NCBI GenBank assembly: GCA_000002445.1
Contig: CH464491.1
Coordinates: 224,001 to 288,000 of the forward strand
Origin: Trypanosoma brucei
Taxonomy: Eukaryota
Reading direction: 5' to 3'
DNA: 64,000 nt
Shown: positions 1 to 64,000 of the stretch, piece by piece
Position numbering within the stretch: position 1 is the first letter of the stretch
How the letters are laid out: the number at the start of each line of letters is the position of its first letter
Made by a program: the position numbers and the translations under genes
Notes under the pieces: model-generated
Databases searched by the model: none
Told to the model about the DNA's origin: nothing
The model's input: the letters and a program-made list of their open reading frames with translations, nothing else

Positions 1-512
1 AGGAGCGGCTGCACCAGGATCGTTGCTAATTTAGTTGGATGTGGAGGTAACCGGTGGAAATTTGGTGCAATTGTGTTCCTGGTGGCGAGTGCGCTGTTGA
101 ACTGAATTGCGGTCACGACATTAGGGGATTGTGATCCCAAGCAAGGTTGGTACGTTTCCACCTTTCTTGTTTACGTACTTCCCCCGTTTCTCTTTTGGAC
201 GTTACGTTTTTTTTTTTTCGACTGACCGGTGTTACTTTGTTTTATGCCAAGCTACACGTATGGGGGACTTCTTTTTTCCCCTGTATTGTGCTCTACTGCG
301 CGTGCAGCTAGCATGTGTCACCCGTATGTCTGCACCTCTTTGCACTACGCCACTGCTCTTTTACTTACCTTGCCGTCACTCAACTCTTCTTTACCCCCTT
401 TTTTTTTCTTTATTGCTTTCCTTCCTTCGCTGCGCCTGCGCACTTCTTCTTGTGTTTCATATTTACGGAAGTTGTCGTTGAAACCACCTATACCTATACT
501 ATTTCGCATAAG

Positions 513-1046
513 ATGTCATACAGGCCCCACCACGCAACTGTACCCACCAATCCCAAGGTGTACTTTGATGTGAGCATTGCAGGTCAGGCAGCCGGCCGCA
601 TCACCTTTGAGCTCTTCGCTGACGCCGTACCAAAGACGGCGGAGAACTTCCGTGCGTTATGCACTGGTGAGAAGGGCTTCGGGTACGCCGGCAGCGGCTT
701 TCATCGCATCATTCCGCAATTCATGTGCCAAGGTGGTGACTTCACTCGCCACAATGGCACAGGCGGCAAGTCCATCTATGGTGAAAAGTTCCCCGATGAA
801 AGCTTCGCCGGAAAGGCGGGTAAACACTTCGGCGCTGGCACGCTTTCCATGGCCAACGCTGGCCCCAACACGAACGGTTCCCAGTTCTTCATTTGCACGG
901 CTCCCACTCAGTGGCTTGACGGCAAACACGTCGTCTTCGGTCAGGTGCTTGAAGGCATGGACGTCGTCAAGGCAATGGAAGCTGTCGGCTCGCAAGGGGG
1001 AAGCACAAGCAAGCCCGTCAAGATTGACTCGTGCGGCCAACTATAA
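513..1046 (+). CDS. CYPA: Cyclophilin A-type peptidyl-prolyl cis-trans isomerase (177 aa). The true ATG is at 513. The track ORF 315..1046 includes a non-coding pyrimidine-rich leader.
   Basis: The translation MSYRPHH...[27 protein letters not shown]...[33 protein letters not shown]...[13 protein letters not shown]...KHVVFGQV carries the canonical cyclophilin motifs throughout. A polypyrimidine tract at 340-430 precedes the ATG. Confidence 0.95.
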
Positions 1047-1949
1047 GAAGAGCACGTAGAGGCGTGCACATGCAACATGAAATTACGCTCCGATCCCACT
1101 GCTTCCCTCCCCTCCCCGTACTGATACACGCACAGACGAACACCGACTAATTTTTTTTTTCCCTCAAGAAGTGCAAGTTGAAAAGGGGAAAAGCAAGCAG
1201 TAAAAGGGACAAAGGAGATTATTAAAAGCAGAGGAGCAAATAAAAAAAAAAGAAATGAATAAGCAAAAGAAAATGTCTGGCTTCCAAATGAAAAAGGAAA
1301 GAAGAAAACATATGGATCGTCATATTCTTTGAGGACGGTTTGCTGGAGAAAAGAAGAAATAAATGACAATTTCTTATGGTTAAAGAAAAAGAAGAAGAAA
1401 GAAACAGAAGATAGAGAATTGTCATAAATAAGTGAAAGATGGGAGGGGACAAAGTAATTAAGTGGGAGTCATACTGCGGGGAATACCACAAGGGGAAAAA
1501 TGCTAGGGATGAAACGAAACAAAAAAAAATGTATGAGGGCAAACTCACCTTAACCCCTAAAGAAACTGATGCTAGTGTGCTATGTACTCCTTTCAACCTT
1601 ATGTACCCCTTGTATTTGCGCTCTTCTCTATTATTTTCTTTTTTTTTTTTACTTGTGTATTTTGTGTCACCTGCACCTTCTGCGTCACGCCATATGGACG
1701 TCGTTATACAGCTCCTTTGTGCGCTCGGCAGCTATCGGTTTTTGAACCGCAACGAGCAACCAAAAAATAGGACTAACAAGAATTTGTACAAGCACTGAAG
1801 GGCAAAGTGCTTAGGTTAGATTGAGTGCATACACTCATCCACCAAGGAGGGAGAAAATAATTAACAAAAGGTGAAGAAACGAAAAGGAGAGAAGGAGGGA
1901 AAGAAGAGCAGTTAGTGTGTTAAGTGAAGAAAACAGATTAAAGAGGAAA

Positions 1950-2030
1950 AATATTTTTGTTTTGTTTGATTTATTATCCGTTCGCTGCTACAGTGTACTT
2001 TATTATTATCATTATTATTTTTATTATTGG
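1950..2030 (+). promoter_or_regulatory. Polypyrimidine tract and AG region, the likely trans-splicing acceptor signal for the downstream gene (ATG 2081).
   Basis: There is an about 80-nt run of T/C (tttgttttgtttgatttattatccgttcgctgc...ttattattatcattattatttttattattgg) just upstream of the first ATG. This is the standard kinetoplastid pre-mRNA processing signal (established knowledge). Confidence 0.5.
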
Positions 2031-2080
2031 AAGTTGTTCAAACCTCAGAGGGTGTAACAACTTCACCGGGAACGGGCAAT

Positions 2081-5000
2081 ATGAAGAAACTCAGATCATT
2101 TCTTCCCTGGGTTTGTGGTGTCTCATGTGGTGCTGCGGTTCCCTGCCACTCGTCCCGATGCACGTCAACGCTCGCTAGCACCTCATGGCACGGCAGAGAT
2201 TCGAATGCGCCTTCACACCGTCAACAAGCGTGCCTTTCATCAACTGAAAAGAGACTCCGACGCTCGGGCGAAAAGTTGGCGCGGCGTAGTACTTCCGCAG
2301 TGCTTATTAAAATAGCTGATCTCTCGTCAACGTTACCACCGCAGGGAATTCGGTGCTGCGAGGACTTGGAGGGGGCTCCGCTTAATACAGATGACCGGTT
2401 GCAGGTGTTGCTCAACACATGCATAAGTACCCCATCCGCTGAGTTGTATGAAGAATTAATAAGATCCAGTGCTGCACTCTACAGGAGCTCAGCCGCGCAG
2501 CACTGGGGTTTCTACGCCCGGGTGTTGGCAAACTATGGTGTGCAGTGCTTGGTAGATCAGAACACTGGGAAGGCAGTTGAGGTTCTCCGGAAAGCTATTG
2601 AAATAATTTCCTTCTTCGAGGCTGATACCGCTGTTCTACACCTCCGTGTCCTTCTGGCTAATGCTGCGGCGTGTGAGGGTCAGTACTTCGCTGCACTGTG
2701 TGAATACGAGTCGTGTCTTGCGGTGATGCGGGACTTTCCTGTGGAATCGTCACTGCGGCAACTCGTTTCTGGATCCGAGATGTATATGCCTCTTAGCCGA
2801 AGTTATATCAATGAAGACTACGATCGGTTTCTAGAGGATGAAGAGGTGGTCCTTCGTGCTTTGGGGCAGGGCCAAAAACAGGCGGATGCGTGTGTTGACA
2901 AAGCGGAGAAAGCCCGTGTCGCAATGACTATGGCTCGTTTGCAGCGAAGGCGAGGAGAGAAAGACGCAAGCCTGACGCTGTACACCTCGGCGCTTCGTAT
3001 GTTGCTTGGTGCTCACAACCCAGATTTGGAGATCCAAGTACTGCATGATATTGGTCTTCTGTTGTGTTTTGAGGTGCTAGACGTCACGCAGGGTCTACCG
3101 TACTTGCAAGCTGCAGCTGAGATGGCGTGCGACAGAGCACGCGTGGAGCTAAACGGCCCCAACTCTGATCAGGGCGAGAGCGGACCGAGTCACAGCAGCT
3201 ACCCACTGGTGCGTACAAATATGGAGAAGGGGCTGCGCGCTCGCCGTGCTGTGTTAGCCCTAGTCGACACAGCTGTTTGTTATGCAGAAAATGATGAGGT
3301 GGGGAAGTCGCTAGGGTTCTTTGAGGAGGCAAAGTCACTGATGACGGAATGTGGAATGCAAGAACACTCCGCGTGGATTTGTATGAAGTACGCGGACGCA
3401 CTTTCCAGCGCCTCGCTCCTTGATGCAGCTATACGCATCTACCTTGATGCCATGGACACAATTCGCCTTACGGAAATAAGTGGTGAGAAGATGCAGCTGG
3501 CATGTATGGGGATGGGAATGTATTTGACGCAGTCGGAAGTGGAAGGTCGTCTGGCACACTGTTTTCAAACCCGTGTAGGGGATTACCGGCGTGCTTGTGT
3601 GCATTACTGCCAAAGCATCCGACGGTGCGGGGTGGCGGTTCGCTGCCCATTCCAAGTTTCACAGGAAGGCAAAACACTGGCGGAGGAGGAAATAGATCCA
3701 GAAACCTTGTGCTGGATGCTTGAGAAGTATGCCGACTGCTGTGTGCGTGTCGGAAACGTTAAGATTGCTAAGGAGGTTTTAGAGCACCGCGTGCGTGTGG
3801 AGCAAGGTGTGGGGACACCATGTGCTGCAGCACTGTTGCATCTTGCCGAATTACACTCCAACGATAACGTTCCCAGAGCTATCGAGCTTTACACTCGCAT
3901 TCTATCACTCCCCCAAGATGCAGTGGAACCGGATACACTGCTTCAGTCGGCGTACAATTTTATCGCAGTTTGCTACCAATCGAAGGACGAGGACTTTGAG
4001 GCGGGACTTTCTAACGTGCAGTGTTCCCAATCCTCTGGTCAGGGCGATATGGTCGATGAAAATACACCGACTTCCAGTGAGCTAGCGCCAGTGGATTACG
4101 AGAATTCCATTATTGCAACATTCAAGAAGTCGGCTAACGTTATATTAGCTAGTCACACCGTTAACAAGACGAAGCTGTGTACAAATCGCGATGACGAACT
4201 GAAGACTCTTATGGCTCTTAGTCGTGCTGGTTTCTTTTGTCAGCGTCGTGGCTATGAATCAGGTGCGGAGGAGCTGTATCGGCTTGCAGTAGACTACGCA
4301 CGGCTGACTGACGTGAAATGTAAGGAATATTCCCGCGAACTTGCCGTTATGCTCGCAAACTACGCCACCGTTGTTGTGCACAAGGATACCGAGTTGGCCA
4401 AGAAACTGTATGAGGAAGCCGTAGCAACGTGCCCAACCGATGAGAACGTGTCGAATGCGGCTGCTTCCTTCTTTGTTCTGACGGCAAACTATGCGGAGGG
4501 TCGTGCGTGTATTGAGCGCCTTGTAGCAGCAACAACCACTAATGCTGTACTTCAGGGGTTATATGGGAAACTAGCATGGTTGGGTGTGGTTTGTTGGGAT
4601 GAACTTTTGCATGAGGAGCGCCTTCTTTGCTTAAAACATATGCTCTTTGCGTTAGGAACAGAGTCTGATGCGGTCGTTGCAGTCACTGCCAAATCGCAAC
4701 CAAACCCATTTGCGGGCCCTCTTCCGGAGGATTTTAAGCAGCGGCTGCTTCGTGGTGTTACGATATCGAATGATCAAGAGACGGTGAGTCTTGCTTGTTA
4801 CATAGCGCAAACGAAACTGTTTCATGAGGGGAGGTTTATCAACTCATGTTATAAAGTGGCACTAAAGCGATTCCCTCAAGGTGCAACCATTCTGGTAAAC
4901 TATGCGAAGTTCTGCGGTGATTACAATGCTGTAGTTCTCGCTCGCAAGTACTATGCTAAGGCTTTTGCTTTGTCACACACCGATCTGCGCATCACTGAAT

Positions 5001-5749
5001 GCTACGCTCACTATCTAGCATTTTTGAACGGAGGGGAGCGTCAGAGAAGTGAGCACCGACAGGTTGTTTGTGGGGAAAGTTTAGTGCGTTTCCAGGTGGA
5101 GCGGAGCGCCCTTGTAACGTGCGCTATACAGCACGCCCAGTCGCTTACACTCTATGGTAATTATGTGGCAACGAGCATGCCGTCACCAAGTGTTCCAGTA
5201 GTTTCCTTTGAAGAAGCCCTGCGGCTGAATCCTGCCGACTCCCGCGCAACTTCCTTGTACTGTTCATTCTTATCCAACGTGTATGGTAGCGCGTTGGACA
5301 TGAAGAAGAATCCTGAGGCGAAGGAGCAGCTTGCCCGGAAGGTGACAGACTGTTATCTCAGTTGCCTGAAACTGCAACCGCATTCCGTGGCCGTACTGAC
5401 GGGGTTGGGGAGTATCTATATTGACCTTGGGGGGCGGTTCGAAGATGCGGTGAGGGTATTGGAAAGAGCACGACAGCTTAGCCCCAACAACCCGACAGTG
5501 CACCGTCTCCTTTGTACGGCTTTTCATGAGGAGTGGGTGAGGGAACAGCAGTCTGAAACAACGCTGACGAACAAACGTCTTCAGTGGTTACTTACCACTA
5601 CACACAAGCTATATGAGGCTACCATTGCACTAGAGCCAACCAACAGTGTGGTATTGGCAAGGTATTGTCAATTTGCGCATCACGGTCTTCAGGATAATGC
5701 CCTGGCCACTCAGCTGATGCAGCGTTTGCGTGAGCTTTCAAGAGAGTAG
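2081..5749 (+). CDS. Large hypothetical protein (about 1222 aa) with TPR-like helical repeats. The first in-frame ATG is at 2081. The track start 2027 is a TTG.
   Basis: There is a continuous 3.7-kb ORF. It contains several TPR-like segments (for example ...LGSIYIDLGGRFEDAVRVLERARQLSPNNP...) and a long polyY tract at 1950-2030 immediately upstream. I have no confident family assignment. Confidence 0.7.
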   Translation: MKKLRSFLPWVCGVSCGAAVPCHSSRCTSTLASTSWHGRDSNAPSHRQQACLSSTEKRLRRSGEKLARRSTSAVLIKIADLSSTLPPQGIRCCEDLEGAPLNTDDRLQVLLNTCISTPSAELYEELIRSSAALYRSSAAQHWGFYARVLANYGVQCLVDQNTGKAVEVLRKAIEIISFFEADTAVLHLRVLLANAAACEGQYFAALCEYESCLAVMRDFPVESSLRQLVSGSEMYMPLSRSYINEDYDRFLEDEEVVLRALGQGQKQADACVDKAEKARVAMTMARLQRRRGEKDASLTLYTSALRMLLGAHNPDLEIQVLHDIGLLLCFEVLDVTQGLPYLQAAAEMACDRARVELNGPNSDQGESGPSHSSYPLVRTNMEKGLRARRAVLALVDTAVCYAENDEVGKSLGFFEEAKSLMTECGMQEHSAWICMKYADALSSASLLDAAIRIYLDAMDTIRLTEISGEKMQLACMGMGMYLTQSEVEGRLAHCFQTRVGDYRRACVHYCQSIRRCGVAVRCPFQVSQEGKTLAEEEIDPETLCWMLEKYADCCVRVGNVKIAKEVLEHRVRVEQGVGTPCAAALLHLAELHSNDNVPRAIELYTRILSLPQDAVEPDTLLQSAYNFIAVCYQSKDEDFEAGLSNVQCSQSSGQGDMVDENTPTSSELAPVDYENSIIATFKKSANVILASHTVNKTKLCTNRDDELKTLMALSRAGFFCQRRGYESGAEELYRLAVDYARLTDVKCKEYSRELAVMLANYATVVVHKDTELAKKLYEEAVATCPTDENVSNAAASFFVLTANYAEGRACIERLVAATTTNAVLQGLYGKLAWLGVVCWDELLHEERLLCLKHMLFALGTESDAVVAVTAKSQPNPFAGPLPEDFKQRLLRGVTISNDQETVSLACYIAQTKLFHEGRFINSCYKVALKRFPQGATILVNYAKFCGDYNAVVLARKYYAKAFALSHTDLRITECYAHYLAFLNGGERQRSEHRQVVCGESLVRFQVERSALVTCAIQHAQSLTLYGNYVATSMPSPSVPVVSFEEALRLNPADSRATSLYCSFLSNVYGSALDMKKNPEAKEQLARKVTDCYLSCLKLQPHSVAVLTGLGSIYIDLGGRFEDAVRVLERARQLSPNNPTVHRLLCTAFHEEWVREQQSETTLTNKRLQWLLTTTHKLYEATIALEPTNSVVLARYCQFAHHGLQDNALATQLMQRLRELSRE

Positions 5750-6572
5750 ATCGTCGACCCCTCCAATCTTTTTGTTTGTTGCTTGATCATGTTTCTCACA
5801 AGCCCATTTGTTTCTGTCGGTGAAGGAGTGCTCGAAGCGGATGAGGCTAACTTTCCCATTTTATGTTTGTTTTCTTCTTTTTTAAGTGTCTACTTGTTTT
5901 TGTAAGCTCCGAGCGACATTCTTAGAATCCGAAAGAAAAATGGCTGTCGAGGGACGACCTTTTTTTTTTTTTATGCGACGTGTATTATTTGTACCACAAC
6001 AATACTTTTTTCTTTTTGAACACGACTTGTACCGTTCGAGGCCCTACCATACGTGTATATATGTATATATGTATACATCCATATACCTGTAGTGATGTAC
6101 GGTCCTTCTTACTTTTCGTATGGTGAGGTGCGTTATATAAGGATATATTACGTGCCACCACCAGAAATTTCTTTATTTGTACCAACATTAATCACGATGA
6201 TCATCATAACTATAATCATAAGCTACGGGCATGTGTGCCTGTTTATGTTCTGTGGTAGTGGTGGTTGTGGAAAGTGTGCGTCCATGCATTTCAGTGTGTC
6301 TTTTCCTGAAAGAGAGGACTGTTTGCACCATATTTTTTTTTCTGTCCTTGATCTCTCCGCCACTCATACTTGCCCTCTGCTCCAACTTTTTTCCACTTCT
6401 TTGCGGTATGCACTTCGTAACGTAGAAGAACCATTGTTTTTTTGTTTTTTGCAATCAATTTCATTTTAGTTTTTACGGGGGAAAAAGGGATTCTGCAAGG
6501 TTGTTTGGGACGAGTTATTAAGCGTGGTTTTGAACATTCGGACACGAGATTTCAACAACAAAAAAGGATAAT

Positions 6573-7814
6573 ATGAACAAGATTAGTGCTACCGGTGTTC
6601 TTGTGGAGCTGGACGGCGATGAGATGACCCGCGTGATTTGGAAGAAGATCAAAGAAACTCTCATCTTTCCGTTTGTTAATGTCCCTATCGAGTACTACGA
6701 CTTGAGTATGGAGAATAGGGATAAGACGGAGGATCGTGTGACAGTTGAGGCGGCATATGCTATCAAAAAACATGGAGTTGGAGTAAAATGCGCAACCATT
6801 ACACCCGATGAAGCGCGAGTAAAGGAGTTCAACCTCAAGAAAATGTGGAGGAGTCCCAACGGGACAATCCGAACCATTTTGGGTGGCACAGTCTTTCGCG
6901 AGCCCATTATATGCAGTAATGTTCCCCGACTCGTCACAACATGGAAAAAGCCTGTCGTTATCGGGAGACACGCGTTCGGTGATCAATACAGCGCCACAGA
7001 TGCCGTTGTTAAGGAGCCGGGAACATTTGAGATGCGTTTCATACCCGCCAACGGCGGGGAACCGAAGGTTTACAAGGTGTTTGATTACAAATCAGGAGGT
7101 GTTATGATGGGAATGTACAACACCGATGACAGCATACGGGATTTTGCCAGGAGCTGCTTTGAGTTTGCCCTCGCCAGGAAGTGGCCTCTGTATCTTTCCA
7201 CGAAGAACACCATACTGAAGCATTACGATGGGCGTTTCAAGGACATTTTCGCGGAGATGTACAAGGCCTTGTACGAAACTAAGTTCAAAACTTGTGGCAT
7301 TTTCTACGAACACCGCCTAATTGATGATATGGTTGCTCACTGTATGAGGAGTGAAGGCGGATACGTGTGGGCCTGCAAGAACTACGATGGCGATGTCCAG
7401 TCGGACAGTTTGGCTCAAGGATTCGGGTCCCTCGGGATGATGACTTCCATTCTCATGACGCCGGACGGAAAAACAGTTGAGGTTGAGGCTGCTCATGGCA
7501 CCGTCACGCGGCATTATCGGGACTATCAAAAGGGTAAAGAAACGAGCACGAACCCCGTGGCTTCCATATTTGCATGGACTCGCGCCCTTGCACACCGGGC
7601 TCGCGTGGACAACAACAACACGCTCCTGGAGTTTACCCAGCGACTTGAGGATGTCATCATCGCCACTATTGAAGCGGGCGCCATGACGGAGGACCTCGCC
7701 ATTTGTATAAAGGGTGAGAAGAATGTTGTTCGTGCGGACTACTTAAATACCGACGAGTTTATCGACGCGGTTTCGCAGAGGTTGAAAGTGGCAATGCAGA
7801 AAAGCAAAGTGTAG
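6573..7814 (+). CDS. IDH: NADP-dependent isocitrate dehydrogenase (eukaryotic IDH1/2 type, 413 aa). The C-terminus ends in -SKV.
   Basis: Its full length is alignable by eye to NADP-IDH: ...[18 protein letters not shown]...[12 protein letters not shown]...[17 protein letters not shown]...GRHAFGDQY...[11 protein letters not shown]...GTVTRHYR.... There is a clean ATG at 6573 and an A-rich 5' leader. Confidence 0.95.
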
Positions 7815-9020
7815 TCCGGGACCTGAGCGCAACCAGCTATTTGGTTCTCTGCGTCGTGAGTTATGGCACAACATCTGAGCAATTACAGAATGTGTCTTGG
7901 AAGTGCTTATGTTTCGACTGCACAGTTTGTTCGTGCTCGCAAGATCGTAATATGAACCTACGCAGGTTCCTTTCTTTCTTTGAGCATGGATATGTGCTCC
8001 CTCTTCAATGTGACTCCGTTGGCACCACATCATTTCTATTTATTTTGCATTTGCGCGGGACATAATGTGTCACTGCTGCATACGAAAGCACTGTTTGGTG
8101 GTGTAAGGGATTGGACCGATGATGGGGTGTTTTTTTGTTTGTGTCGAAGGGTATTGTAAGGGAGTTTTTTTTCTTTATTTGTTGATTTCTCTATTTTTTC
8201 CCCCTTCCTTCTATTATCTACAGTTGTTAACTAGTTTGTTTTCTCTTTAATATTTTATGTTTGTTCTCGAAGCAAATGTGGTAGATTTCCATAGGGGCAG
8301 CATCGCCGGTTGTTATATATTTCCCTTTTGTCGCTCCCCCTCAGCCAACCCGAAGCTACGGATGGGTACCAAAAGTGTGGAGTAAAGATGAAAGTGTGAA
8401 GGGTGGTGGCATCCTTAAGTCAGCGCTTGCTGGCACCGTATGCGACTCCTTTCCTTTCCATTGTTATTTGTGTCCCTTCGCTCACCTTCCCCTCCGAAAA
8501 AAAAAAAAACGTTTAAATATTTAATGCAATCGATTTTTCTTTTGGGTTTCTTACAAAGGTATGCTTCTTGATTTTGTTTGTTTTTACTACTTTAAAAAAA
8601 CGGTGTCTTCCTTCCGACTAGGGAAGGGGAGAAGAGTTGGTGCGTGCGGCTGCATGAGTAAAACGGTACCGGGACCGGGCTCTCTAATAGACATGAGGGA
8701 GGTCAATGGCACATTCGCATATATATATCATTTTATCTTTTAACACTATGGGGGTTTATTTTCGTTTTTGAAGCTGAGCATGCGTGGGAAAATGAGGCGG
8801 TGGGGGAGGAGATTCCTTGAAGTCGCTTTCGTCATGTGCTATCCGCAAGACTCTTTGAGGGGTCAGTTTCCGAGGGAGACAGATAACAACATCATCATAA
8901 TGTACTCAACCACACACACAAAAAGCAATAACTCATTGCACCCTTTCATTTTCTTTTCCACCTCGACCGATCTCTCTCTAATTCACGGCTCGTGTTGTGT
9001 TTATGTGACAGTAGGAGGGA

Positions 9021-12000
9021 ATGGAGGTGTTCGATCTGGCGGCCTTTCGCACTAGGATGAATGATGTGGAGAGGGATGTCAGGGTAATGGCATTGTTTGA
9101 CCTCCAACAGGCGTTGAAGTCGACCGTTTTTAAACCCGACAGCGTAACGTTAAGTAAAATAGTAGAGTATGTTACGACGTGCTTTGCACAGAGCGAACCT
9201 TGTAGGGAAGTTCGATGCAATGCAATAAGACTTGTCCCACAGCTACTCCTTTTGTCCGGTGAGAAGGACCAGGAACGTTTAGTATCGCTCCTCTGCACAA
9301 GTTCCACTTCACAAAGGGCGCGTTTCGGCGAGAAAGGGTATTCGGAGCTGCACGACAGCGCCGCTCGTGCCCTCAAACTGGCTTGCGAGTGCATGTCTTC
9401 AAAGGCCCGAGCAGACGTCGAGAGTTGGCAGCGTCTGGTGCCTGTTGCACGGAAGATCGCCGACGCACTGTCATCTGCGTTGGAGAAGGGAGTGGAGGGA
9501 GTTGTTAGGGAGGGGATATACGACTGCATTGGGGTCCTCATATATCCGTTTGGTAGGGTATTCATATGTGATGTTGGTTGTGTTTTGACCAAAAACGCTT
9601 TGGCCGATGTCCATCACACGGGCCAGTTGCGTAGACGTGCTATTAGTTTCCTATCGTTAGCATCTCCGTTTCTTTCGGAGGATCTGTTCGATGCCGTTTT
9701 TGAAGTTGGAGTCCGCGGGTTACGGGAGGGAAATCACCGTGGTGCGGTCGTCATGCCTTATTTACAGTTGTACGAAGGTTTGGTTAAGGGTTGCCCATCA
9801 CGTGCGAAGACGGGTGCACTCGAAACTATGAAATTCCTCACCGACGGACTCAGTGCACGTTTAAGTCACGAAAGCGCGGATGCGGATGCATTCGATGACG
9901 ATGATTACGAAGTGTGTGACGCTACAGTGCGGCTGATGCACTTGATGGTTTGTCAGTATTCCAAGGAACTGGCTACCATCCATTGTGCTCTTTTTGTCCA
10001 AGCACTAGAGATTGCCAGGTTTGATCCCAATTACTGCGACAACATGGGGGGCCTTGATGGTTGCGATTCGTCGGATGCATCCGGGTTGTATTTCACGGAG
10101 GACGATACGGACATGTCGTGGAGACTGCGGATGTGGGCAGCTCGATTACTTGCGTTATTGATTGAACTGTCTCCCTTTTCCACGGAATTAACACATCAGC
10201 TAGGTTGTGAGGTCTTATCCTTAATTGGGGACCGTGTGGAGGAGGTTCAACTTGCCGCTATTCATTTCGTTGACACCGTCATCCAGAGTTCGAGGGGTGC
10301 ATCTGTTTGTACATCGCTGTTGCTGTTTCTGCAGGGTGCAATCGACCCTTTGTTAGGTGCTCTGAACACCCGAGAGCCGAAGGTAGTTGTTGCGGCTGCC
10401 AAAGCGCTCCAGAACCTTTTCTATTTCCACTGGAGCGTTTTCACGACGGAGGTGTGCCGCGCACATGACATTGTGGATAAGTTGTTAAAGGCCCACCTGA
10501 CTGGTAAGGAATATGCGGTCGTTGAGCTTACCGCGCTCGCTGTGCGCATGTTGGAGGGTACCTCTCATGGCCAACCAAATATTAAGTTGGTTACCAAGCT
10601 CCTGGATACAGTTTACGCGGCGGTAGATGCGTATGTGTGCGGTGGGATTGGTCAAATTGTTGTTTGCTCGGTGAAGGCCATGGCGCATACCTCCGGACTT
10701 GCGGGCGCTGCTTACTGTGAAAGGTGCATGGAGCTTTACATATCACTCGCGCTGAACGCCAATTTCGGTGGTGAACTGATTTCCTCCGCTGTTGAGGCAA
10801 CCAGGCACTGTATGTCTACGTTTGCGGCATCACTGTCTGTGGACTACTTTCGGCGTTGCGGAGGGCGTTTAGTGGTGCTATCGGAGGGAAGGCAAGTTGC
10901 CATTCGTTTGCTGAAGGATTTGACGGCTTCCGTGCCGGCGGCTCAGCTCCAACCCCAGGAGCTGGAACGACTGAGTAATAGTATCGGAAGGCAAGACCGT
11001 GCGGTGCAGCAACACATTGTGTCCATTGTGTGCAACGCTCTTGATAACAGCGGCCAACTTACCGCGGAAACGTTGGAGGATATGTTCGAGTTTGCGCGGT
11101 CAAACTCTCTAAAAAGTGGTGATCGTTTGTTGGTTCAAGCAACGCTCGAGATGTTGGAGAAGATTTGTAGGAGGTTCTCCAATTTAGGTGGACGAATAGT
11201 GGACCAACTGCTTCCAACCGTTTGGGAGATATTATCGTCCGCACCAAAATGCGCTGGTCATCACCCCTTGCTGCTTGTGAGAGGCACCGCGGTGCTGATC
11301 CGCTCGCTGCACCAGATGCTGGAGCCCGCGCAGCGTTCTGACTTGGTTGAACAAACACTTCGGTACGTTTCCCGGTCGAAGTTTCGTGAAACGAGTAGTG
11401 AGATACTAAGAGGTGTAGCATCGGTAGACGAAGGCATACTCGAGAGGGTTGGTTCACTCATGTCTGGGGACGATTCGCTTCTCTGCATTTGTGTGGGTAC
11501 CATAGGAATGTCCGTACCGCTGCCCGATATGTGGGAGGCACGGCTTTTTAGATTTCTTTCGTCCACCGGTGCCGAGAACTTAGGTTCTGTTGTGCCTCTG
11601 GCTGTGGGTCGTGCTGTCTCGAATGCACAAAATCGTTCTCTCATGGAGCGGGTTGTAGAATCAGCAACGAGAAACACAGGCGGTGCAGCTTTATTTTGGA
11701 GGGCGATCCATGAGGCTGCACTCACCACGGTAGCTGGGGCAGAATTATCTCCCTTTAGTGATCCGTTCTTCTGCAAGGGCGTCGTAGAAAAGCTTATGGA
11801 AAATCTGCTCGAGGATGATACGGAGACTGCTGCCACCGTTTTGGGAAGTTTTGCTCCGTTTGTCCGTGATTATCTGATTGACATAACGGCAACTCATTTG
11901 AGCGATGAGTTGGACTCCAAGAAGGCTGTGTGCATAACTGTGCAGCGTTATTTGCTCTCGAGTGTCAAAAATACCGATGAATGCCCCAGGTTGGTGAGCG

Positions 12001-12683
12001 CTATTGAGAGGGCTTTGCGTTGTCTCAGTCGCAAGGCAGATTTAAGGGTTCGATTTGCCGCACTTCAACTTTTCGCCACGCTCCTCTCGGTGAAACCACA
12101 TCTTCTTATTGGTTCGTATGTTCGAGATGTGGTGTACCCATGCGTCCTTGAAGAGTTGTTAGAGGACCCCACTCTCGTGCTCGCCATCAACCTTGGAAGT
12201 TGTACTCACAGGGAGGACAGGGGAAAAGAGATGCGGAAGTTGGCGTTTGAGTGCGTTTCAATGCTGCTCCGTGATGCGGAAGACCGGGGAAAGGAAAGTA
12301 TCCTGGAATACTGTGGCCGCTATGAGGAACTTGGCCGATGTCTTGTTCATGCTTGCGGACCGAGAGGAGGGGGAGAGACAGACGGAGACATAAACACTAA
12401 GGCAATGGACCTCATTGTGCGGTTTCTACGACTTTGCCCGTCATCACCCTGCGACGGTTCTCAGGTGATGGTTTTGTACGAAAAGCTCAAGATGGCGCTA
12501 GGGGTGGACATTGAGCGCACTGCTCAAGACGCCTCCAAGAAGCAACTCTTGAAGAGGCAAGCACTCAACTGCATCATGTGTCTTAGTGAGTGGCCACCTT
12601 TCTCATGTCACCCACAGTGGCAGTCGCTCGTTTTACTCGCTCAACAAAATCCGCTGTTGCCAGAAGCAATCAAAGTGACGTGA
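9021..12683 (+). CDS. CAND1: CAND1/TIP120 homologue (cullin-associated NEDD8-dissociated protein 1), a HEAT-repeat protein of 1220 aa.
   Basis: The N-terminus ...ERDVRVMALFDLQQALK... matches CAND1 ...DKDFRFMATNDLMTELQ.... There is a central acidic stretch with DPNY...DDTDMSW (CAND1: DPNYNYDD...DDDDMSW). The C-terminal RKLAFEC matches CAND1 RKAAFEC. The length (about 1220-1230 aa) and all-helical repeat character agree. Confidence 0.75.
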   Translation: MEVFDLAAFRTRMNDVERDVRVMALFDLQQALKSTVFKPDSVTLSKIVEYVTTCFAQSEPCREVRCNAIRLVPQLLLLSGEKDQERLVSLLCTSSTSQRARFGEKGYSELHDSAARALKLACECMSSKARADVESWQRLVPVARKIADALSSALEKGVEGVVREGIYDCIGVLIYPFGRVFICDVGCVLTKNALADVHHTGQLRRRAISFLSLASPFLSEDLFDAVFEVGVRGLREGNHRGAVVMPYLQLYEGLVKGCPSRAKTGALETMKFLTDGLSARLSHESADADAFDDDDYEVCDATVRLMHLMVCQYSKELATIHCALFVQALEIARFDPNYCDNMGGLDGCDSSDASGLYFTEDDTDMSWRLRMWAARLLALLIELSPFSTELTHQLGCEVLSLIGDRVEEVQLAAIHFVDTVIQSSRGASVCTSLLLFLQGAIDPLLGALNTREPKVVVAAAKALQNLFYFHWSVFTTEVCRAHDIVDKLLKAHLTGKEYAVVELTALAVRMLEGTSHGQPNIKLVTKLLDTVYAAVDAYVCGGIGQIVVCSVKAMAHTSGLAGAAYCERCMELYISLALNANFGGELISSAVEATRHCMSTFAASLSVDYFRRCGGRLVVLSEGRQVAIRLLKDLTASVPAAQLQPQELERLSNSIGRQDRAVQQHIVSIVCNALDNSGQLTAETLEDMFEFARSNSLKSGDRLLVQATLEMLEKICRRFSNLGGRIVDQLLPTVWEILSSAPKCAGHHPLLLVRGTAVLIRSLHQMLEPAQRSDLVEQTLRYVSRSKFRETSSEILRGVASVDEGILERVGSLMSGDDSLLCICVGTIGMSVPLPDMWEARLFRFLSSTGAENLGSVVPLAVGRAVSNAQNRSLMERVVESATRNTGGAALFWRAIHEAALTTVAGAELSPFSDPFFCKGVVEKLMENLLEDDTETAATVLGSFAPFVRDYLIDITATHLSDELDSKKAVCITVQRYLLSSVKNTDECPRLVSAIERALRCLSRKADLRVRFAALQLFATLLSVKPHLLIGSYVRDVVYPCVLEELLEDPTLVLAINLGSCTHREDRGKEMRKLAFECVSMLLRDAEDRGKESILEYCGRYEELGRCLVHACGPRGGGETDGDINTKAMDLIVRFLRLCPSSPCDGSQVMVLYEKLKMALGVDIERTAQDASKKQLLKRQALNCIMCLSEWPPFSCHPQWQSLVLLAQQNPLLPEAIKVT

Positions 12684-12998
12684 TGTGGGAGAGTGACGTA
12701 GCACGATCGTTTGTAGCATGTTTTTTTAAATTCGTTCCTTTCCGTGTGTGACAAGTGTTGTCTAGTGTGTATCGCTCGGTTCTGGTCGCGCTTGCATATA
12801 AGCTAGCAATATCGCAATTTCTTTGTCATTTATTGCGTCCCCCCTTTTCCCTCTTGAAACAGTGTCACTCGAGTGCGATCCTCTACTGCCTTTTTTTATT
12901 CGTTGTGAGGATTCTTCTCTTTCTCTCTTATTTACCGTTCTGGCTAGCTGTTGTGCACATCCACTATTTTTTTTTGAAGTGTGTGGGAGGCTCACGGC

Positions 12999-14309
12999 AT
13001 GCGTACAGGGCGCCTGTTGAGGTGCTTGGGGAATGAACTTAGTGTACCCTTGGGTTCTCACACTGCCGTACTCAGTAGGGTTTTTTGCCCAAAGATTCAG
13101 TCGCCCGAGCTGGCGTCCTTGGCTGTGGAGACAATTGAGGTGATACCGCAGCTTGACCTCCTTCACACGGTGGCGGTGCTAGATATATTCTCGCGTCATG
13201 GGATTCGTCATGAGCCGCTCATGCTTGGTTGCTTATGGAAGGTTTTCAAAGCTGAACCACCGACCAGTTTGTGTCAGGGACACGCGAGCCTGATGCAGGG
13301 TTTTGCTGTCCGTACGGCAACTGCTTTTCGCATTATGTGTCAGCATGGGTTAGTTCATGATCCCCAGCTTGTAGCTATTGCCCTCGGGCGGTGCACTGAA
13401 TGCGCCCCGCACATGACATTAGGTAGTGTCGTTGACGTGTACGAAGCTGTGAAGGAATGGGATCGGAAGTTTTTTAGCATTGCCGAGGCTGCTTTGCACT
13501 CGGGGGGCGCGTCTGAAGAGCAAATGGATGACGTCTCCAGTGACTCTCCCACTTTATTTTCAAGTCAGCCAAATATGATGGATGTTTTGTGCGGCGAGTT
13601 GGAGTCCCGCCTCATCTCGGTGGCGCGGGAGGATTATGAAGCCTCCGTTCAGGATGCGGAAAGGTTGCTGGGGTCACTTGCTGCCGTGGGAGTTGCAACT
13701 GGTGATGTTGTTTTAGCACTTTGTCAGCTGATCAAGCCCCTAAAAGTGACGGCTGATTCACTGTTGAAGATGATGGTGAGTTTACACCAAGTCCACATGC
13801 GAGTCGTGGACGTACTGGATTACAATGCCAATGACTGGGACATTCAATCGGCCCGAAGGGAACTCGTGAGGACACTCACAGCTAAACTTTTGTCACTACG
13901 GTCTCGGGGGAGCTTCGCCCGTCATTGCGATCGGCAGTTGGTGGTAGGGTTTCGAAGACTGTTTGAAAAGTATCCGGCACTCGCGGATGATGCACCTCAG
14001 CTGTGGGATGCGGTGCGCGCCGTCCGTGTGCCGCAGAAAGAAGTCATGAAAATGAATGAACCTTGTCGATTCCTTGGCGGTGAGTTGTTCAAGGGTAAAT
14101 ACGCTGTGAAGGTGAAACCTGTCACAACAAGTGCGGCGGAGGTGGAGCGGTTTGTTCCGCCGCAATTTAAGACGTGGAGCGGACCCTCTGTGGGGAACAA
14201 TCGTCACAAGAGTCCGAAGACACCGCGTGTGGTGGGTTTTGGAGTCCAGAAGATTTCAAAAGACTACATCAAGATGAAGCGAAAAAAGTTCGCCCCCAGC
14301 GTATGGTAG
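12999..14309 (+). CDS. Hypothetical protein (about 436 aa) with a possible N-terminal mitochondrial presequence. The first ATG is at 12999. The track start 12981 is GTG.
   Basis: The ORF is continuous. A polyY tract at 12840-12980 lies upstream. The N-terminus MRTGRLLRCLGNELSVPLGSHTAVLSRVF is Arg/Leu/Ser-rich and non-acidic. No family was recognised. Confidence 0.6.
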   Translation: MRTGRLLRCLGNELSVPLGSHTAVLSRVFCPKIQSPELASLAVETIEVIPQLDLLHTVAVLDIFSRHGIRHEPLMLGCLWKVFKAEPPTSLCQGHASLMQGFAVRTATAFRIMCQHGLVHDPQLVAIALGRCTECAPHMTLGSVVDVYEAVKEWDRKFFSIAEAALHSGGASEEQMDDVSSDSPTLFSSQPNMMDVLCGELESRLISVAREDYEASVQDAERLLGSLAAVGVATGDVVLALCQLIKPLKVTADSLLKMMVSLHQVHMRVVDVLDYNANDWDIQSARRELVRTLTAKLLSLRSRGSFARHCDRQLVVGFRRLFEKYPALADDAPQLWDAVRAVRVPQKEVMKMNEPCRFLGGELFKGKYAVKVKPVTTSAAEVERFVPPQFKTWSGPSVGNNRHKSPKTPRVVGFGVQKISKDYIKMKRKKFAPSVW

Positions 14310-14630
14310 GGCACTGGCCGGATGATGGGATGCCCGTTCGGATGCATAGTGCTTTCTGTAGCCTTTGCTACGTGTGCGTGGTGGAATTCTAGTTTTCTTT
14401 CGTGTTTTGCCGTAACGTCCGCTATGGTTTCGTATTTTTTGTTGTTGTGTCGTATGCGCCATTGCCTTTACCATGTTGGTGTCACTTTCATTGCTTATTG
14501 TTCTCTTCGCGTTTGTATTTGTTTCATTGTCTCAATTTGCGGAGGAATCACACAGACGCACACGTAACGTGGTGTGTGCTGGATTACTTGTCCCCAAGCA
14601 TTAGACAGTGGCGTCGTCTCAGTAGTAGGA

Positions 14631-16853
14631 ATGCCTCACAAGGAGGCTGAGGTCGGTACTCTCGGATTTAAGACTCCCGCGCGTAGGTCCAGATGCATCG
14701 GCGACCAGGGATTTCATTCGGCCACGAAGCCCTGGGTATCGCCCCATTCATTAGTTAAGGTGAGCCCTAGGTTAAGGGTCCCATCCACTTCTAGGTTACC
14801 TGCACTTGCGGAGGCTCCCGTATTTCCTCGTGCCCTTGTCCCATCCAAAGCGCTAGGTCCAGTTGCAATATCAAAGGCCCCCCTTGCGGCACAGTTGGAA
14901 GCTTTTGTGCGCCGTGAATATAAGATTTATTCCACCGGGAACCGCGATTGCACGCATGTGGACACCTTGCACATAGTGAGGGAGGCCTTTTCGGTCTTCC
15001 TGGAACACTTCTCAGAATATAGAGAGGTGCTATCTCTCATCCGCGACGAGTACGAGGCGGCATTCCAGGAGCTCCTTAGTGAGGTTAAGCGCCTCCGAGC
15101 TGTTGAGTTGGAGACAAGCAGTGACCGTAGTGTGCACGCGATGGAGATGTTAAAACAGCGGGAGGCCTTTAAGTCGATTGTTAGCAATCACTATGCTCAA
15201 CTTCAGGCAACTGAAGGGATAGTTCATTCCCTGCGCGACCAAATTACTTCGTATGAAGAGTCTAACGAAACGCTACGAGCCCAACTGAAGAAGGCGAAGG
15301 AAGAAACCCGGGAGGCTACGGATACATCCAAATTGTTAACAAAGTCCATGATTGAGGAGGCCGCTCGTAACTCTCAGCTCCTTGCGGCGCGCACGGCAAA
15401 TGAGAGGGAAATAGGTCGCTTGAAGGTTCAAGTGGATATGGTGAGGGAAGAACTGAAGGATGTGGAGAGCAGATACACCGCACTTTTGGAGAAAACACTA
15501 TGCACTGGTGGGCCGGATACGATTTTCAAGGGTAAAGACGTGCGAGCTAAGAAGAAACTTGATCAAGAATGCGAGCAGGAAGCGAAGAAGAAGCTTGAAG
15601 AATCTGAAGAGAATGCGAGACAGAAGGCATCTGAGGAGGAGGAAAGAAGGAATCGGGATAACGCTTACTTTGCTCTCATTAATGAGCGCATTGACGAATT
15701 ACTCCTCGAGCGGGAGCAGTTAAAGCAGCAGTTGGCTGACGCACTTGCGAGCCGTTGCGCTTCTGCCTGCGGTAGTGGTGGGGGTGGTCGGCCTGCAAGC
15801 ACCTCCCGCGCAAGAAGGTTCTCCGCAGATCCAGGAGCTCTGGAGAATGACCGACGACTTGTAGAGGGTGATGCCACCTACAGTAGGTTGATTGCTGCAT
15901 GGTTACGGGAGGAGCAGATGACGGGTGCTGAGTTAGACCGACTTGATGTGCTGATACCCCCTGGTGCGTCAGAGGATCATCCATTTGGGTTTTTAAAAGC
16001 TACCCTCCCCGTTCGAAATCGGTACCTGAAGAGGGAGGACACCATAGATATGTTGAACAGTTGGTGGGGGTTCCGGCGGAATTCGTTTGATTCGTCGATA
16101 AAACATCACTTTATGTGTTGGTTGCAAAAAACAACTGGATCTGAGTCAGGTGCGCAGGAATTAGGTGTGAACATAGTTCACGTCTGCGAGCACAACATTT
16201 ATGATCCCGATTGTCGTGCATTTCTCTTAATATTTCGAGAGTGTGTACCTGAAGACGTTGTTCATGCGTGGACGAAAGATATAGCGTATTTCGAGGAGCT
16301 ATGCCGTGAGTCTATGAGTGCTCACCGTTTCGTCCGCTGCTCAGTACTTTATGATAAACTCCGGAACAAATTACAAGAAAAGACGTATTTGAACATGCTA
16401 GAATTGCGCCTTTACCTCTGGCGTAACAGCGATGCGAATGGAATGATCTCCGTTGATTTTCTCTTTAGGAAAGACTCTCGCTTTCTGTACTTACTGAAGA
16501 AGCAGCTGCTCAGAGAGGTGGAGGAGTTCACTCTGCGGGTGGTTGAGGCAATTCGCTCAGTTGCCCTCGACGCAGATACCGTAAAGCTTCAAGATGTAGT
16601 AAACGCACTTAGCGCTCAGGATCCCGGTATTCCACAGGGCACGCTGCGCCGTCTGGTGGCGGAGGCAACTCAACTAACTTCTATGGATGTTGCTACGTGT
16701 GGAGTGGACTTCACCGTACGATTGCGGCCCCTTATCTACCGGTTCCGAAGCGCCGTTTTATTGAGGCGGGTAACGCCTCCTGTTGATACAAGTCAGCTGA
16801 ATCCAAATATATTTGACGCGAAGGCAATTGTTGAAGAAGCAGAGGAGGTGTAG
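14631..16853 (+). CDS. Hypothetical coiled-coil protein (about 740 aa). The first ATG is at 14631. The track start 14574 is GTG.
   Basis: The long ORF has a central heptad-like, charged segment (...LRAQLKKAKEETREATD...REIGRLKVQVDMVREELKDVESRYTALLEK...EEERRNRDNAYFALINERIDELLLEREQLKQQLAD...). A pyrimidine-rich leader at 14390-14570 lies upstream. Confidence 0.6.
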   Translation: MPHKEAEVGTLGFKTPARRSRCIGDQGFHSATKPWVSPHSLVKVSPRLRVPSTSRLPALAEAPVFPRALVPSKALGPVAISKAPLAAQLEAFVRREYKIYSTGNRDCTHVDTLHIVREAFSVFLEHFSEYREVLSLIRDEYEAAFQELLSEVKRLRAVELETSSDRSVHAMEMLKQREAFKSIVSNHYAQLQATEGIVHSLRDQITSYEESNETLRAQLKKAKEETREATDTSKLLTKSMIEEAARNSQLLAARTANEREIGRLKVQVDMVREELKDVESRYTALLEKTLCTGGPDTIFKGKDVRAKKKLDQECEQEAKKKLEESEENARQKASEEEERRNRDNAYFALINERIDELLLEREQLKQQLADALASRCASACGSGGGGRPASTSRARRFSADPGALENDRRLVEGDATYSRLIAAWLREEQMTGAELDRLDVLIPPGASEDHPFGFLKATLPVRNRYLKREDTIDMLNSWWGFRRNSFDSSIKHHFMCWLQKTTGSESGAQELGVNIVHVCEHNIYDPDCRAFLLIFRECVPEDVVHAWTKDIAYFEELCRESMSAHRFVRCSVLYDKLRNKLQEKTYLNMLELRLYLWRNSDANGMISVDFLFRKDSRFLYLLKKQLLREVEEFTLRVVEAIRSVALDADTVKLQDVVNALSAQDPGIPQGTLRRLVAEATQLTSMDVATCGVDFTVRLRPLIYRFRSAVLLRRVTPPVDTSQLNPNIFDAKAIVEEAEEV

Positions 16854-17504
16854 GATCGACTGGCACCGTGGTGTAGTAGGCGGTTATAACGTATTTCTTC
16901 AGTACCTCTTCTACTTTGATCTGTATTGTACCTTTCAGTTCTTTTGCCTCCCTTCACTGATTGTCTGTTGGTTTTTGCCACCTTACGTGTGATGTTATCG
17001 AGAAACATGTCATTTTTGCTGTCTTCCTCTATTCTGCGTTGACGCATATCGAGGAAGGCTTTAACTTTTTCTTTTACGTTTTTTCTTGGACGTATTTTCC
17101 TTTGTTTGCTGTCAAAGCGGAGCAATTCATTGAATCCACCATGCGTTTTGTTACTCCATATTTACCTTTATATGCCTATATCTATCTATCTATATATATA
17201 TATGCATATATTTTTACTCACTGCTCGAGGTGTAGTAGCTGATCACCTGTGGTGACCACGAAGGTGGAGGGCGAATAAAAAAAAAGGAGAGATGGAGGCA
17301 GTGGAAACGTGATATTGTGCCTCGTAACATCTGTGTTGCGTTCCAAACCACTGCCTTTCCATCATTTTGCCACCGTTATGTTCGTTCATTCCTTCACTCC
17401 TTTGTTACTTCATTTCTATATTTAGTGTGCGTTGGTGGTTGGTTTGGTATGAGGAACGTGTGTTTGTATGAGCGTTTGTAGGTACCATGTATAGGTGTAC
17501 TGTA

Positions 17505-17540
17505 TTTCTATTGTCTAACCTCTTTTTTTTTTTTTGTACA
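17505..17540 (+). promoter_or_regulatory. T15 homopolymer / polypyrimidine tract in the intergenic region upstream of the KREPB5-like gene.
   Basis: ctctttttttttttttgtacagg, which is a T-run followed by AG. It is a candidate splice-acceptor polyY tract and is also a polyadenylation-guiding element for the upstream gene. Confidence 0.4.
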
Positions 17541-17857
17541 GGTGGTGACCAGGCTGTTGTATTTCGTTTTTGCTTGGTGTTGACGGTTGTTTACACTTTC
17601 TTGTCTCCTCTTGTTTTCATCTCTGTGAGACTGTTGAGTACTAGTTGTTTGTGACGGTGACGCGGAGTTTATTTCCCCCTTTCATTTTGTTAACTATCGC
17701 CTGATTCGGTGAGCAACAGTAACGCCCAATACCTTCACTCTTCACGTGCTAACTGCATGAGTGGCAATGTCCTAATGAATGGGGAGTTGTAACTCGGAGT
17801 TGTGTAGATGTGTTATTGGAATTTTTCTTTTGATGTTGCTTTGCTGGTGTGAGGTGA

Positions 17858-19069
<1,212 letters not shown>

Positions 19070-19620
19070 CGTTGAAGCGTGATTCACTCCGTAGCCGCCT
19101 TATGTGCGTGTGTGCTTGTTGGGGGGTGGGGCTTGGGGCGTGGTCAGTCTCCATTCCCTTACGTATTGTGTTGTTGTGTGTACATTACGCGTTTATTTCC
19201 TCAAGTCGAAACGAAACCAAGAGGGGGTGGGGGTGCATCAGACAGAAAGGGGAAGCAACATGGAGAATTGCGAACAAGGAGCGGATTGAGAGGGGAAAGA
19301 AAGGAGTTTGCCAATTGTTCTAGGCACATTCGTCGCGTGGGCAGCAACAAGGGTTGTGTGTGAGTGCACATTCGTAATCACAACCATACGCTCCCCCTAT
19401 CTGCTTCTTCGTTTACCTACTCTTTGCACAATTCCAGCACAGGGTAAGTGTGATAGCAATACCAGGGAGAAAAACAAAAAAAAAACAATAGAGTTAAAGG
19501 AGAGAAGCAGAAAGAAACGGCAAAAAGGGACAGCGTTAGACTGACTGCCAATAATAAAAGAATTTAATAACAAAACAATTAGCAAGGTTGTAAAAGAAAA
19601 TAATAATAAAAAAAGTAATA

Positions 19621-21036
19621 ATGCAGGAAGGCCAACTGTTTCAGTCGATGATGAGCGTGAACTTTTTGACAGATCGTCCCGTGTCGCCTATCAGCTCTGC
19701 GTCCACTGCAGAGGTGACAGCGGGACATGATATCTCGACAATTAATCGTACACTTGACGCTTCTTTCATGTATGACGACGGGGCACTGATGGACTTCGAT
19801 TCGAAGCACTGGATTCGGGTGACACGTCTGGACCCGAGCACATCGAGCAAGACGTTGCGGCAAATGTTTTACCCTTATGGCGGTGATGAGGCCTTCGTTA
19901 TATGGGACAACGCGGTGGTTGGGTACGTCGGCTTTGACAACCACTTCATGGCGGAGCTCGCTGTGGAGAAGATGAATACATTCATTCCTTGTCGCCAGGC
20001 GCAAGCTCTTTGCGTACGTCCTGCGTCGATGGACGAAGTTGTTCTCGCGAGGAGCGCTGTTTCCTCAGGTCAAGAAAGCATCGTTCCGCTCTTGTACTCG
20101 GATTGTCCTATCAAGTGCATTGTGCAGGTTATTGAGGGACACAGACAGCCAAGTTACTGCGCAATGGAACTGGTTGAAGAGGTGAAGCGCGCGCCTCGCT
20201 CGTTGTTTGCTCGTGTTTCAGAAACTTTAAGCCAACTCAAGGCGAATTCCTTCTTAGTTGAGGAGTTTCGGGAGGCCCTCGTTCGGAATCTGCTTCTTCA
20301 CATTTTCGAGGAGGATCACACAGATACTAAGGCGAACTGTGGTGTGCTTCTTGGGGAACTCTTCTGTTCCGGTTTTCTGACCGGCGACCCCTTCCAAATT
20401 GCCTCTGGCATTCTCCAGCGTGGCGTGAAGTCCATTGGGCAGATTGACAATGTGTGTGCTGTGGCGCATGCTTGTGCGTCGTTGCCGTTTGCTATGTCAA
20501 AGGCTTCTTTCTGGGCTCTGGTCGGCCAGTTGTCTCTACAAACTGAGGAGCCTCTGCGGTCCGCTCTGCGGGGGCACATTCGCCGTTTCCATCAAAGCAC
20601 GGAGTTCATTTCGCCCAAACCGACTGCTAACGCGCCGCTGCCAACGGCAGACAGAGCTGCGTCATCATTTCCAGGTTTGAAAATGCGAACTGTGTACGTT
20701 TCTCACCTTCCCGCTTCAATGCCTCAGCGCACTTTTATGGACCTTCTAACTTCATGTGGAGGTGTAAACAAAGTTCGCGTTTGCCGCGGGAAGGGTTACA
20801 CAACCCTTTTTGCCTTCGTGGAGATGGCCACCGCCGACGGTGTGGCGGCTGCTCTACGTCTCGGCCGAGCAAACGTTCTTGGCTGCAACATCCGCCTGCA
20901 GATGGCACGCAATCCGATTCAGGATTCCCAGTCTGATGATGCAGTTATTAACGCGAACGGTACAGTCGCCTGCGAATGCCTCTTTGGACGTCATGGGGGC
21001 ACATTGGGCGATGTGGCAAGCGACAAGGGGTACTAA
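19621..21036 (+). CDS. RNA-binding protein with RRM domain(s), 471 aa.
   Basis: There is a clean ATG at 19621. The C-terminal RRM is ...RTVYVSHLPASMPQRTFMDLLTSCGGVNKVRVCRGKGYTTLFAFVEMATADGVAAALRLG...NIRLQMARN. An earlier RRM-like block is ...IRVTRLDPSTSSKTLRQMFYPYGGDEAFVIWDNAVVGYVGFDNHFMAELAVEKMN.... Confidence 0.7.
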   Translation: MQEGQLFQSMMSVNFLTDRPVSPISSASTAEVTAGHDISTINRTLDASFMYDDGALMDFDSKHWIRVTRLDPSTSSKTLRQMFYPYGGDEAFVIWDNAVVGYVGFDNHFMAELAVEKMNTFIPCRQAQALCVRPASMDEVVLARSAVSSGQESIVPLLYSDCPIKCIVQVIEGHRQPSYCAMELVEEVKRAPRSLFARVSETLSQLKANSFLVEEFREALVRNLLLHIFEEDHTDTKANCGVLLGELFCSGFLTGDPFQIASGILQRGVKSIGQIDNVCAVAHACASLPFAMSKASFWALVGQLSLQTEEPLRSALRGHIRRFHQSTEFISPKPTANAPLPTADRAASSFPGLKMRTVYVSHLPASMPQRTFMDLLTSCGGVNKVRVCRGKGYTTLFAFVEMATADGVAAALRLGRANVLGCNIRLQMARNPIQDSQSDDAVINANGTVACECLFGRHGGTLGDVASDKGY

Positions 21037-22830
21037 CATTTAAACAAATAGAATTTCCATACAAAAAGCAAAGCCTTCTTTCCATAAACATCCAGACCAT
21101 AGATATGAGATACATACAGAACAAGTGCACGAACCCATTTGTATGCACTCGGGGGAAAGCAACTAATCACATGAGATCCATGCATGAACTCACTTGTATA
21201 TGTGCATAATGGGTTTGTTTACACACTTAACTCGTTCATTCAATTTTTTCTGTTTGGTCCTGTTGCGGTCATCGCCGGTCGTAATATTGCGTTTCTTTCT
21301 TCCCCTTTGTTGAAACTATGGCTTCTCCCCTTTTCTTGATGGTGAAGGAACGAATAAGGGAGTGCGGGGGAGACGATCAAGCACTATTAACGAAGATACG
21401 GCAGCCGAAAAGAGCTGCTTTTCTCTTCATCCTGGTCCACTCTGTTTTTTGTCATATTTTTGGCGATCAACTGCTGCGCCACAGTGCTTGTTGTTATTTC
21501 CCCTCTTTGCTTTCTCCCGCTTCATGTGTTTGATTTCCTCTTCTCTTTTGCTCTCCTAGCGTTATTTGTTGTTATTTTTATGCGGGTGTTGAGTATTATG
21601 ATAAACGCGCCGCGTGGCATAGAATGTAAACACACATACAGAGAAAACAAAGCAAATCAACGGTGCATCGCTCTCAGGTTTGTGTGTTGGACTCACAATA
21701 ATGTTTTTGACCCTCTTTTTTTCGCGTTTTACTAATCTGAATTCCGATTATTATTTTTCGCTTACCTGCCCTCTCACATGTACTTCTTTTTTTTTTTAAT
21801 TTAACTTTTTAAAAGTGGTTTCATTGCTATTGTTGTTATTTACTGGTGATATTTTTCCCGTCCCCAATCGTTTCTTTCCTCGTTTCGCCTCCTCAGAATT
21901 GAGAAACGAATGGAAGAAAACTCAAGCACGGCAGAATGGCAAATGTTGAAACATAATTACGTATATTTAAGTATATATCTATAGAAAGAGGGAGAAAAAG
22001 GGGGAAAAGGCAAAAAAAGAGAGGGCGAACGTGGTGCATTTCGCGGAAAGGCTGGGAGAGTGAACCTCAAAACGTGTCTGTGCTTGTGTGTGGAAGTTAG
22101 GAGGCCGTTTCTAGTCACAAAGGTTGCAGCTGCTATGAGGGAAATACATGTGGGCAACACGGAATTAAAGAAGGAAAGAGGGGCTCTAAATGCGTTGAAA
22201 AGGACAGGAAAGAAATTTTAAAAATTGCGCATTTCTGTTTTCTTTTCCTCATTTTCTTTTTGCGAAAGAAAAGCATATGCGGGCAATGCGTTTGATATTG
22301 CATGCGTAACAGGTGTTTATATATGCATGTGTGTATAAGGCGGGACACGGGGAATGGGGGAAAATGAAAGGTAGTGAGAGAGAAGAGGAAAGGGGTAATG
22401 GAGAGAAATACAAGCGAAATATGACACAACGGGGTGCAGGTTCTATGGTAACAGCAGAAAGACGCGCACCCCTCGCTCAAATAATAGCAACCCTTCCTCA
22501 TTTTCTATTTACATTTTATCCTCCTCTTTTACCTTTGCTTTGCTAGTTTTAATGATTTGTTTCTCCCCTTGCTGAGGCCGCATTTCAGCTTTCACATTTT
22601 TCTGCCAGTTTAATCCCAGGACCCACTGTCCGACCTCTACACGCCTGCTGTGGTACTGTTGACGTTTCTTTACCCTTCGGAGGAAGTACGTTTGGCTGTG
22701 TTTAAATGTTTGTTTTCCTTCCCCTTCCCCTATCATTCCTTTTCACTTCCTCATTTTTATCCTTTGCTATTGTGGTACGCGGGAACATCTTGTTGCCTCA
22801 TCACCATTGGACTCCCTCCCTTTAAAGCTG

Positions 22831-24804
22831 ATGATTAGGGTGCCCTCCCGCTGGCCATGCTCGTCATCACCCGTCGCCCTTGTGCAAGTTAATGACGACT
22901 TCGTGGCAATATGTGGCGTGGTTTCATCAGATGAAGAATTAGCATCGTGGGAGCTGGACTGTAGCATAACATTAAATCGTCAGGTAGCCGAGAGGGTCAC
23001 TGCACAGGATTTCTCACCTGCGGGGACTCATGAGGTATGCTTCATCGGTCCTTCAAAGCAAACTAAAAGACGATTTGTGGAGGTTCCCGTCCATCCAGGT
23101 GGCGGGGGTGACACTCTTCGAGTATTGACGCCACTTAGCACGTATGAGGCCAAAACAGTTTTGCTTGAGGGCCCTCGAGTAAGTACACCTGGTTTTATGG
23201 AACGACTTTTTGCCTCGCTAGTTGGACGGTACGTAGTCGTTGATTGTGACGTCATGACACAAGAAGGATTACAGTTTCGCGTAAAAGACGCTGAGCTGAA
23301 GAGAGGGTATCGTGGCCTGGCGTTGGTGGGTTCAACAGCCCGTGTAAAACTGAATCAGAGGTCTGCTAAATATTTTTGGCCAAGCGATGTGCTCGTTGGA
23401 TTGGAGGAGCAGGCACAGGAGCTAAGAACAGTGATGCAAGCCATGCTACAGTCCCCAGGGCGTTGGCTAGGTGTTTCTCTTCATGATTCGTCCGGCTGCG
23501 AGGCCCTGACAGTTGTTCGCAAGTGCGTAGCTGACGCAAACGGAACGCTGGTGTGGTGGTCCCCATCGTCTGTTTACGGTCAGGGAGGGGACTATTGTGC
23601 AAGTCGACTCATTGTGCTGTGTATACCTGACATGGATGAGGTCTTCCCATCTTCGGACAGTTCGTTGGCGGGTCTGACCGTGCGGCTGCTGCGAGGAAGC
23701 ATCGACAGTTTGTTGAATAGCGGTTCTAGCGAGAAACCTGCCCTGGTGTTGGTCGGCATCACTAAGAATGAAATCATTGGAGTGGCAAACTCGCTCTTTG
23801 CCGCAAAGATATCGTTTGAATTTCCTGACGTCGACAAGCGGGCTGTCCTTCTGGCACATGTTCGCGGGGGCGATAGGATGGACCATATGAGTGAAGCGCA
23901 CACGCTTGTTGGCCTTTCCCGCTCCGAAGTCCTGGACGCGGCGCGACGGCAACCCCGATCTCGTGGCCCTCTCAATAAAGTTTTGCGGTGGTCGGACATT
24001 GGCGGTCTCGACGATGTGAAGGATCGCTTACACCGCGCTTTGATCCTCCCTCAACTGGAGCCTGGGCTGTTTGCCCGTTTTGGTCTGACACCCCCTCGTG
24101 GGATACTTTTGTACGGTCCACCGGGATGCGCTAAAACGAGTTTAGTTAAAGCATTGTGCTCGGAGGGATGCTTCTCTTTTATTTATCTTGACTTCGCGGG
24201 GCTCATCAGCGCATATGTTGGAGAATCTGAACGGATATTGCGTGATGCGTTTCACCGGGCAGCTCGCCAGGCACCATGCATTGTTTTTTTTGATGAGGTC
24301 GATGCTATTGGTGGAAAGCGCGCGATGAATTCCCGCGACGGTGATCAGGCACGGCTCCTTTCAACCCTCCTTACGGAGATGGACGGGTTTTCTTCATCTA
24401 ACGGGGTATGTTTTGTCGGTGCCACTAATACACCACATCAGATTGATGCTGCCCTGCTTCGTCCCGGTAGGTTCGACTATCTCGTGTATGTTCCGCTTCC
24501 GCCCCTGGGAGACCGGCGCAGGGTTCTATCGCTTGTGCTTGGAAACACAACGGCGGATCTCGACAAACTTGCCCGCGTCACCGAGGGCTTCAGCGGGGCT
24601 GATCTCCCGGCGCTTGCAACGAGTGTCCTTCTGGAGTTGTTGGACGGCACCGATGAGGGTAGCGCTTCGGAGTGCCTAAATGACTCCGAGGCACTAACCC
24701 AACTTCTCGTCTCTCGAGCTGGGGAGTTCCACAAGACCTCATACGATGTTGCGGCGCTTGAGAGGTTTAACAGAGACTGCTCTTCCGACTCGGGAGCTGT
24801 ATGA
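22831..24804 (+). CDS. AAA+ ATPase, classic clade (CDC48/PEX/NVL-like C-terminal AAA domain), about 657 aa. The first ATG is at 22831. The track start 22807 is TTG.
   Basis: The Walker A is LYGPPGCAKTSL, the Walker B is CIVFFDEVDAIG, and the second region of homology is ATNTPHQIDAALLRPGRFDYLVYVPLP. The N-terminal roughly 400 aa lacks intact nucleotide-binding motifs and may be a degenerate D1 or substrate domain. Confidence 0.8.
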   Translation: MIRVPSRWPCSSSPVALVQVNDDFVAICGVVSSDEELASWELDCSITLNRQVAERVTAQDFSPAGTHEVCFIGPSKQTKRRFVEVPVHPGGGGDTLRVLTPLSTYEAKTVLLEGPRVSTPGFMERLFASLVGRYVVVDCDVMTQEGLQFRVKDAELKRGYRGLALVGSTARVKLNQRSAKYFWPSDVLVGLEEQAQELRTVMQAMLQSPGRWLGVSLHDSSGCEALTVVRKCVADANGTLVWWSPSSVYGQGGDYCASRLIVLCIPDMDEVFPSSDSSLAGLTVRLLRGSIDSLLNSGSSEKPALVLVGITKNEIIGVANSLFAAKISFEFPDVDKRAVLLAHVRGGDRMDHMSEAHTLVGLSRSEVLDAARRQPRSRGPLNKVLRWSDIGGLDDVKDRLHRALILPQLEPGLFARFGLTPPRGILLYGPPGCAKTSLVKALCSEGCFSFIYLDFAGLISAYVGESERILRDAFHRAARQAPCIVFFDEVDAIGGKRAMNSRDGDQARLLSTLLTEMDGFSSSNGVCFVGATNTPHQIDAALLRPGRFDYLVYVPLPPLGDRRRVLSLVLGNTTADLDKLARVTEGFSGADLPALATSVLLELLDGTDEGSASECLNDSEALTQLLVSRAGEFHKTSYDVAALERFNRDCSSDSGAV

Positions 24805-24952
24805 GAGAACTTCAATATATGAGAGCGTGTATGTTTGGTTGAGGTCCTCCTTTCTTTGTACCGCTTTCTACTATACATCACGAACCATGATACAAGTGGT
24901 GGTATTCTTTCTCTCGTTTTAGCTATTCCTCTCTTCTCTTAGCTCTGTATTA

Positions 24953-25588
24953 ATGGATTGGACTGATCGTGTCCTACTAGAGGATGATAACGATATGGGA
25001 AAAAGCATAGTTAGTCACCATGTGCTGATGAACTGTTCACAGAGGTCAAACATCAAGGACAGTAATGTGCAGACATTATCCACGGAGATGCTCCACTGGG
25101 ATGACTACAGGGAGGCCCATGGAATAAACGATGGTACACCGAAGATGGCAGACACATTTCAAAACGCTTGTGAACCATTATTTCAAGGGCATGTTTGCCG
25201 CTCTGGAGGTAGCACCAAAAGGCTTCTTTCCGTTGCAACGAAACCGGTTCTAGGTGAGGGTGGCGATCGAACATTCTGTTCCGAGATGCAGCACTGGGAT
25301 GACTATAGGGTAAAAAATAATATTCAAGACGGGTCTCCAGCTATGCAGTGTCTTTTTCGTCAATTTGACGGTCATGATATGTTCATTCTGGACAGTGGGT
25401 GGAAACTGTTAACGCTGAAACAAATGTGTATTACCTCGACGCGGCAGGCGTATGGTGCAAGCGTTAACCAGCGTGTTTCAGAGATGGTTCGATGGGAGGA
25501 GTCTCAAAACCAGCAAGGGATAAATTGCTTCCCAGCTAGCGGATCTGCAGAGGCAGTTAGTGCCATAACACCTTACAACAGTGGGTGA
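24953..25588 (+). CDS. Small hypothetical protein (211 aa) with an internally duplicated ~21-aa motif.
   Basis: The ATG at 24953 sits right after a polyY tract (24890-24950). The two motif copies are EMLHWDDYREAHGINDGTPKM and EMQHWDDYRVKNNIQDGSPAM, about 80 aa apart. It lies on the + strand in the polycistron and is of uncertain function. Confidence 0.5.
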   Translation: MDWTDRVLLEDDNDMGKSIVSHHVLMNCSQRSNIKDSNVQTLSTEMLHWDDYREAHGINDGTPKMADTFQNACEPLFQGHVCRSGGSTKRLLSVATKPVLGEGGDRTFCSEMQHWDDYRVKNNIQDGSPAMQCLFRQFDGHDMFILDSGWKLLTLKQMCITSTRQAYGASVNQRVSEMVRWEESQNQQGINCFPASGSAEAVSAITPYNSG

Positions 25589-25750
25589 CTACGGAAATTC
25601 TTTTCCCCCCTCTTCCCCTTATTTTGTCGTTCACAATCCTGATTTGCTCCTCGGAATTTCTCTTTGGATTGCTAAGGTGGCTCCCCTTACCTTATTGTTG
25701 TTGTTTTGCTCGCCGCTATCAAGTGACTTCCTTAGTGTACTTAGTCCCTC

Positions 25751-28700
25751 ATGAGCGCAGGATTCGGAGGTGGTTTTGGCCAACCGGCAGCAACGGGATT
25801 TGGTCAGCAGCCTACCGGTGGTTTTGGGCAAGCACCGCAGGGTGGGGCGTTTGGCCAGGTTGCTCCAGCGGCTACTGGTTTTGGTCAGCCCTCTCAGAGT
25901 GCTGTCACCGGAGGTTTCGGGCAGACAAATACTGGTGGTTTCGGACAACCTGCAGCAACTGGTTTCGGTCAACCTGCTCAGGGTGCTGTCACCGGAGGTT
26001 TCGGGCAGACAAATACTGGTGGTTTCGGACAACCTGCAGCAACTGGTTTCGGTCAACCTGCTCAGAGTGCTGTCACCGGAGGTTTCGGGCAGACAAATAC
26101 TGGTGGTTTCGGTCAGCCTGCTCAGGGTGGGTTTGGCCAGACAGCGGCAGCGGCTAACGCCTTTGGACAGGCGGGCCCCTCAGGTGGCTTCGGGCAGACA
26201 AATACTGGTGGATTCGGCCAGCAGTCCAACAGTGGGTTTGGTCAAGCTGGTCGGGGCGCGACAGCCGGATTTGGGCAGCCCGGAACTGGTTTTGGTCAAC
26301 CAGCTACCGGAGGATTCGGTCAAGCAACTTCTGCCTCTCCATTTGGACAAGCAGCGGCAGGCCGCGGTGTTGGTGGTGGTTTTGGTACTGCGGCTGGCAC
26401 AGTTGGTGGTTTTGGGCAGCCTGCTGCGACGGGTGGTTTCGGTCAAACGGCAACTACAGGTGGATTCGGGCAGCCTGCTCAGGGAGCTGCAGCTGGTGGT
26501 TTTGGTCAACCAGCTACCGGAGGATTCGGTCAAGCAACTTCTGCCTCTCCATTTGGACAAGCAGCGGCAGGCCGCGGTGTTGGTGGTGGTTTTGGTACTG
26601 CGGCTGGTACAGTTGGTGGTTTTGGGCAGCCTGCTGCGCCGGGTGGTTTCGGTCAAACGGCAACTGCAGGTGGATTCGGGCAGCCCGCTCGGGGAGCTGC
26701 AGCTGGTGGTTTTGGTCAACCAGCTACCGGAGGATTCGGTCAGGCAACTTCTGCCTCTCCATTTGGACAAGCAGCGGCAGGCCGCGGTGTTGGTGGTGGT
26801 TTTGGTACTGCGGCTGGCACAGTTGGTGGTTTTGGGCAGCCTGCTGCGACGGGCGGTTTCGGTCAAACGGCAACTACAGGTGGATTCGGCCAGCCTGCTC
26901 AGGGAGCAAATACTTTCGGACAGGGGACTCCTTCGGCTGGTGGTTTTGGGCAGGCCGGTCGAGGCGTGACTGGAGGCTTCGGTCAAACTGGCGTGACCGG
27001 TGGTTTCGGGCAAACGGCAACTACAGGCGGATTTGGCCAACCTGCTCAGGGGGCTGCAACCGGTGGTTTTGGTCAAGCTGGTCGGGGCGCAGCGGACGGA
27101 TTTGGTCGACCTGCTCAGGGAGCTGCAGCTGGTGGTTTTGGTCAACCAGCTACCGGAGGATTCGGTCAAGCAACTTCTGCCTCTCCATTTGGACAAGCAG
27201 CGGCAGGCCGCGGTGTTGGTGGTGGTTTTGGTACTGCGGCTGGCACAGTTGGCGGTTTTGGGCAGCCTGCTGCGCCGGGTGGTTTCGGTCAAACGGCAAC
27301 TACAGGTGGATTCGGCCAGCCCGGTCGGGGAGCTGCAGCTGGTGGTTTTGGTCAACCAGCTACCGGAGGTCTAGGGCTCGCGGGCGGAAGTGGTTTTGGC
27401 GCTGCTGCCGGCGCTGGTGGGTTTGGGCAGCAAAGCACTGCTTCCCCGTGGGGTGGTGGTGCCACCCCTGCGGCACCTGTCGATGTGTCTCTCCTGAACC
27501 TTCCGGAGTTTGCCGACAAGCCTTATGGCAACGTTTTACTCTTTGCGCCTGAGAAGCCACCAAAAAAACCAATTTCAGTTGGTCATACACCATCTCCAGC
27601 TGCCCCCTTCAACCCCATCTCGGTACCACGTTACCAACAAAGGATACCGGTGGGTATCCCAGCACCCACAGTGTCCGCTAACGTGAAGCTTCAACCTACG
27701 CCTTTTTCAACCTCAGCCTTATCCTCAGTGGAGCTTCGTGAATTGTTGAACGCTTCAAAAGTTAACTTGGGGGTATCCGATGATGTCCAAAAAATCGACT
27801 CACCGAAGGTCTCGCGGGTGGTGGCAGCTGGTGAGAAGCCGCCTTCACATGATGCGGCGGTCTTTGCGCCTGTGTGCTCAAAAGAGGAGTATATACTGGA
27901 TCCACCTCTAGCCACACTACAGGGGCTTGCGGTTCGACAGTTGCAGGAGGTTTATGGTTTTAGTGTTTACCGCCGGGATGGTAAGTGCTCCGTTCACTTT
28001 CTTGAGCCTGTGAACCTTGTTCGATGTGATATCGCTGAGATCGTTGAGCTTCGTCCTAGTGGTGAAGTTAAGCTTTATCCATGTGTGCAAAACCCTCCCT
28101 CCATCGGCCAAGGTCTCAATGTGAAAGCTCGTGTAACCGTGAACGGTGTTATTGGGACGACAAGCAACGACCTTCTTATCCGCTGCCAGAAAGAAGGTAA
28201 CAGATTTGAGTCTTACGATGTGAACACGGGGACGTGGGTTTACGTGATGAATGTTGGCGACGATGGTCAAAATGAATATGACGATGCTGACCGCGAAGTT
28301 GACATAGTCGAGACTGATACGCAGGTCCAAGATGGTGAGCAGTTTCCTGTTGCCAATGATATTGCTGACGGCGGGGTGCGTGCTATTTCCCAGCTGGACA
28401 CATGTGCCCAATTGAAAAGGTCTGATCCACCGTCACCACCATTTCTACAACAGCAGCAGCAGGTGCCCGTATTGCACCAAAATGAAGCGGTTTCAGCATT
28501 GTCGTTTTCACGGTATGCCCCATTTGACGATCAGTCTCTTATTCTTCCGCAACGCACGCAGAGGGTGTCTGTGCTGCGACAAGCTGTGCACCGCCCTGCT
28601 GCGGATACAACCTCGGGGATCTCCGACTTCGAACTGCCGTACACGCTTCCCAGCCCCAAGAAAACCCCTCTCTGTGAGCGGAAGGGCCCGTTGGTCGTGA

Positions 28701-30412
28701 AGGAACCCTACGCGAAGGCACACGGGCCTGTTTACGTTGTGAAGAGGGAGGACAGTAAGATGTACGAAATGAATGCAAGCGTGGTTTCGCGGGGCGCAAT
28801 GGCAAGTCTGAGTCGGAGTTTCCGATGTGGGTGGTGCACCGGAGGGCGTCTGGTTGCCCCAATGTTCGCCTGGGTTCGTGACGGGACAGAGAGTAGGCAT
28901 TCTGTGGATGAAGTTCTCGGCTCGCGAGTGGTTATGTCAACTGTTTACTTTGCCCATGCAACAAGTAAGCACTACTTGCAGAGTTGCGCCATATCAGTAC
29001 TGCGCGCGCTGTGTCGGCACGCGCACAGGGTGGATGCCTCTTCGGACAAGGAAGGCTTTTTCCCGCTTCTGGAGCTAGGATTGTGCCGAGACACCGGCTC
29101 CACCTCCCTTTCGACCGAAAAGTTACGTGAGGTTATCGCTGCTGTCGATGCCGTTCGTTTCGACGGAGCTTCTGCAGTGGGGGAGTCCACGGCACGGCAA
29201 GCCAAAACAATTCTTTCTCTACTCGATGCCCTTTATGGATTGCCTGATGCCGACGAGGCAGACAAAAATGCCATTACTGAGAGGCGTTACCTCACTCAAC
29301 TGCGGAGGCGGAACCTGAATTCGTGGTTGAAGACGGAGCTGGAATATATGGATTTGTGGACCGACCTGGACGTGGATGCGAACCCATCGCAAAAGTTACT
29401 TCGGAAGTTGCTGTGCGGCAAGCTACGGGAGGCCTCGTCTGTGGCGAAGGCATTGGGGAGCACAGAACTTTCACGCGTTGTAGGAATATGTGGAGAGGGG
29501 AACCATTTTGGGAGCTACGTGCAGACGTCCGACAATAGTTGCATAGACGAAGCACTTGGCATCCGGGAGCGTGTGGTGAGCCTCCTCTCTGGTATTGTTG
29601 AGCCTTTTGTCTCTCAGCCCCAGTACGCGTGGGCTGAGGACGAAAAGGGTGGCCGCACCGTTGCGAAGGTGCCATTGGCAGCAACATGGAAGCAGTTGCT
29701 GGGAGTATTTGCCTTCTACGGCTGCACACCTGACAGCTCCGCGGAGGAGACAATTGACTGTTTTCTCAAACGGCTTCGAGCACCAACCTCACGTCGTGAG
29801 AATTCCTTTCCTCCATACGCTGAACGTATCTCAGCTGACAAACTAGGAACAGGTCGCGGTCGGAGTTTCGTTTCCCTCGGGGAGTGGTTTCCTGATGCCG
29901 CGCTGAGCCTGTTGGAGGGTTTCGCGATGGGTGTGGCTCCCGCCGCCACTGCACTTCATCCACATTCATCAAGTTACTGTGCAACGGATTACTTGACACC
30001 ATTCATAATTATAGTAAGTGTCCGTGCTTTGAAGTTACAGCGCACAGACACCTATGACGACGCTGAAACAAAAGCACTTCTGGGGTTTGCCGCAGCGCTG
30101 GAGTGTCTTAGTGATGCGTGGTTCTGGGCTTTACTGCCGCTCCATATGATAGTTGACGACAAGTGCCGGGCTGTGGCTGTTGAGCAGTGTTTGCGCCGTA
30201 ACGCCCACCGGTTCCAGGGAGGGGCGTGCCGCACCAACACGGACTACGTACATTTGGCAGAGCTGTTGAAAATTAATGCTCGGCTGTTAGATGTGGAGAT
30301 GCTGTTAGAGAAAGTCCCGGCAGATGCACCTGTGAATGCGCCAAGCATTCGCACTCACTCGTCTCTGCAGGAAGCGCTTCACCGTTTCAGTCGGGGGTTT
30401 ACAAAGAGATGA
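25751..30412 (+). CDS. NUP158: FG-repeat nucleoporin of the Nup98-96 fusion type (TbNup158-like), 1553 aa. It has N-terminal GGFGQ repeats, a central Nup98-type autoproteolytic-domain fold, and a Nup96-like alpha-helical C-terminal region.
   Basis: The first 550 aa are almost entirely GGFGQ(P/T)A repeats. They are followed by ...GFSVYRRDGKCSVHFLEPVNLVRCDIAEIVEL...GQGLNVKARVTVNGV...NTGTWVYV, which aligns with the human Nup98 autoproteolytic domain (...GEGLNRKAEVTLDGV...ETGSWVFKVSHFSKY). After that comes a large helical domain. There is an ATG at 25751. Confidence 0.85.
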   Translation: MSAGFGGGFGQPAATGFGQQPTGGFGQAPQGGAFGQVAPAATGFGQPSQSAVTGGFGQTNTGGFGQPAATGFGQPAQGAVTGGFGQTNTGGFGQPAATGFGQPAQSAVTGGFGQTNTGGFGQPAQGGFGQTAAAANAFGQAGPSGGFGQTNTGGFGQQSNSGFGQAGRGATAGFGQPGTGFGQPATGGFGQATSASPFGQAAAGRGVGGGFGTAAGTVGGFGQPAATGGFGQTATTGGFGQPAQGAAAGGFGQPATGGFGQATSASPFGQAAAGRGVGGGFGTAAGTVGGFGQPAAPGGFGQTATAGGFGQPARGAAAGGFGQPATGGFGQATSASPFGQAAAGRGVGGGFGTAAGTVGGFGQPAATGGFGQTATTGGFGQPAQGANTFGQGTPSAGGFGQAGRGVTGGFGQTGVTGGFGQTATTGGFGQPAQGAATGGFGQAGRGAADGFGRPAQGAAAGGFGQPATGGFGQATSASPFGQAAAGRGVGGGFGTAAGTVGGFGQPAAPGGFGQTATTGGFGQPGRGAAAGGFGQPATGGLGLAGGSGFGAAAGAGGFGQQSTASPWGGGATPAAPVDVSLLNLPEFADKPYGNVLLFAPEKPPKKPISVGHTPSPAAPFNPISVPRYQQRIPVGIPAPTVSANVKLQPTPFSTSALSSVELRELLNASKVNLGVSDDVQKIDSPKVSRVVAAGEKPPSHDAAVFAPVCSKEEYILDPPLATLQGLAVRQLQEVYGFSVYRRDGKCSVHFLEPVNLVRCDIAEIVELRPSGEVKLYPCVQNPPSIGQGLNVKARVTVNGVIGTTSNDLLIRCQKEGNRFESYDVNTGTWVYVMNVGDDGQNEYDDADREVDIVETDTQVQDGEQFPVANDIADGGVRAISQLDTCAQLKRSDPPSPPFLQQQQQVPVLHQNEAVSALSFSRYAPFDDQSLILPQRTQRVSVLRQAVHRPAADTTSGISDFELPYTLPSPKKTPLCERKGPLVVKEPYAKAHGPVYVVKREDSKMYEMNASVVSRGAMASLSRSFRCGWCTGGRLVAPMFAWVRDGTESRHSVDEVLGSRVVMSTVYFAHATSKHYLQSCAISVLRALCRHAHRVDASSDKEGFFPLLELGLCRDTGSTSLSTEKLREVIAAVDAVRFDGASAVGESTARQAKTILSLLDALYGLPDADEADKNAITERRYLTQLRRRNLNSWLKTELEYMDLWTDLDVDANPSQKLLRKLLCGKLREASSVAKALGSTELSRVVGICGEGNHFGSYVQTSDNSCIDEALGIRERVVSLLSGIVEPFVSQPQYAWAEDEKGGRTVAKVPLAATWKQLLGVFAFYGCTPDSSAEETIDCFLKRLRAPTSRRENSFPPYAERISADKLGTGRGRSFVSLGEWFPDAALSLLEGFAMGVAPAATALHPHSSSYCATDYLTPFIIIVSVRALKLQRTDTYDDAETKALLGFAAALECLSDAWFWALLPLHMIVDDKCRAVAVEQCLRRNAHRFQGGACRTNTDYVHLAELLKINARLLDVEMLLEKVPADAPVNAPSIRTHSSLQEALHRFSRGFTKR
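25911..26110 (+). repeat. An 84-bp (28-codon) FG repeat, about 3 copies, within the nucleoporin gene.
   Basis: gaggtttcgggcagacaaatactggtggtttcgg recurs at 25911, 25995 and 26079. The encoded unit is GGFGQTNTGGFGQPAATGFGQPAQ(G/S)AVT. Confidence 0.9.
26291..27370 (+). repeat. A 210-bp (70-codon) higher-order FG repeat within the nucleoporin gene. There are four near-identical copies (starts 26291, 26501, 26711, 27137) plus a partial fifth (27347).
   Basis: The exact 50-nt string tttggtcaaccagctaccggaggattcggtcaagcaacttctgcctctcc recurs at those positions. The encoded unit is FGQPATGGFGQATSASPFGQAAAGRGVGGGFGTAAGTVGGFGQPAATGGFGQTATTGGFGQPAQGAAAGG. Confidence 0.9.
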
Positions 30413-31705
30413 GAACAGTGGAAGGCAAACAGAGGTTGGAAATATAGGGTGATGCGAAGGTGACGAGGGTTGGTGAATGAAAAGGATGTTGGGAATATAA
30501 ATATTGAAGAGAAGAAATTAAGGAGTCAAAATAGAGCGGAAAGATGTCTCGTCGGTTTGTATGCTGCGGACACTCGACGGTCATTGTGCTAGGTAGCTTT
30601 GTAGGGAAGACATGCTACAGCCAATGGCACGTGCGGTGAGTGTGGTGTCAGGACGGTGGTAAGGGAGGAAGAAAATAATAATATAAGGCGACGGTGAAAT
30701 GGATGGTTGACCGACCCCGCGACTATCCTGTTGCTGAACATATTTATGCAGTGCGGAGAAAACTGTAGACCGCTTCCTCACTGTAATGTTAGTGTCATCA
30801 ACGCACTCTTACTGTTTTAAAGTGTCGTATGCAACGGTGCGTGGTGGTGTGTTTGACGACTTAATGTGCCGGATGTTTGTATTGCGAACTACTTGATTTT
30901 ATCTTTAACCTTAGAGCTACAACGTTTTTTTTCTTTCTCCTCCTTTCCTTTTCATCTATCTGTAGAGTACATATGGGAGGAAAGGGTTAAATGTGTATTT
31001 TTAAATTTTGTATTCGCCTGGGAGCAGTTGTTAATTGTGATGGGGTCGCGCAAATTTTCATGGCATAAGTCACTTCTCCGCCGTGTAGGTCTCAACCGTC
31101 CGACAATGAGGAGTACACGATGCGACTTTGTGGGGCTTAAGGTGTACGTTATGTCTTACCTCGCTTCAGGCGTTAGTTGCAGACTTCGAAGGCGCAGATA
31201 AAGGGATGTGAATGCCATTCTGCAGCTTCAATAACCGTTTCACCTTCTTTAATGCACAAATACGTGGCGGTGACAGCGGCGAGACGGAAGGGGATACATA
31301 CAGATGAAACCCTGCTGTTTATTGTTTTTTTTTTCGCACTGCGTGTGATGATTGGCGTGTAGATGTTACTTTGGGCGGTGACGCCCGTGTTTGTCTCCAT
31401 TGTGTTCCATTTCATTCCACTTTTGTAAACTTTTTCCTTTTTGCTCTTTTTGTTGACCTTTTCATTTGGGGTCGGAAGGGTTCCGCCTGGCTTGGGGCGG
31501 TAGTGGTTTTTCGGGGTGGTGGGTTGAATTCGACCAAATTGACACACAAAAAGGGAGGAAGTCAAAAGGGTGAGGGAAGCCAGGCGGGGAGGGGACATAA
31601 AAAATTTCAATTCGGTGAACACCGTGTACGTGTGTAAGTTTGAGTGTGAGGAACAAAAACATTTGCAACGTTTCGCAGCATTCTTGAAGAGTTCTCTTAG
31701 TGGTA

Positions 31706-31729
31706 AGTGTGTGTGTGTGTGTGTCTGTG
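31706..31729 (+). repeat. (GT)n microsatellite, about 10 units.
   Basis: gtgtgtgtgtgtgtgtgtctgtg. It lies at the 5' end of the track ORF but upstream of the first ATG (31742). Confidence 0.9.
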
Positions 31730-31741
31730 GGCGAGGGTGGA

Positions 31742-33706
31742 ATGTTCTTCACACATGGGCCGTCCTTTTCGCTTCGGTATCAAAATAGTGGACGGATTGG
31801 GGATGTCCATGTATTCATGAAGAACCTCTACCGCTTTTGGGTCTACAAGGGCCTCTGGTTCTCGTGCTTGGCGTCCTTGGTGGACTTTCTTAATAGCGTT
31901 GTCGTGTTCTGTCTCGTGGTATTCCTCACAACAGTGTTTGATTGGCCGGTTGCGGCCGCCTGCGACGAGGTGAGCTGTGGAACCGTAACCTTAACCCATC
32001 ACATGCGCTTGCCCACCGAACGCGGTGCGAGTCATGTTCTACTTTGCTTGATTTTGTTGGTTTCCTCGGCTGCGTCGGCAACTTACGAGTTTTTGAAGTT
32101 TCTGGAGACATGTAGTTTGCAAATGGAAACCGAGAGGATGGTGCGCGTTATTGTTGATACGGGGTATACCAGTCCCTTTCACCGTTTGGCGCACATTTGG
32201 AGGCGTATGCGAGTCCAATCGGATGGGCACGAGGAGCTTCCTGATCACGGGCTCCCCTTTATCGGTAACATGGCGTGGGGTGACTTTCTTGACGAAGTTT
32301 GCGCCCGGATTCAGAGGGATCGCTCCTTTGGTGTGATTGAGCACAAAGAGTTTGATAGCCTTCGCGCCGTCCAAGCTCTTATGGTTTATGAGAACTACTT
32401 CATTACGTTCCACCAACACGGTATCTTGGAGCGGGGAGCACTGAAATACGCAGATGAAAATGTTATCAGGATGCTTATCCGCAGCCTGTTTGATGAATTC
32501 AGCACATTAGTTCGAGGCAAGGACCACGTGACACTCTTACGTTGGAAGGTCGTAAAGTACCTGGTGGTGTATGCTCTTTTTTATCCATTTGTTGTAGCCC
32601 ACTTCCTTCTTCGCGTTTTGGTCAAGAATGCTGCCATGGTGCGCACTGATTGGGGAGGTTATATGACGAAGGACTGGAACAAACGTGCCCTCTGGACGTT
32701 TAGTCTGTACAACGAAGTACCGCATGTGTTGTCTGCGAGGATTGCGAGTGGACGGCAAATTGTGATGGAAATGATCTGCAGACTTAAACCCCATTCCAGT
32801 GGTAAGCGCTTCGTGTGCCGCGTAGCCTCTGGGATCATCCTTGTCTTACTAAGTTTGTCACTGGTAAATACGTCGTTGTTGGTTTCGGGAAATTTGTGTG
32901 GCATTCCACTTCTTTGGTGGCTCACAGGTTCTATCGCAGCATTTTCTGTGTGCAACGAAACCCCACCAGTAGAGCGGGAGTACAATTACTTGCCTGACCT
33001 TGAAAGACTTGTCAAGCAGTTGCACTACAGTCAAGAGGAGTGGAATCACTCTGGGGAGTCATTCTACAGTGCCGTCACTTGGGACTTTTTAGAAAGTCGG
33101 TTTTCTGTTATTATCAGTGACATTGCTCGGACGTTGTTTATGCCGTGCATTCTTCTCGGCCTTTTGTTTGACGGTAGTTTGCCTGCCCTTATGGAGTGTG
33201 TGCAGTCAGAGTCTGTGCGCGTGGATGGGTTAGGTTCTGTTGCACGAGAAGCGGCATTTGACTTTCAGCTCCTTGGTGATGGTAATGACTACCCTCTGGC
33301 TTACCATCTTAGTGAGAAACTTCTCAAATCGATCGCTAGCTTCTCCGCTATCTACCCCAAGTGGATGTTGAAGCACATGCCTGACGCGGTGCCACCAGCT
33401 GATCAATCTGGAGGTAGTGCAACTTCAGGCGCACTAGACATTTTAGTGACGAAGCTGCGCAATAGAGTCGATGCAGAAACAGAAATGCAAGTGCTGGGTG
33501 ACCCGTCGGTGAGCGCGTTGGGCGTGGTAAACTCAGAAGCTGAGATTACTCGCAGTTCAGCGCTACTTGGTAAAGGCACTGCGCACGAACGGGAGCAACT
33601 GTTCGTCTCGCATATGATGCAATCAATCTATGCTTCGAAGAGCTTCGGTATCGATTCTCGCACTCTTAGGACTGCTAAAGAAGGGAGAGAGGGATGCGGG
33701 ACATAA
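31742..33706 (+). CDS. Hypothetical multi-pass membrane protein (about 654 aa). The first ATG is at 31742. The track start 31700 is GTG.
   Basis: There are at least six strongly hydrophobic segments (VVVFCLVVFLTTVF, LLCLILLVSSAASA, YLVVYALFYPFVVAHFLL, IILVLLSLSLVNTSLLV, PLLWWLTGSIAAFSV, ILLGLLFDG). The ORF is continuous, and a (GT)n tract lies in the extreme 5' region. Confidence 0.6.
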   Translation: MFFTHGPSFSLRYQNSGRIGDVHVFMKNLYRFWVYKGLWFSCLASLVDFLNSVVVFCLVVFLTTVFDWPVAAACDEVSCGTVTLTHHMRLPTERGASHVLLCLILLVSSAASATYEFLKFLETCSLQMETERMVRVIVDTGYTSPFHRLAHIWRRMRVQSDGHEELPDHGLPFIGNMAWGDFLDEVCARIQRDRSFGVIEHKEFDSLRAVQALMVYENYFITFHQHGILERGALKYADENVIRMLIRSLFDEFSTLVRGKDHVTLLRWKVVKYLVVYALFYPFVVAHFLLRVLVKNAAMVRTDWGGYMTKDWNKRALWTFSLYNEVPHVLSARIASGRQIVMEMICRLKPHSSGKRFVCRVASGIILVLLSLSLVNTSLLVSGNLCGIPLLWWLTGSIAAFSVCNETPPVEREYNYLPDLERLVKQLHYSQEEWNHSGESFYSAVTWDFLESRFSVIISDIARTLFMPCILLGLLFDGSLPALMECVQSESVRVDGLGSVAREAAFDFQLLGDGNDYPLAYHLSEKLLKSIASFSAIYPKWMLKHMPDAVPPADQSGGSATSGALDILVTKLRNRVDAETEMQVLGDPSVSALGVVNSEAEITRSSALLGKGTAHEREQLFVSHMMQSIYASKSFGIDSRTLRTAKEGREGCGT

Positions 33707-34007
33707 CAACTTGAATTGTTATAATGTCTTCCGCGCTTGTTGAAAAGCGGTTACTGTGGAATGCACTAGGATGTTATCCTAAGTAATTGTCGGAATTGGA
33801 ATTACACGTTTGGCATCGTTCTTCTTATTTGCCGTGCGCACTACTGTGGGTGTTTAGTTCAGGCGATGATTCGTTATACTTCTCCTCTCTGCCCTTATTT
33901 TCTATTGCTTACCGTGGGTGTATCTCTATGCCGCTCTAGACTTCTTGTCATTCTTTCCTTTATTCCACCTTATTGCTGTTGTTAAGGTGCGAGGGTTCCC
34001 GTAACCT

Positions 34008-34433
34008 ATGGATTTATTAGGAAGCCAAATCGCTGCCGCACTTGAGGAAGGTAGCAGGAAGAGAAAAAGAGACGTGGAGGAGGGCTGTTCAGCGCTCGTT
34101 AGCCACGTTAATAGTACGTTGGACGTCATTACGACGGATGTCCGGAACACACTCACGGAGCAGCATTGTGAAATGGAGGAACGGGTCAATAGATTGATGA
34201 AAATGGCAGGTGATTTTGCGACAGCAGTGGACACATGGCAAAAGAAGGCATCTGATTCCGTCTGTGCGGTGGAGAGCCAGCAACAACTGCTGTGGGAATT
34301 ACTACAAGACGTGGAGAAACGCGCCCAAGAGAGGAAGAAGGAGATGTTAAAGCGGCAGGAGCAAAGAATGGAAGAGTTACGCACAATGTTGCTGGAGAGA
34401 ATACAAAAAGCAGAGGCGAGTATGCAGCTGTAG
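34008..34433 (+). CDS. Small coiled-coil hypothetical protein (141 aa).
   Basis: There is an ATG at 34008. The C-terminal half is highly charged and helical (...QQQLLWELLQDVEKRAQERKKEMLKRQEQRMEELRTMLLERIQKAEASMQL). I prefer it to the overlapping antisense ORF 33926..34504 because all other genes are on the + strand and that ORF reads as low-complexity antisense. Confidence 0.45.
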   Translation: MDLLGSQIAAALEEGSRKRKRDVEEGCSALVSHVNSTLDVITTDVRNTLTEQHCEMEERVNRLMKMAGDFATAVDTWQKKASDSVCAVESQQQLLWELLQDVEKRAQERKKEMLKRQEQRMEELRTMLLERIQKAEASMQL

Positions 34434-34821
34434 GTGGTGGGACCCCTGGAGACCCCTCTTCCTTCCCAGCCCCATGCTCGTGACGGCCGTTCAGCTTCCA
34501 GCACAAAACCACAGTTTTTCCGAGTCGGTGACCTTAATTGTTTCTTTCTGCCACACGATTATTGTCTTCGCATATAGAGTTATCAGTTAGTTGTTTCTAT
34601 TTTTTTGCAGGCTTCCTTCTATGTAACTGTATGGTAGGCGTATTATTCCTCTTTTTTTCCCTAAACACAAGAAAATGGAGAACTGGGACGAGTCAAGTCA
34701 CTCATTTGTCCTGAGTTTGTTAGCGTGTTTCTTCCATGATTTTTGCTTCTTTTTTTCTTTCGGTTTTTTTTGTTAAAGGGTTGATTATCGGAAGGCCAAC
34801 GTTTTTTCCACTGTTTAGCGT

Positions 34822-35937
34822 ATGCGCCGCTTTGTTTCCCAACAAGACGGAAAAGCTACGGCGCTATGGACTAATTTGCCGCATGCAAGGGTTTCTTCCG
34901 CTTTCTTTTCATCGCTGACACACGAGTCTCGTGTCGTGCAATCCGTTACTTGCGTTAGGCGTGTGTTGGCACCTCCGACTCCCTCCATATATCCTGCATT
35001 TCGTAATACATTTAAGAGCACCAAACGATGGCAGGGAAGCACAACTTCAGCAGGTGGGGATTATTACAAACTGCTTGGCGTCAAGCCGGATGCGTCGCAA
35101 GATGAAATAAAAGCGGCCTATAAGAAATTGGCACTAGAGTTCCACCCAGACCGAAATCACGACCCTGGTGCAGAGGAGATGTTCAAGAACATTTCCGAAG
35201 CGTACAACATTATTGGGAATAAAACAAGGCGGAAGGAGTACGACATGCAACGTAGGGCAGAAACGTCTAATGCTGGTAGCGCGAGGAGCTCATACCATCC
35301 AGGAGGGGCCGCGTATCATAGCCCGCCGGGCTATCAACACATCTCAAAAGAGGAGGCAGACAAGATCTTCCGCGATTTGTTTGGTGGAATGCGCGTAGAC
35401 CAGATATTCCGCGACTTTGAAGAAATGCAACGTGGGACTAGGAGCGGTGGTCGTTCCGGGTTCCCGCAAGAGTTCGGTGCCGCGGATTGTTCGTTTCGAC
35501 CATCATTCAGGAGTGAGTCAACGCGAGTGTACACCGATGGGCTCGGTAACCGTATGGAGGAACGCACCTTTACGGATTCTCACGGTAACACATACACCGT
35601 TCATACAACAACTAGCGAGCAGCCGAACGCCAGCATGAACCAGCGGGCGGAGGATTATTACAGCGGACATGCAAGTAACAGTGGCGGTGGGCGATTTCGT
35701 ATGGGAAACTCTTCCTTCAGGGTGACCCCACGAGATGCGGCAAATGATTTTGGAGCAAATTATTTCGGGATTAGAACTCACGGAAGGCATCCCGCCGTGG
35801 CGATGATGATACTTGTGGCGTGGTCCATAGTGCTCGGCACACTTCTCTTCGCGACGCTTGCGTTTTTTGTCTCGCACCCATTCTTTACTTTCGCGGTTCT
35901 GTTTTTAATACTTTTGAAGCGGATGCGCCTTTTTTGA
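34822..35937 (+). CDS. DnaJ (J-domain) protein with a C-terminal transmembrane anchor, 371 aa.
   Basis: The J domain ...DYYKLLGVKPDASQDEIKAAYKKLALEFHPDRNHDPGAEEMFKNISEAYNIIGNKTRRKEYD contains the HPD motif. There is an N-terminal basic extension of about 80 aa (MRRFVSQQ...). There is a C-terminal hydrophobic stretch AVAMMILVAWSIVLGTLLFATLAFFVSHPFFTFAVLFLILL. Confidence 0.85.
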   Translation: MRRFVSQQDGKATALWTNLPHARVSSAFFSSLTHESRVVQSVTCVRRVLAPPTPSIYPAFRNTFKSTKRWQGSTTSAGGDYYKLLGVKPDASQDEIKAAYKKLALEFHPDRNHDPGAEEMFKNISEAYNIIGNKTRRKEYDMQRRAETSNAGSARSSYHPGGAAYHSPPGYQHISKEEADKIFRDLFGGMRVDQIFRDFEEMQRGTRSGGRSGFPQEFGAADCSFRPSFRSESTRVYTDGLGNRMEERTFTDSHGNTYTVHTTTSEQPNASMNQRAEDYYSGHASNSGGGRFRMGNSSFRVTPRDAANDFGANYFGIRTHGRHPAVAMMILVAWSIVLGTLLFATLAFFVSHPFFTFAVLFLILLKRMRLF

Positions 35938-36687
35938 GAACTGTGTTTGTGGGACTTGCTCCTTTTATATTCCTATGCACGACACCACTTGTGGATATGG
36001 GGTGCCTTTATCTATTTGTTGTTGTTGTTGTTCGAACGTGCTGGTTTCTGTCTGTTGTGTGTGTTGGATCAAGTTTCTTCCCCCGAAGGTCTTCCAGCAC
36101 GGAAGGTGTTTTTTGTTCCTCCGTACTTGGCTGGGTACCTCTTTGCGAAGTATCACCACCTATCGTGTTCGTCACTCTTCACTGACTATACGGGCGTTTC
36201 CTGTTTGGTTGTTAGTGCTTTCCTCTCCTTCGCTTTGTCTTTCATTCGTCTATTTTGTATGTATGTGTGTCTGTCTCCTTCAAGGTCAGGAAGGTGTTTC
36301 TTTTCTGTGTCCTTACAGTTTCTTTTTACTTTTCCAACTTTTCCAATTTTGACACCCAAACCTAAACGTTCGGCCTTTCATATGTTCGTGCACTCTACGT
36401 TTGCCCATGTATGTGTCATATCAAGCTGTTGCGCTCGTGAGTGAACAAGTCAAACCTAAGAAAAAATAAAGCCGAAAACACCTACTCGAAGGACGCAGGG
36501 TCAGCATCATCGACTCGTGGCAAAATAATCTACCATATTTACAGACGCAGGGGATCGTATTGTACAAACATAATACGGAGAAAAGTATATAAAAAGAAGC
36601 CACCCACATATAAATAAATATACATTTCGTGTTGGCATACGTGCATTGCCCATCATCATCACTATTATTATTATTATTGTGTGAACA

Positions 36688-37689
36688 ATGAGTGCTGCCG
36701 GCGTTAAGAGCGGGAACGGATGCATCGCAGACACTCCTATTGTCGTGGTTGGCGCTTGCTTTGTGGACTACGTCGCCTACGTTGATCACCTTCCACAGGT
36801 TGGGGAATCGCTCAGGTGTCGCAGTTTCAGCAAAGGTTTTGGTGGTAAAGGCTCTAACCAGGCCGTCTGCGCTGGACGTCTGGGAGCATCCGTTTCAATG
36901 GTGGGCGCTGTGGGAACTGATGGCGATGGTGCGGATTACATCGCGAACTTCCAAAGGAATGGCGTCCAGGTGTCGAATGTTTACCGAATGGAAAACACCT
37001 CAACGGGGCTCGCGATGATCTTTGTTGATTCCACTACGTCCCACAATGAAATAGTGTTTTCGCCCAACGCCACCGGTGCCCTTACAGTGGATTATCTCCG
37101 TAAGCAGTCCGATAACTACAACAATTTTTTCGGCCCCAAGTGTCGCTACATCATTTTACAGAACGAAATTCCAGTTGAAACAACGCTTGACGTGCTTAAG
37201 GAGGCCCATACACGCGGTATTTACACTGTCTTCAACGCTGCCCCCGCTCCTTCGGCGGACGAGGTGGCTGTTGTTAAGCCTTTTCTTTCATATGTGTCAC
37301 TGTTTTGCGTGAATGAGGTGGAGGCATCGATGATCACTGGTATTGACGTGAAAGACACCCAGTCCGCCATCCTTGCTACGGAGGAAATGCAGAAGTTGGG
37401 TGCACACAGTGTTGTAACGACTCTCGGAGGAAACGGCTACGTTATTGGCGAGAAGGGCAAACCACCACGACACTTGCCCAGTATCACTGTGAAGGCTGTG
37501 GATTCCACTGGTGCTGGCGACTGCTTCGTTGGTGCCATGGTGTTTTATCTGTCGATGGGCAAATCCCTCGAGGAGTCCTGCAAGAGGGCGAATATGATTG
37601 CGGCAATCAGTGTTCAGCGGCCAGGCACCCAATCGTCCTATCCCACACTTGACGAGCTGCCTGCTGAGGTGAAGGAATGCAAAATATAG
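36688..37689 (+). CDS. Ribokinase (PfkB family carbohydrate kinase), 333 aa.
   Basis: There is an N-terminal GG-type motif (...VVVGACFVDYV...FGGKGSNQAV) and the C-terminal PfkB signature DSTGAGDCFVGAMVFYL. The length and layout are typical of ribokinase. Confidence 0.85.
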   Translation: MSAAGVKSGNGCIADTPIVVVGACFVDYVAYVDHLPQVGESLRCRSFSKGFGGKGSNQAVCAGRLGASVSMVGAVGTDGDGADYIANFQRNGVQVSNVYRMENTSTGLAMIFVDSTTSHNEIVFSPNATGALTVDYLRKQSDNYNNFFGPKCRYIILQNEIPVETTLDVLKEAHTRGIYTVFNAAPAPSADEVAVVKPFLSYVSLFCVNEVEASMITGIDVKDTQSAILATEEMQKLGAHSVVTTLGGNGYVIGEKGKPPRHLPSITVKAVDSTGAGDCFVGAMVFYLSMGKSLEESCKRANMIAAISVQRPGTQSSYPTLDELPAEVKECKI

Positions 37690-37858
37690 GACGCACGTGT
37701 GGATTGAGACGTTGTTGTGTGGCGGGAATCAGATTCGTTCCCAAGGAAATAAGTATGGAGGTAGAAGAACAGCCACCCCCGCTTGTACTAATTAAGTAAG
37801 AATGATATCGAGGTAAAGTCCACCTTGGGAATGAGTTTATGTATGTGTGCATGTGTGC

Positions 37859-37882
37859 ATGTGTGTGTGTGTGGGGGGGGGA
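37859..37882 (+). repeat. (GT)n followed by a G9 homopolymer.
   Basis: catgtgtgtgtgtgtggggggggatg in the intergenic region downstream of ribokinase. Confidence 0.85.
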
Positions 37883-39362
37883 TGTGGAAGGATGCCACCA
37901 GTGACGCAAAATTAAAAAAAAATACGCACATGTAAATATGGATGTATTCGTGTGCATGTATACGCGTACATAACTGCGTTTCCAAGTGAGTGGAAAAATG
38001 AAAGAGGAAACACAACAGGAAGTATGTGTATAGTATTTTATTTTTGTACATGTACCGATCCCCTCGTAAGGGCAGAGTTTGTGCGTATCGAAGGGGTGTG
38101 GTGAGGAGGTGGTGGACGATCGCAAAGTGAGGACGAAGGGTGAAGCGTATGGGTGCTCTACTGTTTTCCCTTTCTTTTTTCTTGTTTTGGACAACTGAAA
38201 GGATTTTCTATGTCGTTGTTATTGCTACACTGTAAGACATGGGAGGTTCTTTGTACTTACTGAAAACGGTAATTTAATTTTAGCGAATTCATTTTTTCTT
38301 TGTTCTTTTTTTTTACCTTTTGGATAATATCGTTGGCATCAATATCATCATCATCATTATTAATATTATTAGTTTTGCTGGTTACCGCCTTGATATGTCA
38401 CCTTAAAGGTAAATACCATTAAATGTGGTGTGCCCACACGGAAGGCACTGAGCCCTTCACGGGATGAATGCCAATTGGGAGTAGTTACTCAGATATGTTT
38501 GATGCTTAACCGTATTGCACGCGAAATGGCGAGAGGAATGGTTTCATTCGGTACAGTTGCCCCGAAAACTGTCTGGTGTGTGGGCGCGTCACGTCTCGCA
38601 ATTTCCCCCCTCGTTCCCACTTTTTTTCCATTTCAATGATTGTTTTGTGTGTTTTTTTTTTTTACAACCCATTTACTGCCGGCCATATGAAGCTGTGGGT
38701 TTAATATGATTCCGAGGCAGTTGGAGTGGGAGTTGGGGAAGTGGGACACATTTTCTCTATACTTCGGCTTTCAGCCGTCTGCGTTCGCCAGACTTTCTTG
38801 TGTTTTGAGTGTGCTGAATCTGAATCCGAAAGTGTTATTTTGTCGATTTGTACTATCGATTAGCGATACCAATGCTAGCCGTATTATTATTATTATTACT
38901 TTTTCCATCCTTTCTTTGTTCTCCTTTTTTTGTTTGTAAAATTTCTCCTCTTGTTGTTGCTGGCGCTCTTGCGTTATCCCATTAAAAGTGTGAAGATTGT
39001 GCTTACGTCCTATCGTCCATTTGTTTCGCATCAGCAGTAAGGACGAAGGAAGGAAAAAAATAAGTAAAGCAGAAGATATATTTACAAGTAACTCTGGAGG
39101 AACAAGAGAAAGCGTGAGAGAGAACGACAACGCCGCTTGCACGCGGAGGAAAAAAAGGGCGAAAAGTTATTCATATTTGAGAAGAAGCTAGAAAGCAAAG
39201 GAAGACACAATACACGTTTTCTTTTAACCCCTTTTCACCTCTACCACCTTCTCTCACCAGCTCAGCCAACACGCGCCTCCGACTCTACTCTACTTTATCC
39301 TGGTCTGCCCTGTGGACAGGTAGCGTAACGACTGATTCTTGTGATATAACGTCTTGCACATT

Positions 39363-41297
39363 ATGAGCGGATATGGCGAATCTATGCATTCACTAAGAGA
39401 ACCCGTTTCACCCTGCCCACGCCGCAGGTCTCTGGCGTCCACCCCTTTGGAAAGGCAGCGCTCGTACTCGCGCGGGGGCATGGTGGGTTCGCCGGTCCCT
39501 GATGATATGTCTTTTACGCTGTCGCCGCTACCGTATTTCCCCAAACGGACCCGTAGTGTTACATTTGAAGAAAGCGATGAAGTCCCTGTACGTGAGGAGC
39601 GACCATACTACTCATGGGACGACCGACACGGTTTGTCGGACAAGCGAGGATTCGACGATAATGGCGCAGCAGTAGCGGTACGAGACGGTGGGGAGGAATG
39701 CCATTATGCTCGCAGTGGCGCTGCTGGGAGGCGTGAGGAGGGGGATCAACGGTACCGTCCGTTTGTTGTGGCAGGCACAACATTTAAAATCCCACGCTCA
39801 CGTTCTCAAAGTCGCCAACACCGCGAAGCTGAAGAAAAATTGGCGATGTCGACCTTTTCCTATCCTGAAATAAGGAAGGTGGAGGACTTCTGTACTCAAC
39901 TATTAAGGCCCTTAGAGGAAAATGAGCCACCGCAGCGAGAGGGGTATAGAGGTGCCCATACAAATGAAGGAGTTAATGCTGGAAATGATGCGGGCCAACC
40001 ACCAGAGATTACTCCTATCCGGAAAGCAAAAGCGACACTCAAGTCTGGGTTAAAGACCGATTACGTGAGTCGTGCTAATTGTGACTTACAGAGAACAGTC
40101 GCTGATCATTTGCCTCGCAGGAGGGGACGCTCAAATAAAAGAGAAGCTTCCAGGCCGAAGGAAGAAGAATCTGGAGAGGAAGGGTACTCCATGGAGGCAA
40201 GCGTGGCACCGCATGAAGCGAAACAAAAGACCACCAGATGTGTAACTACTGCAACTCCACAGTGTGGTGTCGGTGTAGGGGGCGCTTCGCGAAGGCGCAC
40301 GCGGTGCGAGTCAGTGGAGGAAGGTGTTGTGCATTCCACTACCCAAAAATGCATTCATGTGATAGATATCCACAACGCGGAGGAGGAAATCAAATCCCTT
40401 CCAACGGAAATTACGGCCACTGTGAGTTGCGTTGTGAAGGGGCTGCTGGACGACCTTTCCAACCAGAGTTTCCCTATTATAATTAAACCGTGCAAGAGCG
40501 GGGGACTGAAGCAAGTGGAGGTTCATTTGGTTGATGGAATGGGTGACGAGGAACATGGGGACTGGATGCCGCAAAGGGTTGTGGCAAGTGCTCCGCAAAA
40601 CCGTAAAAGGGCGCCACAGAAACGTGCAGCCGAAAGGTCTGTTCCGTCAGTCAGTTGTAAGAAAGAGTCATCCGCCACACCTCTTGTTGCGCCTGAGGTT
40701 GTCCCTGTAGCAAAAAGAAGTCTTCCGCGTCCTGCTGCGCCTCCACTGATTGATGAGTTGAATGGGGGTGAAGAGCCGGTGCTACTTCGCCGGTCTGGAA
40801 CTATGCAGAAACGGCCTGCTCGCTCCGTTTCCTACATTTCAGTCGATACCGATGACATGGCAGAGGCAAACGAAACTTCCGCCACTGTGCGACGACCACA
40901 ATCGGCTCCCAAAAGCACAACCACCACAACACGAAGGTGTCGCAAAGCATCTGCCACCGCAGTGGAAGCCCCAACGTGTCATCCACCGCTCAGTAACGTT
41001 ACTCACAGCTCCCCGATCCCGCCGGACCCATTTTTGGCTACAGAAGAGGATCTCGAATCCATTGTTGAGGAGCCTGTCACTCTCCGCCGGAACGGGCACC
41101 TCAACAAACCCACCTCTGATTGGAATAGCTTCGCTAATGACGACTCCGACGTATTAGACAATTTTCTTGTGAAGTTCGTTCCAGAAAATGCTGGTTTAAT
41201 GCTTGCAAGAGCTAACATATGCACGAGGAAGGGGCGTAGAAAAACCAGAGGAGCGGCGTTGAGCCTCCCCCCAAGTATTGGGGGGAGAACGCGGTGA
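39363..41297 (+). CDS. Hypothetical low-complexity (Ser/Arg/Pro/Glu-rich, probably disordered) protein of about 644 aa. The first ATG is at 39363. The track start 39354 is TTG.
   Basis: The ORF is long and continuous, with biased composition and many RS/SP/RRx motifs that look like phosphoacceptor sites. A polyY and T-rich leader at 38850-38945 lies upstream. Confidence 0.55.
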   Translation: MSGYGESMHSLREPVSPCPRRRSLASTPLERQRSYSRGGMVGSPVPDDMSFTLSPLPYFPKRTRSVTFEESDEVPVREERPYYSWDDRHGLSDKRGFDDNGAAVAVRDGGEECHYARSGAAGRREEGDQRYRPFVVAGTTFKIPRSRSQSRQHREAEEKLAMSTFSYPEIRKVEDFCTQLLRPLEENEPPQREGYRGAHTNEGVNAGNDAGQPPEITPIRKAKATLKSGLKTDYVSRANCDLQRTVADHLPRRRGRSNKREASRPKEEESGEEGYSMEASVAPHEAKQKTTRCVTTATPQCGVGVGGASRRRTRCESVEEGVVHSTTQKCIHVIDIHNAEEEIKSLPTEITATVSCVVKGLLDDLSNQSFPIIIKPCKSGGLKQVEVHLVDGMGDEEHGDWMPQRVVASAPQNRKRAPQKRAAERSVPSVSCKKESSATPLVAPEVVPVAKRSLPRPAAPPLIDELNGGEEPVLLRRSGTMQKRPARSVSYISVDTDDMAEANETSATVRRPQSAPKSTTTTTRRCRKASATAVEAPTCHPPLSNVTHSSPIPPDPFLATEEDLESIVEEPVTLRRNGHLNKPTSDWNSFANDDSDVLDNFLVKFVPENAGLMLARANICTRKGRRKTRGAALSLPPSIGGRTR

Positions 41298-41505
41298 GTG
41301 TGTAGAAGTGCATCATCATTTTTGTTTATTGATAATTCCCCTCTTTTTAAAATGTTCTGGTGGAGGGGACAACGAGCAAGGGAAGGTCATAGTGTTAAGT
41401 GATAACAATAAGTCTCTGCATTAACATGGAGCTGGGGGGATTTATATGATTACTGAAGTTCACGAGGTAGATTGAAAGGCGCAAAAGGATGTTTGGAATG
41501 AGGTG

Positions 41506-41534
<29 letters not shown>
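41506..41534 (+). repeat. (CA)n microsatellite, about 14 units.
   Basis: There is a direct run of acacac... in the intergenic region. Confidence 0.9.
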
Positions 41535-41536
<2 letters not shown>

Positions 41537-43368
41537 CGTATACGTGTATAAAAGAGGAAGTGTTATGCATGGCGCTGTTGAAGAGAAGAGAAGTTGGCGA
41601 TCATTCGAAAGCAAATTGTAGAAGCGCAGGCGGAAGGTGCTGACACAACTGCCATTAGTGGGAGCAGCTTGCTTCATATTCTTATCATTGTTTCCGTTCC
41701 GCCGGTTGTGGATAACACTTCTTGCCATTCTTTCCTTGTTTTTTGTGTGCGTTCACCCCACCGTTCTACTATTATTATTATTATTTCCTTTTTTGCGTGT
41801 TTTATTTTATTGTTTTCTCACTTGATCTTAGAGACCCACACTTTTGCTTCCTTTGGTTTGTGTGTGTGTTTTGAAAAAAAAAAAAGACCACTAGATAACT
41901 TAGTCTGCTTATGCGTGCATTAGTGTACGTGTTTGCAATCCCTTTTGATTTCGGTTTTCTTTTTTTTAATTTTGTTTTGTACCACGACACCTTGCGTATT
42001 CTTCGCGAGGACTTCTTTTTTTTGTTGTTGTTCATCCACCCCCATCAATCTCAGTGAATTTTTCTTCTGTAGCAATAACGGTGATAGAAATTATTATTAA
42101 ACATTTTGTTTCACCGGAGTGAGACTGGAGAATGCGAAGATGGGGAAGAGGAACTTCATGTATGGTACCGGAGGGCGATGTATTCCCCAGTTGTGGGTGC
42201 GTTACAATTTCCCCTTCTCTCTTACATGCGCATTCACTCCCCTGTTTGTTTGTATTTATTTTTGTGTCGTGTCATTAAGTTGAGGAAGAAAAAGGAAGAG
42301 AGAAGGGAGGATGGAGGGGCAAAGCATAAATAGCATTCGAATGGACTTTTGATGAAAGTTTGAGGAATTGTTAGATTAAGAAAAAAAGGGGGGGGGTACA
42401 ACACAGTTGGCGAGACAGGAAAGAGTGTGAGGTGGAGGTGAAAATATAAAGTAAATAAATAAATAATTTACCAAATTGGTCTATGAAGATGTGCTTTGCA
42501 CACTAACTCCTAAGATGGCTGATTGTGTTCGAGGGTGGGTGGGGGGATGGTACCGATGCTGATAAGGAGAGAGAAACGGATGGTAATTATACGAAAACCC
42601 CAGGGAAATGGAGAATATTGCTCCTCATCTGTTGTTAGAGCGTACCGGAGGAAGCTCCGTTAAGCGGTGCTAGTGTGTATTTTTGTAGCTTGTGACGCGT
42701 ATCAGCAGCGACAGTAGTTAATTAAAAAAAGAAAAAAAACAATGGAAAAAAGCGAGTGGAAGAGAAGAAGGGGCAGTTGTTCACTGGCGGTGAGCGAGCG
42801 CGTCTGTGCGCGAAGGCCGGTCTTGATTTCCCCTAATTCTTCTTTTTCTTTTAACAGTCACATGAAACTCCTTCTCTCTTTCTCCCTGCAAAGTGGAAAA
42901 AAAAACAAATAAACGCGACCTTTTAGACAGGCACCGTCGGTTGCCCCCTGCGTGGTGCCTATTAACACAATATGCCATGTCGCGCTCCAAGATTTCACCT
43001 TTAGATGTTCACGAGGCTATATGAGCACTTGTTCAAAATATATATTTCACACTACACAATCCTGCCCATCCTTTTTGTCGTTTTATTTTGTTTCTCCCTC
43101 ATCATTTACTTTCATTTGTGTTTGAACGTCTCCCCTTTTCGACTTGTTCCACCGCCGATAGACTGTCGTGTTGCCCCCACCTGTGCACGTGGTTGGCTTA
43201 CTTCGGTTACTCGATTATGTTATGCTATTTTATCTGCATATCAATTTATTTATTTTTAACCCTACAAAGCTGACGCCTTGTAGTTGCGACTGCGCTTGTT
43301 GGTTGGTGGGGGTAGCGGACCTGCTTAATAGAGGTAGCGATTTTAAAGGGAGGGGTGTGAGGCGTCTC

Positions 43369-44931
43369 ATGTCAGTTGCGCCGCCGGTCTCGGCGTCGTC
43401 AACGCAGTCCTCCTCTTTGTCAGAATCTGTGGCACTGCTCGTCCCTAAACAACTGCGACGGGTTTTATCGCGTGGTGGCGCCGAGGTGGTTGTCGAAAAG
43501 CGTACCGCAGGGAAGAAGCGGATGTTTGTGAACATTCCTGACGAATATGACCGAGAGGAAGGATGCCGTCGACATGCTTCTCATGCTGATGTGCACCGGC
43601 GGGCTCTTGAAGATTTGAGGTGGGCTCGGGAGACACTTTGGAATGACGAACGACTCCAACCCTATTTGTATACCTCAGATCACTTGACATGGCCTCCATT
43701 GACGCAATTGGCAAGTATGGTTAACCTGGCGTGGTCTGCGAGGGAAACAGACGCTGTGCCTGATCATTCTGCCGTCAGTGCGCTGAAAAAAGCGCTTGGT
43801 ATTATTCGACATGAGCTTCTTTACACAGGTTTGCACCCACTAAGGGAGGAGGCTCTTGCAGGGCAGCTGCTGGCGTTCACGTCAGAGGATGGCAATATCT
43901 CCGCATCTGGTAGTACATTACATGCAGTTGGTGGGTCAGAAGCACGATTCGGGGATACCGTGTGGTCCCTAGAACTGCACACTCCTTCTTTCAATATCGA
44001 CGATGTGCTGCGACTCTCTCTTACTGCGCGTATGCAGAAGGCGTGCATGGACGCTCTGCCGATCGGCCTTGCACCTGCTACCGTTGGGAACACATGGTCG
44101 GCAGTTTTGGCTGCGCACCGTCAAGCGGAGGAGAGGAGTTATCCAGGGCTTTTTCACAGCGTTCCACATTGTATTACATTGTTTGATGCTGAGGCTGCAC
44201 ATGTGGCGCGGATGGTTAGCGAAGCCGCTATCCAGGGGCGGCGTGTGCGGTTGCGTGTTGGTGTGTACCTCACAATGGTTCAGCGAAATGAGTTGTATGT
44301 ACTGTCAGGATCTTCTGCTTTAGGTGACGCTACTGACGATGAGTCGGAACTCCGTACCTCATTTGAAAGGGCGACGGGACGAAGCTATAAAGTGTGCCAG
44401 TCGTCGGGACTACTCTTGCGGATTCGTGGGAAAGAGGAGATTGAAGACGCTCTTCGGCTGCGCTTCCTGGGCCCCCTGGCTTCAAAGCATGAGCTTCTTG
44501 AGACTGCAACCCTTACCTCTCGTATTAGCAGTACGCATGTTGTAGTTAAGCATAATCCATTTGTTGTGATCCATGGTCCACGTGTTGCTGAGGGGTTTCC
44601 AGAGAATGCTGCAGCTCGCTCTGAGCTATTGGGTCTGCTTTCTTCGCGTGAAAGCACGGCCTCAAGTGGTCCCGCCCGGTTGGCCGTTGCGGAGGCCACA
44701 CCGTTAACAGTTCATGCGACTTCCGTTACACTCACCGGGGAGGACTTGCGGCAAGGCGTTGACGACGCGGTGTTGAAAACACTGTCTTCTGGACCCATGC
44801 CGAGGAGTGAATTGGCAGTACATTCGAATATGGCTCGTTTTCGTGACGCACCAAATTTCGAGGTGATGCTGAAGGACTCACTCAAGAGGATTGCTGAGTA
44901 CCATGGTAGAAAGTACCGTTTGAAGGAGTGA
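43369..44931 (+). CDS. Hypothetical protein (about 520 aa). ATG 43369 is the first ATG after the polypyrimidine tract and AG splice acceptor at 43212-43268. The track start 43168 is GTG, and the in-frame Met at 43222 lies inside that polyY tract.
   Basis: The ORF is continuous to 44931. The N-terminus is MSVAPPVSASSTQSS.... No recognisable family. The pyrimidine tract at 43212-43268 reads as a trans-splice signal rather than coding sequence. Confidence 0.55.
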   Translation: MSVAPPVSASSTQSSSLSESVALLVPKQLRRVLSRGGAEVVVEKRTAGKKRMFVNIPDEYDREEGCRRHASHADVHRRALEDLRWARETLWNDERLQPYLYTSDHLTWPPLTQLASMVNLAWSARETDAVPDHSAVSALKKALGIIRHELLYTGLHPLREEALAGQLLAFTSEDGNISASGSTLHAVGGSEARFGDTVWSLELHTPSFNIDDVLRLSLTARMQKACMDALPIGLAPATVGNTWSAVLAAHRQAEERSYPGLFHSVPHCITLFDAEAAHVARMVSEAAIQGRRVRLRVGVYLTMVQRNELYVLSGSSALGDATDDESELRTSFERATGRSYKVCQSSGLLLRIRGKEEIEDALRLRFLGPLASKHELLETATLTSRISSTHVVVKHNPFVVIHGPRVAEGFPENAAARSELLGLLSSRESTASSGPARLAVAEATPLTVHATSVTLTGEDLRQGVDDAVLKTLSSGPMPRSELAVHSNMARFRDAPNFEVMLKDSLKRIAEYHGRKYRLKE

Positions 44932-45328
44932 GCTTTTATTGCAGTGGTAATAAAAGCGGGTGCTGAAAACCAAAAAAAGATATCAGTAGGAATTGAGGGC
45001 CTCACTAGGCATTCCCCTAAGCCGCTTGATTGCCAACTATCTTCGTGACATTGCGGTGACGCGACGAAAATAACGGCGTTGTAGGGTTGCCGGTGAGGTG
45101 GCCATCCCCTCCACCCTGTAAATGAAATGAGCCCAGTACGGTCGGCTGCCGTTTCCACTTCACAACACTCTTGTAGGGGAGGGGACAAAGCTGATTATCC
45201 TTTTTCTCCAGTAAGATGCACACCTTTTTCGCCTCGGTCTCTTTTTCCTCTTTCCTTTTACTCGCCCTTGCTGTTATCGTGCCCCTCTGGTTGTGCTTTG
45301 ATATGGTTGTGTTTTTTTTTGCATGTAT

Positions 45329-45354
45329 GCATATATATATATATATATATATAT
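45329..45354 (+). repeat. (AT)n microsatellite, about 13 units, upstream of the Brix gene.
   Basis: gcatatatatatatatatatatatattcg. Confidence 0.9.
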
Positions 45355-45595
45355 TCGTTGTTCTCTTCTTTTTGTGCCCTACCGCTAAACTCTGAAGTAA
45401 TCCCCCCTTCCGTATTTGTGGCACGTAATACCCCTCGCTGCTGTGGAATTCAAGAAAAAAAAAGAGGGATACGGGATTCGTTTGTTTGCGTGTGCCTCTG
45501 TTTTGGCTTCCCCTTCTTTAACACTTTCCCTTCCAAGCGGCAAGGAAGTGAGGCAGTTGGGGAGGTGTGTGGAGTGAGACGTACTATTGTAGCAA

Positions 45596-46591
45596 ATGGG
45601 AAAAGGTGCGCGCACTAAACGTAGCGCCGGGCCTGTAGTGAAGAGGCAGCGGCATGAGGTTAGGCACCGTGCGACTGAGGTTGACCCGGCGTTAGTGGAA
45701 CGATATCGTAGTACGCGACAACCGGTAAAAAAGAGTCAGTTGTTTGAGGAACTGAGGGAACAAACAAAAGATGCGAAACGGTTCCGACGTGAGGCGCGTG
45801 AGAGGGAGCGGAAGGTTCTCAAGGAGAACGCCCCTGCGAAGCCGATTCCCAAAACAAAGGAGCGTATGCGGCTCCCCGACGTCACGTTTGTGGAGGATAA
45901 AAATGATGCTGAGATTTTGCGTGATGAGGCGGATGATGAATTTGCGTCGTACTTTAAGGAAGGCCGCAAGCCGAAGATTCTCATTACAACCGGTGAGCAC
46001 CCGTGTTTTCGAACCAAATTGTTTGTCAAGGAGGCGCTCTGGTTGTTTCCTAATTCCATCTACCGACCACGTAAGAAATACAACTTGAAGGAGATTACTC
46101 AGTTTTGTATCAACCGTGAATTCACGGATTTGATAGTTGTGACTGATCGTCTGAAAGAACCTTACAATCTAATCATTTCACACTTACCTGAGGGACCCAC
46201 GGCAATGTTTCGGGTATCAAACTTCATGACACACGCGCAGTTGAAAGATCCAGCACCGCGAACGGAGCACTATCCCGAACTTATTTTCAAGAACTTTGAC
46301 ACGCGATTGGGTCGTCGTATCAACCGCCTCTTAGAATGTTTGTTCCCGGCAACGCGTGACTATGAGGGTCGTGCTGTGGCGACCTTTCACAATCAGCGTG
46401 ATTACATATTTATGCGTACCCACCGTTACATCTTTGACAGTTTAGATGCCGTGCGCATTCAGGAAATGGGGCCACGCTTTACTCTTAGGCTTCTGTCGTT
46501 GCAGTCCGGAACATTTGACACACAGTTCGGGGAGTACGAGTGGTTCCGCAAGAAGGAACATGATGACGACAAGCTGGAGTGGTACCTCTAA
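45596..46591 (+). CDS. Brix-domain ribosome biogenesis protein (RPF1/IMP4-like), 331 aa.
   Basis: It has a basic N-terminus, then ...KPKILITTGEHPCFRTKLFVKEALWLFPNSIYRPRKKYNLKEITQFCINREFTDLIVVTDRLKEPYNLIISHLPEGPTAMFRVSNF...GPRFTLRLLSLQSGTFDT..GEYEW. These are the conserved Brix landmarks, including the C-terminal sigma-70-like motif. Confidence 0.75.
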   Translation: MGKGARTKRSAGPVVKRQRHEVRHRATEVDPALVERYRSTRQPVKKSQLFEELREQTKDAKRFRREARERERKVLKENAPAKPIPKTKERMRLPDVTFVEDKNDAEILRDEADDEFASYFKEGRKPKILITTGEHPCFRTKLFVKEALWLFPNSIYRPRKKYNLKEITQFCINREFTDLIVVTDRLKEPYNLIISHLPEGPTAMFRVSNFMTHAQLKDPAPRTEHYPELIFKNFDTRLGRRINRLLECLFPATRDYEGRAVATFHNQRDYIFMRTHRYIFDSLDAVRIQEMGPRFTLRLLSLQSGTFDTQFGEYEWFRKKEHDDDKLEWYL

Positions 46592-46875
46592 GGACTTGGT
46601 ATGACAGGGCGACATCTTTATTGTGTGTGCGTGGAAGGGTCACTGCCATCACGAGTAAATATATTAATGAGGGTTTGGTGGGTGAGGGGCGTCGCGGTAA
46701 GGGGCTTGCAGCGGTGGAACAGTATCCCTCCCCCCCCCCAAAAAAAGGAAAAATAACTGCATCTCCCTTTGACATTGAGTGTGCACAGCGGGTCTCTGTT
46801 TGTTTGCATGAACCGGAGTTCCTCCTTTCAACGAGCACTTTCGACCGGTTTGATGCTTCTTCAGGCACCCTTCTG

Positions 46876-46876
<1 letters not shown>

Positions 46877-46904
<28 letters not shown>
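46877..46904 (+). repeat. (TA)n microsatellite, about 14 units, downstream of the Brix gene.
   Basis: ctgctatatatatatatatatatatatatatacattt. Confidence 0.9.
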
Positions 46905-46907
<3 letters not shown>

Positions 46908-47122
46908 TTAGTTGCAGCACACACCAACCCGAAGCCACACATGTTGTACACATCGCTTGAATAACCAGTTACGGTTTACTAAAAGCCCCCTTATGCTATT
47001 CACTTTTGTTGTTTTCTGCTACAACTGTTGTTGCTCACTCCCGATTAACACGGTTTTCTTCCACATGTAGAACGAGAGGAGGCACTGAGGAGGAGGGTTT
47101 CCAGAAAGGAAGGTGATTCACT

Positions 47123-48586
47123 ATGTATTCTTCAGACAGGGTTCGGACCGTCATGGAGCAGCTCGCTTCTATGAATCCATACACGAACGCAAAAAGTTTA
47201 CCCGAAGTCCCGCGTCCCGACGAGTTATCGATTCCACGGAAGCTTTCTTCACGCCTTCAGATTCCGTATGTTCAGAATATACTCAACTCACTTTCGTACA
47301 ATTTTCTTCCTAATACATTTTTTTGTCTTGAGAAACACCGGTCGCTGCAGAGCATTCTTTTTACCTCGAAAGAAATCCTCGCAGAGGCGCTTCCGATCCG
47401 TTGCCTTGAAGCTACATTTGTGGGACTCTATCTCACACAGGATCTGAAGGATGTTGACCGCATTCCCCTTTCGTTTAAATCGCGTGCGAAGGGGCGTGCA
47501 TATCATCATATTGTTCTCGTAATACGCTGCAATTCCATGTACGGGGCGGTGGGACTTAGTCGGAAGTCCACACTTATGGACAAACCCCTAATTTACAATG
47601 GTCTTTACCAACTAATTATGGAGTACAAAAAGCAGTACGAGGCAATAGGACACGAACTGGTGGACTTCAAGTTGGGATTATGTGTCAATCATAAGCGAGA
47701 TTCGCGGAAAGCCCCGTGCTGGCGCTACATAGCGGTTAAACTTGGTAGGTCGACCGCTCCTTCGACTTCCACATCTCCACGCCCACAGGAACAGCAAGAA
47801 GAGGTAAGTACGAATGAGGTCGATGTATCACTTATATCTAATAGTGGGGGTTGTAGCTGTGGGGACGGCATTGAAAAAATGTTGAAATGTTATTCAGATT
47901 TGCTTTGTAGGCTCTCAGAAGAATATGACAACCTTTTGACATCCTATTCACGTGGAGCATCGAACAATAATCAACAGGTGTGCTTGAAAGACCTACACGA
48001 CATGGATAATAGCTCCGCAAAGGTGGAGAATAGGAGAAGGTTGGAGGAGCTACGTCAGGGTCGCTCGCCGTGCGGTTCTGTTGGAACGCGGTGCAAGAAA
48101 CGCAGCGCGTCCCGGTCGGTTTCGAAGAAGCGCGCGGTATCCCAAAATGATGTACCGTCGACAGATAGGTCAAGGGTGGTTAGGCTTTCTTCCGCAGTTG
48201 CTACCAAGAAAACTGCTCGAAGAGAAAAGGCTGCTGCTGCAAACTATCGACAGCCCGCAGCGTCTGACCTTAAACAACCCCGTGAGTTTTCGTCTGCGTC
48301 AGGCGAGAAAGGTGATGGCCAGTTACCGCACGTTTCTAGGGGTACTAATGGCAATATATCCCCAGAGCGAGCGTGCCGGGCGGCAGAGGAAGGGTGCGCT
48401 GCGAACCCTGGGGAAGAGGTTACGGGAGAGCGTCAGAGTGTGCGTAATCCACTCTTATCTCTGGCACTCCCACTGTTGGATTCGAAAGGTGGTGAGTTAG
48501 GCCTGACAACTTGCCAGGCAACTGACCGCTGGATGTTGCCAAATTCAGCAAAGGGTGCCAATATTAACGATGTGGGCCGATCGTAG
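47123..48586 (+). CDS. VASH: Vasohibin-like tubulin tyrosine carboxypeptidase (transglutaminase-like Cys protease fold) with a long low-complexity C-terminal tail, 487 aa.
   Basis: ...EALPIRCLEATFVGLYLTQ...RIPLSFKS...YHHIVLVIRCNSMYGAVGLSRKSTLMDKPL...GLCVNH aligns with the vasohibin core (EALPIKCLEAVILGIYLTN...RFPISFKT...FRHIVLGV...YGALGMSRREDLMYKP...KLGQSVSHD). The catalytic Cys (PIRCLEA) and His (YHHIVL) are conserved. Confidence 0.7.
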   Translation: MYSSDRVRTVMEQLASMNPYTNAKSLPEVPRPDELSIPRKLSSRLQIPYVQNILNSLSYNFLPNTFFCLEKHRSLQSILFTSKEILAEALPIRCLEATFVGLYLTQDLKDVDRIPLSFKSRAKGRAYHHIVLVIRCNSMYGAVGLSRKSTLMDKPLIYNGLYQLIMEYKKQYEAIGHELVDFKLGLCVNHKRDSRKAPCWRYIAVKLGRSTAPSTSTSPRPQEQQEEVSTNEVDVSLISNSGGCSCGDGIEKMLKCYSDLLCRLSEEYDNLLTSYSRGASNNNQQVCLKDLHDMDNSSAKVENRRRLEELRQGRSPCGSVGTRCKKRSASRSVSKKRAVSQNDVPSTDRSRVVRLSSAVATKKTARREKAAAANYRQPAASDLKQPREFSSASGEKGDGQLPHVSRGTNGNISPERACRAAEEGCAANPGEEVTGERQSVRNPLLSLALPLLDSKGGELGLTTCQATDRWMLPNSAKGANINDVGRS

Positions 48587-49679
48587 TTTTGTGTTTGTGA
48601 TCACTCCCAGCGGCAAAGGGTGTGTGTGTGTGTGTGCGAGGTGTGCGTGTAGAATGTCCTCTTAATTCTCTTCATTTCATCGTTTACACTTCTTTGCTGC
48701 TTTGTATCTTTAATTATGATAGGCGACGGCAGAGGATTAACGGCCTGATGGGTGTTGTGGCGCCAGTTCTTAGAGGAGGGGTTGTTTACATGGTCGTTTT
48801 TTTTTTTTTTGGACGTTTGGCGGAGAAACTCCCAATCAGAGGAATGTATGGATGGACGCGGCCTGTATTTTATGTGATGCGGTCACCGGATTACCTTCTT
48901 GCATCTTCTTCGTATTTTTCTGAAGGTCTTAGGGGACCGCCGAGTCGTTTGTACCTTTTTATTTTTATATGTTAACTCCGTGTTATGTCAAATCTTTACC
49001 TTTCGAACACTTCGTCATTCTTTTTTTCTTTTTTTCACTGATAACCCAATTATCATTCTGCTTAACGGCGCTCCTCGGCTCCACTCCTCGTTTTGCTTTC
49101 GTCCACCTCTCCTTTCGCTTCCTTTTTAGTTTGTTTGAGTTCACCGTCAGGAGCTTACCGCTGTGGTGGAGGGGCGGAACTGCAGTGGAAGAAACTTGAT
49201 AGCACTGTCCTATTAGTGAATACTAAATTATTGTTTTTACCTCGTATTCGAAAAAAAAAGGTATGAGGAACGTGGGTTACCTTGGAGACATGTGAGGACG
49301 CAATGAAGTGAAACACGATCCCAAGAAATGATGAATAAGGGATGAATAAAAACGCCTGGAGTAAGGGGTTTATCACCTGCTGCTGTTTCACTCTCTTCAA
49401 GCGGTAGGGTTTTTTTTCTTTTTACTTTTACCTCTTGTTGTTCCTTCTTCAATGTGCCGTCCAACTGATTCCACACCACGTGCATGGGACTTTGCATTTA
49501 TCATGCATCTCCTTTTAAATTTCCCTCACGTTGTGGTTCTCTTTCCCTTCTTCTTTGTTGTGTTGTGTTGTGCCCATCTTCCTTTGTTACTAAGTTGATC
49601 AGCGTCTTCTTTCTTTTTGTGTTTTTGTGTGTGTGTTTAGTTGTTACCGCAACTGCCTGGTTGTACAAGACACCGGCGA

Positions 49680-51734
49680 ATGACAACGCATTGGGTTCGT
49701 GACTATGGGGCAATAGTGACTAGTGCGGCAACGTTCTTTCTATGTGCTTCGTATCAGAGAGTACTTCTGCGTCATGGCGATGCTTTAATCCCCAGCGAAA
49801 AGAAGGAAAAAGGAGGAGCGACATCGTCGTTCTTTCGTGAGTTCATGCAGGTTGCCAGAATAGCACTACCCACTGTTTGGTGCAAGGAAGCTTTGGGTAC
49901 TTTTGTTTTTGTCTTACTCTTCTTTGTTTTGGCGGTGATTCGGGCACTAACGTCCGAAGCAAACGGCAGGGTGTTGAAGTCGATGACGGAGGGGACGGGT
50001 GGAACCCGTCTGCGCAACTTCACGCACACCTTACTTCTTCGTACGGCGCTTCACTTGTTGTCGTCTGTTTGTAGCAGTTGTGTGGAGCACCTTCGAACAT
50101 GGTTGATAGGTTGCTACCGTGTGAGACTTAGTAAGCACTTTCAAGAGCGGTATTACAGCCAGCTTGTGTTTTACAGAGCCGCTGTGATAGATAAGCGGCT
50201 GGAGGCAGTGGACTCGGTAGTCACGACGTATTGCGCTGAATTTGCCGAACATTTTACGGAACTCCCCTATTACTTCGTGCTTCCGGCACTCGGTTCTGCT
50301 ACATCTATGGTCGCCCTCATACGACGGGTTGGTGCCGGTGCATCTGCGGCTGCGTGTGGTTTAGTTTTGGCGTCTGTCCTTCTGATGAAGAAGTTTTCAC
50401 CGCCTTTTGGGAAAATATACGCGTCTCTGCTGTCAAAGGAGGATGCTTACAGAAGAATGCTTTCAAATAGTTTGAGTAATGTAGAAAACATTGCTTTGCA
50501 CAGGGGTGGTGAACACACTAGGAAGAAGCTTGACACCCAACTCGGCGTGCTGAAGGGTTATCTCGATCATTTTGCGCTCTCCCGTGGACACTTTAACCTC
50601 CTTGAACTGTCTTTTGCAACGACGCTGCGCAATATTGCTAGCATTATTGTCTTTGGTGATGCACTGCGAAAAGAGAACAAATCCACGAGTGATATTTATG
50701 TGGAGTTGCTGTACTTGAGGGATCTCAGTAAAAGTGTGACAGACGTTGTGTCAAACTTCCGTGAGATCTCTCACTTATCAACCTATACGCTAAAACTTGC
50801 GGAGTTTGACAGGACACTGAAGGATATTGAGGGGGACACATGCGATACGTTTCCGTGTGTGGCGAGCATACCAGATGTTGGAACGGTTGTTCCAACAGTC
50901 GTTTCTCCTAGCGTACCCATTGCCGGGGCCTTGAGCTTTCCACTTTTTACCTTTACCAATGTGAAGCTGAAAACCCCAACTGGTCACGTGCTTTTCGAGA
51001 ACTTGAATCTTACCATCCAAAACGATCAGGATTGGGTGATTACAGGAAACAATGGGTCAGGTAAGACGTCACTTCTCCGTCTCATATCTGGTCTCTGGCG
51101 GGCCTGCGAAGGAGACATTACAATGAGCAGCTGTGTGAAGTTGTTGTTCGCCCCGCAGGAAAGTTACGTGGTGCCCCATTGCACGCTCGTGGAGCAGATT
51201 CTTTACCCCAAGATTATAACATCTCTGAATGAGGGGGACATTGCATGTATAAAGGAAGCCATTAGTCTCGCCGGTGCCGAGTCTGTTGTTGAGGTGCTCG
51301 GCGGCTTTGAGAGTCCGGCAGTGGGCTGCGATCTTTCAAACGTTGATGAAACCTACGATTGGTCTTCCCTGAGCGGTGGGCAGAAACAACGTGTTAATAT
51401 GGCCCGTGTGTTCTACCAAGTCTTGCAAGCGGACCGGAGTCGGGAAATCCCGGTGGTGTTGTTGGATGAGGCTACATCTATGATGGATGACACGGAAGAG
51501 AAAGTGATGCTTAACTTACGGAAACTCAATGCGCGCATGATATCTGTCACGCATCGTGAACAAGTTGTTAAGCACCACACGCACGTGTTGAGAGCCCTTC
51601 CTGGTGGTCGTTGGATGACAACCAAAGTAACCCAATATGTTGGCAGTGACGATGTTGTAACGCAAGGAATCTCTTCGGTTGGTGGGTCCTCCAATGCCGA
51701 AGGTGTGGGAGTTGATTTGCACAGGGGTTTCTAA
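49680..51734 (+). CDS. ABC half-transporter, subfamily D (peroxisomal/glycosomal ALDP-type; GAT-like), about 684 aa. The first ATG is at 49680. The track start 49641 is TTG.
   Basis: The N-terminal transmembrane domain carries the ABCD-typical EAA-like region. The Walker A is GNNGSGKTSLLRLISGLW, the signature is LSGGQKQRVNMARVFY, and the Walker B is VVLLDEATSMMD. The TMD-then-NBD order and length are as in ABCD proteins. Confidence 0.8.
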   Translation: MTTHWVRDYGAIVTSAATFFLCASYQRVLLRHGDALIPSEKKEKGGATSSFFREFMQVARIALPTVWCKEALGTFVFVLLFFVLAVIRALTSEANGRVLKSMTEGTGGTRLRNFTHTLLLRTALHLLSSVCSSCVEHLRTWLIGCYRVRLSKHFQERYYSQLVFYRAAVIDKRLEAVDSVVTTYCAEFAEHFTELPYYFVLPALGSATSMVALIRRVGAGASAAACGLVLASVLLMKKFSPPFGKIYASLLSKEDAYRRMLSNSLSNVENIALHRGGEHTRKKLDTQLGVLKGYLDHFALSRGHFNLLELSFATTLRNIASIIVFGDALRKENKSTSDIYVELLYLRDLSKSVTDVVSNFREISHLSTYTLKLAEFDRTLKDIEGDTCDTFPCVASIPDVGTVVPTVVSPSVPIAGALSFPLFTFTNVKLKTPTGHVLFENLNLTIQNDQDWVITGNNGSGKTSLLRLISGLWRACEGDITMSSCVKLLFAPQESYVVPHCTLVEQILYPKIITSLNEGDIACIKEAISLAGAESVVEVLGGFESPAVGCDLSNVDETYDWSSLSGGQKQRVNMARVFYQVLQADRSREIPVVLLDEATSMMDDTEEKVMLNLRKLNARMISVTHREQVVKHHTHVLRALPGGRWMTTKVTQYVGSDDVVTQGISSVGGSSNAEGVGVDLHRGF

Positions 51735-53177
51735 CCAAAGCGTGTGTGAAGAGCATAAAAGTAAGTCACGGCAGGAGCACATCGCATGTTTCGCTTTGTT
51801 GTGGTTTTCTTGTGAGATAAATAATTTCCCCTACCATCGGAATGGGTTACTTATAAAATTTTGTAATACTTAACACTTATATTTGTAAATGCCATGTGCC
51901 TCCCTATTGTGTGTGTGTGTGTGTTTCTAAAAAATTATTTTGGTATTGATGGTAGTAGTCGCACTGGCGTGTTTTTTAAAATGTTGAATAAGATCTGTGC
52001 AAGTGGAGGTGAACAAGGGCTTAGAACTTATGTATATTGAGGATACCTTGCTCTTTTACGCGCCTTTTGTACTTGCCGTCCCCTCTCTCCCGACCCTCGT
52101 CATGTTTTACCGGAGGCCTTGGAACATATGGAGCAAGCGGTGACGTTGCTGACTTGGGTGTTAAAAAAAAAGGAAGTATACAAAAGTGTAACTAAGTTGT
52201 TAGAGGGATGATACTTGAAGGAGTAGCGAAGGCACTGGAGAGGTTAAGGGGAAAAATTTTTTCGTTCGTCACCATATCAGTACTACGTGCTTATGTATTC
52301 CTACATATACAATGCGTTGTAGCCAGGTGATTGGTCGACTTGAGGTCGGAATGGATGCACGGGAAAGATTGGTTGTATGTAAGTCTGCGTGTTAACTTTT
52401 TTAGGGGATCCTGTGGAAGGGATAAACTATTCATAGCGCCCCCCCCCAAAAAAAAAGTGTTATACACCTTTCTGTTTAATATTTTTACATGAAAAAGATT
52501 AGAGGAAGTTTTCCTTAACTTGTAAGTGCTGAATAACCTCCTGCCATTCTATGAGCGAGTCCGACGTTGTACAAATGTACAAGAGCATTTTGTCTATCAT
52601 TTCCTTTCCTTACATTTTATCCTTTTGGTATGGGATAGGTAGGGCGCTGACTGTTCGTAGGAGGGACCGCTTAAAGTGTATGCGTTGGGCTATGCCGTGC
52701 TTGATTTTTCACACCACTACGGTTTTGGCTGTGTTATAGCTTTTTCTAAAGTCAAACCAGACACAACATTTTTTATTTTATGTTTTTTTTTGATCCATTT
52801 GTTTATGCTCAAAGTGAGTTGAATCCACTTTTCCACTTTCCCCCATTTTCACTTGGCAGGCTGTGGAGTCTGGTGGTTCCAAATGGCCTATTTCGTGTGT
52901 GTGGGACTTATACCTCAATTAAAATAGGAGAGGTAAACATGCACACGCACACACACGCATACCTATATATATGCGTGTGTACGTGTGTGTTCCCCTTGCT
53001 CCCGGGTGTTTTCACCGGTCACTTACTGTAGGTACGTCGTTCATTCTCCTTCCCCCACCTTCTAGCGGTGGTTGTAATATTCGTTGCCTTCTCTTTCCCT
53101 TTTTTGAACATTGCTTTTTTTTTTTCTCACTGGTGTGGATGTGAATAACCGCAGCAACACCTATCAGGGGGTGGAGT

Positions 53178-54815
53178 ATGACGAACAGAGAAAACACGTG
53201 GGTTCACGTTGGGGAATCGCCACTTTTTCAGTTTCGCGTCAAGAATATTACCACCATCTCTTTCATACGTCTTCAATGTAGTCCACGTGACGATGTCCTT
53301 ACCCCCTTGAAAGACAGTTGCATTACTCTCTGGGCAAAATATTCCCCTTATGTGAGGACTGCGGATGGTGTGCTCTGTGATCTTCCCCCGTATGTTGTTG
53401 CATCTTTCAGATTCGACGAGACGGGCGAGGCGGTTTCGTCGGCACTTGCGTGGGTGTTACAAGAGGGATCGGCTGTTACGATTTGTGTCGCAACTGACAC
53501 GGGTGTCCCGGAGGTTCTGAGAGACGATGCGGCGGAGAGGTCTGCTGCTGCGCCTTGGGCTGCGTCGTATGGGTTAGGATGTAACATCAGTGTTTCACTT
53601 TTTGGGACGGAAAAACTGAGGGACTACTACCTGTCATCTTGGAGGCCCCTGTTGGTCTACCGGTGGTTCGAGCTGAAGGATTGTGTTCGTGAGGCAACTA
53701 TTCTACCATCGCGGTACAGGGGTCCGCTAACACCAAACAGTACTTTAAAGTTTCGTAAACGCCGTTTTCTACACGGTGGTGTGCGGGAGGCTAAATGCAT
53801 TTCTTCATGTGGTAATTACGTGCTTTGGGCAGATGGAACCATGGGACCCGCTGGCGAGGTGGTTCCGTACTGGAGGCGATTTGCGCCAGCGAGGGTGGAC
53901 AAGCGTGTTCGAGTGCGCGCCTTTCCTCATCGTTTTGCTGACATTGTTGGTGAGGTGCCCTTCGGTTGCATGGTCGAAGCCATTGGCAAGAAGGTTGACC
54001 CCTCGACACGTGAGGAATACGTGTTGCTTGTCTTGGGGGTACTCCCAAACGCGGCGTCATTGGCTGAGGCGTATGAGTTAACATACATTGAAACTGGCAA
54101 GTGGATCTGGGGGTGGTCAAAAATTGCGACGAGGAACGGCATGGTCTTGTTGGTAGAGGTTAGCGACACGTGCGGTGCCACCGCCGAAGGCCAAATGTGG
54201 GTTGAACACTTGCCGGAACCCGCGTTTTACACATCGGCTAGTGACGACCGCCGCGTCCGTATCCGTCGGGGACCGTCGTTACATGACGACGTCGTTGGGC
54301 ATCTGGAGCGCAACGAGGTAAAACTAGCTGTCGCTTTGTGGCACCCCGTCGATGGAGCTATCTGCGGGGCGATCCCTTCGGAGGACGTAAATAACACAAA
54401 TAGTGATCATGGAGCGGGACCACGGGGTGAGAAAGTACCTCAGAGTGTTCTGCACCACTTTGTGGAGTGGGAAAGTGGGGGATTTTCGCTTTTGCGGAAC
54501 AACGACCGTGTCTACCTCGTCGCCGTAGAACTAAGAAAAGAACCGCGCCACTTTCCTGTTTGTCCTCGACCGGAGCCACAGTCTCCGGAAATCATATCCA
54601 TTTCAAGAAAGCGGGCGCGAGCGGAGTCCCCCGTTAGTGAAGCAAGCGAAAAAGCAAAAGCAGATGCACCCAGCTCGCAGTTATGGAGCCCCTCAATGCT
54701 ACCAGAAGCGGTTACTATGGGGCTGAAGTCCGGACGTGTGCGATTGGAGGATCTGCCAACCATTGAATCTGCCGGAGGATCATGTGGGTCATTATCTTCC
54801 TTTGAGGGTGACTAA
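53178..54815 (+). CDS. Hypothetical protein (545 aa).
   Basis: There is an ATG at 53178 after a polyY tract (53040-53120). It is a continuous ORF in the polycistron orientation. No family was recognised. Confidence 0.55.
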   Translation: MTNRENTWVHVGESPLFQFRVKNITTISFIRLQCSPRDDVLTPLKDSCITLWAKYSPYVRTADGVLCDLPPYVVASFRFDETGEAVSSALAWVLQEGSAVTICVATDTGVPEVLRDDAAERSAAAPWAASYGLGCNISVSLFGTEKLRDYYLSSWRPLLVYRWFELKDCVREATILPSRYRGPLTPNSTLKFRKRRFLHGGVREAKCISSCGNYVLWADGTMGPAGEVVPYWRRFAPARVDKRVRVRAFPHRFADIVGEVPFGCMVEAIGKKVDPSTREEYVLLVLGVLPNAASLAEAYELTYIETGKWIWGWSKIATRNGMVLLVEVSDTCGATAEGQMWVEHLPEPAFYTSASDDRRVRIRRGPSLHDDVVGHLERNEVKLAVALWHPVDGAICGAIPSEDVNNTNSDHGAGPRGEKVPQSVLHHFVEWESGGFSLLRNNDRVYLVAVELRKEPRHFPVCPRPEPQSPEIISISRKRARAESPVSEASEKAKADAPSSQLWSPSMLPEAVTMGLKSGRVRLEDLPTIESAGGSCGSLSSFEGD

Positions 54816-54879
54816 AGAAAAGGGTACACCCATAGGAGGGCTGCTTTAAGTAAATATTCGTAAAAGCACCTCGCTCATG

Positions 54880-54925
54880 CCCTTTCTTTTGGGAATTTTT
54901 TAATAAACATTTTTTTTTTACAAGT
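54880..54925 (+). promoter_or_regulatory. Polypyrimidine tract plus AG upstream of the ClpGM6-like ORF.
   Basis: ccctttcttttgggaattttttaataaacatttttttttttacaag is followed by an A-rich 5' leader of about 270 nt and the ATG at 55198. Confidence 0.45.
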
Positions 54926-55197
54926 TCTAACTGCATCGTTACGCTGTGACCCAACAATCATCATCGGAAGGCGGATAAGTCGTACACTGCGTAGTGTGCA
55001 AAAACAAAACGAGAAAGAAGTAAAGTCATTCAAAAATAGTTTAAAAAATTTGCATTATCTCATAGCCAGTCTCAATTTCACAAAAAAGAAAGTAAAGAAA
55101 CAATTCAAGGGAATCAAAAAGAGAACGCAAGAAAATATAGAGACGATATTGACACGCAATACACTCGCAACGTCTTTGTGTGCGAGTCACCATAAAC

Positions 55198-58100
55198 ATG
55201 GCGTGTCAAGAGGTAAATAGTGAAGTTCCTGACAGCGATGTAGTTTTCCATGACACCATTTTTATGAGAAACAACAAACACGTCTCGGAGCAATGGATTC
55301 GTATTGGCGAATTGTACCCCAATGGTGCGAAGGAATCATTGCTCCCGGAGACGTTTGCACGCGAACAGTTCGGACAAGGAAGTCACTATGAGTGCTTCAT
55401 GCTTTCTGCCCTCGCCACTTTAGTAAAATTCCCCGACATCATTCGGAACTGCTTCGTGTCGAGGAATGTGCGGCGTGACGGGAGGTACACTTTTCAGTTC
55501 TTTCGTGACAAGGAATGGGTGAAGGTTGAAATTGATGACTCTGTTATGCTTGAGGATGATGAAGTTTTGTTCATCCGATCACCCACTAGTCATTGGTGGC
55601 CGCTACTGTTTGAGAAGGCTTATGCGAAATTCTACACCAGCTACGACAATTTGGAGGGTTGTACCTTACAGGAGGCGTACCATGACTTAACTGGCAACCC
55701 CGTGCTCAACATCCCCATGGACGCGAGGCTTGCCAAGGCTGCAGGTGTGGATGTGACTGGAGGTCAGTATTGGCTTGACCTCGCACAGAAGCTGCAATCC
55801 GGCCAGTTTGTTGGTTCGCTGCTGACGAGGGAAACGGACCTTGAGTCGATGGGTTTGCAGAGTGAGCAACAATACGGGATACTAGAGATTTTTTCGCTAA
55901 CTGGGACATCATCTGTAAGCGACATTGTGATTCACCTATACAACCCATTCGAGGACGAGGAATTCACGTACAAAGGCCCGCTGAACAGTAAGGACACGGA
56001 GTGGACCCCCAAACTCCGTGAAAAGTATAACGTGGATGATACGCACTCCATATTTCTTCCGCTACACGTTGCCCTGAAGATCGTAAATTCGGTGCAACTT
56101 TGCTACATATCCCCTATTGATGGTGACGCGACGTATTTTGATGATGAGTGGAAGGGTGAAACTGCGGGAGGGAACCCCACGAGTGTAACATGGCGCAAGA
56201 ACCCCCTATACTGCGTCAGGAACGCTGGGATCAACCCCGTGGAACTGGTTGTCGTGATTAAGCAGAAGGATCAACGTCATCTTTGGACATCAGAAGATGA
56301 TGAACTGATGTACAAAAGGTGTGGCATTGTTGTTGTTCAGAGTACCACAGTCACACAAATACCGACATATTTTGTAACAGGGAACAATCACAAAGCAATA
56401 CACAAGAGTTTGTTCCTAAACTCTCGTGAAGTGTCCAGTTTCGTTCGGATACCACCTAATTCCTTGTGCTACCTTGTACCTTCTTGCATGAAGAAGGGAG
56501 CGGAGAGTGCATTTACGCTCGCACTGTACCGGATGAAGCACCAAAATTATACGGAGTTCAATGTTAGTCGACTTGCTCTGCCGAAATTGCTGTGGCACAA
56601 TCCTATCCAAGAGAAACTCCAACTTCAAATGTTCACAAAGGATAGAAGGGATTTTTACGTCGATATACCCACTGACATTCACATTTTGATGCATCAAGAA
56701 AAACCGTTTGTAAGTGAGAAGACCGGTGGTGATGCTATGGTTCAGGATTACGTTGGTGTCTACCTTTATGATGACACGGACCGTAAGATTGGAGGTGTGC
56801 ACGCTGCGACGAATTTCAGGGAAACAAGTGTCTTGCATCGCCTTCCTCGTAGTGGTCGTTATGCTATTTCAATTACGTGTCCCCGGGCAAGTGGTGAAGT
56901 ACCCATTGCTCTCACAATTGTTGGTTCTCCTGATGCTAATGTTCGTATTGTTGAGGCTCCTGATGATGCCTCCATGTTTGATGATGAGGATGATATTGCA
57001 GAGGGTGATGAGGATGCTACTGTTTCTAATCCCATTGACTACATTCCTGTTGCTGGTGGAGGGCAGGTGTTCACTGAGGTACCCGATAGTACGGTCCCAT
57101 TTGAAGATAAACGTTTCATGGTTGATAATAAGATTATGACGAATGAACCGTGGATCCACATTGGTGACCTTTATCCTGAGGGAAAGACGCGCTCACTTTT
57201 GCCGGAGCGTCTGAGTCGTGAGCAGTTTGAGCAGGGTGAACACTTCGAGTGCTGTTGTCTGACCGCTTTTGCAGCGCTGGTGGAGCACCACCCCAACGTA
57301 ATTCGTGACGCGTTTGTGACGAAGGCTGTACGACGTGACGGACGGTACACGTTCCGGTTCCACCGCTACGGTCAGTGGGTGAAGGTGGAGATTGATGATC
57401 GTATTCCCCTTCTTGGTGGGAAAACTTTATTCTGTCGATCATCTGATGGTTATTGGTGGCCACTACTACTAGAGAAGGCGTATGCTAAGTTCTACACACT
57501 ATACCAAAATATTGAGGGATGTACGCTGCGGGAACTGTTTTACGACCTAACAGGGCTTCCTGTGCTTAGCATTCCGATGGAGTTGAAACTCGCGAAGGCT
57601 GTACTGTGTGATGTTGATGATGTGAGTTTTTGGGTTGAGCTCAGTGAGGGTCTGAAGGATTGTGCGTGTGCTGCCGTTGCACGCCCCGGTTTCGATGACA
57701 CCCTTGGTTTGTCCAATGGGCAAGAGTACGCTGTCCTTGATGTGGTATCGTTAACGGATGGTGAGGCCTCTTCCATATCTGATCTTGTTGTAAAACTTCA
57801 TAATCCGTTTCTGGAGACTGAGTACAAAGGCCCTATGAATGCAAGCGATGCTGCGTGGTCGTCTGAGCTGCGTACCCGTCTATGTCCGGAGCGACGGGAT
57901 ACTATCTACATTCCCGTGGAAGTTTTCTGCAATGCATTTCTCACTGTGGAGAAAGTTATGGTGCGTGGTCTTATTGTTCCCGGGTGGCAATTCAACAGTG
58001 AATGGGGTGAGGGCACGAACGGTGGCAATCCAACACTTGTGACGTGGCGTGAGAACCCCATTTACGTTGTGCAGAACACTGCGGATACCCCGTTACAGAT

Positions 58101-61100
58101 TATTGCAATGATTGGGCAACCTGATCAGCGTCGCGTGCTACACCTTCTCCCCGAGCAAGAGGTAAACTACGTTCAATGTGGGTTGTCGCTTGCCAAGAGT
58201 ATTAAGGGTGAATCGATCCCGACATACTTGCTGACACCCAATAGTCATGTTTTGATTCATAAGGGCCGTTTCTTTTCTTACCGTGAAGTAGCTGATGTTA
58301 TTGTTGTTCCGGGGAATAGCCTCACTTTTCTCGTTCCAAGCGCGATGTTTCGTGACAAAACGAAGTTTCTTCTCTCGTACTGGTACTCTAGTGCGAACGA
58401 CAGGAACAGTGTTACAATTGAGCGTCTTAATTTGGGTGTTGCGCGGCATCTTCCAGCCATTGCCCATCTCACTGTCAAAGAGAGGGTGAGGGAGCAAGTG
58501 GATTTTATTGTCGATGTTCCCACTGACGTTCATATCCTTCTTCGTCAAGAAAAACCCTGCCACGGTGACAGTGTTTCAAATGCCTTGACAGATGATTTTC
58601 TTGCCATGTATTTGTATAATTCTGAAGATGATCAACTCAGTGGTGTTGTGACCGCGACCAACTACAGGGAGATGGGAATAGTTCATCACCTCTCCGAAGG
58701 GGGGAGATATGTAATTTACGTTGTTTGCCCTCGTGCTGAGGGTGAGGTTCCTTTGAGAATAGAAATTGTCGCTATGCAGTCGGCCCAGGTTCGCACAGTG
58801 GAAGCATTACCCTTGTGCAAATCAATCTTGCAGGTGGAAAAAGAGCTAAAGCTGAGTACTGGGTCCTTGCCATACTCACCACTCCTTATAAGCGAAGGGG
58901 ATCTCAAAAATTTCTCGGGGCGACTATCGGACAACTCTATGCGGTTGGAGAGTTCCAGTGACCCTGACTTATCTTTCCTTGGAGCCGAGGTGGAAGGAAT
59001 TCCCACCCTGGATCTCACTCTGATGAGCGACTCTTCATTTTCTGAGATGGCACGTGAGCGCATGCAATTAAAGCGGGATCCCATTGCTAATGCGAGTCGT
59101 TTGGCTGAGGTTGAAGATAGTATGGTGGCACGTGCGAATGCTATTGCCAAGGAAATGCATTTGAGAGAGCGGCGATATCTGAACCCTGAGCCTGAGGGTG
59201 TCCCCCTTGAGTTGCTTCCTTTAAACGAGGACGAAGTTGTGAGTGAGAAGGAGGACCGCCTCCGTGCGCTGAATCGTAAGGAGCAGAAGGACGAGAAACT
59301 GTTACGGAGTCTTGAGGACGTGATAGCGGACCGTGTACACGAGATCGCGAGGGAGCTGAAGGTGAGTGAACGTGATCTGTTCCTTGATCCCACTCCAGGA
59401 GGTTTCCCTGTAGCGCAGCTTCCGCTGGACGAAGACGATGTGTTTCATTCACTCGAAGTGGAGCGACTGCAACTGCGACTGCGTCAGGATTCCCTTGCTA
59501 GCAAAGAAAGAATTGCTGAACTGGAAAACATGATGAATTGTAGGACTACGGAGCTCATCGACAAAATGAAAGAAGAGATTAGGAAGTTTCTTGACCCCAC
59601 CCCACTAGGAATACCACTTGAAGAACTAAAACTGGACGAACACGACAATTATGTTGCAAAAGAGATAAGCCTAATTGGAATGATAAGAAAAGGGAAAAAA
59701 GAATCACAGGAAGCAATTTCAATTCGGGAACAGTTACTTCAAATAGAATACGCTGTTGCCAAGGAACACTTAAACAACTTTAGGATACAGTACCTCGGAG
59801 ACGACATTGAGGGTCGCCAACCGAACGAATTAAACTTAGAAGAAGAAGAAACTTATATGCAGATGGAGAGAAAATTGATTGAATACTACAACAGTAATCA
59901 ACGTAACAGCGAAGAAGCGCAGAAAATAAGAGTAAATCTACTTCACAAAGCTACAAAAGCATCAAAGCATTTAAATCGATCCGAGAGAAAAAACTACATT
60001 AAGAGAGACAGACTCGAGATTTCAATATCAAACATTCCGCTTGATGACAACGAACAGTTCACAACATTAGAAGCGGAACGAATAAGAAAAAAAAGAAATA
60101 AAAAAAATTCAGAGGTTGAACAAATAGAAATGGAACTCAACAATATAGCACAACAGCTAGCTAAACTGAAAGCATCCGATAGCCGCAGCTTCCTTGATCC
60201 TATGCCAGAAGGAGTGCCGTTGAGTGAGCTTGAATTGGACAAGGATGAGAAGTTCAGCACCATGGAAGAGGAGCGTCGTAAGCTTATTGCTGAGGATCGT
60301 GAAGATAATGCAACACGCATTGCTGAATTAGAAGCAGCAATGAACGAGTATTCACATGAGCTTGCTAAACTGAAAGCATCCGATAGCCGCAGCTTCCTTG
60401 ATCCTATGCCAGAAGGAGTGCCGTTGAGTGAGCTTGAATTGGATAAGGATGAGAAGTTCAGCACCATGGAAGAGGAGCGTCGTAAGCTTATTGCTGAGGA
60501 TCGTGAAGGTAATGCTGCGCGCATTGCTGAATTAGAAGCAGCAATGAACGAGCATTCACATGAGCTTGCTAAACTGAAAGCATCCGATAGCCGCAGCTTC
60601 CTTGATCCTATGCCAGAAGGAGTGCCGTTGAGTGAGCTTGAATTGGATAAGGATGAGAAGTTCAGCACCATGGAAGAGGAGCGTCGTAAGCTTATTGCTG
60701 AGGATCGTGAAGATAATGCAACACGCATTGCTGAATTAGAAGCAGCAATGAACGAGTATTCACATGAGCTTGCTAAACTGAAAGCATCCGATAGCCGCAG
60801 CTTCCTTGATCCTATGCCAGAAGGAGTGCCGTTGAGTGAGCTTGAATTGGATAAGGATGAGAAGTTCAGCACCATGGAAGAGGAGCGTCGTAAGCTTATT
60901 GCTGAGGATCGTGAAGGTAATGCTGCACGCATTGCTGAACTAGAAGCTGCAATGAACGAGCATTCACATGAGCTTGCTAAACTGAAAGCATCCGATAGCC
61001 GCAGCTTCCTTGATCCTATGCCAGAAGGAGTGCCGTTGAGTGAGCTAGGATTGGATAAGGATGAGAAGTTCAGCACCATGGAAGAGGAGCGTCGTAAGCT

Positions 61101-64000
61101 TATTGCTGAGGATCGTGAAGGTAATGCAACACGCATTGCTGAATTAGAAGCAGCAATGAACGAGCATTCACATAAGCTTGCTAAACTGAAAGCATCCGAT
61201 AGCCGCAGCTTCCTTGATCCTATGCCAGAAGGAGTGCCGTTGAGTGAGCTTGAATTGGATAAGGATGAGAAGTTCAGCACCATGGAAGAGGAGCGTCGTA
61301 AGCTTATTGCTGAGGATCGTGAAGGTAATGCTGCACGCATTGCTGAACTAGAAGCTGCAATGAACGAGCATTCACATGAGCTTGCTAAACTGAAAGCATC
61401 CGATAGCCGCAGCTTCCTTGATCCTATGCCAGAAGGAGTGCCACTAAGTGAGCTTGAATTGGATAAGGATGAGAAGTTCAGCACCATGGAAGAGGAGCGT
61501 CGTAAGCTTATTGCTGAGGATCGTGAAGGTAATGCTGCACGCATTGCTGAATTAGAAGCAGCAATGAACGAGCATTCACATGAGCTTGCTAAACTGAAAG
61601 CATCCGATAGCCGCAGCTTCCTTGATCCTATGCCAGAAGGAGTGCCGTTGAGTGAGCTTGAATTGGACAAGGATGAGAAGTTCAGCACCATGGAAGAGGA
61701 GCGTCGTAAGCTTATTGCTGAGGATCGTGAAGGTAATGCTGCACGCATTGCTGAATTAGAAGCAGCAATGAACGAGCATTCACATGAGCTTGCTAAACTG
61801 AAAGCATCCGATAGCCGCAGCTTCCTTGATCCTATGCCAGAAGGAGTGCCGTTGAGTGAGCTTGAATTGGATAAGGATGAGAAGTTCAGCACCATGGAAG
61901 AGGAGCGTCGTAAGCTTATTGCTGAGGATCGTGAAGGTAATGCTGCACGCGTTGCTGAACTAGAAGCTGCAATGAACGAGCATTCACATGAGCTTGCTAA
62001 ACTGAAAGCATCCGATAGCCGCAGCTTCCTTGATCCTATGCCAGAAGGAGTGCCGTTGAGTGAGCTAGGATTGGATAAGGATGAGAAGTTCAGCACCATG
62101 GAAGAGGAGCGTCGTAAGCTTATTGCTGAGGATCGTGAAGGTAATGCTGCACGCATTGCTGAACTAGAAGCAGCAATGAACGAGCATTCACATGAGCTTG
62201 CTAAACTGAAAGCATCCGATAGCCGCAGCTTCCTTGATCCTATGCCAGAAGGAGTGCCGTTGAGTGAGCTTGAATTGGATAAGGATGAGAAGTTCAGCAC
62301 CATGGAAGAGGAGCGTCGTAAGCTCATTGCTGAGGATCGTGAAGGTAATGCTGCACGCATTGCTAGACTTGAGGAGAGGATGAACGAACTTTCCCGTGAA
62401 CTCGCAAGAATGAAGTTGAAGGATCGCAGCTTCCTTGATCCTATGCCAGAAGGAGTGCCACTAAGTGAGCTTGAATTGGATAAGGATGAGAAGTTCAGCA
62501 CCATGGAAGAGGAGCGTCGTAAGCTCATTGCTGAGGATCGTGAAGGTAATGCAACACGCATTGCTGAATTAGAAGCAGCTATGAACGAGCATTCACATGA
62601 GCTTGCTAAACTGAAAGCATCCGATAGCCGCAGCTTCCTTGATCCTATGCCAGAAGGAGTGCCGTTGAGTGAGCTTGAATTGGATAAGGATGAGAAGTTC
62701 AGCACCATGGAAGAGGAGCGTCGTAAGCTCATTGCTGAGGATCGTGAAGGTAATGCAACACGCATTGCTGAATTAGAAGCAGCAATGAGCGAGCATTCAC
62801 ATGAGCTTGCTAAACTGAAAGCATCCGATAGCCGCAGCTTCCTTGATCCTATGCCAGAAGGAGTGCCACTAAGTGAGCTTGAATTGGATAAGGATGAGAA
62901 GTTCAGCACCATGGAAGAGGAGCGTCGTAAGCTTATTGCTGAGGATCGTGAAGGTAATGCTGCACGCATTGCTGAACTAGAAGCAGCTATGAACGAGCAT
63001 TCACATGAGCTTGCTAAACTGAAAGCATCCGATAGCCGCAGCTTCCTTGATCCTATGCCAGAAGGAGTGCCGCTAAGTGAGCTTGAATTGGATAAGGATG
63101 AGAAGTTCAGCACCATGGAAGAGGAGCGTCGTAAGCTTATTGCCGAGGATCGTGAAGGTAATGCTGCACGCATTGCTGAACTAGAAGCAGCGATGAACGA
63201 GCATTCACATGAGCTTGCTAAACTGAAAGCATCCGATAGCCGCAGCTTCCTTGATCCTATGCCAGAAGGAGTGCCGTTGAGTGAGCTTGAATTGGACAAG
63301 GATGAGAAGTTCAGCACCATGGAAGAGGAGCGTCGTAAGCTTATTGCTGAGGATCGTGAAGGTAATGCTGCACGCATTGCTGAACTAGAAGCAGCAATGA
63401 ACGAGCATTCACATGAGCTTGCTAAACTGAAAGCATCCGATAGCCGCAGCTTCCTTGATCCTATGCCAGAAGGAGTGCCGTTGAGTGAGCTTGAATTGGA
63501 TAAGGATGAGAAGTTCAGCACCATGGAAGAGGAGCGTCGTAAGCTTATTGCTGAGGATCGTGAAGGTAATGCTGCACGCATTGCTGAACTAGAAGCAGCA
63601 ATGAACGAGCATTCACATGAGCTTGCTAAACTGAAAGCATCCGATAGCCGCAGCTTCCTTGATCCTATGCCAGAAGGAGTGCCGTTGAGTGAGCTAGGAT
63701 TGGATAAGGATGAGAAGTTCAGCACCATGGAAGAGGAGCGTCGTAAGCTTATTGCTGAGGATCGTGAAGGTAATGCAGCACGCATTGCTGAACTAGAAGC
63801 AGCAATGAACGAGCATTCACATGAGCTTGCTAAACTGAAAGCATCCGATAGCCGCAGCTTCCTTGATCCTATGCCAGAAGGAGTGCCGTTGAGTGAGCTT
63901 GAATTGGATAAGGATGAGAAGTTCAGCACCATGGAAGAGGAGCGTCGTAAGCTTATTGCTGAGGATCGTGAAGGTAATGCTGCACGCATTGCTGAATTAG
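55198..64000 (+). CDS. ClpGM6: Giant calpain-like protein with two tandem calpain-type cysteine-protease-like domains followed by a 68-aa (204-bp) tandem repeat array (ClpGM6 / GM6-antigen type). It is 5'-partial only in the sense that the ORF runs off the window end. More than 2,930 codons are open.
   Basis: It is not in the supplied ORF track (no stop in the window). There is an ATG at 55198 after an A-rich leader and polyY tract (54880-54925). I translated frame 1 from 55198 by hand and found no stop to 64000. The two homologous about 640-aa units begin ...WIRIGELYPNGAKESLLPE...QGSHYECFMLSAL...RDGRYTFQFF...WWPLLFEKAYAKFYTSY... and ...WIHIGDLYPEGKTRSLLPE...QGEHFECCCLTAF...RDGRYTFRFH...WWPLLLEKAYAKFYTLY.... 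These are the calpain domain II landmarks (QGxxGDCW -> QGxHxECx; WVxLLEKAYAK). Then come about 19 near-identical 68-aa repeats (...ELAKLKASDSRSFLDPMPEGVPLSELELDKDEKFSTMEEERRKLIAEDREGNAARIAELEAAMNEHSH...). Confidence 0.85.
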   Translation, partial: MACQEVNSEVPDSDVVFHDTIFMRNNKHVSEQWIRIGELYPNGAKESLLPETFAREQFGQGSHYECFMLSALATLVKFPDIIRNCFVSRNVRRDGRYTFQFFRDKEWVKVEIDDSVMLEDDEVLFIRSPTSHWWPLLFEKAYAKFYTSYDNLEGCTLQEAYHDLTGNPVLNIPMDARLAKAAGVDVTGGQYWLDLAQKLQSGQFVGSLLTRETDLESMGLQSEQQYGILEIFSLTGTSSVSDIVIHLYNPFEDEEFTYKGPLNSKDTEWTPKLREKYNVDDTHSIFLPLHVALKIVNSVQLCYISPIDGDATYFDDEWKGETAGGNPTSVTWRKNPLYCVRNAGINPVELVVVIKQKDQRHLWTSEDDELMYKRCGIVVVQSTTVTQIPTYFVTGNNHKAIHKSLFLNSREVSSFVRIPPNSLCYLVPSCMKKGAESAFTLALYRMKHQNYTEFNVSRLALPKLLWHNPIQEKLQLQMFTKDRRDFYVDIPTDIHILMHQEKPFVSEKTGGDAMVQDYVGVYLYDDTDRKIGGVHAATNFRETSVLHRLPRSGRYAISITCPRASGEVPIALTIVGSPDANVRIVEAPDDASMFDDEDDIAEGDEDATVSNPIDYIPVAGGGQVFTEVPDSTVPFEDKRFMVDNKIMTNEPWIHIGDLYPEGKTRSLLPERLSREQFEQGEHFECCCLTAFAALVEHHPNVIRDAFVTKAVRRDGRYTFRFHRYGQWVKVEIDDRIPLLGGKTLFCRSSDGYWWPLLLEKAYAKFYTLYQNIEGCTLRELFYDLTGLPVLSIPMELKLAKAVLCDVDDVSFWVELSEGLKDCACAAVARPGFDDTLGLSNGQEYAVLDVVSLTDGEASSISDLVVKLHNPFLETEYKGPMNASDAAWSSELRTRLCPERRDTIYIPVEVFCNAFLTVEKVMVRGLIVPGWQFNSEWGEGTNGGNPTLVTWRENPIYVVQNTADTPLQIIAMIGQPDQRRVLHLLPEQEVNYVQCGLSLAKSIKGESIPTYLLTPNSHVLIHKGRFFSYREVADVIVVPGNSLTFLVPSAMFRDKTKFLLSYWYSSANDRNSVTIERLNLGVARHLPAIAHLTVKERVREQVDFIVDVPTDVHILLRQEKPCHGDSVSNALTDDFLAMYLYNSEDDQLSGVVTATNYREMGIVHHLSEGGRYVIYVVCPRAEGEVPLRIEIVAMQSAQVRTVEALPLCKSILQVEKELKLSTGSLPYSPLLISEGDLKNFSGRLSDNSMRLESSSDPDLSFLGAEVEGIPTLDLTLMSDSSFSEMARERMQLKRDPIANASRLAEVEDSMVARANAIAKEMHLRERRYLNPEPEGVPLELLPLNEDEVVSEKEDRLRALNRKEQKDEKLLRSLEDVIADRVHEIARELKVSERDLFLDPTPGGFPVAQLPLDEDDVFHSLEVERLQLRLRQDSLASKERIAELENMMNCRTTELIDKMKEEIRKFLDPTPLGIPLEELKLDEHDNYVAKEISLIGMIRKGKKESQEAISIREQLLQIEYAVAKEHLNNFRIQYLGDDIEGRQPNELNLEEEETYMQMERKLIEYYNSNQRNSEEAQKIRVNLLHKATKASKHLNRSERKNYIKRDRLEISISNIPLDDNEQFTTLEAERIRKKRNKKNSEVEQIEMELNNIAQQLAKLKASDSRSFLDPMPEGVPLSELELDKDEKFSTMEEERRKLIAEDREDNATRIAELEAAMNEYSHELAKLKASDSRSFLDPMPEGVPLSELELDKDEKFSTMEEERRKLIAEDREGNAARIAELEAAMNEHSHELAKLKASDSRSFLDPMPEGVPLSELELDKDEKFSTMEEERRKLIAEDREDNATRIAELEAAMNEYSHELAKLKASDSRSFLDPMPEGVPLSELELDKDEKFSTMEEERRKLIAEDREGNAARIAELEAAMNEHSHELAKLKASDSRSFLDPMPEGVPLSELGLDKDEKFSTMEEERRKLIAEDREGNATRIAELEAAMNEHSHKLAKLKASDSRSFLDPMPEGVPLSELELDKDEKFSTMEEERRKLIAEDREGNAARIAELEAAMNEHSHELAKLKASDSRSFLDPMPEGVPLSELELDKDEKFSTMEEERRKLIAEDREGNAARIAELEAAMNEHSHELAKLKASDSRSFLDPMPEGVPLSELELDKDEKFSTMEEERRKLIAEDREGNAARIAELEAAMNEHSHELAKLKASDSRSFLDPMPEGVPLSELELDKDEKFSTMEEERRKLIAEDREGNAARVAELEAAMNEHSHELAKLKASDSRSFLDPMPEGVPLSELGLDKDEKFSTMEEERRKLIAEDREGNAARIAELEAAMNEHSHELAKLKASDSRSFLDPMPEGVPLSELELDKDEKFSTMEEERRKLIAEDREGNAARIARLEERMNELSRELARMKLKDRSFLDPMPEGVPLSELELDKDEKFSTMEEERRKLIAEDREGNATRIAELEAAMNEHSHELAKLKASDSRSFLDPMPEGVPLSELELDKDEKFSTMEEERRKLIAEDREGNATRIAELEAAMSEHSHELAKLKASDSRSFLDPMPEGVPLSELELDKDEKFSTMEEERRKLIAEDREGNAARIAELEAAMNEHSHELAKLKASDSRSFLDPMPEGVPLSELELDKDEKFSTMEEERRKLIAEDREGNAARIAELEAAMNEHSHELAKLKASDSRSFLDPMPEGVPLSELELDKDEKFSTMEEERRKLIAEDREGNAARIAELEAAMNEHSHELAKLKASDSRSFLDPMPEGVPLSELELDKDEKFSTMEEERRKLIAEDREGNAARIAELEAAMNEHSHELAKLKASDSRSFLDPMPEGVPLSELGLDKDEKFSTMEEERRKLIAEDREGNAARIAELEAAMNEHSHELAKLKASDSRSFLDPMPEGVPLSELELDKDEKFSTMEEERRKLIAEDREGNAARIAEL
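60150..64000 (+). repeat. A 204-bp (68-codon) tandem repeat array, about 19 copies in the window and continuing past the window end. It is in-frame coding sequence of the ClpGM6-like gene.
   Basis: The string cttgctaaactgaaagcatccgatagccgcagc recurs at 60361, 60565, 60769 ... 63823 with an exact spacing of 204 bp. One unit (about 62341-62541) is 201 bp and diverged. There are a few recurrent SNVs between units. Confidence 0.95.

What the first reader, a model, noticed from the sequence alone, without database searches (positions are those of the whole stretch)
59190..60150. Gradient from degenerate to perfect repeats at the array's 5' edge
Upstream of the homogenised 204-bp array there are at least 5 recognisable but diverged copies of the same about 68-aa unit. 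Examples are YLNPEPEGVPLELLPLNEDE at about 59191, LFLDPTPGGFPVAQLPLDEDD at about 59380, FLDPTPLGIPLEELKLDEHD at about 59587, a copy at about 59795, and ISNIPLDDNEQFTTLEAER at about 60020. Their spacing is 189 to 225 bp. This is the classic signature of an array whose interior is kept uniform by unequal crossing-over or gene conversion while its edge units decay. It also shows that the FLDPxPEGxPLxELxLDxDExF core is the conserved, probably functional, part of the unit.
Basis: seen in the sequence. Interest (0 to 1): 0.55.

Follow-up and report, generated by a model that had tools for sequence, protein, structure and literature searches.

The report
Old diverged repeats flanking GM6 array
The diverged repeat copies are real, but they are six ancient, individually conserved modules of the known Trypanosoma brucei flagellum-attachment protein ClpGM6 that meet the near-identical repeat array at a sharp step, not decaying edge copies forming a gradient.

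Summary
The ORF (ATG 55198, running off the window at 64000) is 100% identical over 2934 aa to T. b. brucei TREU927 XP_828202.1. This is the 5' fragment of ClpGM6, the GM6 antigen gene.

Diverged copies of the 68-aa unit (Pfam DUF7623) do lie upstream of the 204-bp array. There are six, contiguous and in frame, starting at 58975, 59176, 59380, 59587, 59791 and 59995. The first lies outside the reported span.

There is no gradient. Identity to the canonical unit is flat at 28-41% aa, and DNA identity is at background. The three units nearest the array are the most degenerate. The switch to about 100% identity happens within about 10 nt (60149-60160).

The units are not decaying. Each has a colinear best match in T. 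cruzi. Units -6 to -4 also match by position in T. congolense, T. conorhini, Leishmania and Novymonas, better than they match T. brucei's own canonical unit.

The interior does look homogenised: 97.4% nt identity, 95.8% at third codon positions, and a different consensus in each species.

Conserved 204-bp repeats flanked by degenerate repeats, explained by unequal crossing-over or gene conversion, were published for the T. cruzi homologue H49 in 2011.

The finding is ordinary and largely already known.

The parts
55198..64000 (+). ORF of the ClpGM6 5' fragment (Tb11.57.0008 / XP_828202.1). It runs off the window end with no stop codon.
   Evidence: The frame is open from the stop at 55150 to 64000. 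It has 0 mismatches over 2934 aa to TREU927 XP_828202.1. The antibody peptides KASDSRSFLDPMPE and ERRKLIAEDREGN of Hayes 2014 (PMC4121973) occur in the canonical unit.
55258..56529 (+). First calpain-like module (Peptidase_C2 aa 21-302, Calpain_III aa 315-444).
   Evidence: Pfam PF00648 E 1.4e-70 with 2 stretches; PF01067 E 4.7e-7.
57115..58770 (+). Second calpain-like module. The boundaries are approximate.
   Evidence: This is the second Peptidase_C2 stretch. It is colinear with T. conorhini P0001 and T. cruzi P0002.
58771..58974 (+). Non-repeat linker.
   Evidence: No Pfam hit at E <= 10 (protein 9) and no phmmer hit.
58975..59175 (+). Flank unit -6 (67 aa, FLGAEVEGIPTLDLTLMSDSSF...).
   Evidence: DUF7623 68.5 bits. 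It is 37% identical to the canonical unit, with z 10.4. It is the rank-1 positional match in all 8 homologues, at 60% identity to T. congolense.
59176..59379 (+). Flank unit -5 (68 aa, YLNPEPEGVPLELLPLNEDE...).
   Evidence: DUF7623 67.7 bits. It is 36% identical to the canonical unit, against 66% to T. congolense and 59% to T. cruzi unit #2.
59380..59586 (+). Flank unit -4 (69 aa, FLDPTPGGFPVAQLPLDEDD...).
   Evidence: DUF7623 69.4 bits. It is the rank-1 positional match in all seven homologues whose sequence covers that position.
59587..59790 (+). Flank unit -3 (68 aa, FLDPTPLGIPLEELKLDEHD...).
   Evidence: DUF7623 28.9 bits. Its best hit is T. cruzi unit #9, which is itself the weakest T. 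cruzi unit at 22 bits.
59791..59994 (+). Flank unit -2 (68 aa, YLGDDIEGRQPNELNLEEEETYM...), the most degenerate unit.
   Evidence: DUF7623 17.6 bits, below the cut-off of 27; z 4.6. It is a reciprocal best hit with T. cruzi unit #10, sharing EGR, YM and SERK[ND].
59995..60189 (+). Flank unit -1 (65 aa, YIKRDRLEISISNIPLDDNEQF...). Its last 11 residues (LAKLKASDSRS) are already canonical.
   Evidence: DUF7623 47.0 bits. Its best hit is T. cruzi unit #11.
59587..60150 (+). A-rich, GC3-poor patch covering units -3 to -1.
   Evidence: GC is 0.36, GC3 is 0.34 and A at third codon positions is 0.47. Elsewhere in the ORF GC3 is 0.42-0.53 and A3 is 0.16-0.24.
60149..60160 (+). 5' junction of the homogenised array, where identity steps from background to about 100%.
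   Evidence: The last mismatches are at 60153, 60154 and 60159. TRF starts the array at 60155.
60190..64000 (+). Homogenised GM6 array: 19 FLDPMPEG starts with a 204-bp (68-aa) period. It continues beyond the window; the TREU927 protein has 61 starts.
62365..62430 (+). Diverged 3' third of interior unit c11. The unit spans 62230-62430, is 201 bp long, and ends ...ARIARLEERMNELSRELARMKLKDRS.
   Evidence: It has 31 mismatches to the consensus and is one codon short. The same variant recurs twice more in XP_828202.1.

Best explanation
The region 58975-60189 encodes six contiguous, in-frame DUF7623 modules of ClpGM6, the known T. brucei flagellum-attachment-zone protein. They lie between its two N-terminal calpain-like modules and its central GM6 array.

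These six units are not worn-down copies of the present array unit. They are old, position-specific modules that were already distinct in the common ancestor of T. brucei and T. cruzi. For units -6 to -4 this extends to the ancestor shared with Leishmania.

The array next to them is a block derived from one unit type. It is kept nearly identical, most likely by unequal exchange or gene conversion between copies (inferred). At the DNA level the flank units are at background similarity to the array, so there is no homology for such exchange to act on (inferred). This would explain why the boundary is a step about 10 nt wide and not a gradient.

Relative to T. cruzi H49/calpain, T. brucei keeps flank units #1-3 and #9-11 and lacks #4-8 and #12-15. 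Its array therefore abuts the #11 equivalent.

At the protein level each unit is predicted to consist of an extended Pro/Leu-rich motif, a 13-residue helix, a DPxxN loop and a 26-residue helix. The flank units would thus continue the same modular helical rod as the array (predicted, not shown). They are under weaker constraint than the calpain-like part but remain under constraint.
For: Identity of the gene:
- 0 mismatches over 2934 aa to TREU927 XP_828202.1.
- Antibody peptides match.
- Pfam domain architecture fits.

Reality of the six units.

Step, not gradient.

Positional correspondence:
- Units -6, -5 and -4 are rank-1 at the colinear position in T. congolense, two T. cruzi genes, T. conorhini, L. 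donovani, L. guyanensis and Novymonas. In L. tarentolae, -5 ties with the array units.
- The triple -3, -2, -1 aligns best with T. cruzi P0015 residues 1803-1996 (units #9-11), at 103 bits and E 3e-29. Every other register scores 65 bits or less.
- All 10 T. brucei flank units, counting the four at the 3' edge taken from XP_828203.1, have colinear best hits in T. cruzi.

Homogenisation of the interior:
- 97.4% nt identity overall and 95.8% at third codon positions, with variants shared between units in a mosaic pattern.
- Species-specific consensus units.

No DNA homology between flank and array.

Constraint: between TREU927 and T. b. gambiense DAL972 there are 7 aa differences in the 405 flank residues, against 3 in 1259 in the calpain-like part and linker (Fisher p = 0.003). 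The frame and unit phase are kept.

Fold: AlphaFold2 on units -6 to -4 with a 37-row alignment gives pLDDT 96.5 and pTM 0.86.

Precedent: Galetovic et al. 2011 (PMC3214072) describe conserved 204-bp H49 repeats flanked by degenerate repeats, with the same recombination explanation.
Against: - For units -3 to -1, unit-by-unit best hits are ambiguous in T. congolense and Leishmania, with ranks from 1 to 28. Their correspondence rests mainly on T. cruzi.
- T. cruzi units #4-6 and #9-11 look like an old internal duplication. 'Loss of #4-8 in T. brucei' could therefore instead be a gain in the T. cruzi lineage.
- Some of the compared genes may be old paralogues, not orthologues. These are T. congolense P0021, T. 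cruzi contig L001 and T. vivax P0092, which carry two extra upstream units and no homogenised block.
- No recombination event is observed directly.
- No dN/dS could be computed, because no DNA from close relatives was available.
- The TREU927 array assembly is known to be unreliable (Hayes 2014), so unit order inside the array is uncertain.
- The three units nearest the array are the most diverged and compositionally odd. Some lineage-specific relaxation next to the array is therefore not excluded.
Confidence: 0.8

Rival explanations
1. First reader's model. The flank units are former array copies at the edge that escape homogenisation and decay neutrally, giving a gradient of increasing divergence away from the array.
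For: - The interior is homogenised.
- Flank units evolve faster than the calpain-like part between T. brucei subspecies.
- Inside the TREU927 array, the outer 10 units at each end carry slightly more amino-acid variants than the inner ones, 2.3 against 0.98 (one-sided p = 0.02).
- Units -3 to -1 are compositionally drifted.
Against: - Similarity does not trend with distance, and the most degenerate units are the ones nearest the array.
- The boundary is a step about 10 nt wide.
- Flank units are closer to their positional counterparts in other species than to their own canonical unit.
- The frame is intact in two subspecies.
- Units -6 to -4 fold with high confidence.
Confidence: 0.08
2. Independent recent amplification. 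The ancestor had only a long series of diverged units. T. brucei, T. cruzi and Leishmania each separately amplified one unit, so there has been no long-term concerted evolution. Galetovic 2011 proposed this for T. cruzi.
For: - The 5' junctions differ. In T. brucei the array starts after the #11 equivalent, at unit position about 57. In T. cruzi it starts after #15, at position about 22.
- T. vivax P0092 and T. cruzi contig L001 have 50-63 diverged units and no homogenised block.
- The best T. cruzi hit of the T. brucei canonical unit is flank unit #3 (score 181), not the H49 canonical unit (162).
Against: - The 3' junction falls at nearly the same unit position in the two species, 48 against 52.
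- The non-homogenised tails of the junction units share RNLA where the canonical units have [HQ]ELA.
- Canonical units are mostly mutual best hits between species. T. cruzi and L. donovani are reciprocal, T. cruzi points to T. brucei, and T. brucei points to L. donovani.
Confidence: 0.3
3. Assembly artefact. The sharp junction and apparent homogeneity come from a collapsed or misjoined repeat assembly.
For: Hayes 2014 state that the array is collapsed in the genome assembly and that the gene is split into two fragments. Odd interior variants such as c11 could mark misjoins.
Against: - The flank region is unique sequence.
- It is reproduced, including the junction residues ...NNIAQQLAKLKASDSRSFLDPMPEG, in the independent T. 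b. gambiense DAL972 assembly with only 7 aa differences.
- Hayes used nt 4302-4960 of the ORF (window 59499-60157) as a gene-specific RNAi target.
Confidence: 0.03

Closest known systems
ClpGM6 / GM6 antigen of Trypanosoma brucei (Tb927.11.1090; fragments Tb11.57.0008 and Tb11.47.0036; Muller 1992; Hayes et al. 2014, PMC4121973)
   Same: It is this gene. The window ORF is 100% identical to XP_828202.1. It has near-perfect 68-aa repeats and N-terminal calpain-like domains, and the published antibody peptides are present.
   Different: Nothing differs. In the passages read here, the papers speak only of 'nearly identical repeats' and do not describe the six diverged flank units.
H49/calpain (FRA/JL7 antigen) of Trypanosoma cruzi (Galetovic et al. 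2011, PMC3214072)
   Same: It is a homologous gene with two N-terminal calpain-like domains, a block of conserved 204-bp (68-aa) repeats flanked by degenerate repeats, and a C-terminal calpain domain. The authors explain the pattern by unequal crossing-over or gene conversion, with the degenerate repeats as remnants of ancestral repeats. The flank units correspond one-to-one with those of T. brucei.
   Different: T. cruzi has 15 flank units before its array against 6 in T. brucei, and a different 5' junction. The consensus units share only 35 of 68 residues. The authors thought the expansion was specific to T. cruzi, whereas T. brucei and Leishmania also have homogenised blocks.
Pfam DUF7623 (PF24610)
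   Same: The 64-position model corresponds to the 68-aa unit. Five of the six flank units and the canonical unit pass its cut-off individually.
   Different: Unit -2 scores 17.6 bits, below the cut-off of 27. The family has no assigned function and no solved structural relative.
Concerted evolution of tandem arrays with diverged flanking copies (general model from established knowledge, for example homogenised alpha-satellite cores with divergent monomers at the edges)
   Same: The core is homogeneous even at silent sites, each species has its own consensus, and diverged copies sit at both edges.
   Different: Here the flank copies are coding and ordered, and each is conserved across species. 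The transition is a step, not the graded divergence seen in non-coding satellites.

Membership tests
T. brucei ClpGM6 (GM6 antigen gene) | Sequence identity to the annotated TREU927 gene product | tested here: met
   0 mismatches over 2934 aa to XP_828202.1 / EAN79090.1.
T. brucei ClpGM6 (GM6 antigen gene) | Many near-perfect 68-aa GM6 repeats carrying the published epitope peptides | tested here: met
   19 unit starts in the window and 61 in the full fragment. KASDSRSFLDPMPE and ERRKLIAEDREGN are both present.
T. brucei ClpGM6 (GM6 antigen gene) | N-terminal calpain-like domains | tested here: met
   PF00648 E 1.4e-70 with two stretches; PF01067 E 4.7e-7.
T. brucei ClpGM6 (GM6 antigen gene) | Lack of the calpain catalytic triad | not tested
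   Hayes 2014 state this. It was not checked residue by residue here.
T. brucei ClpGM6 (GM6 antigen gene) | [quoted passage not shown] | not testable with these tools
   These are experimental results of Hayes 2014.
Pfam DUF7623 | Each flank unit reaches the gathering score of 27 bits on its own | tested here: met
   Met for five of the six units: 68.5, 67.7, 69.4, 28.9 and 47.0 bits. Unit -2 (59791-59994) scores 17.6 bits and fails alone.
Concertedly evolving tandem array | Near-identity between units, including at synonymous sites | tested here: met
   97.4% nt identity overall and 95.8% at third codon positions; 13 synonymous and 7 non-synonymous variants.
Concertedly evolving tandem array | Units more alike within a species than between species | tested here: met
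   The T. brucei and T. cruzi canonical units share 35 of 68 residues. L. donovani and L. tarentolae each have their own consensus.
Concertedly evolving tandem array | Graded divergence of units towards the array edge | tested here: not met
   The flank shows flat 28-41% identity and a step about 10 nt wide. Inside the array there is only a weak excess of variants in the outer units (p = 0.02, or 0.14 without the variant units).
Concertedly evolving tandem array | Direct evidence of unequal exchange, that is copy-number or variant-order polymorphism between strains | not testable with these tools
   This needs long-read assemblies of several strains. The available assemblies are collapsed.
Decaying (pseudogenised) edge repeats | Loss of reading frame or of unit phase | tested here: not met
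   The frame is open and unit lengths are 67, 68, 69, 68, 68 and 65 aa. The frame is also intact in DAL972.
Decaying (pseudogenised) edge repeats | No position-specific conservation in other species | tested here: not met
   Colinear best hits are found in T. cruzi for all six units. For -6 to -4 they are also found in T. congolense, T. conorhini, Leishmania and Novymonas.

The most novel reading that the evidence does not exclude
The flank units on both sides of the array form a fixed, ordered scaffold of position-specific modules conserved across Trypanosomatidae, each perhaps with its own partner or role.

Under this reading the homogenised array is itself ancestral. Its 3' junction lies within about 4 codons of the same unit position in T. 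brucei and T. cruzi, with orthologous post-junction tails. The array would then have evolved in concert in each lineage since their common ancestor. This contradicts the published view that the expansion is specific to T. cruzi.

T. brucei would then be a reduced form: flank units #4-8 and #12-15 are absent and the three units abutting the array have drifted to A-rich codons.
Probability: 0.35. Interest if true: 0.4.

Novelty: already known. Interest (0 to 1): 0.18.

Why it matters
Little changes for the field. The gene, its repeat family and the picture of a conserved core flanked by degenerate repeats are already published.

The analysis does have some practical value:
- The flank (59499-60157 was already used for RNAi) is the unique, assembly-safe handle on a gene whose array cannot be assembled.
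- The six flank units and the four at the 3' edge give ordered landmarks for comparing ClpGM6/H49 orthologues and for asking where the array boundary sits in each species.
- The confident helical-hairpin model of DUF7623 offers a starting point for thinking about how repeat number could set the length of a FAZ component.
- GM6 and H49 repeats are serodiagnostic antigens. The diverged flank units are unlikely to cross-react with them, as Galetovic 2011 reported weak cross-reaction for the T. cruzi units.

Tried and rejected
1. DNA-level self-alignment of the flank against the canonical unit gives 58-61% identity. This is no better than unrelated coding chunks of the same ORF, so the repeats are visible only at the protein level. 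TRF and a dot-plot would miss them.
2. The first protein search by word index returned only 3 homologues and not the T. brucei protein itself. The exhaustive HMMER search was needed.
I rebuilt it from exact substrings of the proteins found in the searches.
5. A literature search for degenerate GM6 repeats in T. brucei found nothing relevant.
6. I mapped units -3 to -1 by position onto units 4-6 of other species. This is ambiguous in T. congolense and Leishmania and was replaced by the better-scoring #9-11 register in T. cruzi.
7. dN/dS was not attempted. No DNA of close relatives was obtainable with the tools, and T. cruzi and T. conorhini are too distant because silent sites are saturated.
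8. I considered whether the step is an assembly artefact and rejected this, because T. b. gambiense reproduces the junction.
Full report
WHAT IS THERE

The + strand carries one open frame from the stop at 55150 (first ATG at 55198) to the end of the window. Its 2934 residues are identical, with no mismatch, to T. b. brucei TREU927 XP_828202.1. This is the 5' fragment (Tb11.57.0008) of ClpGM6, the calpain-like flagellum-attachment-zone protein that carries the GM6 antigen repeats. The two peptides Hayes et al. 2014 used to raise their anti-GM6 antibody occur in the canonical unit.

Pfam finds two Peptidase_C2 stretches, a Calpain_III domain and DUF7623 (PF24610). DUF7623 is the curated model of the 68-aa unit.

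TRF confirms the 204-bp array at 60155-64000, with 18.9 copies and 96% matches. Nineteen FLDPMPEG starts lie in the window.

THE OBSERVATION

Searching the 1664 residues upstream of the array with the canonical unit gives six hits and nothing else. They start at aa 1260, 1327, 1395, 1464, 1532 and 1600, which is window 58975, 59176, 59380, 59587, 59791 and 59995. The units are contiguous and in frame, with lengths 67, 68, 69, 68, 68 and 65 aa. The spacing is therefore 201-207 bp, and 195 bp for the last unit, not 189-225 bp.

- Shuffle z-scores are 4.6-14.2.
- Scored one by one against Pfam DUF7623, the units give 68.5, 67.7, 69.4, 28.9, 17.6 and 47.0 bits, against a cut-off of 27.
- The canonical unit gives 78.6 bits, and a 68-aa linker used as a control gives nothing.

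So the diverged copies are real. There are six of them. The first lies outside the reported span, and the fifth (59791) is only marginal on its own.

NO GRADIENT

From distal to proximal, identity to the canonical unit is 37, 36, 41, 28, 33 and 37%. Rank correlations with position are -0.23 to +0.12. For Pfam bits the correlation is -0.66, so the units nearest the array are the worst.

At the DNA level the units are 58-61% identical to the canonical unit. Unrelated in-frame pieces of the same ORF give the same figure, 55.8 +/- 2.2% with a maximum of 60%.

In a codon-anchored alignment of unit -1, the last mismatches are at 60153, 60154 and 60159, and everything from 60160 on is identical. The transition is a step about 10 nt wide. 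It lies inside the C-terminal helix of unit -1, not at a unit boundary.

THE FLANK UNITS ARE OLD, NOT DECAYING

An exhaustive HMMER search, followed by name look-ups, gave homologues from these species:
- T. congolense (P0021)
- T. cruzi (P0015 and P0090)
- T. conorhini (P0001)
- T. vivax
- T. grayi
- four Leishmania species
- Novymonas

Units -6, -5 and -4 are the top-scoring match of the first three units after the linker in every one of these. The one exception is -5 in L. tarentolae, where it ties with the array units. Identity is 60, 66 and 47% to T. congolense, 48, 59 and 52% to T. cruzi, and 39-49% to Leishmania and Novymonas. Against other T. brucei units the same three show 36-41% to the canonical unit and 19-33% to the other flank units.

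Units -3, -2 and -1 are harder to place. Their colinear best hits are T. cruzi units #9, #10 and #11. BLASTP of the 201-aa triple gives 103 bits (E 3e-29) in that register, and 65 bits or less in every other register. T. cruzi unit #9 is also that gene's weakest unit at 22 bits. The degeneracy of unit -3 is therefore inherited, not recent. In T. congolense and Leishmania the assignment of these three units is ambiguous.

The 3' edge of the T. brucei array is outside the window and was read from XP_828203.1. It shows the same picture: a sharp junction followed by four diverged units, each with its colinear best hit in T. cruzi. Altogether 10 of 10 T. brucei flank units map colinearly onto T. 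cruzi.

Between TREU927 and T. b. gambiense the flank has 7 amino-acid differences in 405 residues. The calpain-like part and linker have 3 in 1259 (Fisher p = 0.003). The flank is thus under weaker constraint, but its frame, unit phase and position-specific signatures are kept.

THE ARRAY INTERIOR

The 17 full units in the window are 97.4% identical pairwise, and 95.8% identical at third codon positions. Thirteen of the 20 variants are synonymous, and 14 of the 20 are shared by two or more units, nearly always non-adjacent ones.

Each species has its own consensus. T. brucei and T. cruzi share 35 of 68 residues, and L. donovani and L. tarentolae have their own again. This is the pattern expected of concerted evolution. 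The exchange process itself is inferred, not observed.

The array is not perfectly uniform:
- Unit c11 (62230-62430) is 201 bp long and has 31 mismatches in its last 70 nt. The same variant recurs twice further along the TREU927 protein.
- In the 60 units of that protein, the outer ten at each end carry slightly more variants than the inner ones, 2.3 against 0.98 (p = 0.02, or 0.14 without the variant units). The assembly of this array is known to be unreliable, so this weak edge effect should not be leaned on.

WHERE THE BOUNDARIES SIT IN OTHER SPECIES

In T. cruzi P0090 the H49 array starts after flank unit #15, at unit position about 22. In T. brucei it starts after the #11 equivalent, at position about 57. 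The 5' boundary is therefore not conserved. T. brucei lacks #4-8 and #12-15. Alternatively T. cruzi gained some of these, because #4-6 and #9-11 resemble each other.

The 3' boundary is conserved. It falls at unit position 48 in T. brucei and 52 in T. cruzi, and the non-homogenised tails share RNLA where the canonical units have [HQ]ELA. Canonical units are mostly mutual best hits between T. brucei, T. cruzi and L. donovani. This leans towards an ancestral array, but independent amplification of orthologous units is not excluded.

Some homologues have 50-63 diverged units and no homogenised block at all. These are T. cruzi contig L001 and T. vivax P0092. They may be old paralogues.

THE 'CONSERVED CORE'

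Over 64 units from three species, positions 1-22 ([FY]LDPxPxG[VI]PLxxLPLxxDxxF) average 2.06 bits per column and the remainder averages 1.65 bits. Strongly conserved positions continue through both helices: L25, E26, R29, L32, D36, P37, N40, I44, E48, [LM]51, N52, R54, A59 and R67. The motif is the densest conserved cluster but not the only conserved part.

The T. brucei canonical unit departs from the family consensus at several conserved positions: P15 to E, P37 to R, R54 to H and A55 to S.

WHAT IS ALREADY KNOWN

Hayes et al. [quoted passage not shown] They used ORF nt 4302-4960, which is units -4 to -1, as a unique RNAi target.

Galetovic et al. 2011 describe the T. cruzi homologue. It has blocks of conserved 204-bp repeats flanked by degenerate repeats, and they explain this by unequal crossing-over or gene conversion, with the degenerate repeats as remnants of ancestral repeats.

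I found no paper in the searchable library that describes the T. brucei flank units specifically.

VERDICT

- It is wrong about a gradient and about decay.
- It is half right about the conserved core.

The incremental points from this analysis are the unit-by-unit positional correspondence across species, the conserved 3' junction, and a confident fold model for DUF7623.

Noticed in passing
window 59587-60150 (+): This is a sharply bounded A-rich patch covering flank units -3 to -1. GC is 0.36, GC3 is 0.34 and A at third codon positions is 0.47, against A3 of 0.16-0.24 in the rest of the ORF. Synonymous positions are affected, so amino-acid choice alone does not explain it. The cause is unknown.
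   Followed up: partly
window 62230-62430 (+): Interior array unit c11 is 201 bp long. Its last 70 nt or so are strongly diverged, with 31 mismatches and the tail ARIARLEERMNELSRELARMKLKDRS. The same variant recurs twice later in XP_828202.1, and a different variant sits near the 3' end in XP_828203.1. It may be a second unit subtype, a relic or an assembly join.
   Followed up: partly
window 59994-63989 (-): A 1331-aa antisense ORF spans the array. It is almost certainly open only because the 204-bp unit has no stop in that frame.
   Followed up: no
window 1-55000: Every ORF of 250 aa or more outside the array lies on the + strand, apart from one overlapping - strand ORF at 26180-27355. This fits a single trypanosomatid polycistronic transcription unit.
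   Followed up: no
L001 (T. cruzi contig MKKV01000324.1) 2641-12100: About 50 diverged DUF7623 units lie in one reading direction with no homogenised block. In the distal part, 'FLD...PEGVPL..LPLD' units alternate with 'G[LV]D...P.GIPL.LL.PH.D' units, giving a 136-aa super-repeat. The gene is split by N runs and an apparent frame change.
   Followed up: partly
P0092 (T. vivax KAH8619012.1, 4887 aa): It has 63 consecutive diverged DUF7623 units, and neighbouring units are at most 46% identical. The first eight after an initial partial unit map in order onto T. cruzi flank units #1-#8. It is probably an all-degenerate paralogue like T. cruzi XP_809993.
   Followed up: partly
P0007 / P0012 (L. 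donovani, L. tarentolae): In Leishmania, as in T. brucei, the last diverged unit before the array already carries the canonical C-terminal residues (...RAHDLACDKKWADRDR in L. donovani). The 5' junction therefore again lies inside the long helix and not at the unit boundary.
   Followed up: no
[not shown]
   Followed up: yes

What the first reader, a model, noticed from the sequence alone, without database searches (positions are those of the whole stretch)
62341..62541. One embedded divergent (201-bp, 67-codon) unit and SNV-defined unit subtypes inside an otherwise identical array
In the unit at about 62341-62541, AAMNEHSHELAKLKASDSRS (60 nt) is replaced by ERMNELSRELARMKLKDRS (57 nt). It is unlike any neighbour but reminiscent of the degenerate edge copies. 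Other units differ only at recurrent sites: EDNATR...EYSH (about 60298, about 60706), EGNATR (about 61117 with H->K, about 62548, and about 62746 with N->S), and ELELD->ELGLD (about 61040, 62060, 63690). These variants are usable as internal landmarks. In a collapsed or mis-assembled reference they would appear as copy-number and phase inconsistencies.
Basis: seen in the sequence. Interest (0 to 1): 0.5.

Follow-up and report, generated by a model that had tools for sequence, protein, structure and literature searches.

The report
Old variant unit inside ClpGM6 repeats
The region is the start of the known 68-amino-acid GM6 repeat array of the Trypanosoma brucei flagellum-attachment protein ClpGM6, and the odd 201-bp unit is a real, old variant repeat also found in two other T. 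brucei-group genomes, useful as an assembly landmark but otherwise ordinary.

Summary
Window 55198-64000 (+) encodes the first 2934 residues of T. b. brucei TREU927 XP_828202.1 (Tb11.57.0008) with no mismatch. That protein is the N-terminal fragment of ClpGM6, the GM6 antigen. From 60190 there are 18 full units of 204 bp and a partial one. Unit 11 (62230-62430) is 201 bp. A 60-nt tract (62365-62424) replaces 63 nt, and the rest of the unit differs from the consensus at one synonymous base.

The tract is not an error. It recurs at 60/60 nt in T. b. gambiense DAL972 and 59/60 nt in a PacBio assembly of T. b. equiperdum. It is saturated at synonymous sites against the canonical unit (pS about 0.95, pN about 0.28), so it is an old repeat lineage. 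No donor was found in the two neighbouring paralogues or in 40 family representatives. It is not closer to the edge copies than the canonical unit is.

The SNV subtypes are also real. The 56 departures from consensus fall on 19 sites, and 11 of 20 variants recur in both other genomes. This fits concerted evolution by unequal exchange and conversion.

Copy number and position differ: units 11, 52 and 54 in TREU927, and unit 57 of 78 in equiperdum. Whether position 11 is true needs long reads. Gene and array are already known, so interest is low.

The parts
55198..64000 (+). 5' part of the ClpGM6 ORF (Tb11.57.0008 / XP_828202.1). It is open to the end of the window.
   Evidence: Open frame from the stop at 55150. 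The 2934 residues are identical to the start of P0074, T. b. brucei TREU927 XP_828202.1. The antibody peptides KASDSRSFLDPMPE and ERRKLIAEDREGN of Hayes 2014 are present.
55198..58900 (+). Two calpain-like modules (Peptidase_C2 twice, plus Calpain_III).
   Evidence: Pfam PF00648 E=1.1e-70 in 2 stretches and PF01067 E=4.3e-7. In module 1, Cys and Asn align to the m-calpain catalytic residues but His does not.
58960..60189 (+). Degenerate DUF7623 repeats: about 5 full units, a partial one, and a transitional one that leads into the array.
   Evidence: Pfam PF24610 E=1.7e-68 in 5 stretches. HMM alignment of the edge units.
60190..64000 (+). GM6 array: units 1-18 complete and unit 19 partial, cut by the window end. 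Period 204 bp, 68 aa.
   Evidence: TRF; unit table; PF24610 E=6.8e-63 on units 10-12.
62230..62430 (+). Unit 11, the 201-bp, 67-codon variant unit (type 1).
   Evidence: Its first 135 nt equal the consensus except a synonymous T>C at 62325, which units 12 and 13 share.
62365..62424 (+). Divergent tract: 60 nt replacing 63 nt of the canonical unit. It encodes RLEERMNELSRELARMKLKD.
   Evidence: Alignment. Unique in the window. 59/60 nt in T. b. equiperdum at L001:11410-11469 and 60/60 nt in T. b. gambiense at L006:3431-3490. pS 0.95 and pN 0.28 against the core.
60190..60393 (+). Unit 1, subtype EDNATR...EYSH. Unit 3 (60598-60801) is the same subtype.
   Evidence: 116G>A, 123T>A, 124G>A, 139C>T, 160C>T.
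61006..61209 (+). Unit 5, ELGLD plus EGNATR plus E->K. Units 10 (62026-62229) and 18 (63655-63858) share ELGLD.
   Evidence: 42T>A, 44A>G, 123T>A, 124G>A, 169G>A.
62431..62838 (+). Units 12 and 13, EGNATR subtype with 96T>C. Unit 13 also has N->S.
61822..62025 (+). Unit 9, with I->V (130A>G).

Best explanation
This is the 5' third of the GM6 repeat array of T. brucei TREU927 ClpGM6. [quoted passage not shown]

The array evolves in concert. Unequal sister-chromatid or allelic exchange and short-tract gene conversion keep units nearly identical. These processes also shuffle a small stock of old unit polymorphisms, which are the SNV subtypes.

Unit 11 is a mosaic. Its first 135 nt and last 6 nt have been homogenised with the neighbouring units. 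A 60-nt tract from a deeply diverged repeat lineage has survived between them.

Inferred: the tract persists because about 46% mismatch blocks heteroduplex formation and short conversion tracts. It could then be lost or copied only as part of a whole unit.

It is present in 1-3 copies in every T. brucei-group array examined, so it predates their separation.

At the protein level the tract stays in the C-terminal third of the unit's long helix. It removes one residue, changes net charge from about -2 to +2, and removes the HSH and SDS motifs. No distinct function is shown for it.
For: Identity of the gene:
- 2934/2934 residues match XP_828202.1.
- The antibody peptides match and the gene structure is as described by Hayes 2014.
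- Pillay 2013 counts 60 repeats in Tb11.57.0008, as seen in P0074.

The tract is real and old:
- It is found at 59/60 and 60/60 nt in PacBio equiperdum and Sanger gambiense assemblies.
- About 11.5 of 12.2 synonymous sites differ from the core, while 14 of 24 residues are kept. This pattern indicates long purifying selection on a separate lineage, not a mutational burst.

The unit is a mosaic:
- In each genome the 5' part of the variant unit carries that genome's local SNVs. These are 30A/31C/33A with or without 42A/44G in equiperdum and gambiense, and 96C in the window. The tract itself is constant.

Concerted evolution:
- 56 departures from consensus fall on 19 sites.
- 11 of 20 variants are shared with both other arrays (hypergeometric about 1e-13), at very different frequencies. 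For example, 31C is in 4 of 17 units here and in all 56 and 47 units there.
- Units flanking the landmark number 10 | at least 8 here, 56 | 21 in equiperdum, and at least 16 | at least 31 in gambiense.

No present-day donor:
- Nothing longer than 13 nt matches in about 71 kb of the equiperdum locus, which includes both tandem paralogues.
- The best protein match is 13 of 21 residues among 40 family representatives and all T. brucei-group members in hand.

Structure:
- A single-sequence AF2 model gives one helix of about 50 residues per unit plus a linker of about 16 residues.
- The helix of the variant unit is intact, with pLDDT 85-94.
Against: - The in-situ relic reading is an inference. A donor elsewhere in the T. 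brucei genome was not excluded, because only the locus and clustered protein libraries could be searched.
- The tract is not closer than the canonical tract to repeats of other species, so an 'ancestral state' cannot be shown.
- Persistence of a 1-3 copy variant in a rapidly turning-over array could instead mean selection.
- The order of units in TREU927 comes from an assembly that is broken inside this array (PMC4121973). DNA of the rest of the TREU927 array could not be fetched.
- The homogeneous core of the PacBio assembly may be partly smoothed by polishing, and it carries many 1-nt deletions.
Confidence: 0.62

Rival explanations
1. The variant unit is real, but its place at unit 11 is an artefact of the TREU927 assembly, as may be its count of three in the reference. 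Possible causes are a collapse, a chimera of the two haplotypes, or 3'-proximal reads joined to the 5' edge.
For: - Hayes 2014 report that the array is split between Tb11.57.0008 and Tb11.47.0036 and is probably collapsed.
- In the long-read equiperdum array the unit occurs once, at unit 57 of 78, which is 21 units from the 3' end.
- TREU927 also has copies at units 52 and 54, close to the same relative place.
- Units 11-13 carry 96C and 123A/124A. In equiperdum 96C lies only in the 3' quarter of the array and 123A/124A only in its 3' third. In the gambiense piece 96C lies near the 3' end, while 123A/124A is mostly in the 3' half but also occurs in its first four units.
- DAL972 and the Illumina T. 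equiperdum OVI assembly both mis-handle this locus.
Against: - Unit 11 is not a plain duplicate of units 52 and 54, because it has E where they have D at residue 35.
- The whole window array is in frame, with coherent subtypes.
- The 5' edge is anchored in unique sequence.
- Arrays clearly differ between strains, so a different position is not in itself suspicious.
Confidence: 0.25
2. The tract was imported fairly recently by ectopic, short-tract gene conversion from another DUF7623 repeat. The donor could be one of the two tandem paralogues or another calpain-like gene. T. brucei builds mosaic VSG genes in a comparable way.
For: - Both boundaries are sharp, and the tract length of about 60 nt is typical of a conversion tract.
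- Conversion between ClpGM6 and the downstream paralogue does occur. A 540-nt block (58959-59498) is 99.4-99.8% identical, inside a region that is 91% identical overall.
Against: - No donor was found. The best nucleotide matches are 9-13 nt in L002, L005, L007 and L008, which cover both paralogues completely in equiperdum.
- The best protein match is 13 of 21 residues and 36 of 63 nt.
- The tract is already present in three lineages, so any import predates their split.
Confidence: 0.07
3. The variant unit is kept by selection because it does something the canonical units cannot. It could be a unique docking, hinge or processing site that marks a position along the ClpGM6 rod.
For: - It is retained in all three genomes despite large changes in the number of flanking units.
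- pN is well below pS, so the tract evolved as coding sequence.
- The charge reverses, and the His and Ser motifs and one residue are lost (sequence).
Against: - Copy number (1 or 3) and position are not conserved.
- 60 nt conserved among subspecies that are about 99.6-99.8% identical is not informative about selection.
- A second, unrelated divergent type exists near the 3' end. This suggests that variant units simply accumulate toward array ends.
- There are no functional data.
Confidence: 0.06

Closest known systems
T. brucei ClpGM6 / GM6 antigen (Tb11.57.0008 plus Tb11.47.0036; Muller 1992 as cited in PMC4121973; Hayes 2014, PMC4121973)
   Same: It is this gene. The protein is identical to XP_828202.1. 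It has the 68-aa GM6 repeats, calpain-like domains without a complete catalytic triad, and the published antibody peptides.
   Different: Nothing differs at the gene level. The papers read here (PMC4121973, PMC3808341) describe the repeats only as 'near-perfect' or '90-100% identical', and they do not mention the 67-residue variant unit.
T. cruzi H49 / FRA / JL7 / Ag1 68-aa repeats in calpain-like proteins. The names are from my own knowledge. The sequences seen here are P0003, P0004, P0044 and P0051.
   Same: Orthologous architecture: calpain-like N-terminus followed by DUF7623 repeats with a 68-aa period, and a flagellum-attachment location.
   Different: The repeat sequence differs (IAALEESMNARAQELAREKKLADRAFLD), matching 12 of 21 residues of the variant tract. 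The internal heterogeneity of those arrays was not examined.
Concerted evolution of tandem arrays with divergent units toward the ends (unequal-exchange models; rDNA and satellite arrays; named from general knowledge)
   Same: - A homogeneous core with more variant units near both ends. In equiperdum, units 5-47 are nearly uniform and units 48-78 are heterogeneous.
- Shared unit polymorphisms occur at shifting frequencies.
   Different: This array is coding and stays in frame. The variant tract keeps the helical repeat pattern, and it sits inside the array rather than at the very edge.
Giant repetitive FAZ proteins FAZ10 and FLAM3 (PMC5358337, PMC4541047; titles and abstracts only)
   Same: Very large repeat-containing FAZ proteins whose arrays are hard to assemble.
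   Different: They belong to unrelated repeat families. No comparison was run.

Membership tests
ClpGM6 (T. brucei GM6 antigen gene) | Sequence identity with the reference gene product | tested here: met
   2934/2934 residues identical to XP_828202.1 / EAN79090.1, T. b. brucei TREU927.
ClpGM6 (T. brucei GM6 antigen gene) | Central core of near-identical 68-aa GM6 repeats that contain the peptides used to raise anti-ClpGM6 | tested here: met
   204-bp period, 18.9 copies in the window. KASDSRSFLDPMPE and ERRKLIAEDREGN are present in the canonical units. Unit 11 lacks the first peptide.
ClpGM6 (T. brucei GM6 antigen gene) | Calpain-like domains flanking the repeats at both ends | tested here: met
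   N-terminal Peptidase_C2 twice in the window. The C-terminal Peptidase_C2 follows the array in equiperdum L001 and in P0010 and P0079. It lies outside the window.
ClpGM6 (T. brucei GM6 antigen gene) | [quoted passage not shown] | not testable with these tools
   Taken from Hayes 2014 (PMC4121973).
Pfam DUF7623 (PF24610) | Score above the gathering threshold | tested here: met
   209.1 bits on units 10-12, in 3 stretches that include the variant unit. 227.1 bits on the degenerate repeats. The cut-off is 27.
Active calpain protease (Peptidase_C2) | Cys-His-Asn catalytic triad | tested here: not met
   In the alignment to m-calpain 1kfu_L, Cys (QGSHYEC) and Asn (YNPF) are aligned. The His of GHAYS has no His opposite it. 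This agrees with Hayes 2014. Only module 1 was checked.
Tandem array under concerted evolution | Units more alike within a genome than between genomes, with shared polymorphic sites | tested here: met
   Variant frequencies differ strongly between the three arrays, while 11 of 20 variants are shared.
Tandem array under concerted evolution | Higher-order periodicity or similarity between neighbouring units | tested here: not met
   No lag stands out, and the lag-1 permutation test gives p=0.16 in the window. Protein data suggest a 2-unit duplication (variant unit plus EGNATR unit) at units 52-55.

The most novel reading that the evidence does not exclude
The 67-residue unit is a selectively maintained module in the ClpGM6 rod that is distinct from the canonical units. 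It would act as a unique binding or hinge site. Its position relative to the two ends, together with the unit counts on either side, would tune flagellum-attachment-zone architecture and differ between T. brucei lineages.
Probability: 0.06. Interest if true: 0.5.

Novelty: already known. Interest (0 to 1): 0.2.

Why it matters
The main value is practical. GM6 repeats are a serodiagnostic antigen, and ClpGM6 level sets FAZ length and cell form. Yet the array is broken or collapsed in reference genomes.

The variant unit and the SNV subtypes give fixed points for checking long-read assemblies. They also allow unit counts to be made on each side of a landmark, and arrays or haplotypes to be compared between strains. 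SmlI, BpuEI and Hpy166II cut only in the variant tract within the window's array, which allows a simple Southern test.

As biology, it is a small, clean example of a deeply diverged tract surviving inside a strongly homogenised coding array.

Tried and rejected
1. 'Ancestral or edge-like relic'. I expected the tract to resemble repeats of other species or the degenerate edges more than the core does. Scoring against 75 non-core repeats showed the opposite: 71.6 against 86.8 bits, Wilcoxon p about 1e-3.

2. Donor search. No donor was found in:
   - the window;
   - gambiense L002 and L006 outside the GM6 units;
   - equiperdum paralogues 2 and 3;
   - 40 representatives from an exhaustive HMMER search with the 40-aa tract.

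3. The type-1 and type-2 variant tracts are not related, because they use different codons.

4. The search for homologous proteins missed exact relatives. The search with units 10-12 returned only two proteins. The TREU927 protein came from the listing of cluster members instead.

5. The look-up of P0074 DNA failed because it is not on record. Units 20-61 of TREU927 are therefore known only as protein.

7. The T. equiperdum OVI Illumina contig (L003) leaves ClpGM6 at window position 59498 and gives no array.

8. No higher-order periodicity or neighbour similarity was found in the window.

9. The AF2 model has pTM 0.22, so only its secondary structure was used.


Full report
**What is at the coordinates**

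Tandem Repeats Finder reports one array at 60155-64000, with period 204, 18.9 copies and 96% matches. The array lies in an open reading frame that starts at the ATG at 55198 and runs off the end of the window.

With units phased on TTCCTTGATCC (FLDP), starts fall at 60190 and every 204 bp after that. The exception is unit 11 (62230-62430), which is 201 bp.

Aligned to the consensus, unit 11 is identical over its first 135 nt except for a synonymous T>C at 62325. A tract at 62365-62424 then replaces 63 nt with 60 nt, with 29 differing columns. The last 6 nt are identical again. In protein terms, IAELEAAMNEHSHELAKLKASDSRS becomes IARLEERMNELSRELARMKLKDRS. The tract has no other copy in the window on either strand.

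- The change in unit 5 is E->K, not H->K.
- An I->V in unit 9 and several synonymous variants were missed.

The 17 canonical full units vary at 19 sites. The 56 departures from consensus fall on those 19 sites, where random placement would give about 49. I found no higher-order period and no significant neighbour similarity (p=0.16).

**Identity**

The ORF has two Peptidase_C2 modules with Calpain_III, then DUF7623 (PF24610) repeats. The two peptides used by Hayes et al. to raise anti-ClpGM6 occur in the canonical unit (PMC4121973).

All 2934 residues encoded here are identical to the start of XP_828202.1 / EAN79090.1 of T. b. brucei TREU927 (P0074, 5795 aa). This is Tb11.57.0008, the N-terminal fragment of ClpGM6.

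Hayes et al. state three relevant points. This fragment ends inside a repeat. The reference has probably collapsed the array. Southern blots indicate at least 55 repeats that are 90-100% identical to each other. Pillay et al. count 60 repeats (PMC3808341), as seen in P0074.

In calpain module 1, Cys and Asn align with the catalytic residues of m-calpain but His does not. This agrees with the published view that the protein is not an active protease.

**Is the variant unit real?**

Yes. Three independent assemblies carry it:
- **T. b. equiperdum IVM-t1 (PacBio, GCA_003543875.1).** It holds the complete locus, joined from L004 and L001. There are 78 units between the same 5' and 3' flanks. The tract occurs once, in unit 57, at 59/60 nt.
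- **T. b. gambiense DAL972.** The annotated gene is collapsed to 3 units, 100 N and 5 units. An unannotated piece of at least 49 units at FN554974.1:298769-308666 holds the tract once, at 60/60 nt.
- **TREU927.** Beyond the window, the reference protein carries the same 67-residue unit twice more, at units 52 and 54. Both have E35D, and all three copies are followed by an EGNATR unit.

**How old is it, and where did it come from?**

Against the canonical tract, about 11.5 of 12.2 synonymous sites differ (pS about 0.95), while pN is about 0.28 and 14 of 24 residues are kept. That pattern marks a long-separated coding lineage, not a burst of errors.

In each genome the 5' part of the variant unit carries that genome's local SNVs, while the tract stays constant. 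The unit is therefore a mosaic whose flanks have been homogenised.

I looked for a donor and found none:
- Nothing longer than 13 nt matches in the two tandem DUF7623/calpain paralogues downstream, which L008 and L007 cover completely in equiperdum, or in the gambiense loci.
- An exhaustive HMMER search with the 40-aa tract returned 40 family members. The best match is 13 of 21 residues, in a paralogue repeat that is only 36 of 63 nt identical.

I first thought the tract looked ancestral. Scoring against 75 non-core repeats from seven species and the paralogues showed the canonical tract is actually closer to the family. The edge repeats match both tracts about equally. I favour an in-situ relic over an old import, as an inference.

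**The SNV subtypes**

Eleven of the 20 window variants (same site, same base) occur in at least two units of both the equiperdum and gambiense arrays (hypergeometric about 1e-13). Several variants that are minor here are the majority there.

The number of units on either side of the variant unit also differs:

| Genome | Units 5' of the variant unit | Units 3' of it |
|---|---|---|
| Window (TREU927) | 10 | at least 8 |
| T. b. equiperdum | 56 | 21 |
| T. b. gambiense piece | at least 16 | at least 31 |

Equiperdum shows a uniform core (units 5-47) and a heterogeneous 3' third. That third includes a second, unrelated variant type, IGRLERKMGRRVDKLAKLKASYSRS. The same type is present near the 3' end in gambiense and TREU927.

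All this fits concerted evolution by unequal exchange and conversion acting on old unit polymorphisms.

**Protein view**

A single-sequence AlphaFold model of units 10-12 gives one helix of about 50 residues and a linker of about 16 residues per unit. The variant tract forms the C-terminal third of its helix and remains helical, with pLDDT 85-94. pTM is 0.22, so nothing beyond secondary structure is claimed.

The tract loses one residue, shifts net charge from about -2 to +2, and loses the HSH and SDS motifs and the first antibody epitope. No function is shown for it.

**What remains open**

The unit is real, but its position and count in TREU927 are not verified. Four observations point to a possible assembly artefact:
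- The array is interrupted by an assembly gap.
- The other two genomes have a single copy far from the 5' edge.
- Units 11-13 carry markers (96C, 123A/124A) that lie mainly in the 3' part of the other arrays. The gambiense piece also has 123A/124A in its first four units.
- TREU927 has further copies at units 52 and 54, close to the equiperdum position.

Against an artefact, unit 11 differs from units 52 and 54 at residue 35. I put about 0.25 on position 11 being artefactual. TREU927 DNA beyond the window was not on record. Long reads, or a Southern blot with SmlI or BpuEI, which cut only in the tract, would settle it.

**Verdict**

This is a known gene and a known array. The variant unit is a genuine, conserved, low-copy landmark and a tidy example of a diverged tract surviving homogenisation. 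It is useful for assembly checking and strain comparison, but it is not a new kind of feature.

Noticed in passing
L006:1-9898 (T. b. gambiense DAL972 FN554974.1:298769-308666): At least 49 in-frame GM6 units with no gene called. They end in a 100-N gap and are followed by the C-terminal fragment of a different DUF7623/calpain gene (P0056). In the long-read equiperdum assembly the matching place (L007, L008) has no GM6 units. The piece therefore looks like the missing ClpGM6 core, mis-scaffolded about 36 kb downstream.
   Followed up: yes
window 58959-59498, compared with L002:20269-20808 and L005:19671-20210: The ClpGM6 N-terminal region is a mosaic against the next gene downstream, a giant calpain/DUF7623 paralogue. 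Identity is 91% over 55222-58709, but a 540-nt block reaches 99.4-99.8% and ends sharply at 59498. This suggests conversion between the paralogues. The Illumina T. equiperdum OVI contig (L003) stops matching ClpGM6 at exactly that point.
   Followed up: partly
L001:13312-13515, 14332-14532 and 15145-15347; P0010 residues 137-204; P0079 unit 5: A second, unrelated divergent unit type (IGRLERKMGRRVDKLAKLKASYSRS; ICRLERK... in TREU927) recurs near the 3' end of the array in equiperdum (3 copies), gambiense and TREU927. It uses different codons from the type-1 tract.
   Followed up: partly
CM010682.1:250562-321420 (L004, L001, L005, L008, L007): Three tandem calpain/DUF7623 genes lie in a row on chromosome 11: ClpGM6, then two giant paralogues with degenerate, non-homogenised 68-aa repeats, then radial spoke 3 and Vps18 genes. 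Only ClpGM6 has a homogenised array. In the PacBio annotation all three are broken into many fragments by 1-nt indels.
   Followed up: partly
window 59994-63989 (-): A 1331-aa antisense ORF spans the array. It is most likely a by-product of a repeat unit that has no stop codon in that reverse frame. No evidence of a gene was sought.
   Followed up: no
window 1-64000: Of the 25 ORFs of at least 200 aa, 21 are on the + strand, as expected for one kinetoplastid polycistronic unit. The 545-aa product of 53178-54815, just upstream of ClpGM6, has no Pfam hit on record for its identical copy in T. equiperdum OVI.
   Followed up: no
window 59650-60150: The last two degenerate repeats before the array are A-rich and Lys/Asn/Glu-rich, including AAGAAAAAAAAGAAATAAAAAAAA at about 60085-60108. 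They have lost the FLDP..PEG.P motif, unlike the corresponding repeats of the paralogue.
   Followed up: no
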